Virus record (IMG/VR): IMGVR_UViG_3300042445_000748
Coordinates: 27,553-91,552 of that record
Direction: 5' to 3' (one strand)
DNA length: 64,000 nt
Origin: a virus
This document shows, piece by piece, positions 1-64,000 of the stretch. Within the stretch, counting starts at the first letter, position 1. The number at the start of each line of letters is the position of its first letter. A program made the translations under genes and the position numbers. The notes beneath the pieces are model-generated. The model was given only the letters and a program-made list of their open reading frames with translations. It searched no databases and had not been told where the DNA came from.

Positions 1-1311
1 CTTTACTTCTGATAGGTTTACTGGACCTTCTACTTTAGGTTCCCACCAAACCACTGCATCCACAACAACAATAGGAGCAACCTGTTCGTAATCTTTAATT
101 ACCTGAACGTTAACCCATTTCTCCACGTGAGCAATGGCTACAGCACACTTGTCATGCTTTTGTGCTAAGTCAGCATGAACATAGTAGGTCTTATCTGGAT
201 CAGGCTTAAAGGCTTCATCAAATCTTTTAAAATTATCTATAGGGTTTCTACCAGTCATACAGGCTCTAACTTTTTCTACCTGCTTAAAAAACGCATCTGA
301 TGAATAGGTTGGGACGCATGCAAAACGCATCATTGCATCCCCAAGATCTGTATAAAAGGCTAACTTAAAGTCATCAATCTTCCTGGTCGGATTAACTTCC
401 CATGTTGGTCTTTTTAATGCAAATACTCCAGGATACTTATATGAAACAATCTCATCTTCTTCCCACGAAATATCAAATGTATTTCCTACTTCATCTTCTG
501 GTAGTGCTGGATTTAAAATAAACTTATGATTTTTTTCAATAACATCTTTTTCTAAAACAACATCATCATATCTTTGAGATATAAAATCTCCCACATACCT
601 TGGAAAAGATAACAATACAACCTTACCTAAATCTGGAAAGCGAGAATCTACTGAACCACGAAATGCTTTATAAATATTTTCTGCAGTTTTTCCTTGTTCA
701 TTTCCTGTGCCAACTTCAGAAACAAAACCAGAAATCTCATCAAGCACTGCAAGCAAAAGATTTAAGCCCTCATGTGACTCTCTTTCTGAATGTCCAGAAT
801 AAACTGTAATAGATTTATTAAACTCTACGCTATCTGCCTTTGCATAAAACTTTCCTATAAACCATGGAGACTTTTCAATCTTAGTTTTAAAACCTTTAAA
901 GAAAACGTTCTTAGCCTGCTGTGCGTTAATAGCAACGTTAATTAAATCAATAGCGTCTCCTGATGGTTTACCAAAATATTTAGCGGGATCTTTTAAACAA
1001 AGTAACTTATAAACAATATAAGCACAAGCAACTGTAGAAGTAAAATCTTTACCACTACCTTTACCTAACTGAAGAATGATTTCATTTTTAGTGTACTTGT
1101 TATAATATTCTGTACCTTCTTTTTCACCCAATAATTCTATCAAATCTTCTTTTCTATAAATCTGGCTCATAGCCTCAACTATGTCATACTGAATTTTAGA
1201 TAGTGCGGGTTGTCCTAAGTAATCTTCATGTTCAATAAATGTTTTAGCATCTACTGGGATTTCTTCAAATGGATTATCTTTTAATACTTCTAAAAAGTCA
1301 TCAAACATCAT
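1..1311 (-). CDS. terL: Terminase large subunit (C-terminal end runs off the window)
   Basis: Not in the ORF track because it has no stop in the window. Manual translation from the ATG at 1311 gives MMFDDFLEVLKDNPFEE...EIILQLGKGSGKDFTS (Walker A)...LLLAVLDEISGF (Walker B), with YYVHADLAQKHD (RNase H-like nuclease start) near the edge. Confidence 0.9.
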   Translation of the reverse strand, partial: MMFDDFLEVLKDNPFEEIPVDAKTFIEHEDYLGQPALSKIQYDIVEAMSQIYRKEDLIELLGEKEGTEYYNKYTKNEIILQLGKGSGKDFTSTVACAYIVYKLLCLKDPAKYFGKPSGDAIDLINVAINAQQAKNVFFKGFKTKIEKSPWFIGKFYAKADSVEFNKSITVYSGHSERESHEGLNLLLAVLDEISGFVSEVGTGNEQGKTAENIYKAFRGSVDSRFPDLGKVVLLSFPRYVGDFISQRYDDVVLEKDVIEKNHKFILNPALPEDEVGNTFDISWEEDEIVSYKYPGVFALKRPTWEVNPTRKIDDFKLAFYTDLGDAMMRFACVPTYSSDAFFKQVEKVRACMTGRNPIDNFKRFDEAFKPDPDKTYYVHADLAQKHDKCAVAIAHVEKWVNVQVIKDYEQVAPIVVVDAVVWWEPKVEGPVNLSEVK

Positions 1312-1834
1312 GGACAACTGTAACCACTTCGCTTTCCCTAGCAATAGTTGAAAGTCGTCTCATGATTTCATCACGAACCTGTGGATACTCAGAAGCAACA
1401 TCTTTTAATATGTTCATAAGCACTTCTTGTTTTCTTTCTATTTGTACCATTTCTTCTGCCAGTTCTTTATTTTCTAAAAGCCCTGCTTTTTGTAACATAT
1501 CAATTCTTCTAGATTCAATATCTAAGACTAACTTAATTCCTTGACTCTTAGCATTTAAGTTAGCACTTGTTGTTGCATCCTCAATAACTTCATAAGCCTT
1601 TGTTATTAACTTGCTGTAATGAGTATCTGCTGCAACCAATGCCTCTTTTGCTCGTGCACGAATTGCATCATTAGCGGAAGCCATAACTTTCCACTCATTA
1701 ATTAAACTAACCACTTGTTGTCTTGGTATTGCAAGTTGTTTAGATATTCTTGTAGGATCATTTCCCTTTAAATATTCTTCAACAACTTTGTTTACCTGAT
1801 CTAAATGTTGCACCAAATCTTGCTCAGTTGACAT
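1301..1834 (-). CDS. Putative terminase small subunit / HTH protein
   Basis: N-terminal HTH-like segment (PTRISKQLAIPRQQV) plus coiled coil. It overlaps the terL start; the function is inferred from position. Confidence 0.55.
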   Translation of the reverse strand: MSTEQDLVQHLDQVNKVVEEYLKGNDPTRISKQLAIPRQQVVSLINEWKVMASANDAIRARAKEALVAADTHYSKLITKAYEVIEDATTSANLNAKSQGIKLVLDIESRRIDMLQKAGLLENKELAEEMVQIERKQEVLMNILKDVASEYPQVRDEIMRRLSTIARESEVVTVVHDV

Positions 1835-2795
1835 TATTTACCTTCTTGCGTAAATCATATAACATGTTTGCCCATACATAATGAAACGCTGTGCCGTAAT
1901 GTCTACCATCTCTTGCTACCATTGTAAACTTATCGTCTTTATGGCTATTGCTATATTCAAAAACTTCTTGTTCAATCTTTGCCAATTCTTCTGGACCAGT
2001 GGTGCTATAGTAATTATTTAAGTTACATAATTCTAAAAATGCATCAGTGCCTCTGACGTATGAAAATATATATAACTCTATATTGTGTGATTTGCAATAT
2101 ACTTCTAAAAACATCAAATACTGATATGTATATATTGCTAAGGTATGAACAAACATAGATACAGTGGTTTCTCTTTTTACTAAAGAATGTCTATAATTTT
2201 CATTTAGTGCATAGAATAATTCTTGAGGACCCATAGGCTTATCAAGTTCATGACTGTTGTCTGAGTTTAATGCATAGAATCTATTTAGATCTGGTAAATC
2301 TAAAAATATAATATCTGGATTGCCATAACTATCTATATACTTAAATGTGCTTGCTACTATATCAAATATACTTTTTCCAGGTGTACCTATATTGTAGTAT
2401 CCAGAAACCTTTTCATCTTTTGCAATTAACTGATGCAATAGGTATGACCATGTTTCTTTAGTATAAAGTCCTTGTCCGTAAGTAACAGAACAACCATTAA
2501 ATAAAATATGTTTTCCATCGTGATCTTTTTTAAACTCATCTGATCTGTATCCTTGTTTATTAGGAACATACTCATCTTGTGGAAAATCAATCCATAACTG
2601 AGTATTGTCAAGTTTCTTTGCGTCTTTATATAGACCCTCTATTAGATTGTTCCACCCAGTTAACTGTCTGGCAAATGGTAACTCTACCTTTTCATTTTGC
2701 AATAAAACTTTATGACTTTGTTTAGCAGTTTTAGTAAATTGTACATTAAGTGTTTCATATAAATTTACAGGTGCTACTTCTGGATTTTCATTCAT
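1824..2795 (-). CDS. SGNH/GDSL-hydrolase-like protein
   Basis: Block I-like FNGCSVTYG, an NIGTPGKS block and a C-terminal DGRH (DxxH). Confidence 0.55.
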   Translation of the reverse strand: MNENPEVAPVNLYETLNVQFTKTAKQSHKVLLQNEKVELPFARQLTGWNNLIEGLYKDAKKLDNTQLWIDFPQDEYVPNKQGYRSDEFKKDHDGKHILFNGCSVTYGQGLYTKETWSYLLHQLIAKDEKVSGYYNIGTPGKSIFDIVASTFKYIDSYGNPDIIFLDLPDLNRFYALNSDNSHELDKPMGPQELFYALNENYRHSLVKRETTVSMFVHTLAIYTYQYLMFLEVYCKSHNIELYIFSYVRGTDAFLELCNLNNYYSTTGPEELAKIEQEVFEYSNSHKDDKFTMVARDGRHYGTAFHYVWANMLYDLRKKVNNVN

Positions 2796-3075
2796 TGTTA
2801 CTCTCCTTAGTATTATTATAAACTTTTGAAACTTTTAATAGTATTAAATATCCTATTAAATCATCCAAATCATTATCTCCATAAAACTCAGAACCTCTAG
2901 ATATTCTAGACAGTTTATCGTCAATTCTTATCTTTATCTGTTCGTCTGAATTTGCTTTAGAGAATATTCTAATTGGATCAAGTGCAGAATCACCATATGA
3001 TTTATTTTTTTCAATAAGCATATCTTTTATATTATTACAAACATTAGCAATTGTATGTTGAGTTGAAGTGTTCAT
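2788..3075 (-). CDS. DUF1599-like (nucleotide-modification-associated, MazG-like helical) protein
   Basis: KNKSYGDS...IRIDDKLSRI...DDLIGYLIL pattern. Confidence 0.6.
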   Translation of the reverse strand: MNTSTQHTIANVCNNIKDMLIEKNKSYGDSALDPIRIFSKANSDEQIKIRIDDKLSRISRGSEFYGDNDLDDLIGYLILLKVSKVYNNTKESNNE

Positions 3076-3230
3076 CTTTTTGATTTCCTTAATCCAAACT
3101 TAGCCAAGTAAACGTATATTGTTTCAACACTACATCCACACTCCTTGGCAATTTCTTCTGGTGATTTTCTATCCATAAGATATCTCTTACGCATAAAAAC
3201 TTCGCTACTATACATTTTACCAGAAGCCAT
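3072..3230 (-). CDS. Small HTH DNA-binding protein
   Basis: SPEEIAKECGCSVETIYVYLAKFGL HTH. Start moved to the ATG at 3230 (MASGKMY) to avoid overlapping the upstream gene. Confidence 0.7.
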   Translation of the reverse strand: MASGKMYSSEVFMRKRYLMDRKSPEEIAKECGCSVETIYVYLAKFGLRKSKR

Positions 3231-3231
3231 A

Positions 3232-3876
3232 CTATTGATCATCCTCTGTATCAATAATATCATAGTTATAGGAGTTAGAGTCTTCTGTAATCCATTTGCT
3301 GTACCCTTCGACATCCCAAGCATTTGTATTGATCAATCTATCAATTACTAATGATTTTTTAGTAACAAATGATGGCTCGTATAAACGAACCCTATTATTT
3401 GGCTGTATAGCAAAATTTCCATCATCGCGTTGAATAACGTGTCCACATTTGTGCTGACCTGGATTTTCAGAGTATCCATCATCTAGTATATTGCTATCTG
3501 GACTGTGCCAGTCTAAAGTAAACAAGTATTTTCCAAATATATTTTGTTTAGTTCTGTCTAAATAAGACATCTTCATATTACTTAAATTTTCAAACTTAGT
3601 TACTGATATATGTGAACTAAAAGAATTCCAAAGAACTAAATTATGCAATGGTTGTTCTGGAGTGTTTGGCTTAGTGCAGAAAGCATTAATTGGCATTCTC
3701 CACCAAAGCCCACCGTCTTCCATTAAGAAGTGAAACAACGGACTTCTTGACTTTACACTTGACACACCAAAAATGACTACAGGAAAATACTTATCATGAG
3801 AGTCTTGCTGATCTCTTAAAAAATTGCCTCTAACATAACATTCTATTGGTGGAATGTTTGCATTTAATTCTGGCAC
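3232..3876 (-). CDS. Hypothetical phage protein
   Basis: 214-aa ORF translationally coupled to its neighbours; no recognised motif. Confidence 0.75.
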   Translation of the reverse strand: MPELNANIPPIECYVRGNFLRDQQDSHDKYFPVVIFGVSSVKSRSPLFHFLMEDGGLWWRMPINAFCTKPNTPEQPLHNLVLWNSFSSHISVTKFENLSNMKMSYLDRTKQNIFGKYLFTLDWHSPDSNILDDGYSENPGQHKCGHVIQRDDGNFAIQPNNRVRLYEPSFVTKKSLVIDRLINTNAWDVEGYSKWITEDSNSYNYDIIDTEDDQ

Positions 3877-4463
3877 TATTCTTCAATCCTCATGGCCTTG
3901 TTCCAATTATTAATGGCCCAATGACCTATTGCACAGGCATCGGCAACATCGTTATCACTTATATTTTTATCATATATGGTATTAACAAACCTTATAGTTC
4001 TTTCTTTTCTTAAGTTTCTTTCATATGTTTTATACCAAGACTCTGATCTACCAGGGTTTTGAGTTGCTATTAATACTCTTTCTTCTTTTGATATCTTCTT
4101 ATTACCTATAAAGTTTTGCCAGGTAATTGGTGATACTGATCCTATTGTTGATACCCCGCAAACTTTTAAGGCACCTATAATGGCACCCTGTACAAGGGCT
4201 AGATCTGCAGCAGTTTTTGGACTATTCATAAATACTGTATGCTCTATAACAACAGCATCTATATCATAAAGATCAAATAGTGCCTGAGTCTTTATGCAAG
4301 CATCCCCAACCTTTTCATATGTTGTATTACCAGTAAAATTAATCTTTCCAAAAAAACTAAGTTGTTTATTATTATAAACAGAAAAAGCCAAACTATTTGT
4401 GCTTGCATCTATTGCACAGATATTATTAGGCATAATCTCTAGGCCCCACTTATTCTTTGTCAT
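3876..4463 (-). CDS. ruvC: RuvC-like Holliday junction resolvase
   Basis: Catalytic pattern AIDASTNS...VVIEHT...DNDVADACAIG. Confidence 0.8.
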   Translation of the reverse strand: MTKNKWGLEIMPNNICAIDASTNSLAFSVYNNKQLSFFGKINFTGNTTYEKVGDACIKTQALFDLYDIDAVVIEHTVFMNSPKTAADLALVQGAIIGALKVCGVSTIGSVSPITWQNFIGNKKISKEERVLIATQNPGRSESWYKTYERNLRKERTIRFVNTIYDKNISDNDVADACAIGHWAINNWNKAMRIEE

Positions 4464-4737
4464 TAATAATAATCCTCATTTTCTTTAAAGCCTTAACAAC
4501 TTCTACTGGATTAATTAAACAAAAAGTACATATTGGTTCATCATTATATATTGACAAATCATTACCACAATTTTTGCACTTTCTAGTCTTACCAATTCTT
4601 TTTTGTCTACGTGAAATAAGATATCTTTCAGCAATTTTTTCTTTAGTTGCAGACTCTCTGCATTCTTCAGAACAATATATCTGATATGTTACTTTTGCTT
4701 TAAATTTGTTTTCACACCATTTACAGTTCTTCACCAA
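4450..4737 (-). CDS. Cys-rich zinc-finger protein
   Basis: CKWC, YCSEEC, CKNC and CTFC motifs. Confidence 0.7.
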   Translation of the reverse strand: MVKNCKWCENKFKAKVTYQIYCSEECRESATKEKIAERYLISRRQKRIGKTRKCKNCGNDLSIYNDEPICTFCLINPVEVVKALKKMRIIINDKE

Positions 4738-5560
4738 GGTTCTCCAAGGAATCTATTTTAATAGTTCCCGCCTCTGCTTCAGAACATGCTTTTTGAATTG
4801 GACATCTTGCACAAATTTTTGAGTTAGATCTATAATTCCTTTTAGGAATAGTTTGATCAACCCATGCTTTGCGAACTGTTCTCATCCAATCAAATGCCTG
4901 GTTAACCCACCTGCGGTAATGATCGTTTAGTTCAATAGGAAGTGTAAGCAATTCATGATTATTTTTATTTTCATAAATCAATACACCCTTATCTTTTTTA
5001 AATACTTTCATATAAATAAGAACTTGTTTTAAATGATCCATCTTTGGTTTTCTATGCATTTTTCTATATTCAAAACCTTCATTTGGCACAGTTTTAATTT
5101 CGCCAACAATGTCAGTTCCGTTGTAATGCAACATAGCGTCTGCAAATCCATTGATAGGAGGATCTTCAGATCTTACAGCCAACTCCATTGCTGGATGTAT
5201 TTGTTTATTATACTTTCTTGGCTCTGGATCCATTTCTAAATCTTCAGCAAGAACACCAGATTTTAATAAAGCATCTTGAATTCTACCGTGACTTAGATTA
5301 CCACCTGTTCTATTAGCAACACCGTAAGCATCTGCGTTATCTTCCCACACAGTTCCTTCAAAGGCTAGGTACCAAAATCTTGCACACTCGCCATGGTTCC
5401 ATACTATTGTTGATGGAGAGAAACTATATTTTTTTGCATACTTAGGTTTTAAGTTTGCAGTATATCCTTTTTCAATTGATTCAATTAGACCTTTAGTAAA
5501 GTCTACATCGCCATTGTGTATTTCTTTTTTAATCATAACTTGCTGTAATAAATTTTTCAT
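4721..5560 (-). CDS. Cas4-like / PD-(D/E)XK exonuclease
   Basis: N-terminal Cys (ECAR), GFADAM...GEIKT, a QVLIYM motif and a C-terminal CARCPIQKAC Fe-S cluster motif. Confidence 0.8.
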   Translation of the reverse strand: MKNLLQQVMIKKEIHNGDVDFTKGLIESIEKGYTANLKPKYAKKYSFSPSTIVWNHGECARFWYLAFEGTVWEDNADAYGVANRTGGNLSHGRIQDALLKSGVLAEDLEMDPEPRKYNKQIHPAMELAVRSEDPPINGFADAMLHYNGTDIVGEIKTVPNEGFEYRKMHRKPKMDHLKQVLIYMKVFKKDKGVLIYENKNNHELLTLPIELNDHYRRWVNQAFDWMRTVRKAWVDQTIPKRNYRSNSKICARCPIQKACSEAEAGTIKIDSLENLGEEL

Positions 5561-5588
5561 GTTTGTCCTTTTAATATAGTATAGCAGA

Positions 5589-5900
5589 CTATCGCGTAAT
5601 GTACTTAAGTGCAGAAACTAAATCATTAATTGACTCTGCAGCAGTATAATATATATTCTTTTTTGCTCTATCGTTTTTATCAACATTGGTCATCCAAGTT
5701 GCTTTAAAGGACATCTTTGCTGCAATTGCTTGCAGTCTAACTATTTCTATAGTTGCAACGTTCATTGGTATATCTGGCTTAATAATAACTTTTGCAATAA
5801 ATGTTAAGGCTGTAGTTAATTCTTCATCTTGCATATACTCTGCTATTTCAGCAAGACCATTAACCATCTCTATTGTTGTTTTACCATTCTCAGTTTCCAA
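5589..5900 (-). CDS. Hypothetical phage protein
   Basis: ORF track gives 5589..5924; a TTG at 5900 follows a GGAGG Shine-Dalgarno and is the likelier start. Helical protein. Confidence 0.65.
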   Translation of the reverse strand: METENGKTTIEMVNGLAEIAEYMQDEELTTALTFIAKVIIKPDIPMNVATIEIVRLQAIAAKMSFKATWMTNVDKNDRAKKNIYYTAAESINDLVSALKYITR

Positions 5901-6666
5901 GACCAAAACCTCCATTTTTTTCATCTGGTATTCCTATTTTTCTTCCTTCTTCATGATACTGTGTCCAACTTTTTTGAAATCTTGGATGTTGATTTAACTC
6001 AGTAATATATTTTTGTCTTAGTTCAGGGTGATGTTGATTATCTATTGGGTTTTCATCTCCTAAAAATCTATAATTATCTGGAGGACAATAATCAAAACTA
6101 ACTATCTCAACATATTCTCCAGGCTTCCAGTGTCTCTTAGGTCTCCAATGAACCTGATTAACTGCACTAAACACCATAGCGTCACCGTTTTTAAGATCAT
6201 AATGTTCACCATCAATAACTAATTGCCAGTCATCAACGTTGCCACCAATTTGATAATTAAAAGTAACTAGGTTCTCATCAGCATCAATATGTGGCGGAAG
6301 CGATGGTGCATACTTTCCGTCTCCATACTGCATATCATATTTAATATAATTGTAGTGACATAGTTTTATTTCTTCTTTATATACTGGTTTTGCATACGAG
6401 TCCATAATATCTTCTATTTCTTTTGGACATTCAAATTCGATTAACTCTCTAGACATGATTGTAATTTTTTTAGGATAAAACCTATTCATGGCTGATATAG
6501 TTGCATCATCTGATTCAATTAAATCATCTACTACAATGTTTCTATTTTCTTCAATAGTGCTTCTTAATAAATATGCCTCTTGTTGTGTAAATGGTTTTTC
6601 AATATAAAATGGAAGTTTTTTATTATACTTATTAAAATCAGTTAAAAAATTATGCATTTTTGTCAC
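5890..6666 (-). CDS. 2OG-Fe(II) oxygenase-like protein (array member 5)
   Basis: LPPHIDA (HxD)...NQVHWRP (distal His + Arg); paralogous to four neighbours. Confidence 0.7.
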   Translation of the reverse strand: MTKMHNFLTDFNKYNKKLPFYIEKPFTQQEAYLLRSTIEENRNIVVDDLIESDDATISAMNRFYPKKITIMSRELIEFECPKEIEDIMDSYAKPVYKEEIKLCHYNYIKYDMQYGDGKYAPSLPPHIDADENLVTFNYQIGGNVDDWQLVIDGEHYDLKNGDAMVFSAVNQVHWRPKRHWKPGEYVEIVSFDYCPPDNYRFLGDENPIDNQHHPELRQKYITELNQHPRFQKSWTQYHEEGRKIGIPDEKNGGFGLGN

Positions 6667-7301
6667 TAGTAAGAACCCTCTACTGGGTTTTCACTAATAC
6701 CAGAAGTTGACTTCCAAATATCATGTTGATATTTTCTTCTATTTGATATTTCTTCTTTTTCTTCTTTGGAAACCATATTGTTAAATTTAGGAATAAAGTG
6801 TAAGAATAATGCTTCTAAAAACTCTTCATCGGCAAATTCTTTTTTAGGTCTCCAGTGAACTTGATGTGTTCCAGAAAATGTTAGTGCTTGGTTATCTTTT
6901 AATGTAAAGGCTTTTTCATCTTTCCAGTTATCAACAACTATGTCCCAGAGAACATTAGATTTTAACTGTACATCTACAGTAAATCTTCTACCAGTAAACG
7001 CATCATCAGTATGTGGAAAAAGCAATGGATTAAATAAAAATTTCTTACAATCTGATATTGTTTTTTGATATCTTGAAAAATTATACTCTGCTAACACTAA
7101 TTCTTCACCAACAATGTCTTCTGCATATTGAGTAACCCTATCTATAATGTCTTGTGGTAATTCAATGTGCCAACTTGTATAACTTAGGTATTGTTGAAAA
7201 TCTGTACGATTGGTCTTACTAACAATATTGTATAGTCTATTTATTTGGTCTTGCGTAAAAAAATTTTCTATTATTACGTTAGGAGCATCTTTATAGTTCA
7301 T
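6666..7301 (-). CDS. 2OG-Fe(II) oxygenase-like protein (array member 4)
   Basis: LFPHTDD...HQVHWRP. Confidence 0.7.
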   Translation of the reverse strand: MNYKDAPNVIIENFFTQDQINRLYNIVSKTNRTDFQQYLSYTSWHIELPQDIIDRVTQYAEDIVGEELVLAEYNFSRYQKTISDCKKFLFNPLLFPHTDDAFTGRRFTVDVQLKSNVLWDIVVDNWKDEKAFTLKDNQALTFSGTHQVHWRPKKEFADEEFLEALFLHFIPKFNNMVSKEEKEEISNRRKYQHDIWKSTSGISENPVEGSY

Positions 7302-7953
7302 TTTTTTCCTTTGAGTTTAATGGTACTGGTTGTCTTTCAATTCCAGTTTTTTCTCTAAACCTATGAGACCAATATTCTAAAATTAATTTTTGATCTTTAC
7401 CCCAAGGCCTATTGTCTGCATATTTAAAATGAGCAAACAGCATATCTACTTTATCGTCATCAGATAAAGTTTTGTTTTCTCTCCAGTGTACCTGTTGGGT
7501 TCCAGCAAAAACAAGTCCATCATTATTATCTAAAACAAAAGACTCCCCTTCTACTACGATTGCCCAGGGAGTTGTTGTATTAAGTTGTATATCAAGAGTT
7601 ATTCTTTGTCCGTCTTGATCATGGGTATCGAAGTGTGGAAATAACTTTGGCTTATATCCATACTCATTAGAGTATCTTGCAAAAGATAACTCACCTAAAA
7701 TCATTTGTTCACCAAGTAGATTGCTTATCCAAACAGTTAAATATTTTTCTAACTCTGAATTGTGAATCATCCAGGCTTTATGTCCAGCAAAATCTTGAAC
7801 TAAAAATTCAATGTTTGATTCATTTATTTGACTGTAAATGATATCTTTATATTGATCAGTTATTATATTTTTATAAATATAAACCCCAAAATCTCTATCT
7901 GGAACAATCCCTTTTTCTAACTCTTCATTATATATTGCTGGATCAAACGGCAT
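7291..7953 (-). CDS. 2OG-Fe(II) oxygenase-like protein (array member 3)
   Basis: LFPHFDT...QQVHWRE. Confidence 0.7.
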   Translation of the reverse strand: MPFDPAIYNEELEKGIVPDRDFGVYIYKNIITDQYKDIIYSQINESNIEFLVQDFAGHKAWMIHNSELEKYLTVWISNLLGEQMILGELSFARYSNEYGYKPKLFPHFDTHDQDGQRITLDIQLNTTTPWAIVVEGESFVLDNNDGLVFAGTQQVHWRENKTLSDDDKVDMLFAHFKYADNRPWGKDQKLILEYWSHRFREKTGIERQPVPLNSKEKNEL

Positions 7954-7956
7954 AGT

Positions 7957-8664
7957 CTACTCTCTTCCTTGAAAAAAAACTTCATTTGCTCTTTCAATCC
8001 ACTCATTTTTAAGTGGCCATTCCGACATACTTTTATCTAACTCTACTACTCCAAATTCAATACCACTTTCTTTTTGATAAAATCTTTCCCAATATTCTAA
8101 TATTTCTTTTTGATTTGGACTTTGTTCTTTTTTATTTTTATATTTAAAGTGAGCAAAAACAGAAGCGTAGTAATCATCTTTTTTAAACTCTATTTCGTCT
8201 CTCCAATGTATTTGCTGAGTTCCAGAAAATATAACCCCTTCATTTTTATTACATTTATATCTTTTATTTTCTACAACAAGATCCCAATCTATATTAGCAT
8301 CTAACTGCACTGACATCGTTACTCTTTGACCGTCAGCACTATGATTGTCACAATGCGGATATAGTTTTGGCTTATATCCAAAGTTTGGTGTATATACACA
8401 CAGTTCTACTTCACTAGCGATAACTTCTTCGCCAAGTTCATCACTAACAACTTTTTCTAATCTATCAAAAATTTCTTTATAACTCAATCCCCATTTTCTT
8501 TGACCAGCATATCCAACTGATTGATAATAATGCTCAAATTTTTTAAAATGATGTTTAATTGTATCTAAATGATATTCTTCAAAAACATCTTTAACTGTAG
8601 ACACTCTAAAGTCCTTATTATCTACAAAGCCTTCTTTTAGTTGTTGATCAGATAATGCAATCAT
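7957..8664 (-). CDS. 2OG-Fe(II) oxygenase-like protein (array member 2)
   Basis: LYPHCDN...QQIHWRD. Confidence 0.7.
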   Translation of the reverse strand: MIALSDQQLKEGFVDNKDFRVSTVKDVFEEYHLDTIKHHFKKFEHYYQSVGYAGQRKWGLSYKEIFDRLEKVVSDELGEEVIASEVELCVYTPNFGYKPKLYPHCDNHSADGQRVTMSVQLDANIDWDLVVENKRYKCNKNEGVIFSGTQQIHWRDEIEFKKDDYYASVFAHFKYKNKKEQSPNQKEILEYWERFYQKESGIEFGVVELDKSMSEWPLKNEWIERANEVFFQGRE

Positions 8665-8665
8665 T

Positions 8666-9205
8666 TTATTCCCTATTCTTTGGTTTAGTAAAAAAGAAAA
8701 ATAACATTTTCACAAACTCTGAATCGTTAAATTTTTTATCTGGCCTTCCATGTAATTGTTTAAATGGTCTAAGAACTACGGCTTGATTATCTACCAATTG
8801 ATAATCAACATCGTCAACGGTTATTGCCCACTTTGTATTTGATGCTAACTGATAGTCAATTAAAGTTGTGTCATCTTTTACATCGTGATGCTTGTTTAAT
8901 CTTGGTGTTCCAAACCTTGTCTCGTAGTCAGCAAAGACAGTTCCTATATATTCACAATCTCCATAATTATCTTTTAGTACTCTTTTTAACTTTTCAATAA
9001 TATGTTCTGGTGTTGGAAGTATTTCTGCCATTATTCTTCCATTATTAAAATCTTTCATAACCACATCATCCTGATTGATCAATGTGTTATTTTCGTCATG
9101 CTTAATATCAACATGTGGTCTAATTTCTAATTCATGCTCTACCATTGCGATTAATTCTTCGCACTCTTCTTTGGTAAACAAATCATTCAATACTATATTT
9201 TCCAT
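8666..9205 (-). CDS. 2OG-Fe(II) oxygenase-like protein (array member 1)
   Basis: LNKHHDV...KQLHGRP. Confidence 0.65.
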   Translation of the reverse strand: MENIVLNDLFTKEECEELIAMVEHELEIRPHVDIKHDENNTLINQDDVVMKDFNNGRIMAEILPTPEHIIEKLKRVLKDNYGDCEYIGTVFADYETRFGTPRLNKHHDVKDDTTLIDYQLASNTKWAITVDDVDYQLVDNQAVVLRPFKQLHGRPDKKFNDSEFVKMLFFFFTKPKNRE

Positions 9206-9211
9206 AATACT

Positions 9212-9220
9212 ATTATACCC
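9212..9220 (-). promoter_or_regulatory. -10 promoter element for the oxygenase array (leaderless)
   Basis: GGGTATAAT on the minus strand ends 6 nt before the ATG at 9205. Confidence 0.6.
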
Positions 9221-9497
9221 TATCTGTTAATTGTTCTAATATATCCATCTCAATTATGGCTAATCTTGTTTTGTTATTACCCTGCCCTAAAACCACAACT
9301 ATTGCTGGATCCATGTTTTTCTTAAGAGCGTCTGTTACAGCCTTAGCCCAAACCTCTTTATTTAAAGTAAAAGACTTAGAAACTTCTTTAAAATCAATTA
9401 CAAAGTTATTCCAAGAAGCGTCCCCCTTTACAGTGTTTCTTCCTGAATTTTTGTGCTGCTTAGCACCTATTCTTTTACTTTCGCTCTTCTCGCTCAT
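9213..9497 (-). CDS. PD-(D/E)XK Holliday-junction-resolvase-like nuclease
   Basis: SG...KGDA...VIDFKE pattern of small Hjc-like resolvases. Confidence 0.6.
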   Translation of the reverse strand: MSEKSESKRIGAKQHKNSGRNTVKGDASWNNFVIDFKEVSKSFTLNKEVWAKAVTDALKKNMDPAIVVVLGQGNNKTRLAIIEMDILEQLTDRV

Positions 9498-9657
9498 AAT
9501 CCTTCTTTCTTTTATGTACCAGCGTTACTTTGCTCAAATGCTTTTCTTTGCACATCCACGTTAACTCTTTAGTCTCTGTGTAAGATCTTAAGGTTGCCAC
9601 TATAGCCTTGCAGGTATGACAAACAAACTTGCCATTATAAAGAGTATAGTTAGACAC
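9475..9657 (-). CDS. Small zinc-ribbon protein
   Basis: CHTC...WMCKEKH; overlaps both neighbours. Confidence 0.6.
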   Translation of the reverse strand: MSNYTLYNGKFVCHTCKAIVATLRSYTETKELTWMCKEKHLSKVTLVHKRKKDYEREERK

Positions 9658-10657
9658 TAAGTTTTTTCTTAATCATATCTTGAAGATCAAGGTCCTCTCT
9701 TACTCTATCAATGAATCCTTCTCTACCCTGAACTTTTGTACCGTCTTCAAGTTGATACCACGCACCAGTTCTGTTAATTATACCTACAGACTCTGCTGTA
9801 TCTACAAGGTCACCTATGGCGTCTATACCAAGGCTGTCTCCTCTAAAGTAAAAATCATATTCACCAGATTGAAAACCTGGAGATGTTTTTGAAAATTGTA
9901 GTTCCCACTTTATCTTTCTTCCAATTTTTTCTTCTATCAACTTATCCCCAATTTGAATCTTTCCCTTGAGTGCTTGATTGTCTGACTCTGAAGAAAAAAG
10001 TTTAACAATGCAAGAAGAATAAAACTTTGTAGCCTGACCACCTGATGGTTGTTGACTGGTGTACATTGCATTAATATTATTTCTTGATTGAGAAATAAGT
10101 ACTAACAATGTTGGCTTTACTTTATTGTTTGCGTAATTTAACATTTTCCAAGCATTACTAAAGTCACGAGATTCGGCACCAATTTGTTTTGTATTTTCTA
10201 ATGCTTTCATTTCATCAGTATCTTTTTCAAAATAGATTGCAGGAAGCATTGATGTTATTGAATCAACAACAATCAAATCAACTCCAGCATTCATTAATCC
10301 AACACCTACATCAACCATATCGCTGATGGTTCTTGCCTGTGAATAAATAAGTTTTTCTGGATCAACACCAAGTGATTTAGCCCAATCCTCAGAGTATGAC
10401 ATTTCAGAATCAATCCAAGCACAAACCTTTCCTTCTTTTTGTGCAAGAGCAATCATCTGTAAACACATTGAAGATTTTGCAGAAGACTTACTTCCCCAAA
10501 TTAAAACCTGCCTACCATATGGAAGTCCTCCACCAAGTGCACGATTTAATCCAAAACTAGGTGTAGGTTGATATTCAAAATTTATTCCCACTCCATTACC
10601 AAGTCTTTTACGTAACTTAGGATCTAACTGTGCTAATACTTCTTCTACGCTAACCAT
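9650..10657 (-). CDS. recA: RecA/UvsX-like recombinase
   Basis: LNRALGGGLPYGR, variant Walker A GSKSSAKSS, IDSE, LIVVDSI, ISQSR, SGGQATKFYSS and GAWY. Confidence 0.92.
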   Translation of the reverse strand: MVSVEEVLAQLDPKLRKRLGNGVGINFEYQPTPSFGLNRALGGGLPYGRQVLIWGSKSSAKSSMCLQMIALAQKEGKVCAWIDSEMSYSEDWAKSLGVDPEKLIYSQARTISDMVDVGVGLMNAGVDLIVVDSITSMLPAIYFEKDTDEMKALENTKQIGAESRDFSNAWKMLNYANNKVKPTLLVLISQSRNNINAMYTSQQPSGGQATKFYSSCIVKLFSSESDNQALKGKIQIGDKLIEEKIGRKIKWELQFSKTSPGFQSGEYDFYFRGDSLGIDAIGDLVDTAESVGIINRTGAWYQLEDGTKVQGREGFIDRVREDLDLQDMIKKKLSV

Positions 10658-13600
10658 TGATATCCTCCAAGATTACGGTTCCGTCTTTTGTTTTGCCCAA
10701 AGTAAATTTATAGGCATGTCCTTCTTCTAATTTCATATAAGCCTGTGCAAATGATGTTGGAAATACCATAACTGAATGTAGGTCTCTTGATGTATCTGCC
10801 AAAGTTAGTGATGCCATTTTTTTGCCTGCTTTTGTTATTCTAGGTTTAAATGATACCACATACATCTCTTCATTTGTAAACGGTAATTGCTTATAGTTTA
10901 AAAACTTAACCAAGGCACTTGATGATCCTTTAATTTGATCAACTGGTATTGCAGAAAGAATTCTATTATCATTAACAAGAATCAAATATGTTTGTCCAGT
11001 TTCAATAGTTGTTTGTTCTTCATCAAATATTCCAACACTACCAGTTTTATCTAGCACTTCAACTCTAGACCAACCCTTACTTCTTTTAATACTTTTTACC
11101 ATGCCCATAATAACAAATGAACCCTTTTCATCATAATCTTCTATTTCTTTTATAAAGGCATGATAATGTGCGGGAAGACTAACATTAAATTCTGGTAAGT
11201 TTAAAACTTCATATAAGTTTTGACGAATGTCTTCATCGTTTCTGGGGTTATCAGAAAATGTAGCAGCACCAATAAGTTTCAGTGCATTAAGTGCTCTACT
11301 GTTTACACCATTACCTTTAGTAAAAGTAAACTCTTCTAACTCTTTATATGAATTAAATGGTCTGGCATCAATATACTTTTTAGCAATATTGTCAGATATA
11401 TACTTAATAGCAGAAAGGCCAAACCTAATTCCTTTACCTTCAATTTTAAAATCTATATCAGAGTCATTAATATGTGGTAACTTAACTGGAATACCCATTC
11501 TTTTTGCTTCAATTAAATATTCAGTACGAGTATCCTTATTGCTTTCATTTTTAAGCAAAGCAAACATAAACTCAAGTGGATAATAATACTTTAACCACGC
11601 TGTCCAATACGAGAGCGTAGAGTAAGCAACTGCATGAGACTTGTTGAACGAATATCCCGCATGTGCCTCAAAGTCATGCCAAAGATCACGAGCAACGTTA
11701 GGAGCAACATACTTAGAAGCACCCTCAACAAACTTTTCTTTAAAAACATCAAACTCCCTCGCATCTTTCTTTTTACCAATAATCTTTCTAACCTTATCTG
11801 CATCGGCCATTGTCATGCCACCAAGGTGCACGCAAGCCTGCATAACTTGTTCCTGATACAAAACACATCCATAAGTATCAGATGTAAATTCTTTCATTAC
11901 TTGATGCACATAAGATACATTTTGTTTACCATGCTTACGAGCCAAATAATCTTTACCAATAGTATTCATTGCACCTGGCCTAACTAGTGCGTTAGATGCA
12001 GCAAGTTCATTTAGATTTTTAACACCCATCTTAACCAATAAGTTTGTGTATGGTGTTGCTTCACATTGAAACACACCTTTTGTATATCCATCAGAAAGCA
12101 TTTCATAAACTTTAGGATCTTCCATATTAATTTTTAATGGATCTATATCTACATAATGATTTTCTTTAATCATACTTATAGCATCTTTAATAACACTTAA
12201 AGTTTTCAAACCAAGTGCATCTATTTTAATCAAACCAATTCTTTCGGCTTCTTCCATATCAATACCAACTACTGGAATTCTTTCATCGCTTCCAGGTGAT
12301 GACCTTGTTTCTAGTGGTGCATATCTAAAAATAGGATTCTTACTTGTTACAACACCTGCAGCATGAATACCAGTTCCACGAATTCTTCCACGTAGTTGTT
12401 CTCCATAAACTTGTACTTCTGGATATTTTTCTCTAAACCAATCTGTTGATCTTGAACTACAATATTCTTCCCATGTGTCTACTAACTTTAAAACTTTGTT
12501 AACATCTGACAAAGGAATATTTAAAACTCTTGATACGTCTCTAACAACACCTTTATCTTTAAATTGTAAAAATGTAGCAATAGATGCAACGTGTCTATAC
12601 TGTCTAACTAGATAATCCTTTACCTCATCACGACGTGAGTCTTGAATATCTGTATCAATATCTGGAAAATCATTACGTTCTGGATTAATAAATCTAAAGA
12701 AAAGTAAACCATGTTTAATTGGATCAATATCTGTAATATTTAAAGCATAGCATAAAAGTGATCCAGCAGAAGATCCTCGACCAGGACCAACCATGATTCC
12801 TTCTTTTTTAGCCCAGTTAATCATGCTTTGCACAACTAGAAAATATGGACCAAACTTTTTATCTTTAATTACCTTTAACTCATCATTAAGTCTTTCTACA
12901 TATACAGGATCTTCTAACAAACCTTTATCTTTTAAACCCTGCATTGCAATGTCTTTTAATTCTTTATCTGGGTTTCTATATTGAACTGGTAATAAGTCCA
13001 AGCCCTCTTGTAAGTCATAGTCTTCTACCTTATTGGCAATCTCTATAGTATTAGAGTATATGTCTTCTCTGAATATACCCTGCTTTTCCATGGCAGATTT
13101 AATTTCTTCGTAACTTAACAAATGTATGTCAAATTTATTAAATGTTATCTGTCTATCCTTACCGTACAGATAATCTAAACGCTCCATCATATCTTTATGC
13201 TTTTTAGACTTATCGTATGTATGATCTTTTTCTACTTTAGCATGTGTGTTTAACAGCAGTTTAAATTCTTGCACTTCTCTTTGTTCTTTGCAACTATGGT
13301 GACAGTCTGGGGTAACAACTACTTTTACACCAAATTCGTCAGCAAGAGCAATAAGTTGTTTGTTTATCTCAGCAGCATTATGTGGCATTACTTCAATATA
13401 ATAATCATCTTTAAAAGTATCTTTAAACCATTCAATGTATTTTTTTGCTACTGCAAATGCATTTTCTTCCAAGGCTTTAACAAGCACACTACTTGGACAA
13501 GCAGATGTAACTATAATACCTTCTGAATATTGTTTTAATATTTCAAAATCAAATCTTGGTTTTTTAAAATATCCTTCAGTCCAAGCGATTTCATTTATTT

Positions 13601-13922
13601 TATTTAAGTTTTCTAAACCAATCTTATTTTTAGCGAGAAGGACTATATGGTTATAGACTAAATCAAGTTGACCGTCTCTCTCAGACTTGTCTCTTGTATC
13701 AAATCTATCTTGACACATATAGCCCTCTACGCCAAGAATAGGCTTAACGTTCTTTGCTTTTGCACCTCGATACAGTTCTCTATGCCCAGATAAGGTTCCG
13801 TGATCTGTGATTGCAATTGCTTGCATACCCAAATCAACTGCACGGTCTATATATTCTTCTGGAGTAGCAACACCATCAAATAATGAATAGTGTGTGTGAA
13901 CGTGTAAGCCTACATAACTCAT
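10650..13922 (-). CDS. dnaE: DNA polymerase III alpha subunit (family C, PHP domain)
   Basis: LHVHTHYSLFDG, AITDHG, GPGRGSSAGS, FPDIDTD, GIHAAGVV, KIDALGL, YSFNKSHA. Confidence 0.97.
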   Translation of the reverse strand: MSYVGLHVHTHYSLFDGVATPEEYIDRAVDLGMQAIAITDHGTLSGHRELYRGAKAKNVKPILGVEGYMCQDRFDTRDKSERDGQLDLVYNHIVLLAKNKIGLENLNKINEIAWTEGYFKKPRFDFEILKQYSEGIIVTSACPSSVLVKALEENAFAVAKKYIEWFKDTFKDDYYIEVMPHNAAEINKQLIALADEFGVKVVVTPDCHHSCKEQREVQEFKLLLNTHAKVEKDHTYDKSKKHKDMMERLDYLYGKDRQITFNKFDIHLLSYEEIKSAMEKQGIFREDIYSNTIEIANKVEDYDLQEGLDLLPVQYRNPDKELKDIAMQGLKDKGLLEDPVYVERLNDELKVIKDKKFGPYFLVVQSMINWAKKEGIMVGPGRGSSAGSLLCYALNITDIDPIKHGLLFFRFINPERNDFPDIDTDIQDSRRDEVKDYLVRQYRHVASIATFLQFKDKGVVRDVSRVLNIPLSDVNKVLKLVDTWEEYCSSRSTDWFREKYPEVQVYGEQLRGRIRGTGIHAAGVVTSKNPIFRYAPLETRSSPGSDERIPVVGIDMEEAERIGLIKIDALGLKTLSVIKDAISMIKENHYVDIDPLKINMEDPKVYEMLSDGYTKGVFQCEATPYTNLLVKMGVKNLNELAASNALVRPGAMNTIGKDYLARKHGKQNVSYVHQVMKEFTSDTYGCVLYQEQVMQACVHLGGMTMADADKVRKIIGKKKDAREFDVFKEKFVEGASKYVAPNVARDLWHDFEAHAGYSFNKSHAVAYSTLSYWTAWLKYYYPLEFMFALLKNESNKDTRTEYLIEAKRMGIPVKLPHINDSDIDFKIEGKGIRFGLSAIKYISDNIAKKYIDARPFNSYKELEEFTFTKGNGVNSRALNALKLIGAATFSDNPRNDEDIRQNLYEVLNLPEFNVSLPAHYHAFIKEIEDYDEKGSFVIMGMVKSIKRSKGWSRVEVLDKTGSVGIFDEEQTTIETGQTYLILVNDNRILSAIPVDQIKGSSSALVKFLNYKQLPFTNEEMYVVSFKPRITKAGKKMASLTLADTSRDLHSVMVFPTSFAQAYMKLEEGHAYKFTLGKTKDGTVILEDING

Positions 13923-13925
13923 CTA

Positions 13926-14582
13926 TTACCAGTCAGTGTTTGTTGACGAAGTAGTAGATGGAGAATCAAACCCCAAGTAGAAAGCCTCTTGTTCTGCATA
14001 AGGAACTTTCTTAAGAGCCAATTCTAATGGATGAGGTTCAATACCTTCCCAATTAAACGGTTCTGTATCTGGAGCAGATGGAATAAGAGTGTAACTAGTT
14101 TCAGTTCCCTGACCGTTACGCTTTAACTTCCATGTAATATTTGAAATGCTTCCTGTTTCTAAAGCATATTCACGAATTGTATTGAAGGATGATTGCTTGC
14201 TTAGTCCCATAGACCAAATTGCAACATATGGTGCTTCAATGCCATCGTCTACAAGAACGTTGCAGTAGAAACGAAGACGGCCTCTCCAGCCAGCCTTTGG
14301 ATCTTTACGATGCATTTCTTCAGCCCAATCGCGGCCTTCTGTTTCCATTGTATCTACAGCACGACGCTTGTAGTCTTTTGGATTTACGTGTTCTCTAACA
14401 ACTAGTGCTAGTCCACGTTTTTCATTATAGTTAGCAGAATCTTCATCAAGTTCTTCAATGAATCTGATTTTTGCTGATTGACCATCTGCAAGTTTTAACC
14501 ACTTTACTTTTGATCCTGCACCTTCATATTTTGGTTTGTCGAGCAGGGCGTTGATATTTTTTAATCCCTTTACTACGCTCAT
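13926..14582 (-). CDS. Single-stranded DNA-binding protein (phage type)
   Basis: WLKLADG...KIRF, KRNGQGTETSY, C-terminal tail ending DW; lies between primase and polymerase. Confidence 0.7.
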   Translation of the reverse strand: MSVVKGLKNINALLDKPKYEGAGSKVKWLKLADGQSAKIRFIEELDEDSANYNEKRGLALVVREHVNPKDYKRRAVDTMETEGRDWAEEMHRKDPKAGWRGRLRFYCNVLVDDGIEAPYVAIWSMGLSKQSSFNTIREYALETGSISNITWKLKRNGQGTETSYTLIPSAPDTEPFNWEGIEPHPLELALKKVPYAEQEAFYLGFDSPSTTSSTNTDW

Positions 14583-14606
14583 TCGTTCTCCTTTGTTTGT
14601 TCTATT

Positions 14607-15551
14607 CTATTTTAGCATAGCGATTATAGAGTTGTCAAATCTAAATTCAAGTTTCTTTATAGATTCGTCATCCATGTCGCCAATATCTTTGTACTGCTTT
14701 TCTAACTTTATTACACCAACACGAGAGCCAAGTTTTTCCATAAGCCTGTCTTTCATGTTACTTCCTGCTTCATCATTGTCTGCAATAACAATAATATCAT
14801 TAAAGTATTTTTTAAGCAACTCTACCTGTTGACTAGATATTGTTGCCCCAAGTGTTGCAACTGCTGGAAATCCAACTTGATCTAATCTTATAACATCAAA
14901 AGAAGATTCTACCACATAAACTTTGTTAGCAGTCTTAACTCTATTAAGATTAAATAGTGTTTTAGACTTTGGCATACCTGGAGTGTTTTTAAATTCTTTT
15001 CCATCAATGGATCTTCCAACAAAACCTATCATCATCCCATCTGGTGAGTGAACTGGTATCGTTACCATATCTTGTTTTTCAGAATAGCCCAAACTAAACT
15101 TAATCATTGATTCTTTAGTTACTTTTCTTTTAGCATAATATTCTACGGCTCTAGACGATTCCAAAGCCTGATTATTTAATCTTTTAATTATTAACTCGTC
15201 AAACTGAACAAAGTCTGGTTTAACAAATAATTTTTTATTAATTTGCTTTTCAATATCTATATTTTGTTCTTTGTCTTTAATAAATCTCACGGATTCAAAA
15301 TATGTTCTACCTGTAATATGCATTACAAACTCAATTAAATCTGCTATTTTATTACAAGAGAAACAAAAAAACATTCCAGTGTTCATGTTAACTTCGCCTG
15401 CTGGAGTTCTATGATTATTATGAAACGGACAAAATACAATAAATTCAGAGCCTACTTGTGACTCAATGTTTAAACCTGATCCTTCAATGACTCTTTCGAT
15501 TTGTTCTTTCGTGTATATATTGGTGTTGCCTGACTTATTCCGTCTATCCAT
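14607..15551 (-). CDS. dnaG: DNA primase
   Basis: CPFH...CFSC zinc finger, IGFVGR, VVESSFD and TOPRIM IADNDEAG. Confidence 0.92.
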   Translation of the reverse strand: MDRRNKSGNTNIYTKEQIERVIEGSGLNIESQVGSEFIVFCPFHNNHRTPAGEVNMNTGMFFCFSCNKIADLIEFVMHITGRTYFESVRFIKDKEQNIDIEKQINKKLFVKPDFVQFDELIIKRLNNQALESSRAVEYYAKRKVTKESMIKFSLGYSEKQDMVTIPVHSPDGMMIGFVGRSIDGKEFKNTPGMPKSKTLFNLNRVKTANKVYVVESSFDVIRLDQVGFPAVATLGATISSQQVELLKKYFNDIIVIADNDEAGSNMKDRLMEKLGSRVGVIKLEKQYKDIGDMDDESIKKLEFRFDNSIIAMLK

Positions 15552-15796
15552 TCACTCTTTCTCTTTCCTACATATATTCCGTATATTGTTATTTCAAACT
15601 CAAAACTTTTTGTCTTTAGATTATAGTCTATCGTAAAGTCAGGTTCTATGTCAAATTTTGGCACATAACCAGATAGCCTCATCTCTGATACTAGCAGTTT
15701 TACATATTCAGATTTAAGCCTTTCAATGGCTGAATCATCGTGTATGGTTCCACTAAGGTTAAAGTTCTTGATAGGTTTATGATGATAATTGTCCAC
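15470..15796 (-). CDS. Hypothetical phage protein
   Basis: 108-aa ORF between helicase and primase; GTG start 5 nt after a TATAAT. Confidence 0.65.
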   Translation of the reverse strand: MDNYHHKPIKNFNLSGTIHDDSAIERLKSEYVKLLVSEMRLSGYVPKFDIEPDFTIDYNLKTKSFEFEITIYGIYVGKRKSEWIDGISQATPIYTRKNKSKESLKDQV

Positions 15797-15802
15797 ATAC
15801 TA

Positions 15803-17029
15803 TTATAACTGCTTATCTTCATAATCTTTGTATCTGTAATACCCTTTATCAAAGTCTACCTGAACAAGAAACTCACCCATAAATCCATTTCTATTCTTTC
15901 TGAAAGCACATTCGATAATGTCACTATTGGATGCACGACCAAGTGCCATTACCCAATCAGCATCATATGCAATCTGTCTAGACCATGCAGTTTGACCCAA
16001 TGTTGGGACACTGCTCAAATCGTTTACATCGTCTGGAGTTGCAGAAGATATTGCAATAATAGGAATCTCTTCACCAATAGCCATAAGTTTAAGTTCTCTT
16101 GAAAGGTTTTTCATTCGTACCGTTTCGTTGTCAGACCTTTGGTTTGGACTCATAAGTTGTAAATAATCAACAATAACAAAGTCTGGTTTATACTGATCTA
16201 TTTTTCCACGAAGTACTGATGGATTAATCTCTCCACCATTGTCATTTGAGATAATATGAAATTCTGGTTTCCCTGAAATTTTATTTGCATGCCACTTGTT
16301 AAACATGTCAAGTTCAATCTCACCCTTGCTTAATTTTCTGTGTGACCAAAGTCCTTCTCCCATGATCGTGTAGACACGATTTCTGACTTCTGCTTCACCC
16401 ATTTCTAAAGATATGATCAGTGGAGATTTGCCTTGTTTCCAGGCCTGTACGGCAAAATAAAGGGCTAACCAAGACTTACCTATACCTGGGTATGCAAGAA
16501 ACACTCCCAGTTGCCCTGGCATGATTCCTGACGGTAAGTAGTTATCAAACCCTGGAAGCCCAGTGGTAATTCCTACCAAACCAAGTTCTTGTTGTTTTTT
16601 AAGATTTTCAAAATATGCAATAGCAGACTGTAAGTCAGTGACATCAATATCACGTATTGCAGAAGTGTTCTTTTTTAATTCTGAAGTTTTTGTAATAAGA
16701 TTATTTAAGGCTTCTGTACCTTTGTTATCTGAAACATCAGATGCAGCAGATCTTAATATATCTTTAAGACTATCGTTTAAATATTCAATTTGTAATTCTT
16801 CTAAATGATGTTTTGTTGATCCTACATTTTCTACTGGCTTAAAGTCTCTAAATTTTTCTACGACAAGGGATACTGGTGGAACTGAGGAGTTTTGTTCAAA
16901 GTATATTCTAATAAAGTTCCAAATATCATTATGGGTTTTTAATAGATTGTCAACATTGTTTTGAAGCAGAACATGTAATTGCTTGTCTTGTAATACTGCA
17001 GAAATTACTTTTGCTTCAACATTATTCAC
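15803..17029 (-). CDS. dnaB: DnaB-like replicative helicase
   Basis: GITTG, AYPGIGKS Walker A, SLEM, VIVDYLQLM, IAYDAD, KNRNG. Confidence 0.95.
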   Translation of the reverse strand: MNNVEAKVISAVLQDKQLHVLLQNNVDNLLKTHNDIWNFIRIYFEQNSSVPPVSLVVEKFRDFKPVENVGSTKHHLEELQIEYLNDSLKDILRSAASDVSDNKGTEALNNLITKTSELKKNTSAIRDIDVTDLQSAIAYFENLKKQQELGLVGITTGLPGFDNYLPSGIMPGQLGVFLAYPGIGKSWLALYFAVQAWKQGKSPLIISLEMGEAEVRNRVYTIMGEGLWSHRKLSKGEIELDMFNKWHANKISGKPEFHIISNDNGGEINPSVLRGKIDQYKPDFVIVDYLQLMSPNQRSDNETVRMKNLSRELKLMAIGEEIPIIAISSATPDDVNDLSSVPTLGQTAWSRQIAYDADWVMALGRASNSDIIECAFRKNRNGFMGEFLVQVDFDKGYYRYKDYEDKQL

Positions 17030-17330
17030 TTAACCACTCCTTTGCTTTTTTTCGTCTTTCTAATCTTTCAAAGTTATCTTTTTCTTTATCTATTTTAGCA
17101 TTCCAAATTTTTTCAGCATTGTATGAAAAATAGTTCCAACTAGGACTTTGTGCTACCTTGAAATAATATTCAAGCAAATCATAGCATGTACCCAAACCGT
17201 ATGATTCTATAAGAGCATCAGCAGACCACTGCTCTGTCCATTTATTTATTGATGGCTGTTGCCCATACTTAACCTTATGGTGTTTAGCGTATGTTCCTAG
17301 CAAAGCCATTCGGTCTTTGCGTTCAGCCAC
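17022..17330 (-). CDS. Hypothetical protein (replication module)
   Basis: Overlaps the dnaB start; no motif recognised. Confidence 0.7.
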   Translation of the reverse strand: MAERKDRMALLGTYAKHHKVKYGQQPSINKWTEQWSADALIESYGLGTCYDLLEYYFKVAQSPSWNYFSYNAEKIWNAKIDKEKDNFERLERRKKAKEWLSE

Positions 17331-17545
17331 TAATCGATTATTTCTGCTTTTGCTTCGTTAATTTTTTCAGTAAGTTTACTTTCAACAAAACCATAAACTC
17401 TTTCAAATGCCTCGCTAGTAGTTTCTCCGTCTTTCTTAGAATCTACCACACCAAGATCTAATCTTAGTGATTGAAAATTTCCTAAATTTAATGTATAACC
17501 AAGAGTAATAGAAACCTTGGTATTATCGTTTTCTTGCATACCCAC
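17330..17545 (-). CDS. Hypothetical phage protein
   Basis: 71 aa, TLNLGNFQSLRLD; preceded by AAGGAG. Confidence 0.7.
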   Translation of the reverse strand: MGMQENDNTKVSITLGYTLNLGNFQSLRLDLGVVDSKKDGETTSEAFERVYGFVESKLTEKINEAKAEIID

Positions 17546-17554
17546 TCCTTATTG

Positions 17555-18100
17555 CTAGTTAATCGATTCGTTCCAAATTGGAATAAATCTACCGTCCTCT
17601 GTCTTCGTATATTTAAGTATACCATCACCCATTCTTCTAGTCAACTCTTGTGTACTAGGTGTAATGTCATTTGTAATTAAATTATCTTTTCTTGGTCTAC
17701 CTATATGGTACGAAGCAAGTATATCACGTATGTCTTTTACCTGTGACTCTGAGTAGTATGATCTTACTTGCCATCCTCGTGCCCCGCCTTTTTGTGATCC
17801 AGTAGGAAATGGTATAATCTCTCTTCTCATTAAAGAAGGCATATATTTTTTATGTCTATTTACTAATTCAGCCGTCTGTCTAACTGTATATGCACGCTCT
17901 CTTTTATTTTTAAAATCAGAAATTAAACAACTTTCAATTCTATCTTTATTAATATTATATACAGACATTATTCCATTAGATTTATTAAAGTGATGAATTC
18001 TTACCAAGTCGCCATTTAAAAACCAAACTTTTTTATTGCCAGGTATTACAGGGGCGAGATTGTATGCTTCGCTCTCAAGATTTCCTTTTCTAACAGCCAT
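17555..18100 (-). CDS. Putative DNA-binding (MerR/excisionase-like HTH) protein
   Basis: AYTVRQTAELVNRH...RSYYSESQV pattern. Start moved to the ATG at 18100, which follows AGGAGG. Confidence 0.55.
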   Translation of the reverse strand: MAVRKGNLESEAYNLAPVIPGNKKVWFLNGDLVRIHHFNKSNGIMSVYNINKDRIESCLISDFKNKRERAYTVRQTAELVNRHKKYMPSLMRREIIPFPTGSQKGGARGWQVRSYYSESQVKDIRDILASYHIGRPRKDNLITNDITPSTQELTRRMGDGILKYTKTEDGRFIPIWNESIN

Positions 18101-18237
18101 GATCCTCCTATGACGCTCTGTGGTGGGTTCATAAACTCTCTTGTCCCACAAGACATGCAATATAATTCTAGATGAAGACGTGAACTATAAAGTCTATCAA
18201 GAAACATTCTTCCTTTACATTTTTTACATTCTAACAT
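18046..18237 (-). CDS. Small zinc-ribbon protein
   Basis: CKKCKGRM...YCMSCG. Confidence 0.65.
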   Translation of the reverse strand: MLECKKCKGRMFLDRLYSSRLHLELYCMSCGTREFMNPPQSVIGGSWLLEKEILRAKHTISPL

Positions 18238-18677
18238 TAATTAGGAATTCCAAGTGCAATGATATTTATACCAATAGATACATTGCCACTTGTCTTAAAC
18301 TTTACAACTCCATCTACTTTTGACACTGTGATATTTTTTAAAACTACAGTAATGTCAGATCCAGCAGATGTGCCGTCTATGTTTATTGGGGTGGCCGTAA
18401 CAATTGGTGCATATTTAAATCCAGAATAACTTAAAGAAAATGATAGTTCGTTTCCAGCACTAACGGTACTGTTGTTTGCTACCTCTACGTACCCGCCAAC
18501 CATTCTCATCTCAGATGATTTGACATCCTGTCTTCCAGAAGAAATAGTATCTATTGTCATATATTTATTAAGTGATGGTGAAACTTGGGTAGATAGTGTA
18601 TTTAAAGTATCTGCTATTTGATATATATATCCAACATCAAGTGGTTGACCACGATTTGGGAGAGGTACTCTAGCCAT
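18237..18677 (-). CDS. Probable minor tail/structural protein
   Basis: Last gene of the tail block; beta-rich (FKYAPIVTATP...INIIALGIP). Confidence 0.5.
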   Translation of the reverse strand: MARVPLPNRGQPLDVGYIYQIADTLNTLSTQVSPSLNKYMTIDTISSGRQDVKSSEMRMVGGYVEVANNSTVSAGNELSFSLSYSGFKYAPIVTATPINIDGTSAGSDITVVLKNITVSKVDGVVKFKTSGNVSIGINIIALGIPN

Positions 18678-18695
18678 AGTTATTCCATTATACCA

Positions 18696-19241
18696 TTAAA
18701 GGGTTTGTTCACTACTAATTAGATATGTAGCAGCATCAAAAGCCTGTTTAACTTGTGTAATCTTTTGTACTCTAAACTTCATATGTGTTGGCCCTGTAGA
18801 TGGATATGTCATAGAGTATTGAGTACCCTGCGAAACTCCAACCCATGTCCAATTTCCGTATGTTCCACCTGTTTTCCACTGAACGTAAATATCAAAGTTT
18901 TTTATTGACGCTTGTTTTTCTTGTAATATTTTTTCTTCATTAGTTGGATTAGTTATTAAAAGTGCGGGCATAGTCCAAGAAATTTCTGCAAGATGTGCTA
19001 TATCATTTATAATAACATTATGAGTAATACTCGTTCCTGCAATATCTTCAATATCAAAACCAATTTCATCAAACGTACTTGTTGATCCTAGTTTGTGTAT
19101 TGGTGACCAATGTGAATACCTATTCTTATCTTCAGAAACAATTCTATATCTCATTTGATAAAATAGTTCATCATTATTTCCTATATAATTTGGTAAATCT
19201 TTTTTTAATATTCTAACTTTTTTTATATTTTGATCTACCAT
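18696..19241 (-). CDS. Probable minor tail protein (Ig/FN3-like)
   Basis: Tail block position; YRIVSEDKNRYSHWSP, ISWTMP. Confidence 0.5.
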   Translation of the reverse strand: MVDQNIKKVRILKKDLPNYIGNNDELFYQMRYRIVSEDKNRYSHWSPIHKLGSTSTFDEIGFDIEDIAGTSITHNVIINDIAHLAEISWTMPALLITNPTNEEKILQEKQASIKNFDIYVQWKTGGTYGNWTWVGVSQGTQYSMTYPSTGPTHMKFRVQKITQVKQAFDAATYLISSEQTL

Positions 19242-20404
19242 TATTCAACATCCATGGCAAACCTAAACTCTATGTAGTTGCTAGTATTAGGACTTTTTAC
19301 AATTGGTAATGAATCTATATTTCTTATAACTGTATAACCTGTTAAACCATATGCTGGATTTATATTGTTTTTGCTTTCAACTCTCAGGGCATCTAGTGCT
19401 ACATAGTAAGACCCATCTACAGTGTCAGCGGTTGATGCACCAGTTAAAACTTGAGAATATACCTTAATTGTGTCTACTGATTTCCATGGAAAACCTTGAG
19501 TTATATTAATATCCTTTAATGCTTTGTTAACAACAAAATATCTGTTTACATCAAAATCATAAGCAGAGTCATCATTAACATGATCAACTCTTGCTTCCAT
19601 TCTTGCATACGCACCAGGAGTATTAGATGCAGAAAACTCTACTAAAATTCGAGCAGCAATTTTTGATGTATTAATGTCTGGATCATTGCCATCTTTATTT
19701 AATACACTAAAAGCAAGTCTGAGTTCATCAGAAGTAGAATATTTTGAAAGGTTTGCAGATGTTCCAGATAACTGAATAAAATTACCAGCACCAACTAATG
19801 TTCCTGTTGATCCAGAAAATGTTGAGGAGTCTCCTCTCATTAAAACCATGTTGTTTAAAAATCTTGATCTTTCATTCTTTTCATACCTAGATGTATTTAA
19901 GAAAATAGTATTATCTGCATTAGTTTGAAAAATATCTAACTCTAAAGATGATCCGTTAACAATAAAATAATCTTTAATAACGTTTAGAATTAATGGGTCA
20001 TCCAATGGCTCTGCAACAATATTCAAGGTATTAGAACCATTGATACTCCAGTTTTCTGATTGAGTAAAGGATAGCAATGATTTGCTATCACTAGAGCCTA
20101 ATAATGGATTAAATCCTGCAGAGTATATTCCAACCTCAGTTATTTCGTATCTTTCTTCTGTTGGTAATTCTGCAGTAAGTACAATTTTTGATATACCGTC
20201 TTCATTTACTATACCCCTTGAAGAAACTGGTACTCTAAACATTTCAAAATCTAGTTCTGTCTTGTTTGAATAGTCTGGCTTTGTACCGCTAACGTATGGC
20301 TCTAAAGGCCTTGCACCGCAACCAACAGCGATATATGAAGCATATGAGGGAACTTGACCAAGTAGGTACTTCAATATTATATTTTTGCCAGTGCTAGTAA
20401 TCAC
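19241..20404 (-). CDS. Minor tail / baseplate protein
   Basis: N-terminus MITSTGKNII...YIAVGCG...ITEVGIYS typical of tail-collar/baseplate proteins. Confidence 0.6.
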   Translation of the reverse strand: MITSTGKNIILKYLLGQVPSYASYIAVGCGARPLEPYVSGTKPDYSNKTELDFEMFRVPVSSRGIVNEDGISKIVLTAELPTEERYEITEVGIYSAGFNPLLGSSDSKSLLSFTQSENWSINGSNTLNIVAEPLDDPLILNVIKDYFIVNGSSLELDIFQTNADNTIFLNTSRYEKNERSRFLNNMVLMRGDSSTFSGSTGTLVGAGNFIQLSGTSANLSKYSTSDELRLAFSVLNKDGNDPDINTSKIAARILVEFSASNTPGAYARMEARVDHVNDDSAYDFDVNRYFVVNKALKDINITQGFPWKSVDTIKVYSQVLTGASTADTVDGSYYVALDALRVESKNNINPAYGLTGYTVIRNIDSLPIVKSPNTSNYIEFRFAMDVE

Positions 20405-20418
20405 TTAAATCTCCTATA

Positions 20419-20901
20419 TTATATTGTATCATAATAGACGCTTCCATTAGTTAGTATACTTATCTCCACTTGTTCATCATCTTCAATATTAATTAATTCT
20501 AGAATTAAATCTCCTGTTGATAATTCCATATAAACGTTTACACCATTGTTACCATTTGCAACATTTGGTATTTTTTGATCAAGAACAATTGTAAAGTTTT
20601 TAAAGTACTCATAAGATGTTTGAAAAACTGGGGCTAGGGTATAAGAATTATAACTTTGTAATATTTTATTAGAATTATATATATTATCATAAACAAGATT
20701 AGAGCCAAACACTGTATCATTTCTATCAATATTAATAATTTCTTGTCCACCAATATCCTCAAATATTAAATTAGACATAGTCTCTATGGATACTTCTTCG
20801 TCTCCAACTATTATATATTGCGGCTCTGCAACCTTGACCAAAGAACTATCTGATGAACTAGAGTATATTATTTGTGGTGTATTTGGAATTGAATCACTCA
20901 T
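20419..20901 (-). CDS. Probable minor tail protein
   Basis: Position in the tail-tip block. Confidence 0.5.
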   Translation of the reverse strand: MSDSIPNTPQIIYSSSSDSSLVKVAEPQYIIVGDEEVSIETMSNLIFEDIGGQEIINIDRNDTVFGSNLVYDNIYNSNKILQSYNSYTLAPVFQTSYEYFKNFTIVLDQKIPNVANGNNGVNVYMELSTGDLILELINIEDDEQVEISILTNGSVYYDTI

Positions 20902-23900
20902 CGGCTACCTCATAACAATATAACTTCATTGTTGGACCCTGTGCTGATCTTGCATACTCAATATTATAAACAACAAATCTTTTATTTTCTGGTGCTATGA
21001 TATCTTCATCATTAGAATTTTTATAATATAGGCTAACAATGTCTCCAAGTTGAATTGTTGGCATAGCAAATATGTCTAATCCAATTGCATTTTTAGGATC
21101 TATTGTTTTATTAACAATCCATCCAAGTAGTGCTTCAGCATCATCTTTTGATTGTATATATGGGGTGTCCATAGTAAACTCTTTTGTACCGTACTTGGAT
21201 TTACTTATTTTTAACTTATTGTAGTTATCTTTAGACTCAGTATTTGATTTTATAGCCTGATCATCTAAATATTGTGTTTTAATATAGTTTGAGTTTTCTT
21301 TATAATAATCTTCTACTGTCAAAGTGTGATTTGTTGATTGAGTAAATGCAACACCTTGAATTCTTAAATAGTTTCCAGATGTTTCATCTAGTGACAAAAT
21401 AGTATCAGTTGCATTAAAAATTAAAAACTCTGCACCGTATGCGTCTGGCAAAAATCCAGAAACGGTATATCCTTTTATTTTATTAAAGGTTGGAGATATT
21501 TTAGAATATAGTGCTGGATATGCTTTATCAAACTTAACATTAAAATATGCACACTCTCTCATAATTGACCCAAACTCATCAAAATAAAAGTTATAAGATG
21601 GTGGTTCTGAAGGACTTATTCCAGATAAATAGGTTGATTGTATTACAGAACTTAAGGCATATTTTCTAAATGCATCACTTGAGGTAAGTTCTTGGTTATC
21701 AAATATTTTATTAAATGGTATGTCTATATTTTCTGAAACATTTTTAGCATAATTACTTCCCAAAGCAAATATATTTTCAAACATAATTTTAGATGTTCCT
21801 CTAGTAAACAAACACATGTTATTATAAATAGGAAGTGGATTTGTATCATCAACTATAGCAACAATGTTATTATTTATATATAAATAAAATTTTCTTGTTT
21901 GTCCAATATCTAAATATTCAACAGCAATATCATATACGGTTGGATTAGATTCCCCTGTCATTCTATACTGCCCAGTAAAATTACCATCATCAACCAAAAT
22001 ATTAGTTGAGCCAGACCACAATTTTACAGGAACGGCCATGTCTGTATCATTATCTTTTCCTATTTTATAAAACAATAAATTGGCAATTGTGGAGCCATTA
22101 GCGTATTTATCTATGTTGGTTTCTGTTAATGCTGCAATTTCAAAATAATAACCCACGTTGTTTGTAGGATTAACAATAACTCCTAGGCCACCAGATCCGC
22201 CACCAATGCTTATATTTTGAGATGGATCAGTTCCAGGAACTACATAATATGTCATACTTCCAACTGGTGTTTGACCTCTAACTTCATTATTCTCAACTTT
22301 GCCAATAATTCTTAATCTGGCACCAAAATGTTTAAACTTACTATCTAATGGTTTATAAACATAATTAATATAATTAATTGGCTTTTGTTCAAAAGTAAAT
22401 GATGGTCCAGTCATAACCAGTGCAGATGATTGTATATTCCCTGATTTTTTATTAATTGAATTTTTATTATCATATTCTGAAGTATAAGAACTTGATAGAA
22501 AGTTTTTAATAATACTGGTCCTAGTTGTTTGTTTTGCTATAGCGTTGCTCACTCCAGCCGCACCAACAACAACTGTTTTATCTAATGCTTTATCTGCAAA
22601 CAAATATTCAGAGTACATATTACAGCCCTTTACGCTATTTTCATTAGTCCAATATGGATTTAATCCAGCATAGTGATTTGTAATTTGTGTCCCAAACTGA
22701 CCCCTTCCATTCTTTACTACATCTCCTTCTTTTAAAATCTTTACGCCATTAACTTCTACATAGTCTAACTCTGTATAAATTCTAATTAATCCAGTTGGAT
22801 ACATTTTTCCATTAAAGGGTAGTTGAGAAAAATAATTCTCATAATCTTCAACATTAGTTATCCAAATATTTCCTATTCCAGAAACGTTATATTCGACTGC
22901 GTCATATCTAATAACCTCACCATTTGAATAAAAATATCCATTATAGTTACTAATCCAATATATATTTTCTCCAAGATCTATAATATTATTTAATAATACA
23001 TTGTGACTAATTGATGGAATTTCGTTTGATAGAGATGAGCCTAGTGGTATTGCTGCTAGAACATATGATGACATTGATGCAGCAGACTCATTTACAGTCT
23101 TAGTATTGCTTTTTCCAGAAACTTCCCATAACAGTGTTGGCTTATATATCCAAGTTTTTTCTTTATCAATTAGTGTTGCTTGCTTTATTGATCCTAAAGT
23201 TTTTTGAATATATCTAGTAGTATAGTTAATTTTTCCAGAATTTAAAACCTTGGTATCAACTATTGAGGCATTTAGTATATTTTCTTTATTGTTTATTTCA
23301 TTATTTTTAGAGCCATAAAGAGTAATGTCTGACGTTCTATCTAATAACTTTGGCACTGTATAGTTTTTACTCATTACAACCAGATCGTTTTCTTCATTAA
23401 AAAACATAGATGATTGAGAAGATATTGCCAAATCATTTAAAACTTGTGCAATATTTTTTTCTTCATTACAAAAAAAGAAAGGAATAGTAAGTTCTTGTTC
23501 ATTTTCAATTTTTTTAAATATGTAGTTAGAAAATCCAGCATAGTCTAGTAGTGTAGAAATTACAAAACTCAAAGATACGTTTGTCAAAAATAAACTAGGT
23601 GCATTTATTTGCTCTAAATAAAAATAATAATCTCTTAACTGTATAGATGTTTTTCCACTTTTAACATCTGTTTGTGGTACGGTATCTGAATAAAGTTTTT
23701 TTAATGGTATGTAATGATGAGCATTATCTATAGTTTGAATATCTTCATAAAAACTGAACTTAACATTATTATTTAAATATTTATGCACAATACTATTTGT
23801 ATTATTTTTATTAAAGGACATATCTGGATCTATTAACTCTAAGTTTCCAGTGGACGCTAAAAGTTGACCTACTGGCAATCCGTTTGTGCTTAAATCAGAT

Positions 23901-25153
23901 ATTGATTTATTTAAACTATAGTTGGTAACATTATCTGTTATGTCGGCCAGTAGTCTTGGAGATAATTCTATTAAATCAAAAACACTATCAAACTTGTTCA
24001 TTGTGCTTACTATAACTCTTATTCCATCTATATACTGAAACTCTTTATGTGAGATATTACTAGTACCAGTGTTACTATATGATATTACGTCTACTAATTC
24101 GGTTACCCTGGAAGTTTTGTCTATTTCACTTTCTAACAAGTCCCATCCATATTCTGGAACAAATGAATCGTAGTCAAATCCATTATAAACATAAAGGGTT
24201 CCTATTTCGCTTTTATAGTTTTCAGAAACTAAATATGCATCACCATATGAGGCAACACTTGGCAGTAGTGTTGTTGATAAAAGAATATTTATTAAAGAGA
24301 AATTATCTTTATATTTTGATGGAATAACTATCCCATACTTTAATTCAACATGTCCATCAGAACCAACAATATTACTTCCGTCTGACCTTGCAGAATTTTC
24401 ATTAAAATTAATTATGTCTATCCAATTATTATTATTTAAGACTTGAACCTTCCAGGTGTTTGGAGTTGTCTGATTGACATATCCATAAAATGGATCTTCT
24501 ATATTTTCAGAAACTGTTGAAAATGGTCCTAAATTAATTTCACCAACATTTGTTTGCATCTTAATAACAATTCTATTAACTGGAATGCTATTTTTGTATA
24601 CCACAAATGGTGCAACGTCGTCTATATAGTTTTTACTATTTAGTATATTTTTAGCAATTCCCCTTTCAATATTATCTTCTGTTCTATAAGAACTCCAATA
24701 TTTAAAATAGTCTCTTTTGTCTGACATATAGTATCTTGGTCTATTGGCTAAATATGAATTTGAATTATGAAAATATTTATTATTAAAGTACTGCATTTTA
24801 TTTATTCCAGATCTTGGTCTAAATTTATTAAAACAATCTTCTAAAGAAAATAATTGTGCTTCTTTTTCTTTAATGGAGGTAAAAAGTTGTGGTTCATCTG
24901 AGTCGTCATAGCCACCATCTATTACTATGTCAGCATTAGTTGCGTCTGTATAAAAATTTCCACTATCGTTAGGGTCATAAAAATTAATAATATTTTTATA
25001 TTTAGATGAATTTTCTAATGGTCGATGCCTATAGTTTCCAATTTTTAATAAATTTTCTGCATCATTAAAATTCCATTCTGCTAAAACTAAGCCTTTAATA
25101 TTTACATTATTTGACTCTTCAAAAACTTGTTTAACGCTATCATTTTTAAACAT
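20894..25153 (-). CDS. Large tail-tip / central tail protein
   Basis: About 1420 aa, second gene after the tape measure. Start moved to the ATG at 25153 (TAATG overlap); C-terminal PTIQLGDIV hub-like motif. Confidence 0.65.
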   Translation of the reverse strand: MFKNDSVKQVFEESNNVNIKGLVLAEWNFNDAENLLKIGNYRHRPLENSSKYKNIINFYDPNDSGNFYTDATNADIVIDGGYDDSDEPQLFTSIKEKEAQLFSLEDCFNKFRPRSGINKMQYFNNKYFHNSNSYLANRPRYYMSDKRDYFKYWSSYRTEDNIERGIAKNILNSKNYIDDVAPFVVYKNSIPVNRIVIKMQTNVGEINLGPFSTVSENIEDPFYGYVNQTTPNTWKVQVLNNNNWIDIINFNENSARSDGSNIVGSDGHVELKYGIVIPSKYKDNFSLINILLSTTLLPSVASYGDAYLVSENYKSEIGTLYVYNGFDYDSFVPEYGWDLLESEIDKTSRVTELVDVISYSNTGTSNISHKEFQYIDGIRVIVSTMNKFDSVFDLIELSPRLLADITDNVTNYSLNKSISDLSTNGLPVGQLLASTGNLELIDPDMSFNKNNTNSIVHKYLNNNVKFSFYEDIQTIDNAHHYIPLKKLYSDTVPQTDVKSGKTSIQLRDYYFYLEQINAPSLFLTNVSLSFVISTLLDYAGFSNYIFKKIENEQELTIPFFFCNEEKNIAQVLNDLAISSQSSMFFNEENDLVVMSKNYTVPKLLDRTSDITLYGSKNNEINNKENILNASIVDTKVLNSGKINYTTRYIQKTLGSIKQATLIDKEKTWIYKPTLLWEVSGKSNTKTVNESAASMSSYVLAAIPLGSSLSNEIPSISHNVLLNNIIDLGENIYWISNYNGYFYSNGEVIRYDAVEYNVSGIGNIWITNVEDYENYFSQLPFNGKMYPTGLIRIYTELDYVEVNGVKILKEGDVVKNGRGQFGTQITNHYAGLNPYWTNENSVKGCNMYSEYLFADKALDKTVVVGAAGVSNAIAKQTTRTSIIKNFLSSSYTSEYDNKNSINKKSGNIQSSALVMTGPSFTFEQKPINYINYVYKPLDSKFKHFGARLRIIGKVENNEVRGQTPVGSMTYYVVPGTDPSQNISIGGGSGGLGVIVNPTNNVGYYFEIAALTETNIDKYANGSTIANLLFYKIGKDNDTDMAVPVKLWSGSTNILVDDGNFTGQYRMTGESNPTVYDIAVEYLDIGQTRKFYLYINNNIVAIVDDTNPLPIYNNMCLFTRGTSKIMFENIFALGSNYAKNVSENIDIPFNKIFDNQELTSSDAFRKYALSSVIQSTYLSGISPSEPPSYNFYFDEFGSIMRECAYFNVKFDKAYPALYSKISPTFNKIKGYTVSGFLPDAYGAEFLIFNATDTILSLDETSGNYLRIQGVAFTQSTNHTLTVEDYYKENSNYIKTQYLDDQAIKSNTESKDNYNKLKISKSKYGTKEFTMDTPYIQSKDDAEALLGWIVNKTIDPKNAIGLDIFAMPTIQLGDIVSLYYKNSNDEDIIAPENKRFVVYNIEYARSAQGPTMKLYCYEVADE

Positions 25154-25791
25154 TATACTTCTTCCAAAGTTATACTTACATCCCATAGGTCGTGGGTATT
25201 TGGACTTCTTTTTGTTACGTTATACGAAAAATCAGTTATGTATATTTCTTTAACTTCTTGATATTCTTTAATTCTATCCATAGTGTTTGTCTGGTCTTTA
25301 AAATTACTATATCTATCATAAGAAATAAATAAATAAAATGATTCTGGATGGGTTAAGTACCAGTCTAATAATTCGTTTCCTCCTGCTCCACCATCTACCG
25401 TGTACTTGTCTGCTGCACCATTATCTTTTCCAGTTGTTACATTAAATTTAGGAATATTACTAAAAGATCTAGATGGTAGATTTTGCCAGGATACAGATAG
25501 AGTAAACTTATCTGCAACAAAGAATGATCTCATTTTTCCGTTTATAGTTCTTTCTCTTTGTTGTATTCTGTTATTTTTTACATCTATTCCGCCACGATTA
25601 TGGTCTGATAAGATTAAAAATGCGGCACCCTCTTCGTCAATTTGATCTGAATTTGTACCAACCTCATAACCTTGAGGTACATGTGTTATACCGTTATCTC
25701 CTTCTTCTACGGTACCAGGAGATTCAGCAAACATAAGTGCTTGTGGTCTACCATATTTTTTTCTACCAGCAAGGTAATTTAAAGTTGCCAT
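25153..25791 (-). CDS. Probable distal tail protein
   Basis: Immediately follows the tape measure; ERTINGKMR...LWDVSITLEEV. Confidence 0.6.
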   Translation of the reverse strand: MATLNYLAGRKKYGRPQALMFAESPGTVEEGDNGITHVPQGYEVGTNSDQIDEEGAAFLILSDHNRGGIDVKNNRIQQRERTINGKMRSFFVADKFTLSVSWQNLPSRSFSNIPKFNVTTGKDNGAADKYTVDGGAGGNELLDWYLTHPESFYLFISYDRYSNFKDQTNTMDRIKEYQEVKEIYITDFSYNVTKRSPNTHDLWDVSITLEEV

Positions 25792-28700
25792 TATATTCTA
25801 TTCCCCTTGATTCTTTGAGAATCTATTTGCTTAATCTGCATCATTACCGTTCTAGCAATCTCGTTAGGGTTTGCATCAGACTTAACATTAACACTCAAGT
25901 TATAATTATACACTGAAGATGATTGTTCGTAGTTACCTTTATTTATTGCCTTTAAGTTATCTACCCCAAATTTATCTACACCATACTTACTTACAATAAA
26001 TTCTCCAGGGGTTAACATTGCTGGAACGGTGTCTGTTCCAACTGCAAAACCACCTGAAGCAAATTTTGAAATCATTCCGCCAAGTGCTTTTTTCTTTGGA
26101 GTTAAATATGCTGCAGCCATAGCACTGTATCTTGCTGTTGCTAACTGATTAGCGTTAGGGGCTTGTGCTGGAATAGTTGCAATTGGTTTCATTTTATTAT
26201 CTAAAATTGTTTTAGCAGGGGTATAGGCAAGATTTTGAGCAGCGGTCTTAAGTAGTCCAGTTGACAAAGTTGCTTTTTGAGAAGCACTTAAACTAGACAA
26301 GTTTTGAGATGATGACGATCCTCCTGAGTTGCCCCCTGTACCGCCGCTACCAGAAGAGGCTTTTGGTATATCAATTGTTTCTTGAGTTCCATCATCGTAG
26401 TATATAGTTGTTGAACCATCTTTATTTTTTACACGTTTTGTTTCTTTTTTACCAACTGGAGCATTTGGGTTAACTGTGCCTTCAAGTTTTCCACTATTAT
26501 ATTCGTTCATTTTATTTATTACTTCTTGCCATTTATCTTTTAGTATTGTTACTGCTTCTTGAGAATTTCTAATTGACTGATTGTATCGTCCTGTTGCAAA
26601 ATCTGCTGCATCAATTTTTATTCTTTGCTCTTCCCATTGATCTTTTGTCATTCCAGCAATTCTTAATATTTCTGTTGCAGATTTAATTTCTTCATCTATG
26701 ATGTCTAGTTTTACTTGAGAAAGTCTTGCTTGTTCTTGTAGAGGTGCAATAGTATCTTGATCAATTCTGTAATTTTGATTTTTTAGGTTTTTAACTTTTT
26801 CTTCTAATTGATCTCTTGTTAATCCATTTGAAGTCAAACCATTAATTTGATTGTCTCTTGCATTTTCCATACCAATTCTTTGTTGCTCAAGTGAACTTGC
26901 TGCATTTTGTGCACGAAGTTCTTGTGCTGCTCGTGCCGCTGCATAAACATCTCCTTCAGAAAGTGCTTGTGCAACAGACAGCCTTCCCTGTTCTTGTCTA
27001 GCAATAATTTCATTTACTTTTTGTACTTTATCTAGTAATTTAAACTGCTTATCATACTTGTTGTTAATTTTTTCTGCTTCATCATTTATTGTATTTAGTC
27101 CATCTTCATATCTTGATATTAAATAACTGTTTGCTGCTTGAATACGTTGTGCTATTTTAATTTGTTTTTCTGCATTATCAACTATTAGTTTTTCTTTATT
27201 TATTTCACCTTTTCTTCCAAGTCTAATAATTTGTTCTTGAATATCAAAGTATTTCATTGCTGCATTATAGCCAGGATCAAATGCTTCTGAATAATTTCCC
27301 ATACTCATAGCATTTTTAAATTGTGCTACTATTGCTTTTGCTTTAGATGATACGATGCTTGTTAAACTTTTGTTTGTTTTTTCAGATGCAACTGCGGCTG
27401 CAAATGCATTATCTTTAATTGCTTCATATGCATCAGCAACTGGCATTCCCGCATTAACTAATTTTTTAAAAGCAACTGCTTGATTATTTGTGTCTGCAAC
27501 AATTTTTTCTTGATCATTTTGATATTCACCTAAAGCAATATTGTTTAATGCTTTTTGTAAAACACTTATGTCCTTAAACATTCCTTTATATTTGTCATAA
27601 TCTTCTGCGGATAATCCAGTAATAAAATCAATAGTATTTTGATTAGCACCTTGACCTCTAAGTTTTTGTGCCAAACCACCAAACCCTAATGTCTCTTTGG
27701 ATAGTTTCTTTAAGGCCTTTCCAGAGGCATCCCAACCTACTGTGAGTTCCTGTGTAGCCTTTCTTACGTCTCTTAGTTTTTTTACTATGTCGTCTAATGG
27801 TGACCCTGTTGGTCCCCCGCCACTTCCAGCATCATCTTCAGGTTTAGTTGGAGTTGCTACAGTAGGATCCATTGCGTTTGTTTTCTTTTGTCCAAGTGCA
27901 TTTGCGTATTGTTGCTTTTGAACTGGAAAAGATGCGTTTCTATATTTTTCTCCCCCACCAATACTGGCTGGTTCACCTAACCATTTTTGAACTTCTGGGT
28001 CACCATCAAAAACAGTCTTATCTTGTATAGACATAACAGTAGCAATTTCATTTAAATAAACCTGTCTTTCATTTTCAGTTAATTTATCAAAATATTCTTT
28101 ATCAATTGCACCCAAATATTCTGGTGGTAAAAATGTAGTTGCAACATCATAACTTAACTTTCCTTTATTTTCTTTAATCTGATCATACAAATTATTTAGA
28201 TTATCTCTTGCGTCTTTATTATTTTCATAATAATTAACTAAATAAGCAATGTCTAGTTCTCCACCAGTCATTGTTAATTGTTCGTAAAAATCAATAGTGT
28301 CTTGTGCTTCTTGATCATTTGCTGCACCTTCAACATTAAGTAAGAAATTCTTTTGTGCTTCTTTATCTATTTCACCTTTGCTATCTAAAAACAATGAAGA
28401 TATTTGTTCAACTCTTGCTGCTGAGGTTCCACCAAATTTTGTTATTATATTCATAACTGCATCAAGGTCTTTTTTGTTATCACCAAAAGAATCTAATAAA
28501 GATATCATAGTTGCTGGATCTATATTTTTATTTGCCATTTCCATAGTTAATCTTACTTTAGCAAGTTTGCTGCCCTGAGAAGCAGCAATTGCATCCTGTG
28601 CTAATGGAACAACATCTCCAAACATTGTACCTTCATATGCCTTTGTAGCCATCTTATCTGCTGAATCCTGATATGCTTTTTGCATTGCACCACTGCTATT

Positions 28701-31700
28701 TGCAAAATTGTCATCAATTATTTGTGTTGTTTCTTGTTGTTTATCTAATAACTTTTGTCTACTAGTTATATATTCATTTTGAAGTTTATCTGCTTTTGCA
28801 GTATCTCCTGCAGCCCTAGCAATTTCAATTCTTTTTTCATATTCAACTTGTAAGCCATCTAACATTTGTTGGTTTTGTTGTAAGGCAATTGCAGACATAG
28901 CCAAATTTCCACCAGCAGCGGCAGACATTCTTGTTTTTCTTTCTGTCATGCCTCTTATTCCACCAGCAATGGCACCTACTGCAGTACCAACTCCAGCACC
29001 AATAGCGGTTCCAATTACAGGAACAACTGAACCAACTACTGCACCTGCTAATGCTCCTGCACCTGCACCTGCGGCAACATTTCCTCCAAAACTTTTTACA
29101 TCTTTTCCTGTAACTCTGGTTGCTCTTGTTGCTGCAGCATTTGACATTTGTAGTTGTTTGTTTCCTTGATCTACCAATTCCATTCTTACTTTTAATGGAT
29201 CTTTTACTAAGTTTTCACCATTAGGTCCCAAAAGTTTTGTTAATTCAGCATTTACCTTAAGTCCAAATGCCATATTGCCCATTTGGTCTCCCATGTTAAG
29301 TGCAATAGATCTTGCTTCTTGGGCTGACAATGCTCCAGAAGTTACTGCTGTTGCCAATTGATTTGTTAAAGATCCACCTGCACCAGAAACCCCATTAGCA
29401 GCAATGTTTTGTCCAACTGCTTTAGTTAATGCCTGACCCTTTTCTCCAGTAACAAAAGATTCACCAAAAGTGGTCTTACCTTGAACTGTTTGATATTGTT
29501 TAATTCCATCAGATCTTCTTCTGTTCATTATTTCTGAGGCAGATACATTACCTGCAAATTCTGCTAACTCTTGTATACTCTTAGATGATGCTCCAGTTTT
29601 TTCTGCTAAATCTATCGCTGCATCTCTTGCTTTGTCCATTGCCATTCTTTGTTGAACATACAAACCAACAATAGCACCAACGCCAACTGCTAATGCACCA
29701 AACTTAGAACTAAGGAGTGGAGTTATAAGAGTAAGAGCCATGAGTGGCATCATTAACTTTTGAGATATTTCTCCAATTTTTCCAGGTGCCATTGAACCCA
29801 TCATTGCGACCATAGAGGCAGACATTGCTGCAGTTCCCATACCAGAAGAAAGTCTTTGTCCTATAGCACTTTTTGATTGACTGCTTGTTCCTTGATTATT
29901 GCTACCGCTTAAAATTCCTTGCTTTGCTAATTTATCTTGTTGTCTTCTAATTGATTTGTCTGTTGCTGTAATGCCAGTCGATTTTCCATACAAAGCATTT
30001 GCTGATTGTGAAGAAGAAACACCTGATGCTCCTGCTTGTCCAAGTTGGCGACCAACTCTTTGAAAATCATCAACAGATTCTTGCATTCCAACAATTGCAC
30101 CTTGTGCTCCGTCTTGTGCGGCTTTACGCATTTTTTTAGATGGTGATTTGTTTTGAAATGCTTCATTAATTCCTTGAGACATACTATCTAGTGATTGTGA
30201 TACTGCTCTGTTAGCAGTTATATTTAAGTCTTTGGCAATCTTTCTGCTCTTTCTTTGTATTTCTGCAACTGCTGCTCTATTGGTTGGATTCCCTATACCT
30301 GAACCAGTTATGGGAACATTAGGGCCTGCTAAAACTCTATTTTCTGGAACTACATGTGCTCTTGATAATGCCTTACCTCCAGGATTTTCTATTGGTAATA
30401 CTCTTTCAACTCCTGCACTCTTTGATTGAAAACTACTTGCATTTCCAGTTCTAGCACTATATATTGTTGACCTTGTTATTTCGCCAGTTTTATTATTAAA
30501 TACAACACCAGGTTTTCTTAAGTTTCCACCTTGACGAATATCTTCGTCTGTTGGATACATGAGTTTTTGCAAACCTGGAACTGATCTTGCTGCTGAGCCA
30601 CCCGCTGCAGTCATTCTGTTTAAAATTGCATCTATTTTTGGTTTTGCTTTAGCAAATGCTTCACTAATATGATTTGAATCTATAGCAGTTTTTCTTACTT
30701 CATTTGCTATTTCATCAGTATACATAGTAATTTCTGGTGCAAGTTGTTCAATGGCTTTTTTAGTTAATCTCATATTTTCTTCTACACCAACTGCTGCAAT
30801 TGCTGAATTTCTTAATGATTGTGAAAATCCTTTTTCATTAACAAAACCTTTATCCATTCCAAAACCACCAGCAGTATTTCCTGGTGCAAACATAGTATAT
30901 GGACCCATAAGTTTAGATTGACCACCATAAATAGCACTGTTATTTGGATCTCTTCCTTTAGCAAATCCTGGTATGTTGTTAGCAATCATTCCACTAATTA
31001 GTGGTGCATATTTTTTAGCCATTGGTGCAGGAATTATTGCTTCTTTAGGAGAAAGCATTGCTGGAACTTTATCTCCAGTACCATTTCCTGGAACACTTAC
31101 TACACCTTTTGCATATCCTTTAGGTTGAGGTCTAGGTCCCTTTCCTGGTACCCCGCCCAAACCAAAAGCACGTTGTGCTGCAACTGCTTGATTATATGAT
31201 GCTGCAAGTCTTTTAATTGCTTCTGCTTCTGAATTAAAACTTTGAGTTAACTTCATATGTGTTTGATCTAATGAAGCAGCAACTGCGGCAGCCTCTAGTT
31301 GTTGTTGTGTAAGATAGTCTGTTTGCATTCCCAGAACGGTAGATGATTGTCCAGCCCTATTAAATACTCCCTTAATGGCTGTAAATCCTTTAATTATATT
31401 TGCCAAACCGTTAGCAAGCAAACCAAATGACATAAGTACTACTGGTCCTATACCTGCTAGGATTGCTGTAAAGTATGTTATAAATTGTTTTGTACCGTCG
31501 CTAAAGTCATTAAACTTATTTAATATTTTTGAGAAAAACTCAACAACTGGAGTTAACGCTTTTAGGAATTCTGCACCAATAGGAACTAAGGTAACTTTTA
31601 AGTCTTCAATTTGTTTCTTAAATTTATACATTGGTGAGTCTTCAATTTTTTTCATTTCTCGCTCAGATAATATTGCTAACTCTTCGACTGTTGCACTGGT

Positions 31701-33110
31701 TAATTGTGCTACTGTTTGAGCCTGAGTTCCTTCTTTAATAACATTTTGAAATAATGTAGACATACGAGCAAACTGAAACTTACCAAATAGTTGCTCAATT
31801 GCTTGAGCACGCTTCAATGGTTCTAACTTGTCTAAAGCCAAACCAAAATCTATTACAAGTTTTTTAACGTCTCCCTTATTTGCTTCCACAATTCCTTTAA
31901 GGTTAATGCCCATGCCACCAAGGAATTCTGATGCCTTTTTGGTTGGATTAATTAAAGATGCCAAACCAGACTTTAATGCGTTAGCACCTTCTCCAGCCTG
32001 AATACCACCTTCACGCATTGCAGTCATAAAGAATGCTAAGTCTTGAACATCACCACCAAGTTGTTTGATTACTGGTGCTGCTTTAGGAATTGCAGTTGTT
32101 AAATCATCAATGTTAAGAATAGTTTGGTTTTCTACTGCGTTTAAAAAGTCAATATTTTTTGCTAAATCTTCAGAAGCAATACCAAATGTTGAAGTTAAAG
32201 AAATTAAAGTATCTAAAGACTTTGCTTGATCAATGTTACCAAGAACTGCAAGTTTAGATGCTTGTGTTACTTGTGCCATTAAATCTGCACCAACTTTACC
32301 AGTTGCAGCCACATCAGCAGCCATCTTCATAGTATCTGCAACGGCTACCCCATACTTAGTAAACTCGTTTGCAAGTAGTTGAACATCCTTTAATGCTTTA
32401 GTAGCATCTGCTGTTGTTGTAAACATATCACCGTAAACACGCTTAAATTTAATGGCCTGCTCTTCTAGTTGCATAAAAGTTTTTGCTGCAACTGTGCCAA
32501 AATATAATAATGGTATTGTAAAACCAACCATAAGTTGACGACCAGCCCACTGTGTATTCTTACCAAAGTTTAATAGATTTGTAGAGCCTTGTTTTAATAA
32601 CTGATTAAGCAGTGCTTGTCGTTGAGCAGCCATTGCTGTTTTAGTTGCATAGTCATTCATATCCAGTGCTAGTGGACGTATGGACATTGCCTTAAGTGCA
32701 CCACTTGCATCTCTACCCATTTTAATATATTGGGTTTGTAATGTTTTTACATTTTCTCTTGCAACTTTATTGATTGTGTCAAATTCTGATTTAAATAATT
32801 TACCAAAAGTTTTTGTAGAAGCACCAGCATACCTGAAGTATTCCTTCATTGTAAATTGATTTTTTTCTAGTGCTGTATTAAAAGCGTCAGTAGTTGTTCT
32901 GATCTTTTTCATTTCGGCATAGAATTTGCCGCCAGCGTTTATTTGATTTGCTAGGTTTTGAGAAAGGTTATTAGATACTGCAACACCTGCAGCACCTGTT
33001 TTTGCCATTGAGGTGTGAAAGGCTGATATCTGGCGTTGTAACGCTTTTAATTGCGTTAACGCTTCACCAGTGTCAATACCAATTTTTATATTGGACTCTA
33101 CATCAGCCAT
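25791..33110 (-). CDS. Tail tape measure protein
   Basis: 2439 aa, Ala/Gln/Lys-rich helical; TP901-like core (GANALKSGL...AIEQLFGK), hydrophobic segments and a C-terminal FASGG...DTVPAMLTPGEFIV motif; follows the tail chaperones. Confidence 0.93.
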   Translation of the reverse strand: MADVESNIKIGIDTGEALTQLKALQRQISAFHTSMAKTGAAGVAVSNNLSQNLANQINAGGKFYAEMKKIRTTTDAFNTALEKNQFTMKEYFRYAGASTKTFGKLFKSEFDTINKVARENVKTLQTQYIKMGRDASGALKAMSIRPLALDMNDYATKTAMAAQRQALLNQLLKQGSTNLLNFGKNTQWAGRQLMVGFTIPLLYFGTVAAKTFMQLEEQAIKFKRVYGDMFTTTADATKALKDVQLLANEFTKYGVAVADTMKMAADVAATGKVGADLMAQVTQASKLAVLGNIDQAKSLDTLISLTSTFGIASEDLAKNIDFLNAVENQTILNIDDLTTAIPKAAPVIKQLGGDVQDLAFFMTAMREGGIQAGEGANALKSGLASLINPTKKASEFLGGMGINLKGIVEANKGDVKKLVIDFGLALDKLEPLKRAQAIEQLFGKFQFARMSTLFQNVIKEGTQAQTVAQLTSATVEELAILSEREMKKIEDSPMYKFKKQIEDLKVTLVPIGAEFLKALTPVVEFFSKILNKFNDFSDGTKQFITYFTAILAGIGPVVLMSFGLLANGLANIIKGFTAIKGVFNRAGQSSTVLGMQTDYLTQQQLEAAAVAASLDQTHMKLTQSFNSEAEAIKRLAASYNQAVAAQRAFGLGGVPGKGPRPQPKGYAKGVVSVPGNGTGDKVPAMLSPKEAIIPAPMAKKYAPLISGMIANNIPGFAKGRDPNNSAIYGGQSKLMGPYTMFAPGNTAGGFGMDKGFVNEKGFSQSLRNSAIAAVGVEENMRLTKKAIEQLAPEITMYTDEIANEVRKTAIDSNHISEAFAKAKPKIDAILNRMTAAGGSAARSVPGLQKLMYPTDEDIRQGGNLRKPGVVFNNKTGEITRSTIYSARTGNASSFQSKSAGVERVLPIENPGGKALSRAHVVPENRVLAGPNVPITGSGIGNPTNRAAVAEIQRKSRKIAKDLNITANRAVSQSLDSMSQGINEAFQNKSPSKKMRKAAQDGAQGAIVGMQESVDDFQRVGRQLGQAGASGVSSSQSANALYGKSTGITATDKSIRRQQDKLAKQGILSGSNNQGTSSQSKSAIGQRLSSGMGTAAMSASMVAMMGSMAPGKIGEISQKLMMPLMALTLITPLLSSKFGALAVGVGAIVGLYVQQRMAMDKARDAAIDLAEKTGASSKSIQELAEFAGNVSASEIMNRRRSDGIKQYQTVQGKTTFGESFVTGEKGQALTKAVGQNIAANGVSGAGGSLTNQLATAVTSGALSAQEARSIALNMGDQMGNMAFGLKVNAELTKLLGPNGENLVKDPLKVRMELVDQGNKQLQMSNAAATRATRVTGKDVKSFGGNVAAGAGAGALAGAVVGSVVPVIGTAIGAGVGTAVGAIAGGIRGMTERKTRMSAAAGGNLAMSAIALQQNQQMLDGLQVEYEKRIEIARAAGDTAKADKLQNEYITSRQKLLDKQQETTQIIDDNFANSSGAMQKAYQDSADKMATKAYEGTMFGDVVPLAQDAIAASQGSKLAKVRLTMEMANKNIDPATMISLLDSFGDNKKDLDAVMNIITKFGGTSAARVEQISSLFLDSKGEIDKEAQKNFLLNVEGAANDQEAQDTIDFYEQLTMTGGELDIAYLVNYYENNKDARDNLNNLYDQIKENKGKLSYDVATTFLPPEYLGAIDKEYFDKLTENERQVYLNEIATVMSIQDKTVFDGDPEVQKWLGEPASIGGGEKYRNASFPVQKQQYANALGQKKTNAMDPTVATPTKPEDDAGSGGGPTGSPLDDIVKKLRDVRKATQELTVGWDASGKALKKLSKETLGFGGLAQKLRGQGANQNTIDFITGLSAEDYDKYKGMFKDISVLQKALNNIALGEYQNDQEKIVADTNNQAVAFKKLVNAGMPVADAYEAIKDNAFAAAVASEKTNKSLTSIVSSKAKAIVAQFKNAMSMGNYSEAFDPGYNAAMKYFDIQEQIIRLGRKGEINKEKLIVDNAEKQIKIAQRIQAANSYLISRYEDGLNTINDEAEKINNKYDKQFKLLDKVQKVNEIIARQEQGRLSVAQALSEGDVYAAARAAQELRAQNAASSLEQQRIGMENARDNQINGLTSNGLTRDQLEEKVKNLKNQNYRIDQDTIAPLQEQARLSQVKLDIIDEEIKSATEILRIAGMTKDQWEEQRIKIDAADFATGRYNQSIRNSQEAVTILKDKWQEVINKMNEYNSGKLEGTVNPNAPVGKKETKRVKNKDGSTTIYYDDGTQETIDIPKASSGSGGTGGNSGGSSSSQNLSSLSASQKATLSTGLLKTAAQNLAYTPAKTILDNKMKPIATIPAQAPNANQLATARYSAMAAAYLTPKKKALGGMISKFASGGFAVGTDTVPAMLTPGEFIVSKYGVDKFGVDNLKAINKGNYEQSSSVYNYNLSVNVKSDANPNEIARTVMMQIKQIDSQRIKGNRI

Positions 33111-33135
33111 TCATTAGTACCTCTTTATTTAGTTT

Positions 33136-33456
33136 TTATGGTAAATTATTAAGAAGTGCTGCGTCTGATAGTTTAACACCAGATGCCTCTTCAATAATTT
33201 GATATACCGTTGGAAGATCCATATTTTCTTCTAACGCTGCTAAGTCTTCTGCAAGTTCTGGCTTGTATTGTTTCATTGCAATTTGAATACATTCCATTAA
33301 TATGTTCATTGATTTTTCGTTATCTTCTGCGACCGCTGCTACACCTTCGAATTTCTTCATAAAAGGACGTAGGAGAGAAATTTTCAGTGGTCTTACTTTG
33401 ATTTTAGTGCCGTCAATAAGCGTAACTGTTTTTTCTTCGTTAACAGTAGTTGCCAT
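33136..33456 (-). CDS. Tail assembly chaperone (short, G-like)
   Basis: Between major tail and tape measure genes; paralogous to the N-terminal half of 33507..34190. Confidence 0.7.
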   Translation of the reverse strand: MATTVNEEKTVTLIDGTKIKVRPLKISLLRPFMKKFEGVAAVAEDNEKSMNILMECIQIAMKQYKPELAEDLAALEENMDLPTVYQIIEEASGVKLSDAALLNNLP

Positions 33457-33506
33457 TTTTCCTCCTTATAAGGTTAACCTTAATTATATCACAGAGGACC
33501 TATATT

Positions 33507-34190
33507 TTAACCAACAACCTCTTCATACCCCAAACCATTCCCAATCCCAAACCCTGCTTTCTTTGCTTTGGCTCCACGAAGGTTTGTTATGTCATTGGCA
33601 TCTTTTCCATTGTATAATACTCTTTTTTTCATATCTTCCCAAGCATTATCACTCTTATCTTTATCTATATCTACTCCTTGCATTGCCGCTGCAAATTTTT
33701 TATCATTATGATCAAACTCTCTTCTTACTTCTAGAATAGATATTAACTCTGGCATAGATAGTGCAAGTTCTAGTTCTTCATAATTTTTCCAAGCACCTAT
33801 TAAAAATACTTCTGATTCTAATTTGGCTAAATCTAGATCTTGCCAACTAGACCCACTGCTTTCTGATTTAGCCTGACTTTCAATAGTCTCTTCTTTTTCA
33901 CTACTTATTGTTATTCCAGCACAATATTCCAAAACCTTATATACTGTTTTTATATCTAAATTATCTTCTATTAGTTCTACTGAATCAGAAATGGATGGAT
34001 AAAACTCTTGCATTGCAATTCTGACAGATTCAACCATCATCTCTATGGCTTCATCTTCTGTGCTATCTTTATCTATTTTATTAAAACTGTCTAATATACC
34101 TCTTAGGTATTTTATTTTTGATGGGCCAACTGTTATTTCTGTACCGTCGATTAATTCGATAACATTTTCTTCATAAACTTTTGTGGCCAT
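33507..34190 (-). CDS. Tail assembly chaperone (long, GT-like)
   Basis: G-like N-terminal domain plus a C-terminal extension (WKNYEELELALSMPEL). Confidence 0.7.
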   Translation of the reverse strand: MATKVYEENVIELIDGTEITVGPSKIKYLRGILDSFNKIDKDSTEDEAIEMMVESVRIAMQEFYPSISDSVELIEDNLDIKTVYKVLEYCAGITISSEKEETIESQAKSESSGSSWQDLDLAKLESEVFLIGAWKNYEELELALSMPELISILEVRREFDHNDKKFAAAMQGVDIDKDKSDNAWEDMKKRVLYNGKDANDITNLRGAKAKKAGFGIGNGLGYEEVVG

Positions 34191-34206
34191 TAAACCATTA
34201 TATCAA

Positions 34207-34240
34207 ATAGAAAAGCCCACCGTTTTATGGGCGGGCTAAT
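34207..34240 (-). terminator. Intrinsic terminator after the major tail gene
   Basis: Minus strand AGCCCGCC-cataaaac-GGTGGGCT followed by TTTCTATTT. Confidence 0.65.
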
Positions 34241-34256
34241 CTTGTAAAATTACTTA

Positions 34257-34910
34257 CTAAGCAATTGTACGATCAACAATCTTACCATACATACCGTCAT
34301 CTAACGGTAACATACGGAAAGTTACGTCAAACATAGATGCTGCATCACGTTTTGCTGATGCTACTACGTTTTCGATTGACAAAGCACGGTATCCGATATA
34401 GATACGTTCCTTATCGATTGATGGGTCACCAGTTCCTGGACCAACGGCTACTATACCACGTTCTAGAGGAACGTCGCCTAGTTCACCTGAGTTGATGTCG
34501 AATTCTTGGCTTCCTTCTCCAACGCCACTTGTTGCGGATGATAATTCATATAAATCATTTGTGTTTGCTGCTACTGCCACTAGAAGGTTTTCTAGTGTTG
34601 CTTCTGCAAATGATGTTGCTAAAGATACTTGCATGCCGTCTTTGAAAAGACGAGCAACGTCAAGAACTTGATCAACTTGAACTTCACCGAAAGATGGTTG
34701 GAATGTAAGTTCAATACCATTACTGGTATAACCTACGTTTGTAAAAGCCTCAGCATTAGACAAAGTTTCTTTGTATGATGTTGCTGCTTCAAATGCTGGT
34801 AGTGGTCCACCTGCAGTACCGATTGTTTGTGCTAAAGCACCGTCATTGTATGTAAACAGTGCGGCTGCACCAACGATAATGTTGTTGGACGATCCACGAG
34901 AATATGCCAT
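34257..34910 (-). CDS. Major tail (tube) protein
   Basis: NIIVGAAALF, VGYTSNGIEL, TSFAEATLENL; strong SD (GGAGAGGTG); position and downstream terminator. Confidence 0.85.
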   Translation of the reverse strand: MAYSRGSSNNIIVGAAALFTYNDGALAQTIGTAGGPLPAFEAATSYKETLSNAEAFTNVGYTSNGIELTFQPSFGEVQVDQVLDVARLFKDGMQVSLATSFAEATLENLLVAVAANTNDLYELSSATSGVGEGSQEFDINSGELGDVPLERGIVAVGPGTGDPSIDKERIYIGYRALSIENVVASAKRDAASMFDVTFRMLPLDDGMYGKIVDRTIA

Positions 34911-34992
34911 TTATTTCACCTCTCCTTGTAAAGGGTTTTCTTATTTAGTTGTAAAGCGATGTTTCCTCAAGGTCAAGTATAACACCATTTTG

Positions 34993-35526
34993 TTAGCCCT
35001 TATGCCAGTCATAATCTAAAATAATCTTGTTTCCCGCAAAGGTTCTGGCTGTTCCAAAGTCTATGATGTCTCTAGTCTCTTGAAGTTGGTAGGTTTTAAA
35101 GGTGTGAAAATATAGAGGAAGGGACATATCCTTAAGTGCTATGTTTGGGCCAGGTATAACTGTGTCCTGATTGTCTCTTATCCATTTGTTTATATCAACT
35201 GCAGACTCATCCAATGAATTTAAAAGATCTTGAATTTTTTGACTTATGATGATTGTTCTTTCAATTGCGTCTTCACCAAAGTTATAAAAATAGTACATTA
35301 TTTGTTCACAATATATGTGTGGAAATGTTTTTCTATTCATTCTAAACATTCTGTCATATACTGCAAATGTTCCTGTAGACTCTGGAAATGATTCAGTTAG
35401 AGCAGCAATATCTGTTGGGCTAGTAGGAAAAAACGGTATTGTAAATTCTTGATCAAAAAACTCACTAATCTTATTTTGTAAATAAGCATTAATCAATGAC
35501 GGTGGATGATGTATCGTAGCAGCCAT
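34993..35526 (-). CDS. Probable tail terminator protein
   Basis: Position immediately upstream of the major tail gene. Confidence 0.5.
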   Translation of the reverse strand: MAATIHHPPSLINAYLQNKISEFFDQEFTIPFFPTSPTDIAALTESFPESTGTFAVYDRMFRMNRKTFPHIYCEQIMYYFYNFGEDAIERTIIISQKIQDLLNSLDESAVDINKWIRDNQDTVIPGPNIALKDMSLPLYFHTFKTYQLQETRDIIDFGTARTFAGNKIILDYDWHKG

Positions 35527-36194
35527 TATGCAATCACCGCATTAGAAATCCATTTATATCCAGTTGAATACCCAACACCTTTACCACTGCGTTTTCCTGC
35601 TGCCATATTGGTTTTAAATACTTGTGGTCTTTTTATATAATCATATAGACCAGATGCTTTTAAAAATGATTGTTTAAAATATTGTAGAAAAAACATATCT
35701 ATAGTTGACTCAAAACTACCCTGTGCATCTTCTCCACCAGGGCTAGATACTGAAACTGGATTTCTAGTAAACACTGTTTCTCCATCTTGCTCAAAAACCA
35801 ATACAGGTGATTTCTTAGGTCTTATTATAACTGGAATACCGTTTTCCATTATTTTTGCTTTATTATAAAAAGGAGTTGTTGATCCATCTTTTACTTGAGA
35901 TGATTGTGTAAATGTGGACATCACTGATAATCCTAATCCACTAACAGTATATTGTATATCAAATAATCTTGATTCTGGACTTCCAGATTTATACCACTCA
36001 TAAACATGTTGCAATGCTGCTGGATCTATCCTAGCGTTTGTGTCAACAAATTGTTTTAAAACCTCTATAGTTTGTTTTCCAAGATTATTTAAAAATAACT
36101 TTTTGCCACCCTCAACTCCTTCTAAAAATCCCATAGAGTATTGAACAATATTGTCCATATCTCTTTTAAATTGTTTTGTGTTAAATGTTATCAT
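35526..36194 (-). CDS. Probable neck / tail-completion protein
   Basis: Position in the head-tail block. Confidence 0.5.
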   Translation of the reverse strand: MITFNTKQFKRDMDNIVQYSMGFLEGVEGGKKLFLNNLGKQTIEVLKQFVDTNARIDPAALQHVYEWYKSGSPESRLFDIQYTVSGLGLSVMSTFTQSSQVKDGSTTPFYNKAKIMENGIPVIIRPKKSPVLVFEQDGETVFTRNPVSVSSPGGEDAQGSFESTIDMFFLQYFKQSFLKASGLYDYIKRPQVFKTNMAAGKRSGKGVGYSTGYKWISNAVIA

Positions 36195-36640
36195 AAATCT
36201 ATCGCCTGACTATCAGACCTTTTAATTACAATTTTATAGTATTCTGTTTTTCCAAACAAACCAGAGTATGGGCTTAGTGTTGCAATTTCAAAAAGACTTG
36301 ATTTACCAGCACGAACCCCACCTGTTTCAACATATATAGGGTTACCTTCTCCATCTGATATGTTTGTTATAAGAAGATTAGTTAATGCAATTCCACCATT
36401 TATATCATCAAATCTAATATCGCTTGGAACTCTGCCTCTTAAAACTGTGTCAAACAAGATTGCTACATTTTGTACTTGTTGCTCTTCTTTATTTTTAACA
36501 TTACCAGATGCAAAGTAGCATTTTATATCTTTAAATTTTGACCATTGCTTTTTAATATTACCGTACTGACCTTGCTCAACTGATGAATAATATACTTCTG
36601 CTGTCATGGGATATAAAAAGTTGTCGTCTAAACATGTCAT
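36191..36640 (-). CDS. Probable head closure (stopper) protein
   Basis: 149 aa, beta-rich; canonical position after the adaptor. Confidence 0.5.
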   Translation of the reverse strand: MTCLDDNFLYPMTAEVYYSSVEQGQYGNIKKQWSKFKDIKCYFASGNVKNKEEQQVQNVAILFDTVLRGRVPSDIRFDDINGGIALTNLLITNISDGEGNPIYVETGGVRAGKSSLFEIATLSPYSGLFGKTEYYKIVIKRSDSQAIDL

Positions 36641-37548
36641 AGTATTCCTAGTCTAGTAATGTTCTTAGTATATTTTGATAGTATTTGATCAACTATGATA
36701 TTGCCTGTACCGTTAAATAATTTTTTAGCATTAAATTTAACTTTGTACTGGTCTGTTTGATATTCTTCAACATATCTTTTATATTGATCAAGTCTTCCAC
36801 ATTTAATATCATTAACTAACATTTCTGTTGCTGCCTGAATATCTGACGGAATTGTTTTATATCCAGCATCTAGAACTAATGTATAGTCATATCCTGTAGG
36901 AAAAGTAACAGTATCCCAACCATAATACCCTAAATCGCCATATGATACTGGAAGATTTGGTAGAGTTTTTTCTAATCTATTTAATGATTCTGTTGAATTA
37001 GGAATATATTCTTGTACAGCAGAGTTATCTAATGATAATTTAAAATATCTATCGTTTGTTTCTTCATCAACATCAAAAATTAAAACATCGTTTTCATAAA
37101 CTCTCAACACCTTATAAGCATTTACCCACAAAGGTATATAATCTAATCCTTCTCCAACTGTTTGAACAATAACTTTTTGATTATAAAAACCATCAACAAC
37201 GAATGAGTCAATAATTGATCTTGCAATAAGTTCGTTATATTTTGCTTCTGTTATTTCTGAAGCGGTAGTTCCAAGTTTATTAGGGTCAGTATATGGTCTT
37301 ACTATGTCTAAATTATCTTCAAACACTATTTCTTCATCTGAATTTAAAATCTTAACTTCATATTTTCTGTCAAATTCTATTTTTGATAATGGTATTACAT
37401 ATGTTATTTGTAAGTTTGCTGAAGTTATATTTGATTCTTCAACAAAGTGTTCCACCAAATCCTGTAACCTAAGAGTGTAGATATCTCCACTTGTTGGGAC
37501 ATCAAACTTTAGTGTTAGTGGGTATGGTGGAACCCTTAATGCTTCCAT
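36637..37548 (-). CDS. Probable head-tail adaptor protein
   Basis: ARSIIDSF...AGYKTIPSDIQAATEML...VDQILSKY adaptor-like pattern. Confidence 0.65.
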   Translation of the reverse strand: MEALRVPPYPLTLKFDVPTSGDIYTLRLQDLVEHFVEESNITSANLQITYVIPLSKIEFDRKYEVKILNSDEEIVFEDNLDIVRPYTDPNKLGTTASEITEAKYNELIARSIIDSFVVDGFYNQKVIVQTVGEGLDYIPLWVNAYKVLRVYENDVLIFDVDEETNDRYFKLSLDNSAVQEYIPNSTESLNRLEKTLPNLPVSYGDLGYYGWDTVTFPTGYDYTLVLDAGYKTIPSDIQAATEMLVNDIKCGRLDQYKRYVEEYQTDQYKVKFNAKKLFNGTGNIIVDQILSKYTKNITRLGIL

Positions 37549-37551
37549 TGT

Positions 37552-37992
37552 TTATAAGCCGTATTCCCTTGCAACGTCTTCTGGTTTCAAAACTGTAATG
37601 TGATTACGTGTTGACCATTCTTTTGCTTCTTCTGCGGATACGTAGTTGATACCAACTTTTACTCTTCCTACACCCATCCAGGATACGTTTTTAGTTGACT
37701 TAATTGCAACTTTTTCTTTACCTTGTTTAGGTTCAGCAGGTTTTTCTTTTTTAGTTCTTGGTTGTTTTCCAACACCAATGGCACCAGTTGATAATGGAGC
37801 AAGTCCTTCAACAAGGTCTTCAATTGCTTGTTTTTTATCTTCTGGAATTAATGCTTCGCCTGGGGCTAACAATGCTGGTTGGACTTCTTCTATAACTTCT
37901 TCTACAACATCTTCAACAATTGCGTCTTGAATAGTATTTTCTTCAACTGTTTCTGGTGTTTGTAAATTTAAATCGTTGTCTAATTCTGACAT
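37552..37992 (-). CDS. Hypothetical protein (acidic N-terminus)
   Basis: Own TGATATAAT promoter (38010-38018) and GAGGAGG SD. Confidence 0.7.
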   Translation of the reverse strand: MSELDNDLNLQTPETVEENTIQDAIVEDVVEEVIEEVQPALLAPGEALIPEDKKQAIEDLVEGLAPLSTGAIGVGKQPRTKKEKPAEPKQGKEKVAIKSTKNVSWMGVGRVKVGINYVSAEEAKEWSTRNHITVLKPEDVAREYGL

Positions 37993-38030
37993 ATATTCCT
38001 CCTCGTATTATTATATCATTTAATTAAATG

Positions 38031-38066
38031 TTAAAGGGAGTAAGAAATTAATCCTACTCCCCTTAA
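38031..38066 (-). terminator. Hairpin terminator after the major capsid gene
   Basis: Minus strand AAGGGGAGTAGG-attaattt-CTTACTCCCTTT. Confidence 0.6.
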
Positions 38067-38080
38067 AATTGTGCTACAGA

Positions 38081-39229
38081 TTATGCATCTGCTGCTGCAT
38101 CCGCAAATGCGACTGCGTCTAGTTCTTCCCATTGAATACCGAAACGAACGAAAACTGTATATTCTACAGTATCTTTCTTTGGTCTGTATTCGCGGTTAAC
38201 TGTGATGTCTCGTTGGAAACCCCATACACGGTTAGCAGGGAATGTCAAATCGACATATCCTGCAGGGTAGTAAGGAACTTCTTGAACATCAATTCCGAGT
38301 ACACGTGTTGTACGTGCTCCTCCGAATGTTTGTGCGTTACCATCAAGGTATGCTTGACGATTTGCTTCTGTACCTGGACCTTTATTTACAAAGGCTTCGG
38401 CAATTGCATCGGCAAGAGTACCATTGTTTTTAACAATACCTTGGAAAACGTCTGTACCTGCGTAGAACTTAAGATTATTCTTAAGTGCACGGTACTTACG
38501 TGGCATTGCAAGAATTATGTCTTGCAATACGTTTGTTGTCCAGGCGTTTGCTTCAACGTTGGCAACTGCTTCGTGAGATGCTGAGTTGTTCGCTGTTACT
38601 TGATTTACGAAACCGTTCATGATGCTAGTGAAAGCATTATTTCCTGTTCCTGTTCCGTTAATTGCAAGGTCTTCGATATCATTACCGAAAGCGTTGGTCA
38701 TCAATCTTACGATATGATCTTCCAATGCTGCACCTTCAATATTGTCTTCAAGTGCTTCTGATGATACTTCCCAGTCTAAGCGAATTTTCTTTGTAGTTAA
38801 TTCAACTTTTGAGAATGTTGCACCAGCGTTTGTGTATTCGCCTAAGCCTTGTGCGGCTGCACGAATTACACGTTCTCCAACGTTAACTTTTTCAAGTTCC
38901 ATTGTGTTTGCTTTCATGGTCACTCTGCGACCATCTTTAGCCAATACAGTTGCGTCCCACACATAGTCTATAAAACGACGTGCTTGTTCAGGGCGTAAGA
39001 TACCGCTTCCAGTATCACCTGAAGGATTTACTGCGTTGATTCCTGATGTAGAGCCAAATGATGCTTCTGCGATGTTACCTAAAACACCACCATTTGCATA
39101 GTTGCCTGCTACGTTTTCACCAGCATCAGAACCAGATGCGAATGCACCTTGTGCTTGGGCTGTTCCAGGTGCTGTTCCACCTAGATCGCCTGATGTTCCT
39201 GGCTGATTTTTAATTATTTCTTCCGACAT
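38081..39229 (-). CDS. Major capsid protein (HK97 fold)
   Basis: GILRPEQARRFID, ELTTKKIRLDWEVSSEALEDNIEG, DIEDLAINGTG. Start at ATG 39229 after GGAGGTG. Confidence 0.92.
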   Translation of the reverse strand: MSEEIIKNQPGTSGDLGGTAPGTAQAQGAFASGSDAGENVAGNYANGGVLGNIAEASFGSTSGINAVNPSGDTGSGILRPEQARRFIDYVWDATVLAKDGRRVTMKANTMELEKVNVGERVIRAAAQGLGEYTNAGATFSKVELTTKKIRLDWEVSSEALEDNIEGAALEDHIVRLMTNAFGNDIEDLAINGTGTGNNAFTSIMNGFVNQVTANNSASHEAVANVEANAWTTNVLQDIILAMPRKYRALKNNLKFYAGTDVFQGIVKNNGTLADAIAEAFVNKGPGTEANRQAYLDGNAQTFGGARTTRVLGIDVQEVPYYPAGYVDLTFPANRVWGFQRDITVNREYRPKKDTVEYTVFVRFGIQWEELDAVAFADAAADA

Positions 39230-39252
39230 ATATTTCACCTCCACGTGATTTT

Positions 39253-40569
39253 TTATCTGAATAGATCGGCTGTTTTGAGGAAACGTCCGCCCCATAGGGA
39301 TTTCTCAACCATTACTGGTTGTAACTGTACGACCTCGCCGAGATCGCCAGACTTTCGGAAAGCGGTATCAGATTCTACTGATTCCATTCTCTTTCCAAAC
39401 TCGTTAACTGCACCGTTTGTTTCAACTAGTGCATTTTGTGTATTAACAATTTGTGACTTTGTGTCAGCAACTTGTTTGTTTAAATCTGCAACTTCTGTCT
39501 GTAAAGACTTTACTGTTGCAAGTAGATCGCTAAAGGCTGATGTAAGAGTATTCTTAACTTCTGTTACTGCCTCAACAATAACATCGTCTGCTTTAGATAC
39601 TTCTGTAGCAACTTCTTCAATAACTTCTGCTACTGCTTCAACTGTGTCTGCTTTTTCTGCTTCCACAACTGTTTCCGCTGCTGGTGCATCTTCTGCAACA
39701 ACTTCTGTAACAGGAGCATCAACTACGGCATCTGCCTCTGGAGCAACCTCAACATTTTCAACTGCAATATCAGATTTTTCAACAATCTCTGCTACTACTT
39801 CTGTTGTTTCTGTCATAGGACTTACCTCCTTGGTAATCTTAGAAGTGGTAATGCCTTTAGCACTATCGACTAAGAACTTTATCATATTGATTTTTTCATT
39901 ATCCGTTTTTTCAACGAATCCTATATTTTTCATTTCATTGCCAGTTGTTGGACTGATTTCTTTTTCATTTTCTGAAACCATAACAATTCCAGTTTCTGAA
40001 TCCCAAAAAACATTTTCTAAGGTTGTATTATCACCTTTAATTACTGCAACTCCGTCTACTTTTTCAACAGAAATAATGTTTGCAAATTCATTTGCTGGAG
40101 AGTCTACAAGACTTAACTCAACAAGATCATAATCTTTAATAATTCTAATTTGAGAATCTAACTTCTCATCAAAAGCGTCGTCCCATTTGTTCATTCTTCC
40201 ACCAATAGAAAAACCTGTTAGTGTGCCATCCAAAACCTTTTCCCATGTGCTTTGAGCACCTTTAGAAACATAAGCGGAAACGAAAACACCGTTATAAAAC
40301 TTCTTTGACTCTGAATCAAAATACTTGTCTTGTTTAAATGAAACCATTTTGCCTACTGCTAATGGTTGATGCATTTCTCTTATGTTACCTCGAAAGTTTT
40401 CAAATGCTTTCATGCTGGCCTCTGTGGTTACAATATCCATTTGGCGATCTAAATTATCTAATGAAGCAAAACCTGAAACAACACGACGTTCTTTATCGAC
40501 CTTACTAAAAGGCATAGATAGGCGAACATTCTCGCCCTCAGTATTCCATTGGGCTTTTAATATAGACAT
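39253..40569 (-). CDS. Prohead protease fused to an acidic scaffold domain
   Basis: HK97-protease motifs IREMHQ, GFSIGG and ELSLVDSPAN, then an E/V/A-rich coiled-coil tail. Start likely 40569 (track gives 40581). Confidence 0.88.
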   Translation of the reverse strand: MSILKAQWNTEGENVRLSMPFSKVDKERRVVSGFASLDNLDRQMDIVTTEASMKAFENFRGNIREMHQPLAVGKMVSFKQDKYFDSESKKFYNGVFVSAYVSKGAQSTWEKVLDGTLTGFSIGGRMNKWDDAFDEKLDSQIRIIKDYDLVELSLVDSPANEFANIISVEKVDGVAVIKGDNTTLENVFWDSETGIVMVSENEKEISPTTGNEMKNIGFVEKTDNEKINMIKFLVDSAKGITTSKITKEVSPMTETTEVVAEIVEKSDIAVENVEVAPEADAVVDAPVTEVVAEDAPAAETVVEAEKADTVEAVAEVIEEVATEVSKADDVIVEAVTEVKNTLTSAFSDLLATVKSLQTEVADLNKQVADTKSQIVNTQNALVETNGAVNEFGKRMESVESDTAFRKSGDLGEVVQLQPVMVEKSLWGGRFLKTADLFR

Positions 40570-40599
40570 CGTACTATACATTATAGAGCCCTTTTATAC

Positions 40600-40621
40600 A
40601 CATGTTATAAACATGTTATAA
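40600..40621. repeat. 11-bp direct repeat ACATGTTATAA x2 (possible operator)
   Basis: Read directly in the portal-protease intergenic gap; contains the palindrome AACATGTT. Confidence 0.5.
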
Positions 40622-40630
40622 ACAGTTAAA

Positions 40631-42226
40631 CTACTTTGAAGATCTACCCTCGCCCTTTGGATTTCTGCCACTTACAGTTGCAGATCCATCAGACTGATTG
40701 TTAAGTCTTTCGCCATCTCTTGCACGGTTAGCATCATTATTCATAGTCTCTGGTTTGGCTACAAAAGGTTCGTCTCCACCGTCTCTTTGTGGAAGACCCA
40801 GTGCTACTCTTGCCTCATTAGGCATCATAATCTGTGTTTTTACATATCTTTCAAGAATTTGTGATTGTGCTATTTCATCTGTCAAAGTAAGTTCATTAAA
40901 CTTAAACTCTAGTATGTCTTGTTTCTCGCGTATAATCTTATTAATTTGTTTTTCTAGTTGAGCCTGTGCTGGTCTGGCTACCTGCTCTTTAAATGTTCTA
41001 TCTTGAGCCAATGCTGCTGCAATTGCCCCTGAGTCTGATCCACCTAGTTTTGAAAGCGGTACTTGATGTGCTACCAAGATGTCATCACGGTTTTGTTTTC
41101 TATATTCCTTAAATGATCCCTCTTGTACTCCAGATTCAATAGGCTCCATCTTAAACTCTACCTTGTTATTTTCTGTATCTCCAGGAAGAGGTATGTACAA
41201 AGTTCTATGGTTTTGACCCTTTAATCCAGTTTGTAAAAATCTAAACATCTTATCTTCTGCGTCTGCAGATAGTTTGGCACCTTTCATGGTTACTACGTAT
41301 CTTGGAACTGCCTTGTTACCAAAGTAGTCAATGTTGTATTGTGAAGCCAGTTGATCACCGTGTAGAGATGATATTGCTGAAATAATGTCTGGAACACCAT
41401 AGAATGTGTTTAATGGTGAGTATTGTTTAAAATGAATAATTTCGTTTGGTCTACGATCTTCAGTTACTGGGTTTGAATTTGTAGCACCAAAGTTTCTAAA
41501 GTAAACTACCTTGTTTGCAATAACCTGTACGAATCCATCTCTTAGTCTGCGACAACGCATTGTGGTTGCTGGAATATGACCAACGTATCCAATTTCACCA
41601 CGAGTGGTTCTACCAATTTCCATGTATCCATTACCAATTGCTTGAACATCTGTGTATATCTTTTCCATTGTTGTGGTAAAAGAGTCATCTGCGTTTAAAC
41701 TTTCTAGCCAATCACGTAACTCTACTTTTGCTCTTTCAATTCTGTTTCTTGCACGACTTACTGATTCGTCATTTGAGGAATTCTCTAATTTAAGCATTGT
41801 TCTTTTTGATATATCAAAATCATATCCCAAACCTACAATATTTTCAACCTTAGCATCAATAGCAGCGTGGTTTGCAAAAGATGTGTCATAGTAGTTGGCA
41901 AGTTCATAAACATTCCATGGTGGTGTGATTACGTCAAATAGTCCATAACCATTTCTAAATACGTTACCAGGATTTATCTGATTAGAGCGAGCACCATCAA
42001 TACCTTGTGGAACTGCGATTGATCTGTCAATATAAGATTGTTGGGTTGTATCTACTAGAGCCTTGGACATTCTTGCTGCACGACGTTTAAAGTTATTATC
42101 CAAACCAGAATAGTTTTTTAACTCTTCCCAGTTTTTACTAAATGGGTCTGAACTAGCAAATGCATTTACTGCTTGTTCGTTCTCATCTATCCTAGCACCA
42201 ATAACATAGTTAAATTCTTCACTCAT
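40631..42226 (-). CDS. Portal protein
   Basis: GNGYMEI, NEIIHFK, FYGVPDI, YFGNKAVP, ILVAHQVP, MPNEAR...LGL; upstream of protease and capsid. Confidence 0.92.
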   Translation of the reverse strand: MSEEFNYVIGARIDENEQAVNAFASSDPFSKNWEELKNYSGLDNNFKRRAARMSKALVDTTQQSYIDRSIAVPQGIDGARSNQINPGNVFRNGYGLFDVITPPWNVYELANYYDTSFANHAAIDAKVENIVGLGYDFDISKRTMLKLENSSNDESVSRARNRIERAKVELRDWLESLNADDSFTTTMEKIYTDVQAIGNGYMEIGRTTRGEIGYVGHIPATTMRCRRLRDGFVQVIANKVVYFRNFGATNSNPVTEDRRPNEIIHFKQYSPLNTFYGVPDIISAISSLHGDQLASQYNIDYFGNKAVPRYVVTMKGAKLSADAEDKMFRFLQTGLKGQNHRTLYIPLPGDTENNKVEFKMEPIESGVQEGSFKEYRKQNRDDILVAHQVPLSKLGGSDSGAIAAALAQDRTFKEQVARPAQAQLEKQINKIIREKQDILEFKFNELTLTDEIAQSQILERYVKTQIMMPNEARVALGLPQRDGGDEPFVAKPETMNNDANRARDGERLNNQSDGSATVSGRNPKGEGRSSK

Positions 42227-42621
42227 TATTCTTCATCACCGTATTTAGCAATTGTTGCTTTGGCTGCTGCCACTGCACCAAGATCATTAAGGTTAGGAAT
42301 TAATCCTGCTTTCATTCTATCTACTTGTTCGGAATACTCTTCGTCTGATACTCTTCCCATACCTGGAAAAAATACAGCCTCTCCATCTGGTTCTCCATAA
42401 TATGCTGCTGTCTTTTTTATTTCGGCTAAAGCGGCAATATCGTGTTTTACGGCTGGTATATTTAAAATATTACCCTCTCCATCAGTAAACCACTTACCGT
42501 TGGCTCTTTTCCAAACATAAACGCCCCAATCATAGTTCTTTTCAATAAAGGTTATCTTAGAGTCGCCAATCTGGCCTTTCATACGAGGTTTTCTTTTTTT
42601 GTTTGGATTTTGATTATTCAT
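42226..42621 (-). CDS. Hypothetical protein upstream of portal
   Basis: The ATG at 42621 lies 7 nt after TGGTATACT, so it is likelier than 42627. Confidence 0.7.
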   Translation of the reverse strand: MNNQNPNKKRKPRMKGQIGDSKITFIEKNYDWGVYVWKRANGKWFTDGEGNILNIPAVKHDIAALAEIKKTAAYYGEPDGEAVFFPGMGRVSDEEYSEQVDRMKAGLIPNLNDLGAVAAAKATIAKYGDEE

Positions 42622-42639
42622 AACCATTAGTATACCATA

Positions 42640-45600
42640 TTATGTTGGATTGAGGATATATTGTTGCCACGAAGAACCAATATGAATAGGATTATCGTAA
42701 CTTTGTGTCAACAACTGTCTTTCTCCATCATTTCCAACAATAATTTTGTTAGTTCCCATGTATGTTCTGTAAATATTTGAAGAAGTATCTCCAAAATCTG
42801 AAGAAGATGTCTTAATTAATACACCAAACCACAAATATCCCTCATTCCAAAAATCCCAGTCAAAGTCAAATGGATCTTCTGATCCAAGGACGTATTGCTG
42901 TTTTACCTCATCCCAAATTCTAGTGATAGACGACTGTTTTTGTTGTAAGCCAGTTAACTTATAATATGATATGTGGTTATAAACTAATGGACCATTTAAG
43001 TTTATGGATCCAGTAAAGGAATTAAATGTTAGGGAGTTTGCAAAAGATATGCTTAAAAAATACCAGTTTTTATTATCAATTACAGGATTGGCTACCAAAA
43101 CACCATTTAAATAATAAGATATTCCATTTTGTAATTGACCAGTTTTTGAATCTACTGCGTATATTTTTGCCCTTTGTCCAGAGTTACCATTTGCAACAAT
43201 GTAAAAAATAATAGATGAGTTAACTGTATTTACTTGAAATATTTGAGTTGGGGTGTATGTAAAATTACTGGTATCACTTTTAATTGCAATCTGAACAGTA
43301 GATACAGAAAATTTAACATCTTTGTTTTCATTTATTGGCATACTGATACCTCTATTTTGATAAGAGTTAAAATCTCCCTTTAACTTTATTCCAGAATACC
43401 TTGTTAGATGTAGGTATGGATTAGATTTTTTATAAATGCTAATTGGATTTTTACCAGTATAATCATCATATATTCCATTTTTAATATATGGATACAGTTT
43501 ACTACCAGATTTTGTATTAATGGGTGTAGAGGCGTTTTGATTTAAAGATCTAGATGTTAATTCTAGACTTTTAATTTTTATTTTTCTATTGACAGTTGAC
43601 CTTATATTAAAATTTAGATGTACTGATATAGCCAAATCTTCAAAACTTACCAGCGATGGAGGGTATATAATAGTATCATTTTCTACTAAAAATATTGTGT
43701 TTTGCCAGTCTGGATAATTATCAAGATCTAATATTCCACTTTTTAATGCTGGTGCAATTTTTGTAAAGGATTCAAATTTTTTATTTATTCCTGTATTTAT
43801 AAACTGAAAAGATACATATGATTTTACTAATGAGTTTATAGAATCATACTCATAACTTAAATCTGATCTATTATACTTCAAGTCATCATAATTGTTATAT
43901 CCTGTAAAAAGAGAATTATCTAAAACTTCGTATGTTTGCTGTATAGGAAGTGCAAATGCGTTTGCCAATTCAGAATAGAGCCATCCATCAGCATCTTCAA
44001 CTACCTTAAAAATAGATGGTGAGGGAAAGTTAATATTGTATTGAATATAGTCTAAACTATACTCCTTATTGCCAGATGAATTTGTTATATATTTTGCAAA
44101 ATATTTTAATGGAACATAATCTTCCCAATATCCAGAAATGCCCACATCTAGGTAATATTTATTATATCTTACGGTTGGACTTAAAGTATAACTTGCTAAA
44201 TCATACAGCATGTGGCTATGAATATTTCCATTATCTTCAAGTATTCCATTGTTTTGAAAATGCGTAGCAAATAACTTATGATTGTTTTTTGTTGAGAATC
44301 CAAATCTATACATCTGTTTATTAAAACAAGAGTTATTGTTGTCGTTATTTAAAAGTATTAACTTTAAAGCATTTTTATTTCCAAAAAAAGTAGCAGTATC
44401 TTTTCCAAATTTTGATATTATTGTTTCTAGGTCAACACCAATTTCTATATATTGATCTACTAAGTATTCAGTTTGATGTAAAGTTGTCTCCACCCCAGAT
44501 ACATTAATTTTATAGAATATGTCTCCAGTATCTGTTGTATATATCGTAAAGAAATCTAAATTATTTTTATTTTTAATCATAACAAGTGTTGAGTTTAGTA
44601 AAGAGTTTGTCTTAAATATTCCGTGAAAAGACTTAATGTCATCCTTTAAAATATTAAAATTTTCAAACACAAAAGAACCGTTTTGATCTATAAAACTTGA
44701 AAATGCATAATCTTCATTTTGCAATGCGTATAACTCGCTATACCAACTATTGATATTTTCAACATTTATAACTGGTAAAGAATATTCTGGATTGCTTAAA
44801 TAACTACTTGTTACATCTATATTATCTAATTTACCCTGTTGCCATTTTCCAATATTAGGATATTCATAGTTTGTTCCATAGTTAGAAAATGAATAATCTA
44901 TGAATGCTGACTTACCGCTATATGCAGAATCTATTGACTCAAAAGATTTAACTGCTTGTCCATACACCCATCTCTTTTTTGCAATTATTTCTGGAATAAC
45001 ATATGGATATATTGCAAAACAATCTAATTCAAATGGATACACATCTGTATAGCAATAAAAGCCTAGCCAATCTTGATCTTTATCAGATTCGTCTAATTTA
45101 GGTAACAATAAAATTGTTGAATTATCTATATCAATATCAAGAACTTTTTCTCCATTTAAAAATAAAAATACTTTATTTTCAGAATAAACTATTTGAATTA
45201 ACATTGGTCTTGACCATTCACCCACATATGTAGATTTAAAATTATCTCCAACAACCAGTGTTAAAAAACAATCATCAGCATATAAACCATCATTAGAGTT
45301 AATTGGTCCAAATATTTTTTTGCTCTCTAGTGTGTCAACACCAAGCCTTAACCACATTTCTACAGTATATGTATTATATCTGCCAGACTCATTTAAAAAT
45401 CCAAAACCTGGAAATATAATAGATGGTTTTGCTGTTTCATCTTCATTTATGTTAGGAAATAACTTAGTAACATTTGATGCACCGTAGACAAGTGGTACCC
45501 CAAAATTTTGTGCACATATTTTATTATTATTTACTAAATAATATCCATAATTTGTGTCTGATCCGTATGATTTTGCAACAATACCTTCTGATGATTCTAT

Positions 45601-46239
45601 TGATATTTCGGTAGGAATAGAAATTTTTTCTGAGCCCATAGAGTAATTATTAAACTCTTCAGACCATTGACCTAAAGATAATCCATTAAGTAAAAATTCA
45701 TAATCTTCGCTTCCAGACAAACTAGGAGAATACCCTATTTTAATAACTATTTGCATTGTTGTATTTTGATCAATGTGTTTAAATGTTTCTGATAACAAAA
45801 ACCATTTACCGCTTACTGATATTGGTACATTTTTTAAAACTTCAACTACCTCACTAGTATTTACATCTGTATATTTAAATCCTATTGCTACAGAACTTAG
45901 ATGTAAACTATTTGAATAAAAATAACAAGATAGGGCAAATGTGTCTAAGTTTGTGTCAAAATCTAAAAAGTTTATTATATTGTTGCTAGTTAGTGTGGCA
46001 ACTTTGCTTACTGTAGTTGATGGTATTCCAACTACCTTATATAGGGATTCACTTATAAATGGCTGAGTGCTTAAACTTGATTCTTCTGAAACAGTTCCAT
46101 CAGTTATATCCCAAAGACTAACATCCTTATCTGTGTTATTCAATAACATCAAATAATCTGATTTATCGTCTAGTGCCCATAGTGCTACTGGATGCTCTGA
46201 AAAAATTTTTTCTGCATAAAGATTTGATGGGTTAGACAT
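42640..46239 (-). CDS. Large virion protein with LamG/ConA-like domains
   Basis: N-terminal YAEKIFSEHPVALWALDD; YTVEMWL and NKNWYFLSISF LamG-like strands; 1199 aa. Confidence 0.55.
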   Translation of the reverse strand: MSNPSNLYAEKIFSEHPVALWALDDKSDYLMLLNNTDKDVSLWDITDGTVSEESSLSTQPFISESLYKVVGIPSTTVSKVATLTSNNIINFLDFDTNLDTFALSCYFYSNSLHLSSVAIGFKYTDVNTSEVVEVLKNVPISVSGKWFLLSETFKHIDQNTTMQIVIKIGYSPSLSGSEDYEFLLNGLSLGQWSEEFNNYSMGSEKISIPTEISIESSEGIVAKSYGSDTNYGYYLVNNNKICAQNFGVPLVYGASNVTKLFPNINEDETAKPSIIFPGFGFLNESGRYNTYTVEMWLRLGVDTLESKKIFGPINSNDGLYADDCFLTLVVGDNFKSTYVGEWSRPMLIQIVYSENKVFLFLNGEKVLDIDIDNSTILLLPKLDESDKDQDWLGFYCYTDVYPFELDCFAIYPYVIPEIIAKKRWVYGQAVKSFESIDSAYSGKSAFIDYSFSNYGTNYEYPNIGKWQQGKLDNIDVTSSYLSNPEYSLPVINVENINSWYSELYALQNEDYAFSSFIDQNGSFVFENFNILKDDIKSFHGIFKTNSLLNSTLVMIKNKNNLDFFTIYTTDTGDIFYKINVSGVETTLHQTEYLVDQYIEIGVDLETIISKFGKDTATFFGNKNALKLILLNNDNNNSCFNKQMYRFGFSTKNNHKLFATHFQNNGILEDNGNIHSHMLYDLASYTLSPTVRYNKYYLDVGISGYWEDYVPLKYFAKYITNSSGNKEYSLDYIQYNINFPSPSIFKVVEDADGWLYSELANAFALPIQQTYEVLDNSLFTGYNNYDDLKYNRSDLSYEYDSINSLVKSYVSFQFINTGINKKFESFTKIAPALKSGILDLDNYPDWQNTIFLVENDTIIYPPSLVSFEDLAISVHLNFNIRSTVNRKIKIKSLELTSRSLNQNASTPINTKSGSKLYPYIKNGIYDDYTGKNPISIYKKSNPYLHLTRYSGIKLKGDFNSYQNRGISMPINENKDVKFSVSTVQIAIKSDTSNFTYTPTQIFQVNTVNSSIIFYIVANGNSGQRAKIYAVDSKTGQLQNGISYYLNGVLVANPVIDNKNWYFLSISFANSLTFNSFTGSINLNGPLVYNHISYYKLTGLQQKQSSITRIWDEVKQQYVLGSEDPFDFDWDFWNEGYLWFGVLIKTSSSDFGDTSSNIYRTYMGTNKIIVGNDGERQLLTQSYDNPIHIGSSWQQYILNPT

Positions 46240-46260
46240 AGGTTCTCCTAGTCTATTTTA

Positions 46261-46791
46261 TCACACAATACGTGTAAACCAACGAGGTAATGTAAACCTT
46301 ATTCCCTTAGTTATTGGCTTAACTCCATGAATAAAGTTTGGGTTATCTGGAAAACACAAAAGATCTCCAGGCTCTGGCTTAAAGGACATTTCATATTTTG
46401 GAAAATATATGTCTCCTCCATCATAATCATTATTTAAATAAACCAATGTTGCTATGTCATTTGGCCTTGATGAATCAAAATGTTCGTGCATACCTTTTCC
46501 TTCAATAAATTTTGCAACATGTGTTTTTTCGTCAATAAAATCTTCAAACTTAAAACTATAACTTTTTAATACAAAGTCATAAACCTTGCGTGCAACATCT
46601 TGAATTTTGTTAAGAATTTCAGGATCTAGCCCTTGTATTTCATGATATGTATGAACCGTAAACTCTTGCTCTCCATTTCCATAATTTGAAAATAGATCAG
46701 TATATTTTTTTGCATATTCTGTCACTAGAACTGTTTCTTCAAGGTTCATAAAACCTGGAACATATTTAATTTGAGATTTAAAGTCTTCCAT
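46261..46791 (-). CDS. Prolyl-4-hydroxylase-like 2OG-Fe(II) oxygenase
   Basis: HEHFDS (HxD), ATLVYLNNDYDGGDIYFP, HGVKPITKGIRFTL. Confidence 0.88.
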   Translation of the reverse strand: MEDFKSQIKYVPGFMNLEETVLVTEYAKKYTDLFSNYGNGEQEFTVHTYHEIQGLDPEILNKIQDVARKVYDFVLKSYSFKFEDFIDEKTHVAKFIEGKGMHEHFDSSRPNDIATLVYLNNDYDGGDIYFPKYEMSFKPEPGDLLCFPDNPNFIHGVKPITKGIRFTLPRWFTRIV

Positions 46792-46793
46792 AT

Positions 46794-48824
46794 TTAACCT
46801 ATCTTTATTTCACATACATCAGTAGTGCAGTATGCCTCACCCTGTGCTTCTAGATTTTCTACCCCATCGTAGATAGCGTCCCAGTTGATTTTAGCAATCT
46901 GTCCTACATAACTATTATACTCTTCTTCTGTAATTTCTGTATAAGGTTGTTGTGGATATACCGTGTTTCCCATAGGCAGGAATGATACCGCTTTTAATTG
47001 TCCTTCGTACATATGTAGTGCTGGAGCAACGTGTTTAGACTCTGTTTCTTTATCAAATGAAAGTGTTACAGACACTCCATTGTCAGACCAATATTTTTGA
47101 GCAGTTGCAGCAAGTGCAATTTTTTCAAAAAGGCTAACATCTTTTTCTGCTCTTTCATGTTCTGAAGCAATTGGAAAATATACAACCTTTGTATTTGCAG
47201 ATACAACATCATCTTCTATTTTATATCCAGCAGCCTTAAATAAATGAATCATAGGATCGGAGTCACCAAATCTAATTGCTCTCATAAAGAACTTTCCACC
47301 TGGACCCCAATGAACTCCTGGAGTTGCACCAGAAAGAATACTTACGCTGCCTGATGGCTTTACTGTTGTGACTCTTATTGATTCACGAACACAAAGCCAT
47401 TCTGAATATTGATGATCATATTTTTTAATATTCAAATATCCTTCGTCCATCCATTCACGAACTATAGGCAAACCATGTTTGTCTGAAAAGGAAGCAATAC
47501 CTGTAAGCGATGTTCCAATTCTTCTATTACGTTGCATAATTCCATTTGTTTGTTGCCAATGTGTTGGAACAAGAGTTACCGTTTTACCATAAAGATATGC
47601 AAACTTTAAAGTTCTTAAGAAATCTTCTTTATTTTCATGTCTATTTAAATGAACTTCAACTAATGTGCACAACTCGTATGATTCCAATGGTTGTTCAGCA
47701 CATGGGTTAAATCCCATTACTCTGTAGTCTTTTCCATCTGCTGGATCTTTTAATCTACCGTAATTTCTAGCAACATCTAACCAAATAAAACCTGGTTCTC
47801 CATTATTAACTATTAAATCTACATAGTCTTCATACTTAGTTCCAACTGTTGCTGAGATAGAGTTATTAGACATCCAAGCCCAACCTGGATTATCTGAATC
47901 AAATGAATTTCTTTCTGGAAAAACCTCTGCATTTTTTAAATTAATAAAATCTTTATCTCCAGCAGAACCTAGTGCTAAGGTTGCTGATCTACGAACATTT
48001 CCTGCAACTACACATGTTCCAATTAAGTTAACAATGTCTACTATTGCTCTGGCATCAAGTTTTTCACCAATTCTTCCACCAATCACCCTATTAATCTGAT
48101 TGTGTAATTTAATTAATGGTTCTGGTCCTGACGCTACCCCGCCAAATCCTTTAATTGGAGAGCCAAAAGGTCTTATTAATTCATAACTAAATTTTTGTTT
48201 TGCTTGACCTGTTCTTAGGTATGAGTTTAACAATAATCTAACAGACTCTACCCAACCTTCTCTGGTATCTGGAATTTCATAAATTGAATCAACTTCTGAT
48301 GGTGCATAGATTGAAAATTCTTTATCTTGTCCAACGGTATCAAATCCAACTCCAATACCAAGCATGAGAGCGTCCATAACCCACGCAAACAGTGCTCCTG
48401 GGTCGTTTCTATCAAGATCCTTAGTAGATACCATGGCACAGTTTTGAAGGGCTGCAGAGTTCCTTTTTTCCATTGTCATGGGGGTTCCAAAAGCCCACAT
48501 ACCACGACCTGGCGGTGTCCATTTAAGATTAAACATACGATCAAATGCTTCCTGAGCAGACTTTTGAGCCTTATAGTCATTCCAAGGTAGTCTATTTTCT
48601 TTTGCATGATTCTTTTGTACTGAATACATGCCTTCAATTACACGCTTACAAACTTCGTGCCATCTTTCTTTAGTTCCATCTTCTTTAACGCGGGAATAGG
48701 TTCTTATAAAAGTAATTTCACCTAATGAATTGTTTCCAGCATCGTTAAATCCAAATGGGCTATCCATGGTTGTGTATTTTGTTACAAAATCCTCTGGAAG
48801 TTTAAAACTAAAAAAGTCTGACAT
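46794..48824 (-). CDS. nrdJ: Class II (adenosylcobalamin-dependent) ribonucleotide reductase
   Basis: TYSR, PPGRG, NCA, GNVRRSA, NPCAEQ, CTL, TTVKPSG and a C-terminal CTTDVC; no NrdB partner in the window. Confidence 0.92.
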   Translation of the reverse strand: MSDFFSFKLPEDFVTKYTTMDSPFGFNDAGNNSLGEITFIRTYSRVKEDGTKERWHEVCKRVIEGMYSVQKNHAKENRLPWNDYKAQKSAQEAFDRMFNLKWTPPGRGMWAFGTPMTMEKRNSAALQNCAMVSTKDLDRNDPGALFAWVMDALMLGIGVGFDTVGQDKEFSIYAPSEVDSIYEIPDTREGWVESVRLLLNSYLRTGQAKQKFSYELIRPFGSPIKGFGGVASGPEPLIKLHNQINRVIGGRIGEKLDARAIVDIVNLIGTCVVAGNVRRSATLALGSAGDKDFINLKNAEVFPERNSFDSDNPGWAWMSNNSISATVGTKYEDYVDLIVNNGEPGFIWLDVARNYGRLKDPADGKDYRVMGFNPCAEQPLESYELCTLVEVHLNRHENKEDFLRTLKFAYLYGKTVTLVPTHWQQTNGIMQRNRRIGTSLTGIASFSDKHGLPIVREWMDEGYLNIKKYDHQYSEWLCVRESIRVTTVKPSGSVSILSGATPGVHWGPGGKFFMRAIRFGDSDPMIHLFKAAGYKIEDDVVSANTKVVYFPIASEHERAEKDVSLFEKIALAATAQKYWSDNGVSVTLSFDKETESKHVAPALHMYEGQLKAVSFLPMGNTVYPQQPYTEITEEEYNSYVGQIAKINWDAIYDGVENLEAQGEAYCTTDVCEIKIG

Positions 48825-48914
48825 TGATTTCTCCTAATTAAATGAAATTGAATAAGTACTAAGTATAGCAGAGTTTATTAAAATTAAAAACACTACTTTT
48901 ATTTTATTTGTGCG

Positions 48915-49043
48915 TTAGTGAAATGACATTGCTGTATGTTGTTTTGGACTGCAACGTTCACATGATGTATACGTATTTTTAGTATATGGACAAGTAGTTG
49001 AACTTATTTTGTGTCCAATAACAAAACAGATCAACTTATTCAT
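48915..49043 (-). CDS. Small DUF1660-like Cys/His protein (below ORF-track cutoff)
   Basis: Manual translation MNKLICFVIGHKISSTTCPYTKNTYTSCERCSPKQHTAMSFH; ATGA overlap with the upstream stop. Confidence 0.6.
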   Translation of the reverse strand: MNKLICFVIGHKISSTTCPYTKNTYTSCERCSPKQHTAMSFH

Positions 49044-49669
49044 GCTAGTGGAACCCAGTGTTGAAGTTCATCGCCGCTCATATACATTAGTGGAGAAACA
49101 TCATAAGCAAGTGTAATTCTTGGTTTATCAAAAGGCCAAGGACCTATTCCATGCGGATGTCCAGTTTCAGATAAAATAACTCTATTATTTTTATTTATAT
49201 TTTCAATTGGAGTTGCTTCATGTCCACCAATTTTATAATATGTAACAGATGGCTCTGCATCTATACAATAATATCCATGAAAATTGGGAATACCTTTTCC
49301 ACCTAAATGATCGTGATAATGATTATCTTCTTCAAGTGGTGGATTAACCATTGCGTCTGTATTAAACCAACCCTGCACCATATAGTGTTGTTTTTTAAAA
49401 TCAATGTTGTAGTATTCACATGCCTCAACTGTCAAATCTCTAATTGCAGAAAAAATATTGTGTATTGCTGGATTGTAACATTGAAAAACATTAAATTTAG
49501 TTCCTAAATGATGAACACCTTTTGTTGAGTCTGCATACTCTTTTGTTACTTTTGGATATATTCCAGCAAATAAATCTTTTTCAACTTTTAACAAATACCT
49601 AGACAGTCCAGTTAAATCATTTTGAATATACTTTTCAAAAAACTTATGTTTTGGTTTTTCATCTATCAT
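49040..49669 (-). CDS. Putative 2OG-Fe(II) oxygenase (2OG-FeII_Oxy_5/TIGR02466-like)
   Basis: QGWFN...HYHDH...FHGYYC...GHPHG...RITLAYDV. Start at 49669 (ATGA overlap). Confidence 0.65.
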   Translation of the reverse strand: MIDEKPKHKFFEKYIQNDLTGLSRYLLKVEKDLFAGIYPKVTKEYADSTKGVHHLGTKFNVFQCYNPAIHNIFSAIRDLTVEACEYYNIDFKKQHYMVQGWFNTDAMVNPPLEEDNHYHDHLGGKGIPNFHGYYCIDAEPSVTYYKIGGHEATPIENINKNNRVILSETGHPHGIGPWPFDKPRITLAYDVSPLMYMSGDELQHWVPLA

Positions 49670-50331
49670 ACTAATGGAATCCAATGCTGTTCATGTTCTT
49701 TGCCTACGTGTTTTAAGTCATCTAAAGTCATAACATCATATGCAACGGTAATTCTTGGACCTTCCCAATCCCAGTCTCCTTGAGCGTGTGGGTGTCCCAT
49801 TTCTGAAAATATAGCACGGTTATCTATGTTTTTATTTTCTATATCTTTACCAAAAACTCTATAATAAGTTGTAGATGGTTCTGCTTTTACGCAGTAATAT
49901 CCATGAAAGTTATCTGGAGCACCAGTATGACCATGATCATGCCAATTTAACTTACCTTTTGTTTTATGGTTAATATTAAACCATCCTTGTAACATAAATT
50001 TCTTTTTTTCAAAATCTATTTCATAATACTCACAAGCCTCTTTTGCCATATCTTGAATATTTTTATATAAGTTATATATGCCATCAATATGAAATTGAAA
50101 CACATTATATTCTCTCCATTTAACGGTAGAGACACTTCCAGATTCTTGCCAAAAGTCTTTAGAATTAACTGGTGTAATGCCGTCTAATTCTACTTTTTCA
50201 ATCATCTGATATCTATCAATTAACTCATTTGCTAAAATATCTAAATCATTATCTAGCGTTCTTTCAAAAAATTTATGTGGCTTTAAAGATTGACCAATAC
50301 CACGTAGTTCTGGTGGTGGACCTTGTTGCAT
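49666..50331 (-). CDS. Putative 2OG-Fe(II) oxygenase, paralog of the downstream gene
   Basis: QGWFN...WHDH...FHGYYC...GHPHA...RITVAYDV. Confidence 0.65.
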   Translation of the reverse strand: MQQGPPPELRGIGQSLKPHKFFERTLDNDLDILANELIDRYQMIEKVELDGITPVNSKDFWQESGSVSTVKWREYNVFQFHIDGIYNLYKNIQDMAKEACEYYEIDFEKKKFMLQGWFNINHKTKGKLNWHDHGHTGAPDNFHGYYCVKAEPSTTYYRVFGKDIENKNIDNRAIFSEMGHPHAQGDWDWEGPRITVAYDVMTLDDLKHVGKEHEQHWIPLV

Positions 50332-50374
50332 TTTTATCCTATCTGTTATATAGAATATTGTATCACACTAGACA

Positions 50375-51619
50375 CTAGTCTATTGGATATAGGTGGTAAA
50401 CAAGCACTCCGCTTGCATTTATTAGACCAAAAACTTCTCTACCAAACTCGTAGACATTTCTTTTTTCTTTAACAGAGTCTACTTTGTTTACTACTTCATG
50501 AACTTCTTGGTTATCAACAAATTTAACCAACTTGTCGCCAAGAGCAACGCTATCTGTCTTCATCATTAGATATTCTGCATCTCTTAAAATTAATATTTCT
50601 TCTGTATTACTTACTCTGTTATGAATGTCTTCATTAAATATTGTAGTATTTTCTACTTCGTGCATTTTTGTGTATGTAACTTTTGAGTTTATATTTTTAA
50701 TATTTGTAAGTGATTTAGATTTCCATAATCCTATAGTATCTATATTGGCAAGAGGCATTTCATCAAATACTGAAAGAACAAGTGTATCTTCATCTGTTAT
50801 ATCTTTTGCTTTTTTATATCCAGCGTCTGTTAGTATAAGCGAGTGTTCGTCAAAACATATTGGTGAGAAACCAAATACTCTGAATGGTGAAAAACCAAAT
50901 ACTCTGAATGGAGAAAATCCAAATACGGCGAATGGAGAAAATCCAAATACGGCAAATGGAGAAAATCCAAATACTTGGAATGGTGAGAAACCAAATACTC
51001 CAAATGGTACAAATGAAAATGTTGTAGTTATTTCATTTGATAGTGCAGAATATTCTGAGTTTCCATTAGCGTTAGTTGCATATACTTTGTACCGTTGTGC
51101 TGTTCCTGGTTCTTGTGCTAGTGCTGCAGAAGTTGTTGTTGCAGTATCTCCTGATTTACCGTCGTTTGATTCCCAATGATAATTTGTTATTGCTGATCCA
51201 CCGTTTGCTGGTGCAGTCCATGAAATTTGATCTTGATCAGCGTTTGGTGATGAAGCAGTTGGTGCTGCTGGTGTTGCTGGAACAGTTGTTGCTGTAATTG
51301 AATTTGATGCTGCTGATTCACCTGATGTTCCGTAAGTATTTGTTGCAGTTACTTTAAAAGTATATGCTGTATCTGATTGTAATCCTGTTACTGTAATTGG
51401 AGATGATGCTCCAGTGCCTGTAAAACTACCTGGGGTTGATGTAACTGTAAAGGAGTCTGCTGCATAGGTAGGGTCTGCTGTAAATGTTACTGTGGCTGCA
51501 CCATTATTATAGGCCCGACTTATACCAACATTTGTTGCTGTACCAATAGTTGGTGTCTTTGGCATTAAAAAGTCATTAGAGCCTTGAGACTTCTTACCTG
51601 CTTTTTTACCTATTGCCAT
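50375..51619 (-). CDS. FN3-domain protein with (FxVFGFSP)6 repeats and a C-terminal Hint-like domain
   Basis: Two FN3 domains (TVTGLQSDTAYTFKVTATN; ISWTAPANGGSAITNY), six octapeptide repeats, then CFDEHSLILTDAGYKKAKDI...VYEF...GVLVYH. Confidence 0.8.
   Translation of the reverse strand: MAIGKKAGKKSQGSNDFLMPKTPTIGTATNVGISRAYNNGAATVTFTADPTYAADSFTVTSTPGSFTGTGASSPITVTGLQSDTAYTFKVTATNTYGTSGESAASNSITATTVPATPAAPTASSPNADQDQISWTAPANGGSAITNYHWESNDGKSGDTATTTSAALAQEPGTAQRYKVYATNANGNSEYSALSNEITTTFSFVPFGVFGFSPFQVFGFSPFAVFGFSPFAVFGFSPFRVFGFSPFRVFGFSPICFDEHSLILTDAGYKKAKDITDEDTLVLSVFDEMPLANIDTIGLWKSKSLTNIKNINSKVTYTKMHEVENTTIFNEDIHNRVSNTEEILILRDAEYLMMKTDSVALGDKLVKFVDNQEVHEVVNKVDSVKEKRNVYEFGREVFGLINASGVLVYHLYPID
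50861..51004 (-). repeat. Six tandem 24-nt coding repeats (F-[G,Q,A,A,R,R]-VFGFSP)
   Basis: Read directly; units differ at synonymous sites. Confidence 0.95.
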
Positions 51620-51650
51620 GTTATCTCCTTAGTCTTATTATATCAAACTG

Positions 51651-53543
51651 TTATGCAGTTAAATCGCCGTATACAACCCAGGTGTTAGTTGCTCTCTTGA
51701 ATAGAGTGCAAGATGACCACCGTGTACGTAATTTGAGACCTGGTGTAGCATTTACTGTTACTCCTGCGTCTCCTGCGATTGTTACTTGACCTGTACCAGT
51801 TTGAAGAATATCAAGTGATGTTCCAATTGGGAAGGCTACTGCTGAATTAAGAGGAATAGTTAGTGTTGTTGCACTAGCACTATCCATTTCTATTAAGTCG
51901 TCTCTTTCAGTCAATGCTGACAGAGTATAACTTGCTGTCTTTTGAATAATTGGTGTCCGTGAAGGTACACCTTCTAATCTTTGTGTACCGTCTGCAAATA
52001 CGATTCCGTTTGCAGTGATGTCTGATGTTGCAGTGATTGAGTTTGCCTCAAGTGTCAAAAGTGCCAAGACATCTAGTGAACCTTGTCCAAAGTTAACTGT
52101 AGTTGCTGGCTCAGTTGTAACACCATCAAACAATTTCCATTTACCGTCTGTAACGTCTTTGACGATACCAGCATGTTTTTGTGTTCCATCATTATAAGAA
52201 ACTACCAAACCTAGATCTGTTACGTTGTTAGCATTTGTGTGTCCAAGTTGTAACATGGTATCTTCAATTTGTAATTGTGTTGCTGATACTACTACGTTAG
52301 ATCCGTTGACAATAAAGTTTCCATCAACTGTTAAATCTTGATCAATTGTTACATTTCCAGTAAAATCTGCTCCTGAAAGGGATGCTAGATTTCCTAGTGT
52401 TGTTACAAGGTTTGTAATTTTATCTTGATTGATTGTTCCTGATATAGAGTTATTTGTAACAGAGTTATCAAGTGGTGTTCTTGCATCAGAAAGTCTTGCA
52501 TCATCTGTAAGAACTACTGCCAAGGTATTTAGAATACCGTGTACGTTTGATGTATCAGATTCGTGATTGCTTAAATCTGTTAATGTTACAAGTGTTGCTG
52601 TATTTGATATACCGTGAACATTTGTTATTTCTAGATTATGATCTGAAATTGCATTATCTGTGTATTGTTCTAAATCTGTAACTGCATTTCCTAATTCTTG
52701 TTGAAGATCTATTACTGCATTTCCAACCACATCGTCTGCATAATCATTAGCAGCATTAGCAAAAGAAAGATCTGCATTGTCTAAATACAAAACTACGTTT
52801 GCAATTGCACAATCTGTATAATCTTCTAAAGCCACTATAGCGTTATCTAGACCCTCTTGTAAAGAGTTTGCAATGTCGTTTATGTTATTTGATAGTGTAT
52901 TAATATTGTTGTCTACATATTCATATGTCTCATCTTGAGCATTGCTGATGCTATTTGTTATAGTTAAAAAGAAATTTTCATCTTCATTAATAGAGTTTGC
53001 TAATTCTTCAAGGGTGTTTAGTGCTTCTGGTGCAAGCCCTATCAGATTAGCAACTGCGTTATCTGTATAATCATTTGCATCTGCTAAAGCATTGCCTGCC
53101 GCTAAATCAGCGTATGTTTCTAGAGTTGAAACTGCATTAGAAACTGCGTTGTCTGTGTAGTCTTCTGCATCGCTTAATGCGTTTCCTGCTGCAAAGTCAG
53201 CATATTCTTCTAAATCTGAAACTGTATTTGCTACTAAGTTACCTACATCTGTTGATCTAGCAATGCTAGTTGGAATTTGTGCTGTTGGAACTAAATTGCT
53301 TTCATCTAATGTGGCAACACCGTTTGCTGCACCTTTTTGTTCTAATAAAATGTAATCGTCTAGGTTTCCGCCTAGATCTTCTATATTTTTAAAGTATGGC
53401 AAATCATCCCATGCTGTAGAGTTGTCACCTATTTTAAATTGTCCTGTGTCGGTTTCAAAACCAATTTCTCCAGAACCCAGAGTAGGGTTAGCATTAGCCC
53501 ACTGTGTAGCAGTTCCTCTACGTTGTAGCATCCTTGTTGCCAT
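51651..53543 (-). CDS. Tail fibre-like protein (Mtd/hyaluronidase-type N-terminal domain)
   Basis: QRRGTATQWANANPTLGSGEIGFETDTGQFKIGD; APEALNTLEELA fibre motif; acidic coiled coil; C-terminal AFPIG...TNTWVVYGDL domain. Confidence 0.75.
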   Translation of the reverse strand: MATRMLQRRGTATQWANANPTLGSGEIGFETDTGQFKIGDNSTAWDDLPYFKNIEDLGGNLDDYILLEQKGAANGVATLDESNLVPTAQIPTSIARSTDVGNLVANTVSDLEEYADFAAGNALSDAEDYTDNAVSNAVSTLETYADLAAGNALADANDYTDNAVANLIGLAPEALNTLEELANSINEDENFFLTITNSISNAQDETYEYVDNNINTLSNNINDIANSLQEGLDNAIVALEDYTDCAIANVVLYLDNADLSFANAANDYADDVVGNAVIDLQQELGNAVTDLEQYTDNAISDHNLEITNVHGISNTATLVTLTDLSNHESDTSNVHGILNTLAVVLTDDARLSDARTPLDNSVTNNSISGTINQDKITNLVTTLGNLASLSGADFTGNVTIDQDLTVDGNFIVNGSNVVVSATQLQIEDTMLQLGHTNANNVTDLGLVVSYNDGTQKHAGIVKDVTDGKWKLFDGVTTEPATTVNFGQGSLDVLALLTLEANSITATSDITANGIVFADGTQRLEGVPSRTPIIQKTASYTLSALTERDDLIEMDSASATTLTIPLNSAVAFPIGTSLDILQTGTGQVTIAGDAGVTVNATPGLKLRTRWSSCTLFKRATNTWVVYGDLTA

Positions 53544-53612
53544 TTTATCTCCCTGTGTAGGTCTTACCTACTTTGTATTTTGTTTTAATTATAACAGTTT
53601 TTTTAAAATGTT

Positions 53613-54065
53613 TTAATTAAATTCACTGTCTGGATTTCCACCATCAAATACTGCTGCCCATGAATTTGAAAATGGTGTTCCACCACTTAATGTAGAAATT
53701 TGTGGATCGTCATATTGTTCAGCATCCCAGAATACTGTAACAATTCTTCCGTTACCATCAATTGCTGTATCATGAATGTGATCTGGAATATTTTGTACAT
53801 CATTGCTTGTTGCAATTGTAAACCAATCAGTTTCATAATAAACTTTTAATCTTTCTACTGTGGTATCAAACCACATATCCCCATTGTCTGGGGAAAGAGG
53901 GGCAGTATTTGCTACTGGTGTACCAGTTACAGAATCTACGTATTCTTTAGTAGTAGCGTGACTTGAGTGTGTAGGTGTTCCTACTGCTACCGCGTTTCCA
54001 AATGAACCGCCGTTAGTTACGACTAATCCATTCTTGACTTTAAAATCTTTTAGACTTGTAGTCAT
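53613..54065 (-). CDS. Probable fibre-associated virion protein
   Basis: KDFKVKNGL N-terminus shared with 54088..55752; HATTKEYVD and GDMWFDT motifs. Confidence 0.55.
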   Translation of the reverse strand: MTTSLKDFKVKNGLVVTNGGSFGNAVAVGTPTHSSHATTKEYVDSVTGTPVANTAPLSPDNGDMWFDTTVERLKVYYETDWFTIATSNDVQNIPDHIHDTAIDGNGRIVTVFWDAEQYDDPQISTLSGGTPFSNSWAAVFDGGNPDSEFN

Positions 54066-54087
54066 TTACTGCCCCCTAATTTTTTTA

Positions 54088-55752
54088 CTAGACTAACAAT
54101 GTACCAACAACTGTTACATCTGAGTTGTTATTGGCTGTTGCTACTCTTAGTCTTACATCTGTTCCGTTTACGTCTGCAGAAATTGTGGATGCGGATCCAT
54201 TTGTTCCTACAATTGCGTATTCTGTGATTGCGATGTTGTTTGAAGTATCAAGAGTTAAGATAACTTTTGAAACTTCTGTGTGTGCACCGTAAGCAACTTT
54301 TACCAAGAATTCGGCTGAGCGATATTCTGCTAATGCCCAGTCAATTGCTGTAACTGTGCTTGCTGTTGGAGCATTTACTGTTGCTGCAACTTGTCTAGCA
54401 ACTGTGTTAATATCAATTTCAGTGAAATTAGGTATTACTGCTTCAAGAGCATCTACTGCACGTTGATCTGTGAAGTAAAGGTTTGTTGAACCTTCAACCA
54501 AAGCATCTGTGTTAGAGTCTCCTACACCATTTTCTGCTGTAATTACCAATCCTTCAGAGTTACCTGTGATTGAGATATTTGTTAGAGTTGCCATTGTTAA
54601 CAAACTTGCTGCTGACTCTTTAGCCCTTGTATCTGTGAAGTATTCGTTTGTTCCTTCTTCGATATCAGTTGTTGACAAAAGATTAATTGCATTGTCTGTG
54701 TAAGAATTTGCATTTCCTAAAGCATTACCTGCTGCGAAATCTGCATAATCTTCTAAATCAGCAATTGCATTACCTACTTCTAGATCTGTGTAGGAAGTTG
54801 CATTTGAATAAGCATTTGCTGCTGATCCAACTGCGTCATAGTTTGCTGCTAAGCCATCAGCGTAGTCTTCTGCGTCTGATAAGGCATTTGCTGCGGAACC
54901 TGAAGGATCATAACTTCCATTAAAGGAAATTGTGTTTCCTGTAATGTCAATGTCAGTTCCTGCAATTAAAGCATTTTGTTTTAATGCAACCAAGTTGGTT
55001 ATTGTTCCAACAAAGTTTGCATCGTCACCAATTGCTTCTGCGATTTCGTTAAGTGTGTCTAATAATGCTGGTGCATTGTTTGTTAAATCAGCAATTGCAT
55101 TACCTACTGCAAAGTCTGCATATTCTTCTGCATCTGCTAAAGCATTTGCTGCTGAGCCTGCTGGATCGTAGTTTGCTGCTAATCCGTCAGCGTAATCTTC
55201 TGCATCTGCTAAAGCATTTGCTGCTGAGCCTGCTGGATCGTAGTTTGCTGCTAATCCGTCAGCGTAATCTTCTGCATCTGCTAAAGCGTTTGCATAAGCA
55301 TTTGCTGCTGAGCCTGCTGGATCGTAGTTTGCTGCTAATCCGTCAGCGTAATCTTCTGCATCTGCTAAAGCGTTTGCATAAGCATTTGCGGCAGAACCCA
55401 AAAGGTCATATGTTCCTGAAATTGCATTTGCTGCTCTTTCGTTTGTAAAGTAAAGATTTGTTGTTCCTTCACTTACGTCATCAGAATCATGATTAGAAAT
55501 GTCTGATACTGTACCAGTTACATCTCCAACTAAGTCTGCTGTAATTGTATTTGCAAAAAAGTTTGCATTTGCATCACGAAGTACTATTGTGTTTGCTACT
55601 GCATTTGATGAAGCGTCTCCACCAACTAAGTCTACAATGTATTGTTGATCATCTGTACTTTTTGTCAAGATGTCAAAGTTGTTAATTGTACCTGTTGTTC
55701 CTTCAACGACTAAACCATGTTTAATCTTGAAATTTTTTGTTACTGTTGCCAT
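54088..55752 (-). CDS. Fibre-like virion protein with internal tandem repeats
   Basis: EG(T/S)(T/N)xxYFT motifs x3, APALLDTLNEIAEAIGDD, Ala/Asp-rich repeats and a C-terminal EYRSAEFLV domain. Confidence 0.7.
   Translation of the reverse strand: MATVTKNFKIKHGLVVEGTTGTINNFDILTKSTDDQQYIVDLVGGDASSNAVANTIVLRDANANFFANTITADLVGDVTGTVSDISNHDSDDVSEGTTNLYFTNERAANAISGTYDLLGSAANAYANALADAEDYADGLAANYDPAGSAANAYANALADAEDYADGLAANYDPAGSAANALADAEDYADGLAANYDPAGSAANALADAEEYADFAVGNAIADLTNNAPALLDTLNEIAEAIGDDANFVGTITNLVALKQNALIAGTDIDITGNTISFNGSYDPSGSAANALSDAEDYADGLAANYDAVGSAANAYSNATSYTDLEVGNAIADLEDYADFAAGNALGNANSYTDNAINLLSTTDIEEGTNEYFTDTRAKESAASLLTMATLTNISITGNSEGLVITAENGVGDSNTDALVEGSTNLYFTDQRAVDALEAVIPNFTEIDINTVARQVAATVNAPTASTVTAIDWALAEYRSAEFLVKVAYGAHTEVSKVILTLDTSNNIAITEYAIVGTNGSASTISADVNGTDVRLRVATANNNSDVTVVGTLLV
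55125..55393 (-). repeat. Near-identical tandem 72/84-nt coding repeats (ANALADAEDYADGLAANYDPAGSA)
   Basis: About three and a half copies read directly, plus a diverged copy near 54830-54910; ends approximate. Confidence 0.85.
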
Positions 55753-55763
55753 TTTTTATCTCC

Positions 55764-56210
55764 TTATGCCTTAAGTCCCATGCGTGCGTAACGCACAGTG
55801 ACAGGCCGTATAACTGGGTCTGGAGTGATTGTTAAAGCCACTGTATTTCCAGCCCTCGAGACACTTATGGTTCCAATATTCCCATCGTTGTCTATTGTCC
55901 CATATTCAGAAACGGAACTATCTACCGTGTCATTTAATATGGTCAATTCTGTTGCGTAGAAGAGGTTATCTCCTGCTGTTGTTTTAGAGATGGAAATAAG
56001 ATACTTAACCATTCTCCATTCTGTTGCATTATGACTATCTAATATTGTAACGTTTTCAATTTCAGAAATAGTGTTGTCGTTATTACCGAAGGTGCCAAGG
56101 CGTGTTGCTTGGGACGCGGTAGTGTCAATTAAATCTTCATAATCTTGCTGAGATGGCCTATCGCCAGTCTCATAACGTGATTTTACTGTTGTGATTGATT
56201 GTTGTGCCAT
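55764..56210 (-). CDS. Probable virion protein
   Basis: FETGD-like N-terminus (YETGDRPSQQDYEDLID); C-terminal domain (EWRMVKYLI...SEYGTI) resembles the C-terminus of 54088..55752. Confidence 0.55.
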   Translation of the reverse strand: MAQQSITTVKSRYETGDRPSQQDYEDLIDTTASQATRLGTFGNNDNTISEIENVTILDSHNATEWRMVKYLISISKTTAGDNLFYATELTILNDTVDSSVSEYGTIDNDGNIGTISVSRAGNTVALTITPDPVIRPVTVRYARMGLKA

Positions 56211-56248
56211 GCCTAAATTATAACATTATTTTTACAACTTTTTATAAA

Positions 56249-56980
56249 TTAAACAAATATATAGGTTCCTACGTGCACTACTTTAACATGTGGTGCTACA
56301 TATACAGAACCGCCAAGTTTACGCCATAACGTACAGAAATAGTAGTCTTCTGACAAAAGTCTTTCTTCTTCTGGGTCTACCTGAGTTTTCCAAAAGTCAT
56401 AAATGTATTCACCTTTTTTAATTCCACCTAAATCTAGTTGATCACTTTTATATTTTCCAACATGCTCTTTCATTGTTTCAAAAACATTACGTTTAATTAA
56501 CAGCAAACCAGTTCCTATGTTTTTTACCTCTAATGGTTTTTTAGGATTATCTGCTACCTTATGCAAGTCTTGTCTATTAACAAAATTTATGTTTACATAA
56601 GATCCAAACCTTTTTAAATCAGGTTTTTTTAATTCTGCTGCTTTTTCTACGTTAGCCCAGTTAATTGCCTTCATTGGCACGGCAGCCCCAATAATATCTA
56701 AATCTGTATCAATCATATCTATAACACCATCAGCGTTAAAACCTTCGTCACCATCAATAAATAATAGGTAGTCAGCATCAGATCTTAAAAATAGTTCTGT
56801 AAGGGTGTTTCTGGCCCTGTTGATTAAAGATTCGTTGTACAAGTCGTTAAAGGTTACTTTGTATCCTTTGTAGGTTAGTTTCATTACTAATCCCATGACA
56901 CTTTTCATAAAGTATCCATGACAAACCCCACCGTACATTGGGGTTGCTATAAAAATACTAGGTTTTTCTTTTTTATCCAT
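56249..56980 (-). CDS. Glycosyltransferase-like (GT-A fold) protein
   Basis: IFIATPMYGG, ESLINRARN, LLFIDGD (DxD), GTGLLLIKRNVF, LSEDYYFC, HVG. Confidence 0.7.
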   Translation of the reverse strand: MDKKEKPSIFIATPMYGGVCHGYFMKSVMGLVMKLTYKGYKVTFNDLYNESLINRARNTLTELFLRSDADYLLFIDGDEGFNADGVIDMIDTDLDIIGAAVPMKAINWANVEKAAELKKPDLKRFGSYVNINFVNRQDLHKVADNPKKPLEVKNIGTGLLLIKRNVFETMKEHVGKYKSDQLDLGGIKKGEYIYDFWKTQVDPEEERLLSEDYYFCTLWRKLGGSVYVAPHVKVVHVGTYIFV

Positions 56981-56989
56981 ATGTCTATT

Positions 56990-57214
56990 CTACAGTATAT
57001 AGTTGCTATAGCCAATAACCTGTAAAGGAATTGGGGGCACATTACCTGGACCATACCCTTCTACTGTTATTGTTGTAAATCTTATTCTAAAAGGTAAGGT
57101 GTAATTTATTTCTACCGTGCCAGGTTTATAGGATATTTGGGTTTGGTAATAGTCTGAGGTTTCAATACGTCTTAATTTTTGTTTATTGTCATCAACAATA
57201 ATTGCTGTTGCCAT
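56990..57214 (-). CDS. Hypothetical protein
   Basis: 74 aa ending PPIPLQVIGYSNYIL; coupled to the upstream gene. Confidence 0.6.
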   Translation of the reverse strand: MATAIIVDDNKQKLRRIETSDYYQTQISYKPGTVEINYTLPFRIRFTTITVEGYGPGNVPPIPLQVIGYSNYIL

Positions 57215-57621
57215 TAGTCAGTTACATCTTCAAGGATAATCAGACTGCCTTGTGCAACTGTCCAAACAATTTCTGATGTAGATAACTCGATATCAAAGAT
57301 ATCTCCTGTTTGAAGATTATGCGATTCTTCTGCTGCAAGTTTAACTGTGAACTCTCCAGCCAAATCATCTGCATCTGCTGCTGGAGTCAAAAGCATAACT
57401 GTGTTTGCATTATCTGTTATTACTCCAAGATCTTTAGCAAGGTTTGGTCTTTTAATTTTCATAGCAATGTTCCAATCTGCTATAACTAAAGGGGACTGTT
57501 CATCGTCTGTCACATAAACTTTAAATGCTGAGGTGTCACCACGAACTACTGTCCATTTAACGGTTGGGGGTTTAGCACCTACGTCATATAAGTCTTGAGA
57601 AGAGTTTCTAAGAATAGCCAT
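57214..57621 (-). CDS. BppU-N-like Ig-fold virion protein
   Basis: VRGDT...FDIEL...WTVAQGSLIILEDVT; paralogous to 62217..62564 and 63430..63804. Confidence 0.55.
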   Translation of the reverse strand: MAILRNSSQDLYDVGAKPPTVKWTVVRGDTSAFKVYVTDDEQSPLVIADWNIAMKIKRPNLAKDLGVITDNANTVMLLTPAADADDLAGEFTVKLAAEESHNLQTGDIFDIELSTSEIVWTVAQGSLIILEDVTD

Positions 57622-57628
57622 AATGTAA

Positions 57629-58273
57629 TTATATCACGCTTCTATGTTTTATATATATATCACTACATCCATTATTCTCAATAGCATACCCAACTACTTC
57701 CCATGACTGGTTATACTTTAAAAATTGAGTAACTGCTGCTGCAACTGCAAATCCACCACGGTTATTGTTGTCTGGTTCCCAAAATGAGGCATACATAATA
57801 AAATCATTTAAACCTATGATTGTGTTAGATTTTGACATTTCTGTAGACTTTAAAATATCAGATAAAACATAATTAAATCTATGATCAGCATCTATATAAA
57901 TATAATCAAATTTTTTATCTTTTAATGGAAGGATATCTTGTGAATTACCTATTTCTAAAAATACATTATTATACTTTTCAAACCTTTTTTTTACAAAATT
58001 CAAATGTTCTGTTTCATCAAATCTTCTAACCTTTGCACCTTCCCAATCCCACATTTTAAAAGTATCTAAGAGTGTTGCACTTTTAACATTTTTGCTGTTT
58101 AAAACCAGTTGAGAATAATCTCCGCCCAGTACACCTATTTCTAAATAATCTATACTTTGTGGTATTAGATATTTTAAAGCACTTTCTCTATTTGAAAAAA
58201 CTTTACAATTTATTAACTGATTGTCAGATATTGTTTCAACATGATTATGATACTTTTCAATATCAAAATTCAT
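57629..58273 (-). CDS. Class I SAM-dependent methyltransferase (Methyltransf_24-like)
   Basis: YLEIGVLGGD motif I, GNSQDIL, FDYIYIDADH. Start at 58273 (TGATG overlap). Confidence 0.8.
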   Translation of the reverse strand: MNFDIEKYHNHVETISDNQLINCKVFSNRESALKYLIPQSIDYLEIGVLGGDYSQLVLNSKNVKSATLLDTFKMWDWEGAKVRRFDETEHLNFVKKRFEKYNNVFLEIGNSQDILPLKDKKFDYIYIDADHRFNYVLSDILKSTEMSKSNTIIGLNDFIMYASFWEPDNNNRGGFAVAAAVTQFLKYNQSWEVVGYAIENNGCSDIYIKHRSVI

Positions 58274-58800
58274 CAAGAAAGACCGTTCTTTAATGCTCCC
58301 CAAGTACCGTTACCTTTGGCGGTAACTACAAGAACTCCATTAGATGCATCTGCGTAAGCACAAACTGCTACAGCACCTGCACCACTATCTGGTCTAACAT
58401 TTGTTAAACCTCCACCAGTCTTTACGTATAAAACGTCACCTGCAGTAAATTCAGATGTATTAACATCTGGTAATACTCCAGATACAACGCACACTCCCTG
58501 TGCATTATTTGCTGTTGTAGATTTTAATAATCCTAATATTGGTGATGTTGTTGTAGGAATTGCTTTTCCTATTGTTGTTAAATCTTGTCCTGTGTTGTGA
58601 CCATTAATAAATACAGGAGATCCTGCTAATATTGATGCTCCAGATGTATTAATTACATCTAATTTCATGTAAGATAAACCAAGTCCAGCAAGTGTGCTAT
58701 CTAGTGAAGTTGCTAAAGATTGAATATCTTCATGTACGTTTACGTCATCATCAACTAGTGGATATGGTAAGTTATATATGCTTGATTGACCTGTTGCCAT
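58273..58800 (-). CDS. Probable minor virion protein
   Basis: N-terminal YNLPYP...VHEDIQSLA motif typical of actinophage minor tail proteins; FTAGDVLYV...GGLT. Confidence 0.55.
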   Translation of the reverse strand: MATGQSSIYNLPYPLVDDDVNVHEDIQSLATSLDSTLAGLGLSYMKLDVINTSGASILAGSPVFINGHNTGQDLTTIGKAIPTTTSPILGLLKSTTANNAQGVCVVSGVLPDVNTSEFTAGDVLYVKTGGGLTNVRPDSGAGAVAVCAYADASNGVLVVTAKGNGTWGALKNGLS

Positions 58801-58861
58801 ACCAATATTATATCATTTTAAATAATTTTTTGTATTATCTTACTAATATGACATTTTTAAT

Positions 58862-58890
58862 TTGACTTGCTGGCAAATAGATGTTATACT
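58862..58890 (+). promoter_or_regulatory. Sigma70/SigA-type promoter for the transglycosylase gene
   Basis: TTGACT (58862-67), 17-nt spacer, TG-n-TATACT (58882-90); divergent from the minus-strand promoter at 58807-58815. Confidence 0.75.
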
Positions 58891-58938
58891 TGATATATGA
58901 CACCTACCAAGGGTGTCATGTTTTCTTAGGAGAGAACT

Positions 58939-59514
58939 ATGAAAAAAGATAAAAAATTTTTAATAGGATTGCTCGCAAGTCTTGGATTGTCTTCAGTATT
59001 CTTGAATATTTCTAATGCTCAAGGTGTTGAAACTAACCTGAAAAACGATCAGTATACAACATTTACCGCTGAGGCGGTTTTTTTGCTTTCTAGGCCAGAT
59101 CACTTAGATAAGCCATCTAGAGATAATGTAAGGACCCTTGCTGAATATCAGGATAAAGGACAACTTACTGATATTGAACTAAAAACTTTGCTGTCTGCTT
59201 GTGGTTTTGAAAATAAACACCTAGTAGAGGCTTGGGCTATTGCTAAAAAAGAATCAATGGGTAACGCCTTGGCTTTTAATGGCAACAAAAGCACTGGAGA
59301 CAAGTCATACGGATTATTTCAAATAAATATGATTGGTGATCTTAATGCTGATAGAAAAGAAAAATATAATTTAGACTATACTAGTCAACTTTTAAACCCA
59401 TCAATTAATTGTCAAGTTGCTTATATTATGAGTGATGGTGGTAACAATTGGGGACCCTGGAAAGGTATAACTTCAAAAACTAGAGAGTTTATGTATCAAT
59501 TTCCTAAAGATTAA
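58939..59514 (+). CDS. Secreted lytic transglycosylase (SLT/Rpf-like lysozyme fold)
   Basis: Signal-peptide-like N-terminus, WAIAKKES (catalytic Glu), SYGLFQIN, LLNPSIN...NWGPW; the only credible plus-strand gene. Confidence 0.85.
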   Translation: MKKDKKFLIGLLASLGLSSVFLNISNAQGVETNLKNDQYTTFTAEAVFLLSRPDHLDKPSRDNVRTLAEYQDKGQLTDIELKTLLSACGFENKHLVEAWAIAKKESMGNALAFNGNKSTGDKSYGLFQINMIGDLNADRKEKYNLDYTSQLLNPSINCQVAYIMSDGGNNWGPWKGITSKTREFMYQFPKD

Positions 59515-60401
59515 TCTATTGGATATAAGTGATATACCAAAACGCCGTTAATGTCTAATAGTCCAAATATTTCTCTACCAAATTCATAGACGTTTCTTTT
59601 TTCTTTTATTGAATCTACTTTATTAACTGTTTCATGAATTTCTTTGCCATCTACAATTTTAACTATTTTATCTCCAAGAACTACACTGTCTGTTCTTTCC
59701 ATAATATATTCATTATTTCTTAGTATTAATATTTCTTCAGTGTTACTTATCCTATTTTGTATATCATCATTATAAACTGTAGTATTTTCTACTTGATTTA
59801 CCTTTATATATGTTACTTTTGACTCTATGTTTTTAACATTTGTTAATGATTTAGACTTCCAATGTAAAATAGTGTTTATATTTGCCATAGGAATTTCATC
59901 AAATGTTGACACAATAAAGGTATCACTGTCTGTTATTTCTTTTGCTTTTTTATATCCATTAGTTGTCAATACTAATGAGTCTTCATCAATACATATTGGA
60001 GAAAATCCAAATACTGTAAATGGAGAGAAGCCAAATACTCTAAATGGAGAAAATCCAAATACAGCAAAAGGAGAAAAACCAAAAACACTAAAAGGAGAAA
60101 ATCCAAACACCTGAAATGGAGAAAATCCAAACACCCCAAATGGTGTAAATGTAAATTGTCTAACTGTTAAGTCAACTGGAGTTTCATAATCTGCTGCCGT
60201 GGTAACTGCAGGAGTTTGTTCAATAACTTTTCCATCATTTGCGGCCTCTGCCTCTTCTCCAGAAACTGAAGTAATTACGTTTCCTAAAGTAAATCCTTCT
60301 GATACAACATCTGCTTGTGCTTGTGCACTGGTTCTGCCAATAAAGTTAGGAAGTAATTTCATTCCTTTTGCTACAACGTATTTAACTAATTTTCCAAACA
60401 T
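59511..60401 (-). CDS. PASTA-domain protein with (FxVFGFSP)6 repeats and a C-terminal Hint-like domain
   Basis: LPNFIGRTSAQAQADV...GKVIEQTP...VDLTV (PASTA), six octapeptides, then CIDEDSLVLTTNGYKKAKEI...GVLVYH. Confidence 0.8.
   Translation of the reverse strand: MFGKLVKYVVAKGMKLLPNFIGRTSAQAQADVVSEGFTLGNVITSVSGEEAEAANDGKVIEQTPAVTTAADYETPVDLTVRQFTFTPFGVFGFSPFQVFGFSPFSVFGFSPFAVFGFSPFRVFGFSPFTVFGFSPICIDEDSLVLTTNGYKKAKEITDSDTFIVSTFDEIPMANINTILHWKSKSLTNVKNIESKVTYIKVNQVENTTVYNDDIQNRISNTEEILILRNNEYIMERTDSVVLGDKIVKIVDGKEIHETVNKVDSIKEKRNVYEFGREIFGLLDINGVLVYHLYPID
59997..60140 (-). repeat. Six tandem 24-nt coding repeats (F-[G,Q,S,A,R,T]-VFGFSP)
   Basis: Read directly; units differ at synonymous sites. 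Confidence 0.95.
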
Positions 60402-60410
60402 GACAACCCC

Positions 60411-61061
60411 CTATGCGATCAAGTCGCCGACTAGAAGCCAGGTATTTGTGTCAAACTTAAACAAAGATACACCTGAATATCTTGCTGCAATTGATTTATT
60501 ACTATTTTTACTATTTAAAGTAACTCCTGTATCTGCAATAAAAGTAACAGATCCAGTATTCATTCTAAAAAAATCTATTTCTGATCCTATTGGAAAAGCA
60601 ACTGTAGAATTGGGTGGAATTGTAACTGTCCATGTACTTGTAGAATCAAAAGTCATTGTTTGACCAATATTGTCTAATGATAAGTTCCAGTTTTGTACTC
60701 CACTACCACCTTGTTTATTAAATGTAACTAATCCACCGTGAGAAATCCAAGTGGTACCATTATAAAACTGTAAATCATTAATTGCTGATCCACCAGAAGT
60801 CTGTCTAACAAAACATACTGTTCCTCTTACAGGTGATGGTAATGCAATATCTCTTGCTGCGGGATTTAAATAGTTATTTACTCCAGCCTTTGCTGTAATT
60901 ACTGCGTTGGTGTCTGAAAATACAACATTATTTTGAAATTCATGTGTTCCAGACCAGTTATAATTTGCAGCGGCATTTGTATTTCCACCAATTGCATAAA
61001 ATGTATCTGTTCCTTGATCGTAAACGTATGCTGTTTTACCACTAGTATTTAATGAAGCCAT
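60411..61061 (-). CDS. Short fibre-like virion protein
   Basis: AARDIALPSPVRG...LQFYNGTTW; C-terminal AFPIG...TNTWLLVGDL domain homologous to that of 51651..53543. Confidence 0.65.
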   Translation of the reverse strand: MASLNTSGKTAYVYDQGTDTFYAIGGNTNAAANYNWSGTHEFQNNVVFSDTNAVITAKAGVNNYLNPAARDIALPSPVRGTVCFVRQTSGGSAINDLQFYNGTTWISHGGLVTFNKQGGSGVQNWNLSLDNIGQTMTFDSTSTWTVTIPPNSTVAFPIGSEIDFFRMNTGSVTFIADTGVTLNSKNSNKSIAARYSGVSLFKFDTNTWLLVGDLIA

Positions 61062-61159
61062 TATTCACCAATTCCTATTGCTTTAAGTTCTTCTTCTGTT
61101 AAACCTAATGCAACTAATTTTGCAATTGCAATTTCTTTTAAAATTATATTATCAGCCAT
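61061..61159 (-). CDS. Small protein (below ORF-track cutoff)
   Basis: MADNIILKEIAIAKLVALGLTEEELKAIGIGE; fills the gap exactly with TAATG overlaps on both sides. Confidence 0.65.
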   Translation of the reverse strand: MADNIILKEIAIAKLVALGLTEEELKAIGIGE

Positions 61160-61599
61160 TATTCACCTATTGTATCCCAATCGGAAGTTGCTGAATTATA
61201 AATTTTTAACAACAATGGACTAGATCCTTTAACGCACCAAAGGGTTCCGTCTGTTGGTGTTGCTGGTTCTGTAGATGTATAAATTGCTGTTGGATTTACT
61301 GGTGTGCTTCCTGGATCTGAATCTATGTCTAGCCATAGCAATCCTTCTTGAACAACTACTGGTTGTGTGTTTGAAACTATAGAACCTGTTCCTAATTCTT
61401 CTAATGCATCAATTGAATCTTGAATATTTTTTAAATGATATGCAATTGATGGATTTACCAATGCAGCGGTATTACTACCTGTTTCATCATATGAACTTGA
61501 TCCGTAATGGTAGGTTCTTAAAGCAGTCTGAATATCTGCGGCATCTTCATAGCCTGGAACTTTAGTGGAATATATATTTCCTATGCTAACATCAGCCAT
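61159..61599 (-). CDS. Probable virion protein
   Basis: GLLWLD and GTLWC short fibre-type motifs. Confidence 0.5.
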   Translation of the reverse strand: MADVSIGNIYSTKVPGYEDAADIQTALRTYHYGSSSYDETGSNTAALVNPSIAYHLKNIQDSIDALEELGTGSIVSNTQPVVVQEGLLWLDIDSDPGSTPVNPTAIYTSTEPATPTDGTLWCVKGSSPLLLKIYNSATSDWDTIGE

Positions 61600-61617
61600 T
61601 GTTCATCACCTTCCTCA

Positions 61618-62217
61618 TTATACCACGATAGATATTACAAAATGAACCGTTTTTGTACCAGTTAAATTTTGCCAGGTAGAACTAGCATACTCAATAGCAT
61701 TAACTGTTACTGGAATCACCTGTAATCCAGTTCCTGGATCATTTGTAAAAGAACCTATTTGTATAGAAGACGATATTGGGTTTTCGTTTGGAATGCTGTA
61801 AGTGATATTAAAATTTGCACTAGTTAAGGTTTGAGAAGTTTCTTCATCAACAATATAACTTACAGGAATATTAAAAACTTTAGATCCATCAACAAATGTT
61901 CCAGTCATTATTTTATTGTATTGAAGTGGGCTTAGTTTAATTATTGGATACCATTGAAAAGAAGGATTGCCATCTTCGTTATCGGGTGCAGCATTATATT
62001 GATAAACATATGAATATTCGTTATCTGTTTTTAAAACGTTAATACAAAGGTCTTTTGCTTTTGGGGTTTGGCCAACAAGTGCTGTATTTGGATTGCCTAC
62101 TGAAACATAAAATAAACTTCCTCGTTCACCTTCAGGTCCAAAATCAACCTCTACGTTTATACTACTTGGTCCGCTTAATACTAAAAGTTCGTCTGTGGTT
62201 AATACTATGTCAGCCAT
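61618..62217 (-). CDS. Probable virion protein
   Basis: DFGPEGERGS short Gly-X-Y; beta-rich. Confidence 0.5.
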   Translation of the reverse strand: MADIVLTTDELLVLSGPSSINVEVDFGPEGERGSLFYVSVGNPNTALVGQTPKAKDLCINVLKTDNEYSYVYQYNAAPDNEDGNPSFQWYPIIKLSPLQYNKIMTGTFVDGSKVFNIPVSYIVDEETSQTLTSANFNITYSIPNENPISSSIQIGSFTNDPGTGLQVIPVTVNAIEYASSTWQNLTGTKTVHFVISIVV

Positions 62218-62564
62218 TATGCACCAGTTACATCTGCTGTTACGCTAATTGTTCCTTTTAAAAGTGTGTAAACTACATCTGTTCCACTTGATATTTGAAC
62301 ATCGTAATAATAAGTAGTTCCAGCAACCAACTGTCTTCCTACTGCTGGAAGTATAACGCAGGTAATATTAGTTTTTGCTTCATTTATTGTTGCTTGTCCA
62401 CCAACGGAAAAACTTGGACTTGCACCCAATGCTGAGGCTATGGTAAAAGTTGATGTGTAACCAGTTAAATTAAAAGTGTCGCCTGCAGCGTCTTTGGGAT
62501 ATATAACAAATTCATAACGGTCACCCTCATAATAATTGATACTGTATGTGCCTGGAAATGCCAT
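62217..62564 (-). CDS. BppU-N-like Ig-fold virion protein
   Basis: YEGDR...YYYDVQI...TLLKGTISVTADVT. Confidence 0.6.
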   Translation of the reverse strand: MAFPGTYSINYYEGDRYEFVIYPKDAAGDTFNLTGYTSTFTIASALGASPSFSVGGQATINEAKTNITCVILPAVGRQLVAGTTYYYDVQISSGTDVVYTLLKGTISVTADVTGA

Positions 62565-62590
62565 AAACCCTCCTAATTCATTATATCATG

Positions 62591-63319
62591 CTATGAAACT
62601 GATACATATATTTTTTTTAGTATTAGGTTTGTTAAAAAATCTGATTTGGCATAAGGTCTACAGAAGTTAAACCACATTTCTTTATTTTCTATGTGTATGG
62701 TTTGGTCAACTGTTAGGTCAAAGATTCCTTGGTATTTAAATGATCCAACCATTGTTAGAACTGATTTGTCAATTTCGGGGTATACGGTAGCAAACCAAAG
62801 TTCAGTATTATTAACAAAGGTTTCAAGTGAAAAGTTATAGGTAATTCTAACAGTTGATCCTATTTCTAAACTTCTAAATGTTAGTACTCTAGATTGTTCG
62901 TTGTAAAGGGTGTTGCAGTTTAATGGTAGGAATGATTGGTTTTTTAATATGCCTTTTTTATCAATATATAAATCGTGCCATCCATTTTCACCTCTGGATG
63001 GGTCTATGCTAAAAATTTTAGAAGATGTGTCTTCGTAACTAGCCCAACCTGGTTGCTGTTTGTAAACTGGAAAATAACTTTCTCCATTTTTACCGTTTAT
63101 ACCATTCTTGCCATTTTTTCCATCTGCACCTGAATCGCCTTTGTCACCTTTGTCACCTTTAGGACCTTGTATTCCTTGTGGGCCCATTGCACCTTGTGGT
63201 CCTGGTATACCTTGTGGTCCTGGGACTGGTAAAAATTGTAGTTGTGGGGCTTCCTGATCAACTGCATTAATTTTTTGTTTTTCTTGTATAGGAAAACCCA
63301 TGCTGCGTGAAATGGCCAT
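62591..63319 (-). CDS. Collagen-like (Gly-X-Y) repeat protein
   Basis: 16 uninterrupted Gly-X-Y triplets (63077-63220) followed by a globular domain. Confidence 0.85.
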   Translation of the reverse strand: MAISRSMGFPIQEKQKINAVDQEAPQLQFLPVPGPQGIPGPQGAMGPQGIQGPKGDKGDKGDSGADGKNGKNGINGKNGESYFPVYKQQPGWASYEDTSSKIFSIDPSRGENGWHDLYIDKKGILKNQSFLPLNCNTLYNEQSRVLTFRSLEIGSTVRITYNFSLETFVNNTELWFATVYPEIDKSVLTMVGSFKYQGIFDLTVDQTIHIENKEMWFNFCRPYAKSDFLTNLILKKIYVSVS

Positions 63320-63328
63320 AGCGTCTCC

Positions 63329-63430
63329 TTATTTTATTATCTTTACGATTTTTTCTGAGCCTGTTGAGTCTGTTATTTTTATAACGGACGGTAAATCATT
63401 TTTAACATTTGAAATTTTTATGACTGGCAT
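63329..63430 (-). CDS. Small protein (below ORF-track cutoff)
   Basis: MPVIKISNVKNDLPSVIKITDSTGSEKIVKIIK; TAATG overlap with the upstream gene, and it ends at the SD of the next gene. Confidence 0.55.
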   Translation of the reverse strand: MPVIKISNVKNDLPSVIKITDSTGSEKIVKIIK

Positions 63431-63804
63431 TATAAAGTACCACTGATGTCACCAAGAACTGTGATGGTTCCTATAACTGGTGTCCAAACTGTGTCGTCGA
63501 TAGTTACTTCTAAATCAAACATAAGTTCTGCAACGCTAGAACGGTACGTAGAGCCCCAAAAAGCAGACAAACTTGGGTCTACCTTTACCTGGACATACCC
63601 TGAGCCTGAAACGACCGTTAGAGGGTCTATTATATCGGTTTTAGGGTCATATGCGGAGGCAAGGTAAGTCCATCCTGTTGTATCAAAGTAAGTTGTTTCA
63701 TCGTTTTGTAAAAAGTCAATTCTTATGAGAGAAGAGTCTCCACGAATTATTTGCCATTTAAGGGTGGCGGGGTCAGATCCAAATTTTTCTACGGTTGTAC
63801 ACAT
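63430..63804 (-). CDS. BppU-N-like Ig-fold virion protein
   Basis: IIRGDS...MFDLEV...WTPVIGTITVLGDI; leaderless start 6 nt after TGATATAAT. Confidence 0.55.
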   Translation of the reverse strand: MCTTVEKFGSDPATLKWQIIRGDSSLIRIDFLQNDETTYFDTTGWTYLASAYDPKTDIIDPLTVVSGSGYVQVKVDPSLSAFWGSTYRSSVAELMFDLEVTIDDTVWTPVIGTITVLGDISGTL

Positions 63805-64000
63805 ATTAGCATTATATCATTTTATTAAAATTAAAAGTCCAACACCCAAGAAACGGTGGGTATCGAGATTTACTCAGGTGTTAGATATAAAATTATATCA
63901 TGCCAGGTATATAGAAGGTTTGTGGATAAGTTGTTAATAAAGAATTCACCAAATCGTTATAATTGGTTTTTAAGGTTTGTGAGGAAATTTATATTAGACC

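Follow-up and report, generated by a model that had tools for sequence, protein, structure and literature searches.

Two fibre-module genes of an uncultured lake phage share a phenylalanine-rich repeat and a divergent C-terminal Hint domain

Results

Two genes located within the fibre module of an uncultured lake-water phage end in the same cassette, which consists of a phenylalanine-rich repeat and a 160-residue domain that we identify as a divergent Hint domain, a sequence-level relative of BIL domains and inteins. This layout is common in lake phages. We cautiously favour the interpretation that the Hint domain is a removable BIL-like cap: it would cleave at the Ile|Cys junction, and a secondary fibre protein would then carry the greasy repeat at its free distal end. 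The stretch analysed (the window, 64,000 nucleotides) covers part of a phage genome of about 120 kb, the portal protein of which resembles portals of large Streptomyces phages (actinophages).

All features described here lie on the minus strand. The FN3-Hint gene (50375..51619) encodes 414 amino acids comprising a conserved N-terminal peptide, two FN3 domains (Pfam fn3 in two stretches, E 5.7e-9), the Phe-rich repeat and the Hint domain, and orthologues of this protein are present in many lake-phage contigs. The PASTA-Hint gene (59511..60401) encodes 296 amino acids with a PASTA domain (Pfam, E 3.6e-6) ahead of the repeat and the Hint domain. BLASTP found the N-terminal parts unrelated and aligned residues 201–414 of the former with residues 83–296 of the latter without gaps, yielding 165 identities over the 214 residues of the cassette (77%, E 3e-129). 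Coordinates, Pfam and BLASTP agree with the original prediction of two genes with unlike N-termini and a common C-terminal cassette, and a codon-level listing reproduced the predicted order of F-x-F-x-P, six F-x-V-F-G-F-S-P units, one Ile and a 160-residue domain starting with Cys. The Hint domain begins with Cys255 in the FN3 protein (50378..50857; delineated by paralogue identity, alignments and the family profile) and with Cys137 in the PASTA protein (59514..59993; AlphaFold2, Foldseek and block alignment), where it ends in VLVYH-LYPID. Identity between the two domains is 71.9% at the protein and 74.4% at the DNA level, close to the gap-free identity of about 72% estimated before.

The repeat tract reads FSFVP, six FxVFGFSP units and Ile in the FN3 protein (residues 201–254; 50858..51019) and FTFTP, six such units and Ile in the PASTA protein (residues 83–136; 59994..60155). 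Position 2 of the octapeptides runs G,Q,A,A,R,R in the former and G,Q,S,A,R,T in the latter, as had been read earlier, and the tract of the FN3 gene is uncharged except for 2 Arg at this position of units 5 and 6. The repeat has too much proline to form ordinary sheets or helices, and purifying selection on it is strong. Between the paralogues, the tracts differ at 22 codons synonymously and at 4 non-synonymously (dN/dS = 0.04), and dN/dS of the Hint domain is 0.10–0.15; because synonymous differences dominate, selection acts on the peptides, which upholds the claim that the peptide rather than the DNA repeat is selected. The predicted number of exactly six units holds in this phage but not beyond it, as close relatives range from 5 units to 8 or more, and more remote ones carry other repeat types. 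Orthologues carry the 8-mer FxVFGFSP, the 6-mer FFSPPx (L006-type) or irregular FFP/FFPP tracts, and unit lengths across relatives are 3/4, 5, 6 and 8 residues. Repeat and Hint domain are also linked in homologues: at least 40% aromatic residues plus Pro were found within the 40 residues preceding the first Cys (Cys1) in 41 of 58 family representatives.

Just downstream of the FN3-Hint gene lie two paralogous genes of 214 and 221 amino acids (49040..50331). Pfam gave no match for either, even at E 10, and BLASTP no similarity to the Pfam-confirmed 2OG genes of locus L006; their Atlas feature look-alikes carry PF13759 (score 0.96) and, going by these look-alikes only, the pair possibly encodes distant 2OG-Fe(II) oxygenases. 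A repeat gene followed by a member of this family or of the Pfam-confirmed 2OG family occurs at 62 of 128 distinct loci. We list the pair as genomic context only, without assigning it to the system.

The original prediction had also offered a RiPP-like precursor, whose cores, the six octapeptides ending in Pro, would be released or matured with assistance from the Hint domain. Tandem, near-identical units with a single variable position would suit such a precursor, as would the oxygenase-like genes that are often nearby, but protease, cyclase and exporter genes are not linked, the tract belongs to proteins that also contain folded FN3 or PASTA modules and are encoded within a fibre module, and a Hint domain cuts once only, at its own N-terminus. 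The FFP/FFPP tracts of orthologues are irregular and show no unit boundaries. With repeat sequence and period varying and many orthologues lacking the processing domain, we consider this reading extremely improbable.

The Hint assignment was examined at the level of structure and of profiles. AlphaFold2 modelled residues 137–296 of the PASTA protein with a pLDDT of 94.5, and the 21 Foldseek PDB matches at E <= 0.001, together with the listed ones beyond this threshold, are Hint domains, which share a horseshoe-like all-beta fold. Inteins, Tetrahymena BIL2, the C. thermocellum BIL domain and the Hedgehog autoprocessing domain stand out among them, with TM values of 0.6–0.7 to 1at0, 6y75, 2lwy and Mtu RecA (0.70 for the Hedgehog domain 1at0). 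The family profile (A2) matched, among PDB sequences, 2lwy (C. thermocellum BIL) at E 4.9e-8, 4e2u (Pho RadA intein) at 1.1e-7, 2jmz (KlbA) at 8e-7 and 6y75 (BIL2) at 1.8e-5. Model confidence, fold matches and profile thus substantiate the Hint-like domain proposed before. The window's two domains are unmatched by the Hint models of Pfam. Within the family, 20 of 86 members gave Intein_splicing matches (E up to 0.001, best 8e-8), those individually inspected lying below the gathering score, and 4 of 86 gave PT-HINT matches (E up to 0.001, best 7.8e-7); PT-HINT was found in neither of the window's two proteins. The family comprises 147 clusters at 50% identity, and the Hint domain occupies the extreme C-terminus in nearly all cluster representatives.

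Cys1 (Cys137 and Cys255, respectively) opens the domain and is invariant in alignment A1, across clades that are only 31–33% identical; it is present in most full-length family representatives, a few relatives beginning the domain with Ser. Block A (Cys, then LT..G..KAK[DE]I) and the Ser of block B are kept across the same clades. In inteins, the His of block B helps the acyl shift. The window has S-N-T-E in place of T-x-x-H, an HMM alignment with the Pho RadA intein putting Ser on Thr and Glu on His, and the family as a whole has S-x-x-[H/Q/E]. This deviation concerns a catalytic helper residue and not the fold. The terminal Asn is absent in the window, where the aligned final position is His (...VYH-LYPID), and therefore only N-terminal chemistry would be possible. 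HN occurs within the last 25 residues of 85 of 129 family members; the family looks BIL-A-like, and the window's clade has lost the Asn. The protein ends 5 residues past block G (L-Y-P-I-D), with no downstream extein, sterol-recognition region or toxin domain.

The Glu in block B and the missing Asn, like the failure of Pfam models to recognise the window's domains, count against a self-cleaving cap. Both residue changes would fit a Hint fold that stays on the virion as a stable distal binding or capping domain, its Cys1 being structural. Strong purifying selection over the entire Hint domain points the same way, and the Cys-rich tails that replace it in orthologues look like permanent small knots, which makes a permanent end module plausible. 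Against such a tip stand the position of Cys1 directly after the repeat, the retention of Cys1, block A and the block B Ser between distant clades, the C-terminal His-Asn of the majority of the family, and orthologues which end at the repeat as the predicted cleavage product would. We regard a non-cleaving tip as rather improbable.

The window contains exactly two genes with a conserved knob domain, each directly upstream of a Hint gene. This knob-ended partner had been overlooked in the first note on the sequence. The 630-residue fibre protein upstream of the FN3-Hint gene (51651..53543) has an Mtd_N-type N-terminus (Pfam Mtd_N, 1e-11) and matches tail-fibre PHROGs, and the knob forms its last ~92 residues (51654-51938; knob HMM 143 bits, at the extreme C-terminus). 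The 216-residue protein upstream of the PASTA-Hint gene (60411..61061; knob HMM 116 bits) has the same knob at residues ~110–216 (60414-60740; AlphaFold2 pLDDT 84–95). Its superposition with the capsid-spike knob of Pa223 (9ny6_C residues 197–293) gave Z 14.2 and an rmsd of 1.9 Å over 97 residues, compared with Z 10.6 for 9f4a and Z 8.6 for residues 79–182 of 7rej (CBA120 TSP4 XD region), and Foldseek also matched the knob to T4 gp9/gp10. According to the model, the knob is a TNF/gp10-like compact beta-sandwich. The pairing recurs: where a Hint gene has a close upstream ORF on the same strand, that ORF ends in the knob in 75 of 78 cases, and the knob-ended fibre gene occurs at at least 582 IMG/VR loci. 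The loci were gathered by searches seeded with these same proteins and include near-duplicates; the counts are therefore not independent samples. A complex prediction of three knobs of the 630-residue fibre with the whole FN3-Hint protein, run without controls, scored 0.02 against a mark of 0.32, a value that counts neither for nor against contact.

Among 73 complete genes behind knob genes that were retrieved with the knob by itself, 71 are FN3-repeat orthologues, in which the FN3 module and the aromatic/proline repeat are retained behind the same knob gene. These orthologues end in a short Cys-rich tail of 20–40 residues (32), in the Hint domain (18), at the repeat (16) or in another tail (5), and at least 29 changes of cap type fall on the FN3-module tree. 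Over evolution the cap has been optional, and the Hint-less orthologues imply that the repeat can be made without it. Hint-less forms were seen for the FN3 type only; 10 of 10 distinct close PASTA-type relatives retain the Hint domain. In the tree, Hint domains from FN3 proteins are intermingled with those from PASTA proteins, and within one clade the identity between the two reaches 100%; P0021 (PASTA) and P0023 (FN3), for example, have identical Hint domains. The repeat-Hint cassette has been exchanged between FN3 and PASTA genes. The 18.5-kb record behind L119 holds one copy only.

For a self-cleaving cap, orthologues that make the repeat without a cap are unfavourable, as is their restriction to the FN3 type; those stopping exactly at the repeat match the predicted product and speak for it. 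Cap-less orthologues also bear on the possibility that the Hint domain, or elsewhere the Cys-rich knot, is a cleavable assembly chaperone that sets the chain register or keeps the repeat soluble and is then removed. The triple beta-helix of T4 gp5 has an 8-residue repeat, of which the octapeptide period is reminiscent, the almost charge-free repeat is likely to aggregate, and the C-terminal intramolecular chaperones of tailspikes and collagen propeptides provide analogies. In addition, the closest structural match of the partner fibre's knob is a homotrimeric spike (bioRxiv 10.1101/2025.06.11.659172). However, orthologues produce the repeat with no cap at all, the repeat varies in period and sequence, which disfavours one defined multi-chain fold, and the fold is that of Hint and not of Peptidase S74, for which Pfam gave no match. 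A chaperone role thus appears unlikely.

Megablast of the 10-kb region against phage records gave zero matches, and tblastn of the FN3-repeat part a single weak FN3 match only, so that a cultured model is absent. Gordonia phage Baddon was considered as such a model and rejected; behind its minor tail protein gp39, which ends in the knob, comes an unrelated 202-residue protein without the repeat. Contigs of a lake metatranscriptome, 90–95% identical, span both Hint genes; such libraries may contain DNA, which makes these contigs putative transcripts only.

Discussion

The proposed mechanism starts from two fibre genes which each end in a ~92-residue knob and are directly followed by the gene of a secondary protein. 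This protein consists of a binding module (two FN3 domains or PASTA), the nearly uncharged aromatic/proline repeat and the divergent Hint domain, and would be seated on the fibre, gene order being what suggests docking on the knob. Once the protein has folded, an N-to-S acyl shift would take place in which Cys1 of the Hint domain attacks the peptide bond between Ile and Cys. The thioester would then be resolved, most simply by water, the Hint domain would leave, and the secondary protein would then terminate distally in the Phe-rich repeat, with its C-terminus free. Cleavage, ligation of any kind and the role of the repeat as the working end contacting a host or surface are predicted.

The thioester might also be resolved by a nucleophile (a knob Lys, a virion protein, a lipid or a host cell-wall amine) that joins the C-terminus of the repeat covalently. 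PASTA domains are cell-wall-binding modules, the portal is actinophage-like, and Lys residues of the knob (K68 and K81 in alignment A4) are invariant. Hedgehog proteins transfer their N-terminal part to cholesterol (PMC7765530), and Tetrahymena BIL2, which is among the closest fold matches, forms a Lys isopeptide without ATP (PMC8616854). Yet these Lys residues are just as conserved where the neighbouring orthologue lacks the Hint domain or has a Cys-rich tail and hence do not covary with the Hint domain, which lowers their standing as acyl acceptors, and the protein, ending so soon after block G, has no extension resembling a sterol-recognition region. Ligation therefore seems quite unlikely. 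In a further version, the Hint domain would stay on the assembled virion, at the far end of the secondary fibre protein, like a harpoon loaded with the thioester until a host cell-wall amine or a knob Lys attacks the latter, whereupon the Phe-rich tail would covalently tether the phage or the fibre complex and the Hint domain would be shed; sister phages with Cys-rich tails would use a disulfide chemistry instead, and the 2OG-oxygenase-like neighbours might hydroxylate the Pro-rich tract. We hold this to be very unlikely. For such a harpoon, the PASTA and FN3 modules would bring a cell-wall amine near.

The data define a divergent Hint clade, missed by Pfam, that keeps to one particular partner, an almost uncharged aromatic/proline repeat with which fibre-associated proteins of abundant lake phages end. 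The three interchangeable ends (Hint domain, Cys-rich knot or none) constitute a natural experiment on the purpose of the cap. If cleavage by the favoured BIL-like cap is true, it would represent a new maturation step for phage receptor-binding appendages and provide a self-cleaving tag that is compact and C-terminal by nature; with transfer of the thioester, covalent chemistry would serve phage attachment or assembly.

Comparison with known systems

Known members of the Hint superfamily are inteins, Hedgehog processors, BIL domains and pretoxin releasers. We found no paper describing the repeat-Hint architecture, in line with the earlier statement that it was not recognised as a described system. 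Autocleavage of BIL domains takes place at the N- or the C-terminal junction, and the proteins that contain them are hypervariable (PMC7765530). With A-type BIL domains (Amitai 2003, Dassa 2004, as summarised in PMC7765530) the phage domain shares the Hint fold without homing endonuclease, the residence in a variable, modular, surface-type protein instead of a conserved enzyme, the lack of a nucleophile after the domain and, in most family members, the His-Asn end, and 2lwy is its best PDB profile match. It differs in its location at the very C-terminus, always behind an aromatic/Pro-rich repeat and in fibre modules, in being missed by Pfam Hint models and, in the window's copies, in lacking the terminal Asn and having Glu at the block B His.

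The Hedgehog Hog domain (1at0) is likewise C-terminal and releases the N-terminal part via a Cys1 thioester, whereas the phage protein, with its 5 residues past block G, has no sterol-recognition region. Tetrahymena BUBL BIL2 (6y75, 6tmm), among the closest folds, passes its thioester to Lys to form an isopeptide (PMC8616854), but it has ubiquitin-like flanks and a zinc-activated block B His where the phage domain has a greasy-repeat flank and Glu. A true intein is inserted in a host protein, ends in Asn or Gln and has its flanks ligated, the C-extein starting with Cys, Ser or Thr, whereas the phage domain is C-terminal and has His at the aligned final position. Pretoxin HINT domains precede a C-terminal toxin domain, but nothing follows the phage domain, and the Peptidase S74 tailspike chaperone, with a Ser-Lys dyad at the C-terminus of a trimeric fibre, differs in fold.

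The end domain of the upstream fibre genes has the fold of the XD domains of T4 gp10 and CBA120 TSP4 and of the TNF-like knob of Pa223. XD domains serve additional fibre proteins as docking platforms (PMC8825819), whereas the phage knob is C-terminal on its fibre. In Gordonia phages that have been cultured, the gene behind the same knob is unrelated.

The sole match of the Hint domain among 50,697 phage records is a tail protein of Phage NCTB (LT598654, 27% identity, E 8e-4), annotated as 'putative phage tail protein, contains intein domain' and not studied. It is likewise a tail-region protein with a C-terminal Hint domain behind a low-complexity linker (GGGG|C), but it has a canonical T-x-x-H, His-Asn and a collagen-like N-terminal part, and lacks the aromatic repeat, FN3 and PASTA. 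To these systems we add the pairing with a knob gene, the alternative ends of orthologues and the exchange of the cassette between FN3 and PASTA genes.

A shared C-terminal cassette in two unlike genes

Two minus-strand open reading frames carry the same C-terminal cassette behind unlike N-termini. The first (50375-51619, 414 residues) encodes two stretches matching Pfam fn3 (E 5.7e-9) and the second (59511-60401, 296 residues) a PASTA domain (E 3.6e-6); the final 160 residues of both proteins gave no Pfam match. BLASTP revealed no relationship between the N-terminal parts and 77% identity with zero gaps (E 3e-129) over the C-terminal 214 residues. A codon-level listing gave the order F-x-F-x-P, six F-x-V-F-G-F-S-P units, Ile and Cys in both genes, and thus the coordinates and layout of the original prediction were reproduced, as were the residues at position 2, the sole variable site of the octapeptide (G,Q,A,A,R,R in one gene versus G,Q,S,A,R,T in the other). 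Its claim that selection acts on the peptide is borne out by 22 synonymous versus 4 non-synonymous codon differences between the paralogous repeat tracts. The repeat has a dN/dS of 0.04 and the C-terminal domain one of 0.10-0.15 (Nei-Gojobori, for the paralogue pair and against orthologues); purifying selection acts on both.

The C-terminal domain resembles BIL domains

AlphaFold2 modelling of residues 137-296 of the PASTA protein from a 30-sequence alignment resulted in a pLDDT of 94.5, and the best Foldseek matches in the PDB (TM up to 0.70) were exclusively inteins, Tetrahymena BIL2, a C. thermocellum BIL domain and the Hedgehog autoprocessing domain. The 30-sequence profile matched the solved Hint domains 2lwy, a BIL domain (4.9e-8), and Pho RadA intein (1.1e-7), and more weakly KlbA (8e-7) and BIL2 (1.8e-5). 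Pfam Intein_splicing matches were found in 20 of 86 family members (E up to 0.001, best 8e-8); those of them that were checked one by one lay under the gathering score. A word-indexed search retrieved 28 close relatives, each with FN3 or PASTA architecture; more distant relatives in IMG/VR share 31-33% identity, and an eight-domain profile searched against 1.84 billion cluster representatives matched 147 proteins (E no higher than 1e-3), nearly all of them with the domain at the extreme C-terminus.

Block A is conserved across the family, with the first residue, Cys1, followed by LT..G..KAK[DE]I. Block B reads S-x-x-[H/Q/E] in the family and S-N-T-E in the window, where Glu aligns with the intein His. 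The C-terminus is ...VHN plus one to few residues in 85 of 129 members and VLVYH-LYPID, without Asn, in the window clade. Sequence and model together show that this is indeed a Hint domain. A-type BIL domains are its nearest counterparts, from which it differs by a deviant block B and the loss of the terminal Asn. An intein was ruled out because C-extein, +1 nucleophile and Asn are all absent, a Hog domain because the sterol-recognition region is absent, and a pretoxin Hint because the domain has no toxin after it. Only N-terminal chemistry, at the Ile-Cys junction, is possible for the window domains.

On balance, we lean slightly towards a removable BIL-like cap that removes itself. In this reading, Cys1 and the carbonyl of the repeat's terminal Ile would join in a thioester; upon its resolution the Hint domain would depart, and a secondary fibre protein would be left with the greasy repeat as its free distal end. 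A RiPP-like multi-core precursor, also envisaged in the original prediction, is very unlikely.

Character of the repeat tract

Linkage of repeat and Hint domain, anticipated for homologues, is general in the family. Cys1 can be recognised in 58 representatives, and aromatic residues and Pro together reach 40% or more of the 40 positions before it in 41 of them; the remaining 17 mostly have shorter aromatic/Pro tracts. Aromatic, Pro and charged residues make up medians of 28%, 20% and 3% of these 40 positions, against 8%, 6% and 10% in the remaining protein. The repeat sequence is not uniform, with units such as FxVFGFSP, PFGF[ST], FFSPPx (about 30 times), irregular [FY]FP/[FY]FPP, PPIISII and PPPVAPP. 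The number of exactly six octapeptides holds for both window genes but not for their close relatives, which have 5 to 8 or more. The aromatic, Pro-rich and almost uncharged character of the tract is conserved and a fold-specific periodicity is not.

The FGFSPFGF-type repeat alone matched stretches in giant-virus metagenome bins (GVMAG contigs L109 and L113-L116), for which no Hint match was reported; Phe-Gly-Ser-Pro repeats may occur in further virus groups.

A knob-ended partner gene

A gene ending in a knob lies 10-32 nt upstream of each Hint gene on the same strand: a 630-residue fibre gene with an Mtd_N-type N-terminus (51651-53543, minus) before the FN3-Hint gene and a 216-residue gene (60411-61061, minus) before the PASTA-Hint gene. 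They are the only two knob genes of the window. The knob is a conserved domain of the last approximately 92 residues, with the motif ...TPGLKLR..WS.ATL.KR..NTW...GDL.A-COOH, in which G, V, two K, W and GDL are invariant. In loci fetched with the window's own proteins as query, near-duplicates included, a knob gene is the neighbour of 75 of the 78 Hint genes that have an ORF close upstream. The AlphaFold2 model of the knob (pLDDT 84-95) matched the knob at the C-terminus of the Pa223 capsid spike, a trimer, with Z 14.2 and an rmsd of 1.9 Å over 97 residues; the authors of that structure describe the knob as a TNF fold (bioRxiv 10.1101/2025.06.11.659172). Further matches were a baseplate protein of Klebsiella phage KP1 (Z 10.6), CBA120 TSP4 in its XD region (Z 8.6) and, by Foldseek, T4 gp9 and gp10. 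In branched fibre complexes, XD domains serve as docking platforms (PMC8825819).

The knob also ends minor tail proteins in 261 cultured-phage records, mostly of Gordonia phages. Since the next gene is unrelated there, pairing of knob and Hint genes is a trait of the present aquatic phage group. From the gene order we infer that the knob carries the Hint protein. A less likely rival to the removable cap is that the thioester is passed on to a nucleophile, for which Hedgehog (PMC7765530) and BIL2 (PMC8616854) provide precedents; the knob Lys residues, however, show no covariation with the Hint domain.

Interchangeable ends behind the knob gene

An IMG/VR search with the knob alone yielded at least 582 loci, of which 80 were kept, 73 with a complete downstream gene. 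Seventy-one of these genes are FN3-repeat orthologues, built from the N-terminus MAxGKKxGKKSQASNDFLEP, two FN3 domains and an [FY]FP/[FY]FPP or PFGFT tract. They end in a Cys-rich tail of 20-40 residues (32), a Hint domain (18), the repeat itself (16) or another tail (5). The FastTree phylogeny of the FN3 module, whose branch supports are approximate, requires at least 29 changes of cap type, and well-supported branches force at least 9 for Hint alone. Hint domain, Cys-rich tail and repeat are three interchangeable ends, and the orthologues that end at the repeat show the cap to be dispensable over evolutionary time. These repeat-ended forms are the expected product of Hint self-removal and, as indirect support, the best pointer to cleavage. 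Orthologues devoid of a cap and the varying repeat period weigh against a cleavable assembly chaperone. Were the Hint domain a permanent tip that is never cleaved, the block B Glu and the absent Asn would be consistent, but the invariance of Cys1 and the existence of orthologues without Hint speak against it. In the PASTA type, Hint is kept in 10 of 10 distinct close relatives.

The Cys-rich tails replacing Hint (L121-L192; e.g. L137:645-1580 and L127:4310-5197) contain 6-12 Cys (e.g. ...CSGC..C..C..CCGSCGC) and look like an undescribed mini-knot or metal-binding cap. Some Hint caps behind knob genes (loci L133, L136, L143 and L154) start with Ser in place of Cys (...GSLGP[SN]VLVRTENGL...), pointing to a route through an oxyester instead of a thioester.

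Exchange of the cassette

FN3-type and PASTA-type proteins are not separated on the Hint-domain tree, which requires at least 4 switches, and one clade (99/99 support) contains both types with identical Hint domains. In the proteins P0021 (PASTA) and P0023 (FN3), the 160-residue Hint domains are 100% identical and 208 of 214 cassette positions agree, whereas the N-termini are unrelated. This interleaving and identity show that the cassette has been exchanged as a unit between FN3 and PASTA genes. The two Hint copies of the window have diverged to 72% identity. One low-depth lake RNA-library contig joins both repeat tracts, at 50903 and 60094, and reflects either misassembly at the repeats or recombination of the two cassettes.

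Genomic surroundings and comparison with known phages

Directly after the FN3-Hint gene lie two paralogous minus-strand genes (49040-49684 and 49666-50331), whose products have no Pfam match and whose Atlas look-alikes carry PF13759 (2OG-FeII_Oxy_5). Distant relatives have two Pfam-confirmed 2OG-FeII_Oxy_3 genes at the equivalent position. Of 128 distinct loci, 62 have a member of one of these two families as the next gene after the repeat gene, whether or not the latter encodes Hint; about 200 loci contain about 500 such ORFs. These oxygenase-like products could conceivably hydroxylate the Pro-rich tract.

Between both knob/Hint pairs, the fibre block also contains minus-strand genes for a glycosyltransferase-like protein (56249-56980; weak Anp1 match, 1.1e-4) and a methyltransferase (57629-58303; Methyltransf_24, 8.5e-7). 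The 554-residue fibre protein encoded at 54088-55752 (minus) has several near-identical units of about 30 residues (DAEDYADGLAANYDPAGSAANA...); rearranged joints within its gene in RNA-library contigs suggest copy-number variants of this unit among strains. The region's only plus-strand gene (58939-59514) encodes an SLT/lysozyme-like protein with a hydrophobic N-terminus (Pfam SLT_3, 1.3e-14) and is convergent with the PASTA-Hint gene, overlapping its stop.

The source record (91.5 kb, estimated 76% complete) has no Hint genes besides these two; complete relatives of 110-116 kb have one or two each. Besides a fibre-rich block, the window carries portal, protease, major head and ribonucleotide reductase genes. 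Streptomyces phages of 120-133 kb have portals with 47% identity to that of the window, and window DNA was found again in lake-water metagenomes from many studies. Among the phage records searched, the FN3-repeat module occurred in no cultured phage, and the sole match to the Hint domain was a tail protein of Phage NCTB, annotated but unstudied. In this jumbo phage (L001, 4960-12219), three adjoining genes are annotated with intein domains: a collagen-like tail protein with a canonical C-terminal Hint (GGGG/C ... T-E-Q-H ... HN), a free-standing 153-residue Hint protein and a 1304-residue 'large intein domain protein'.
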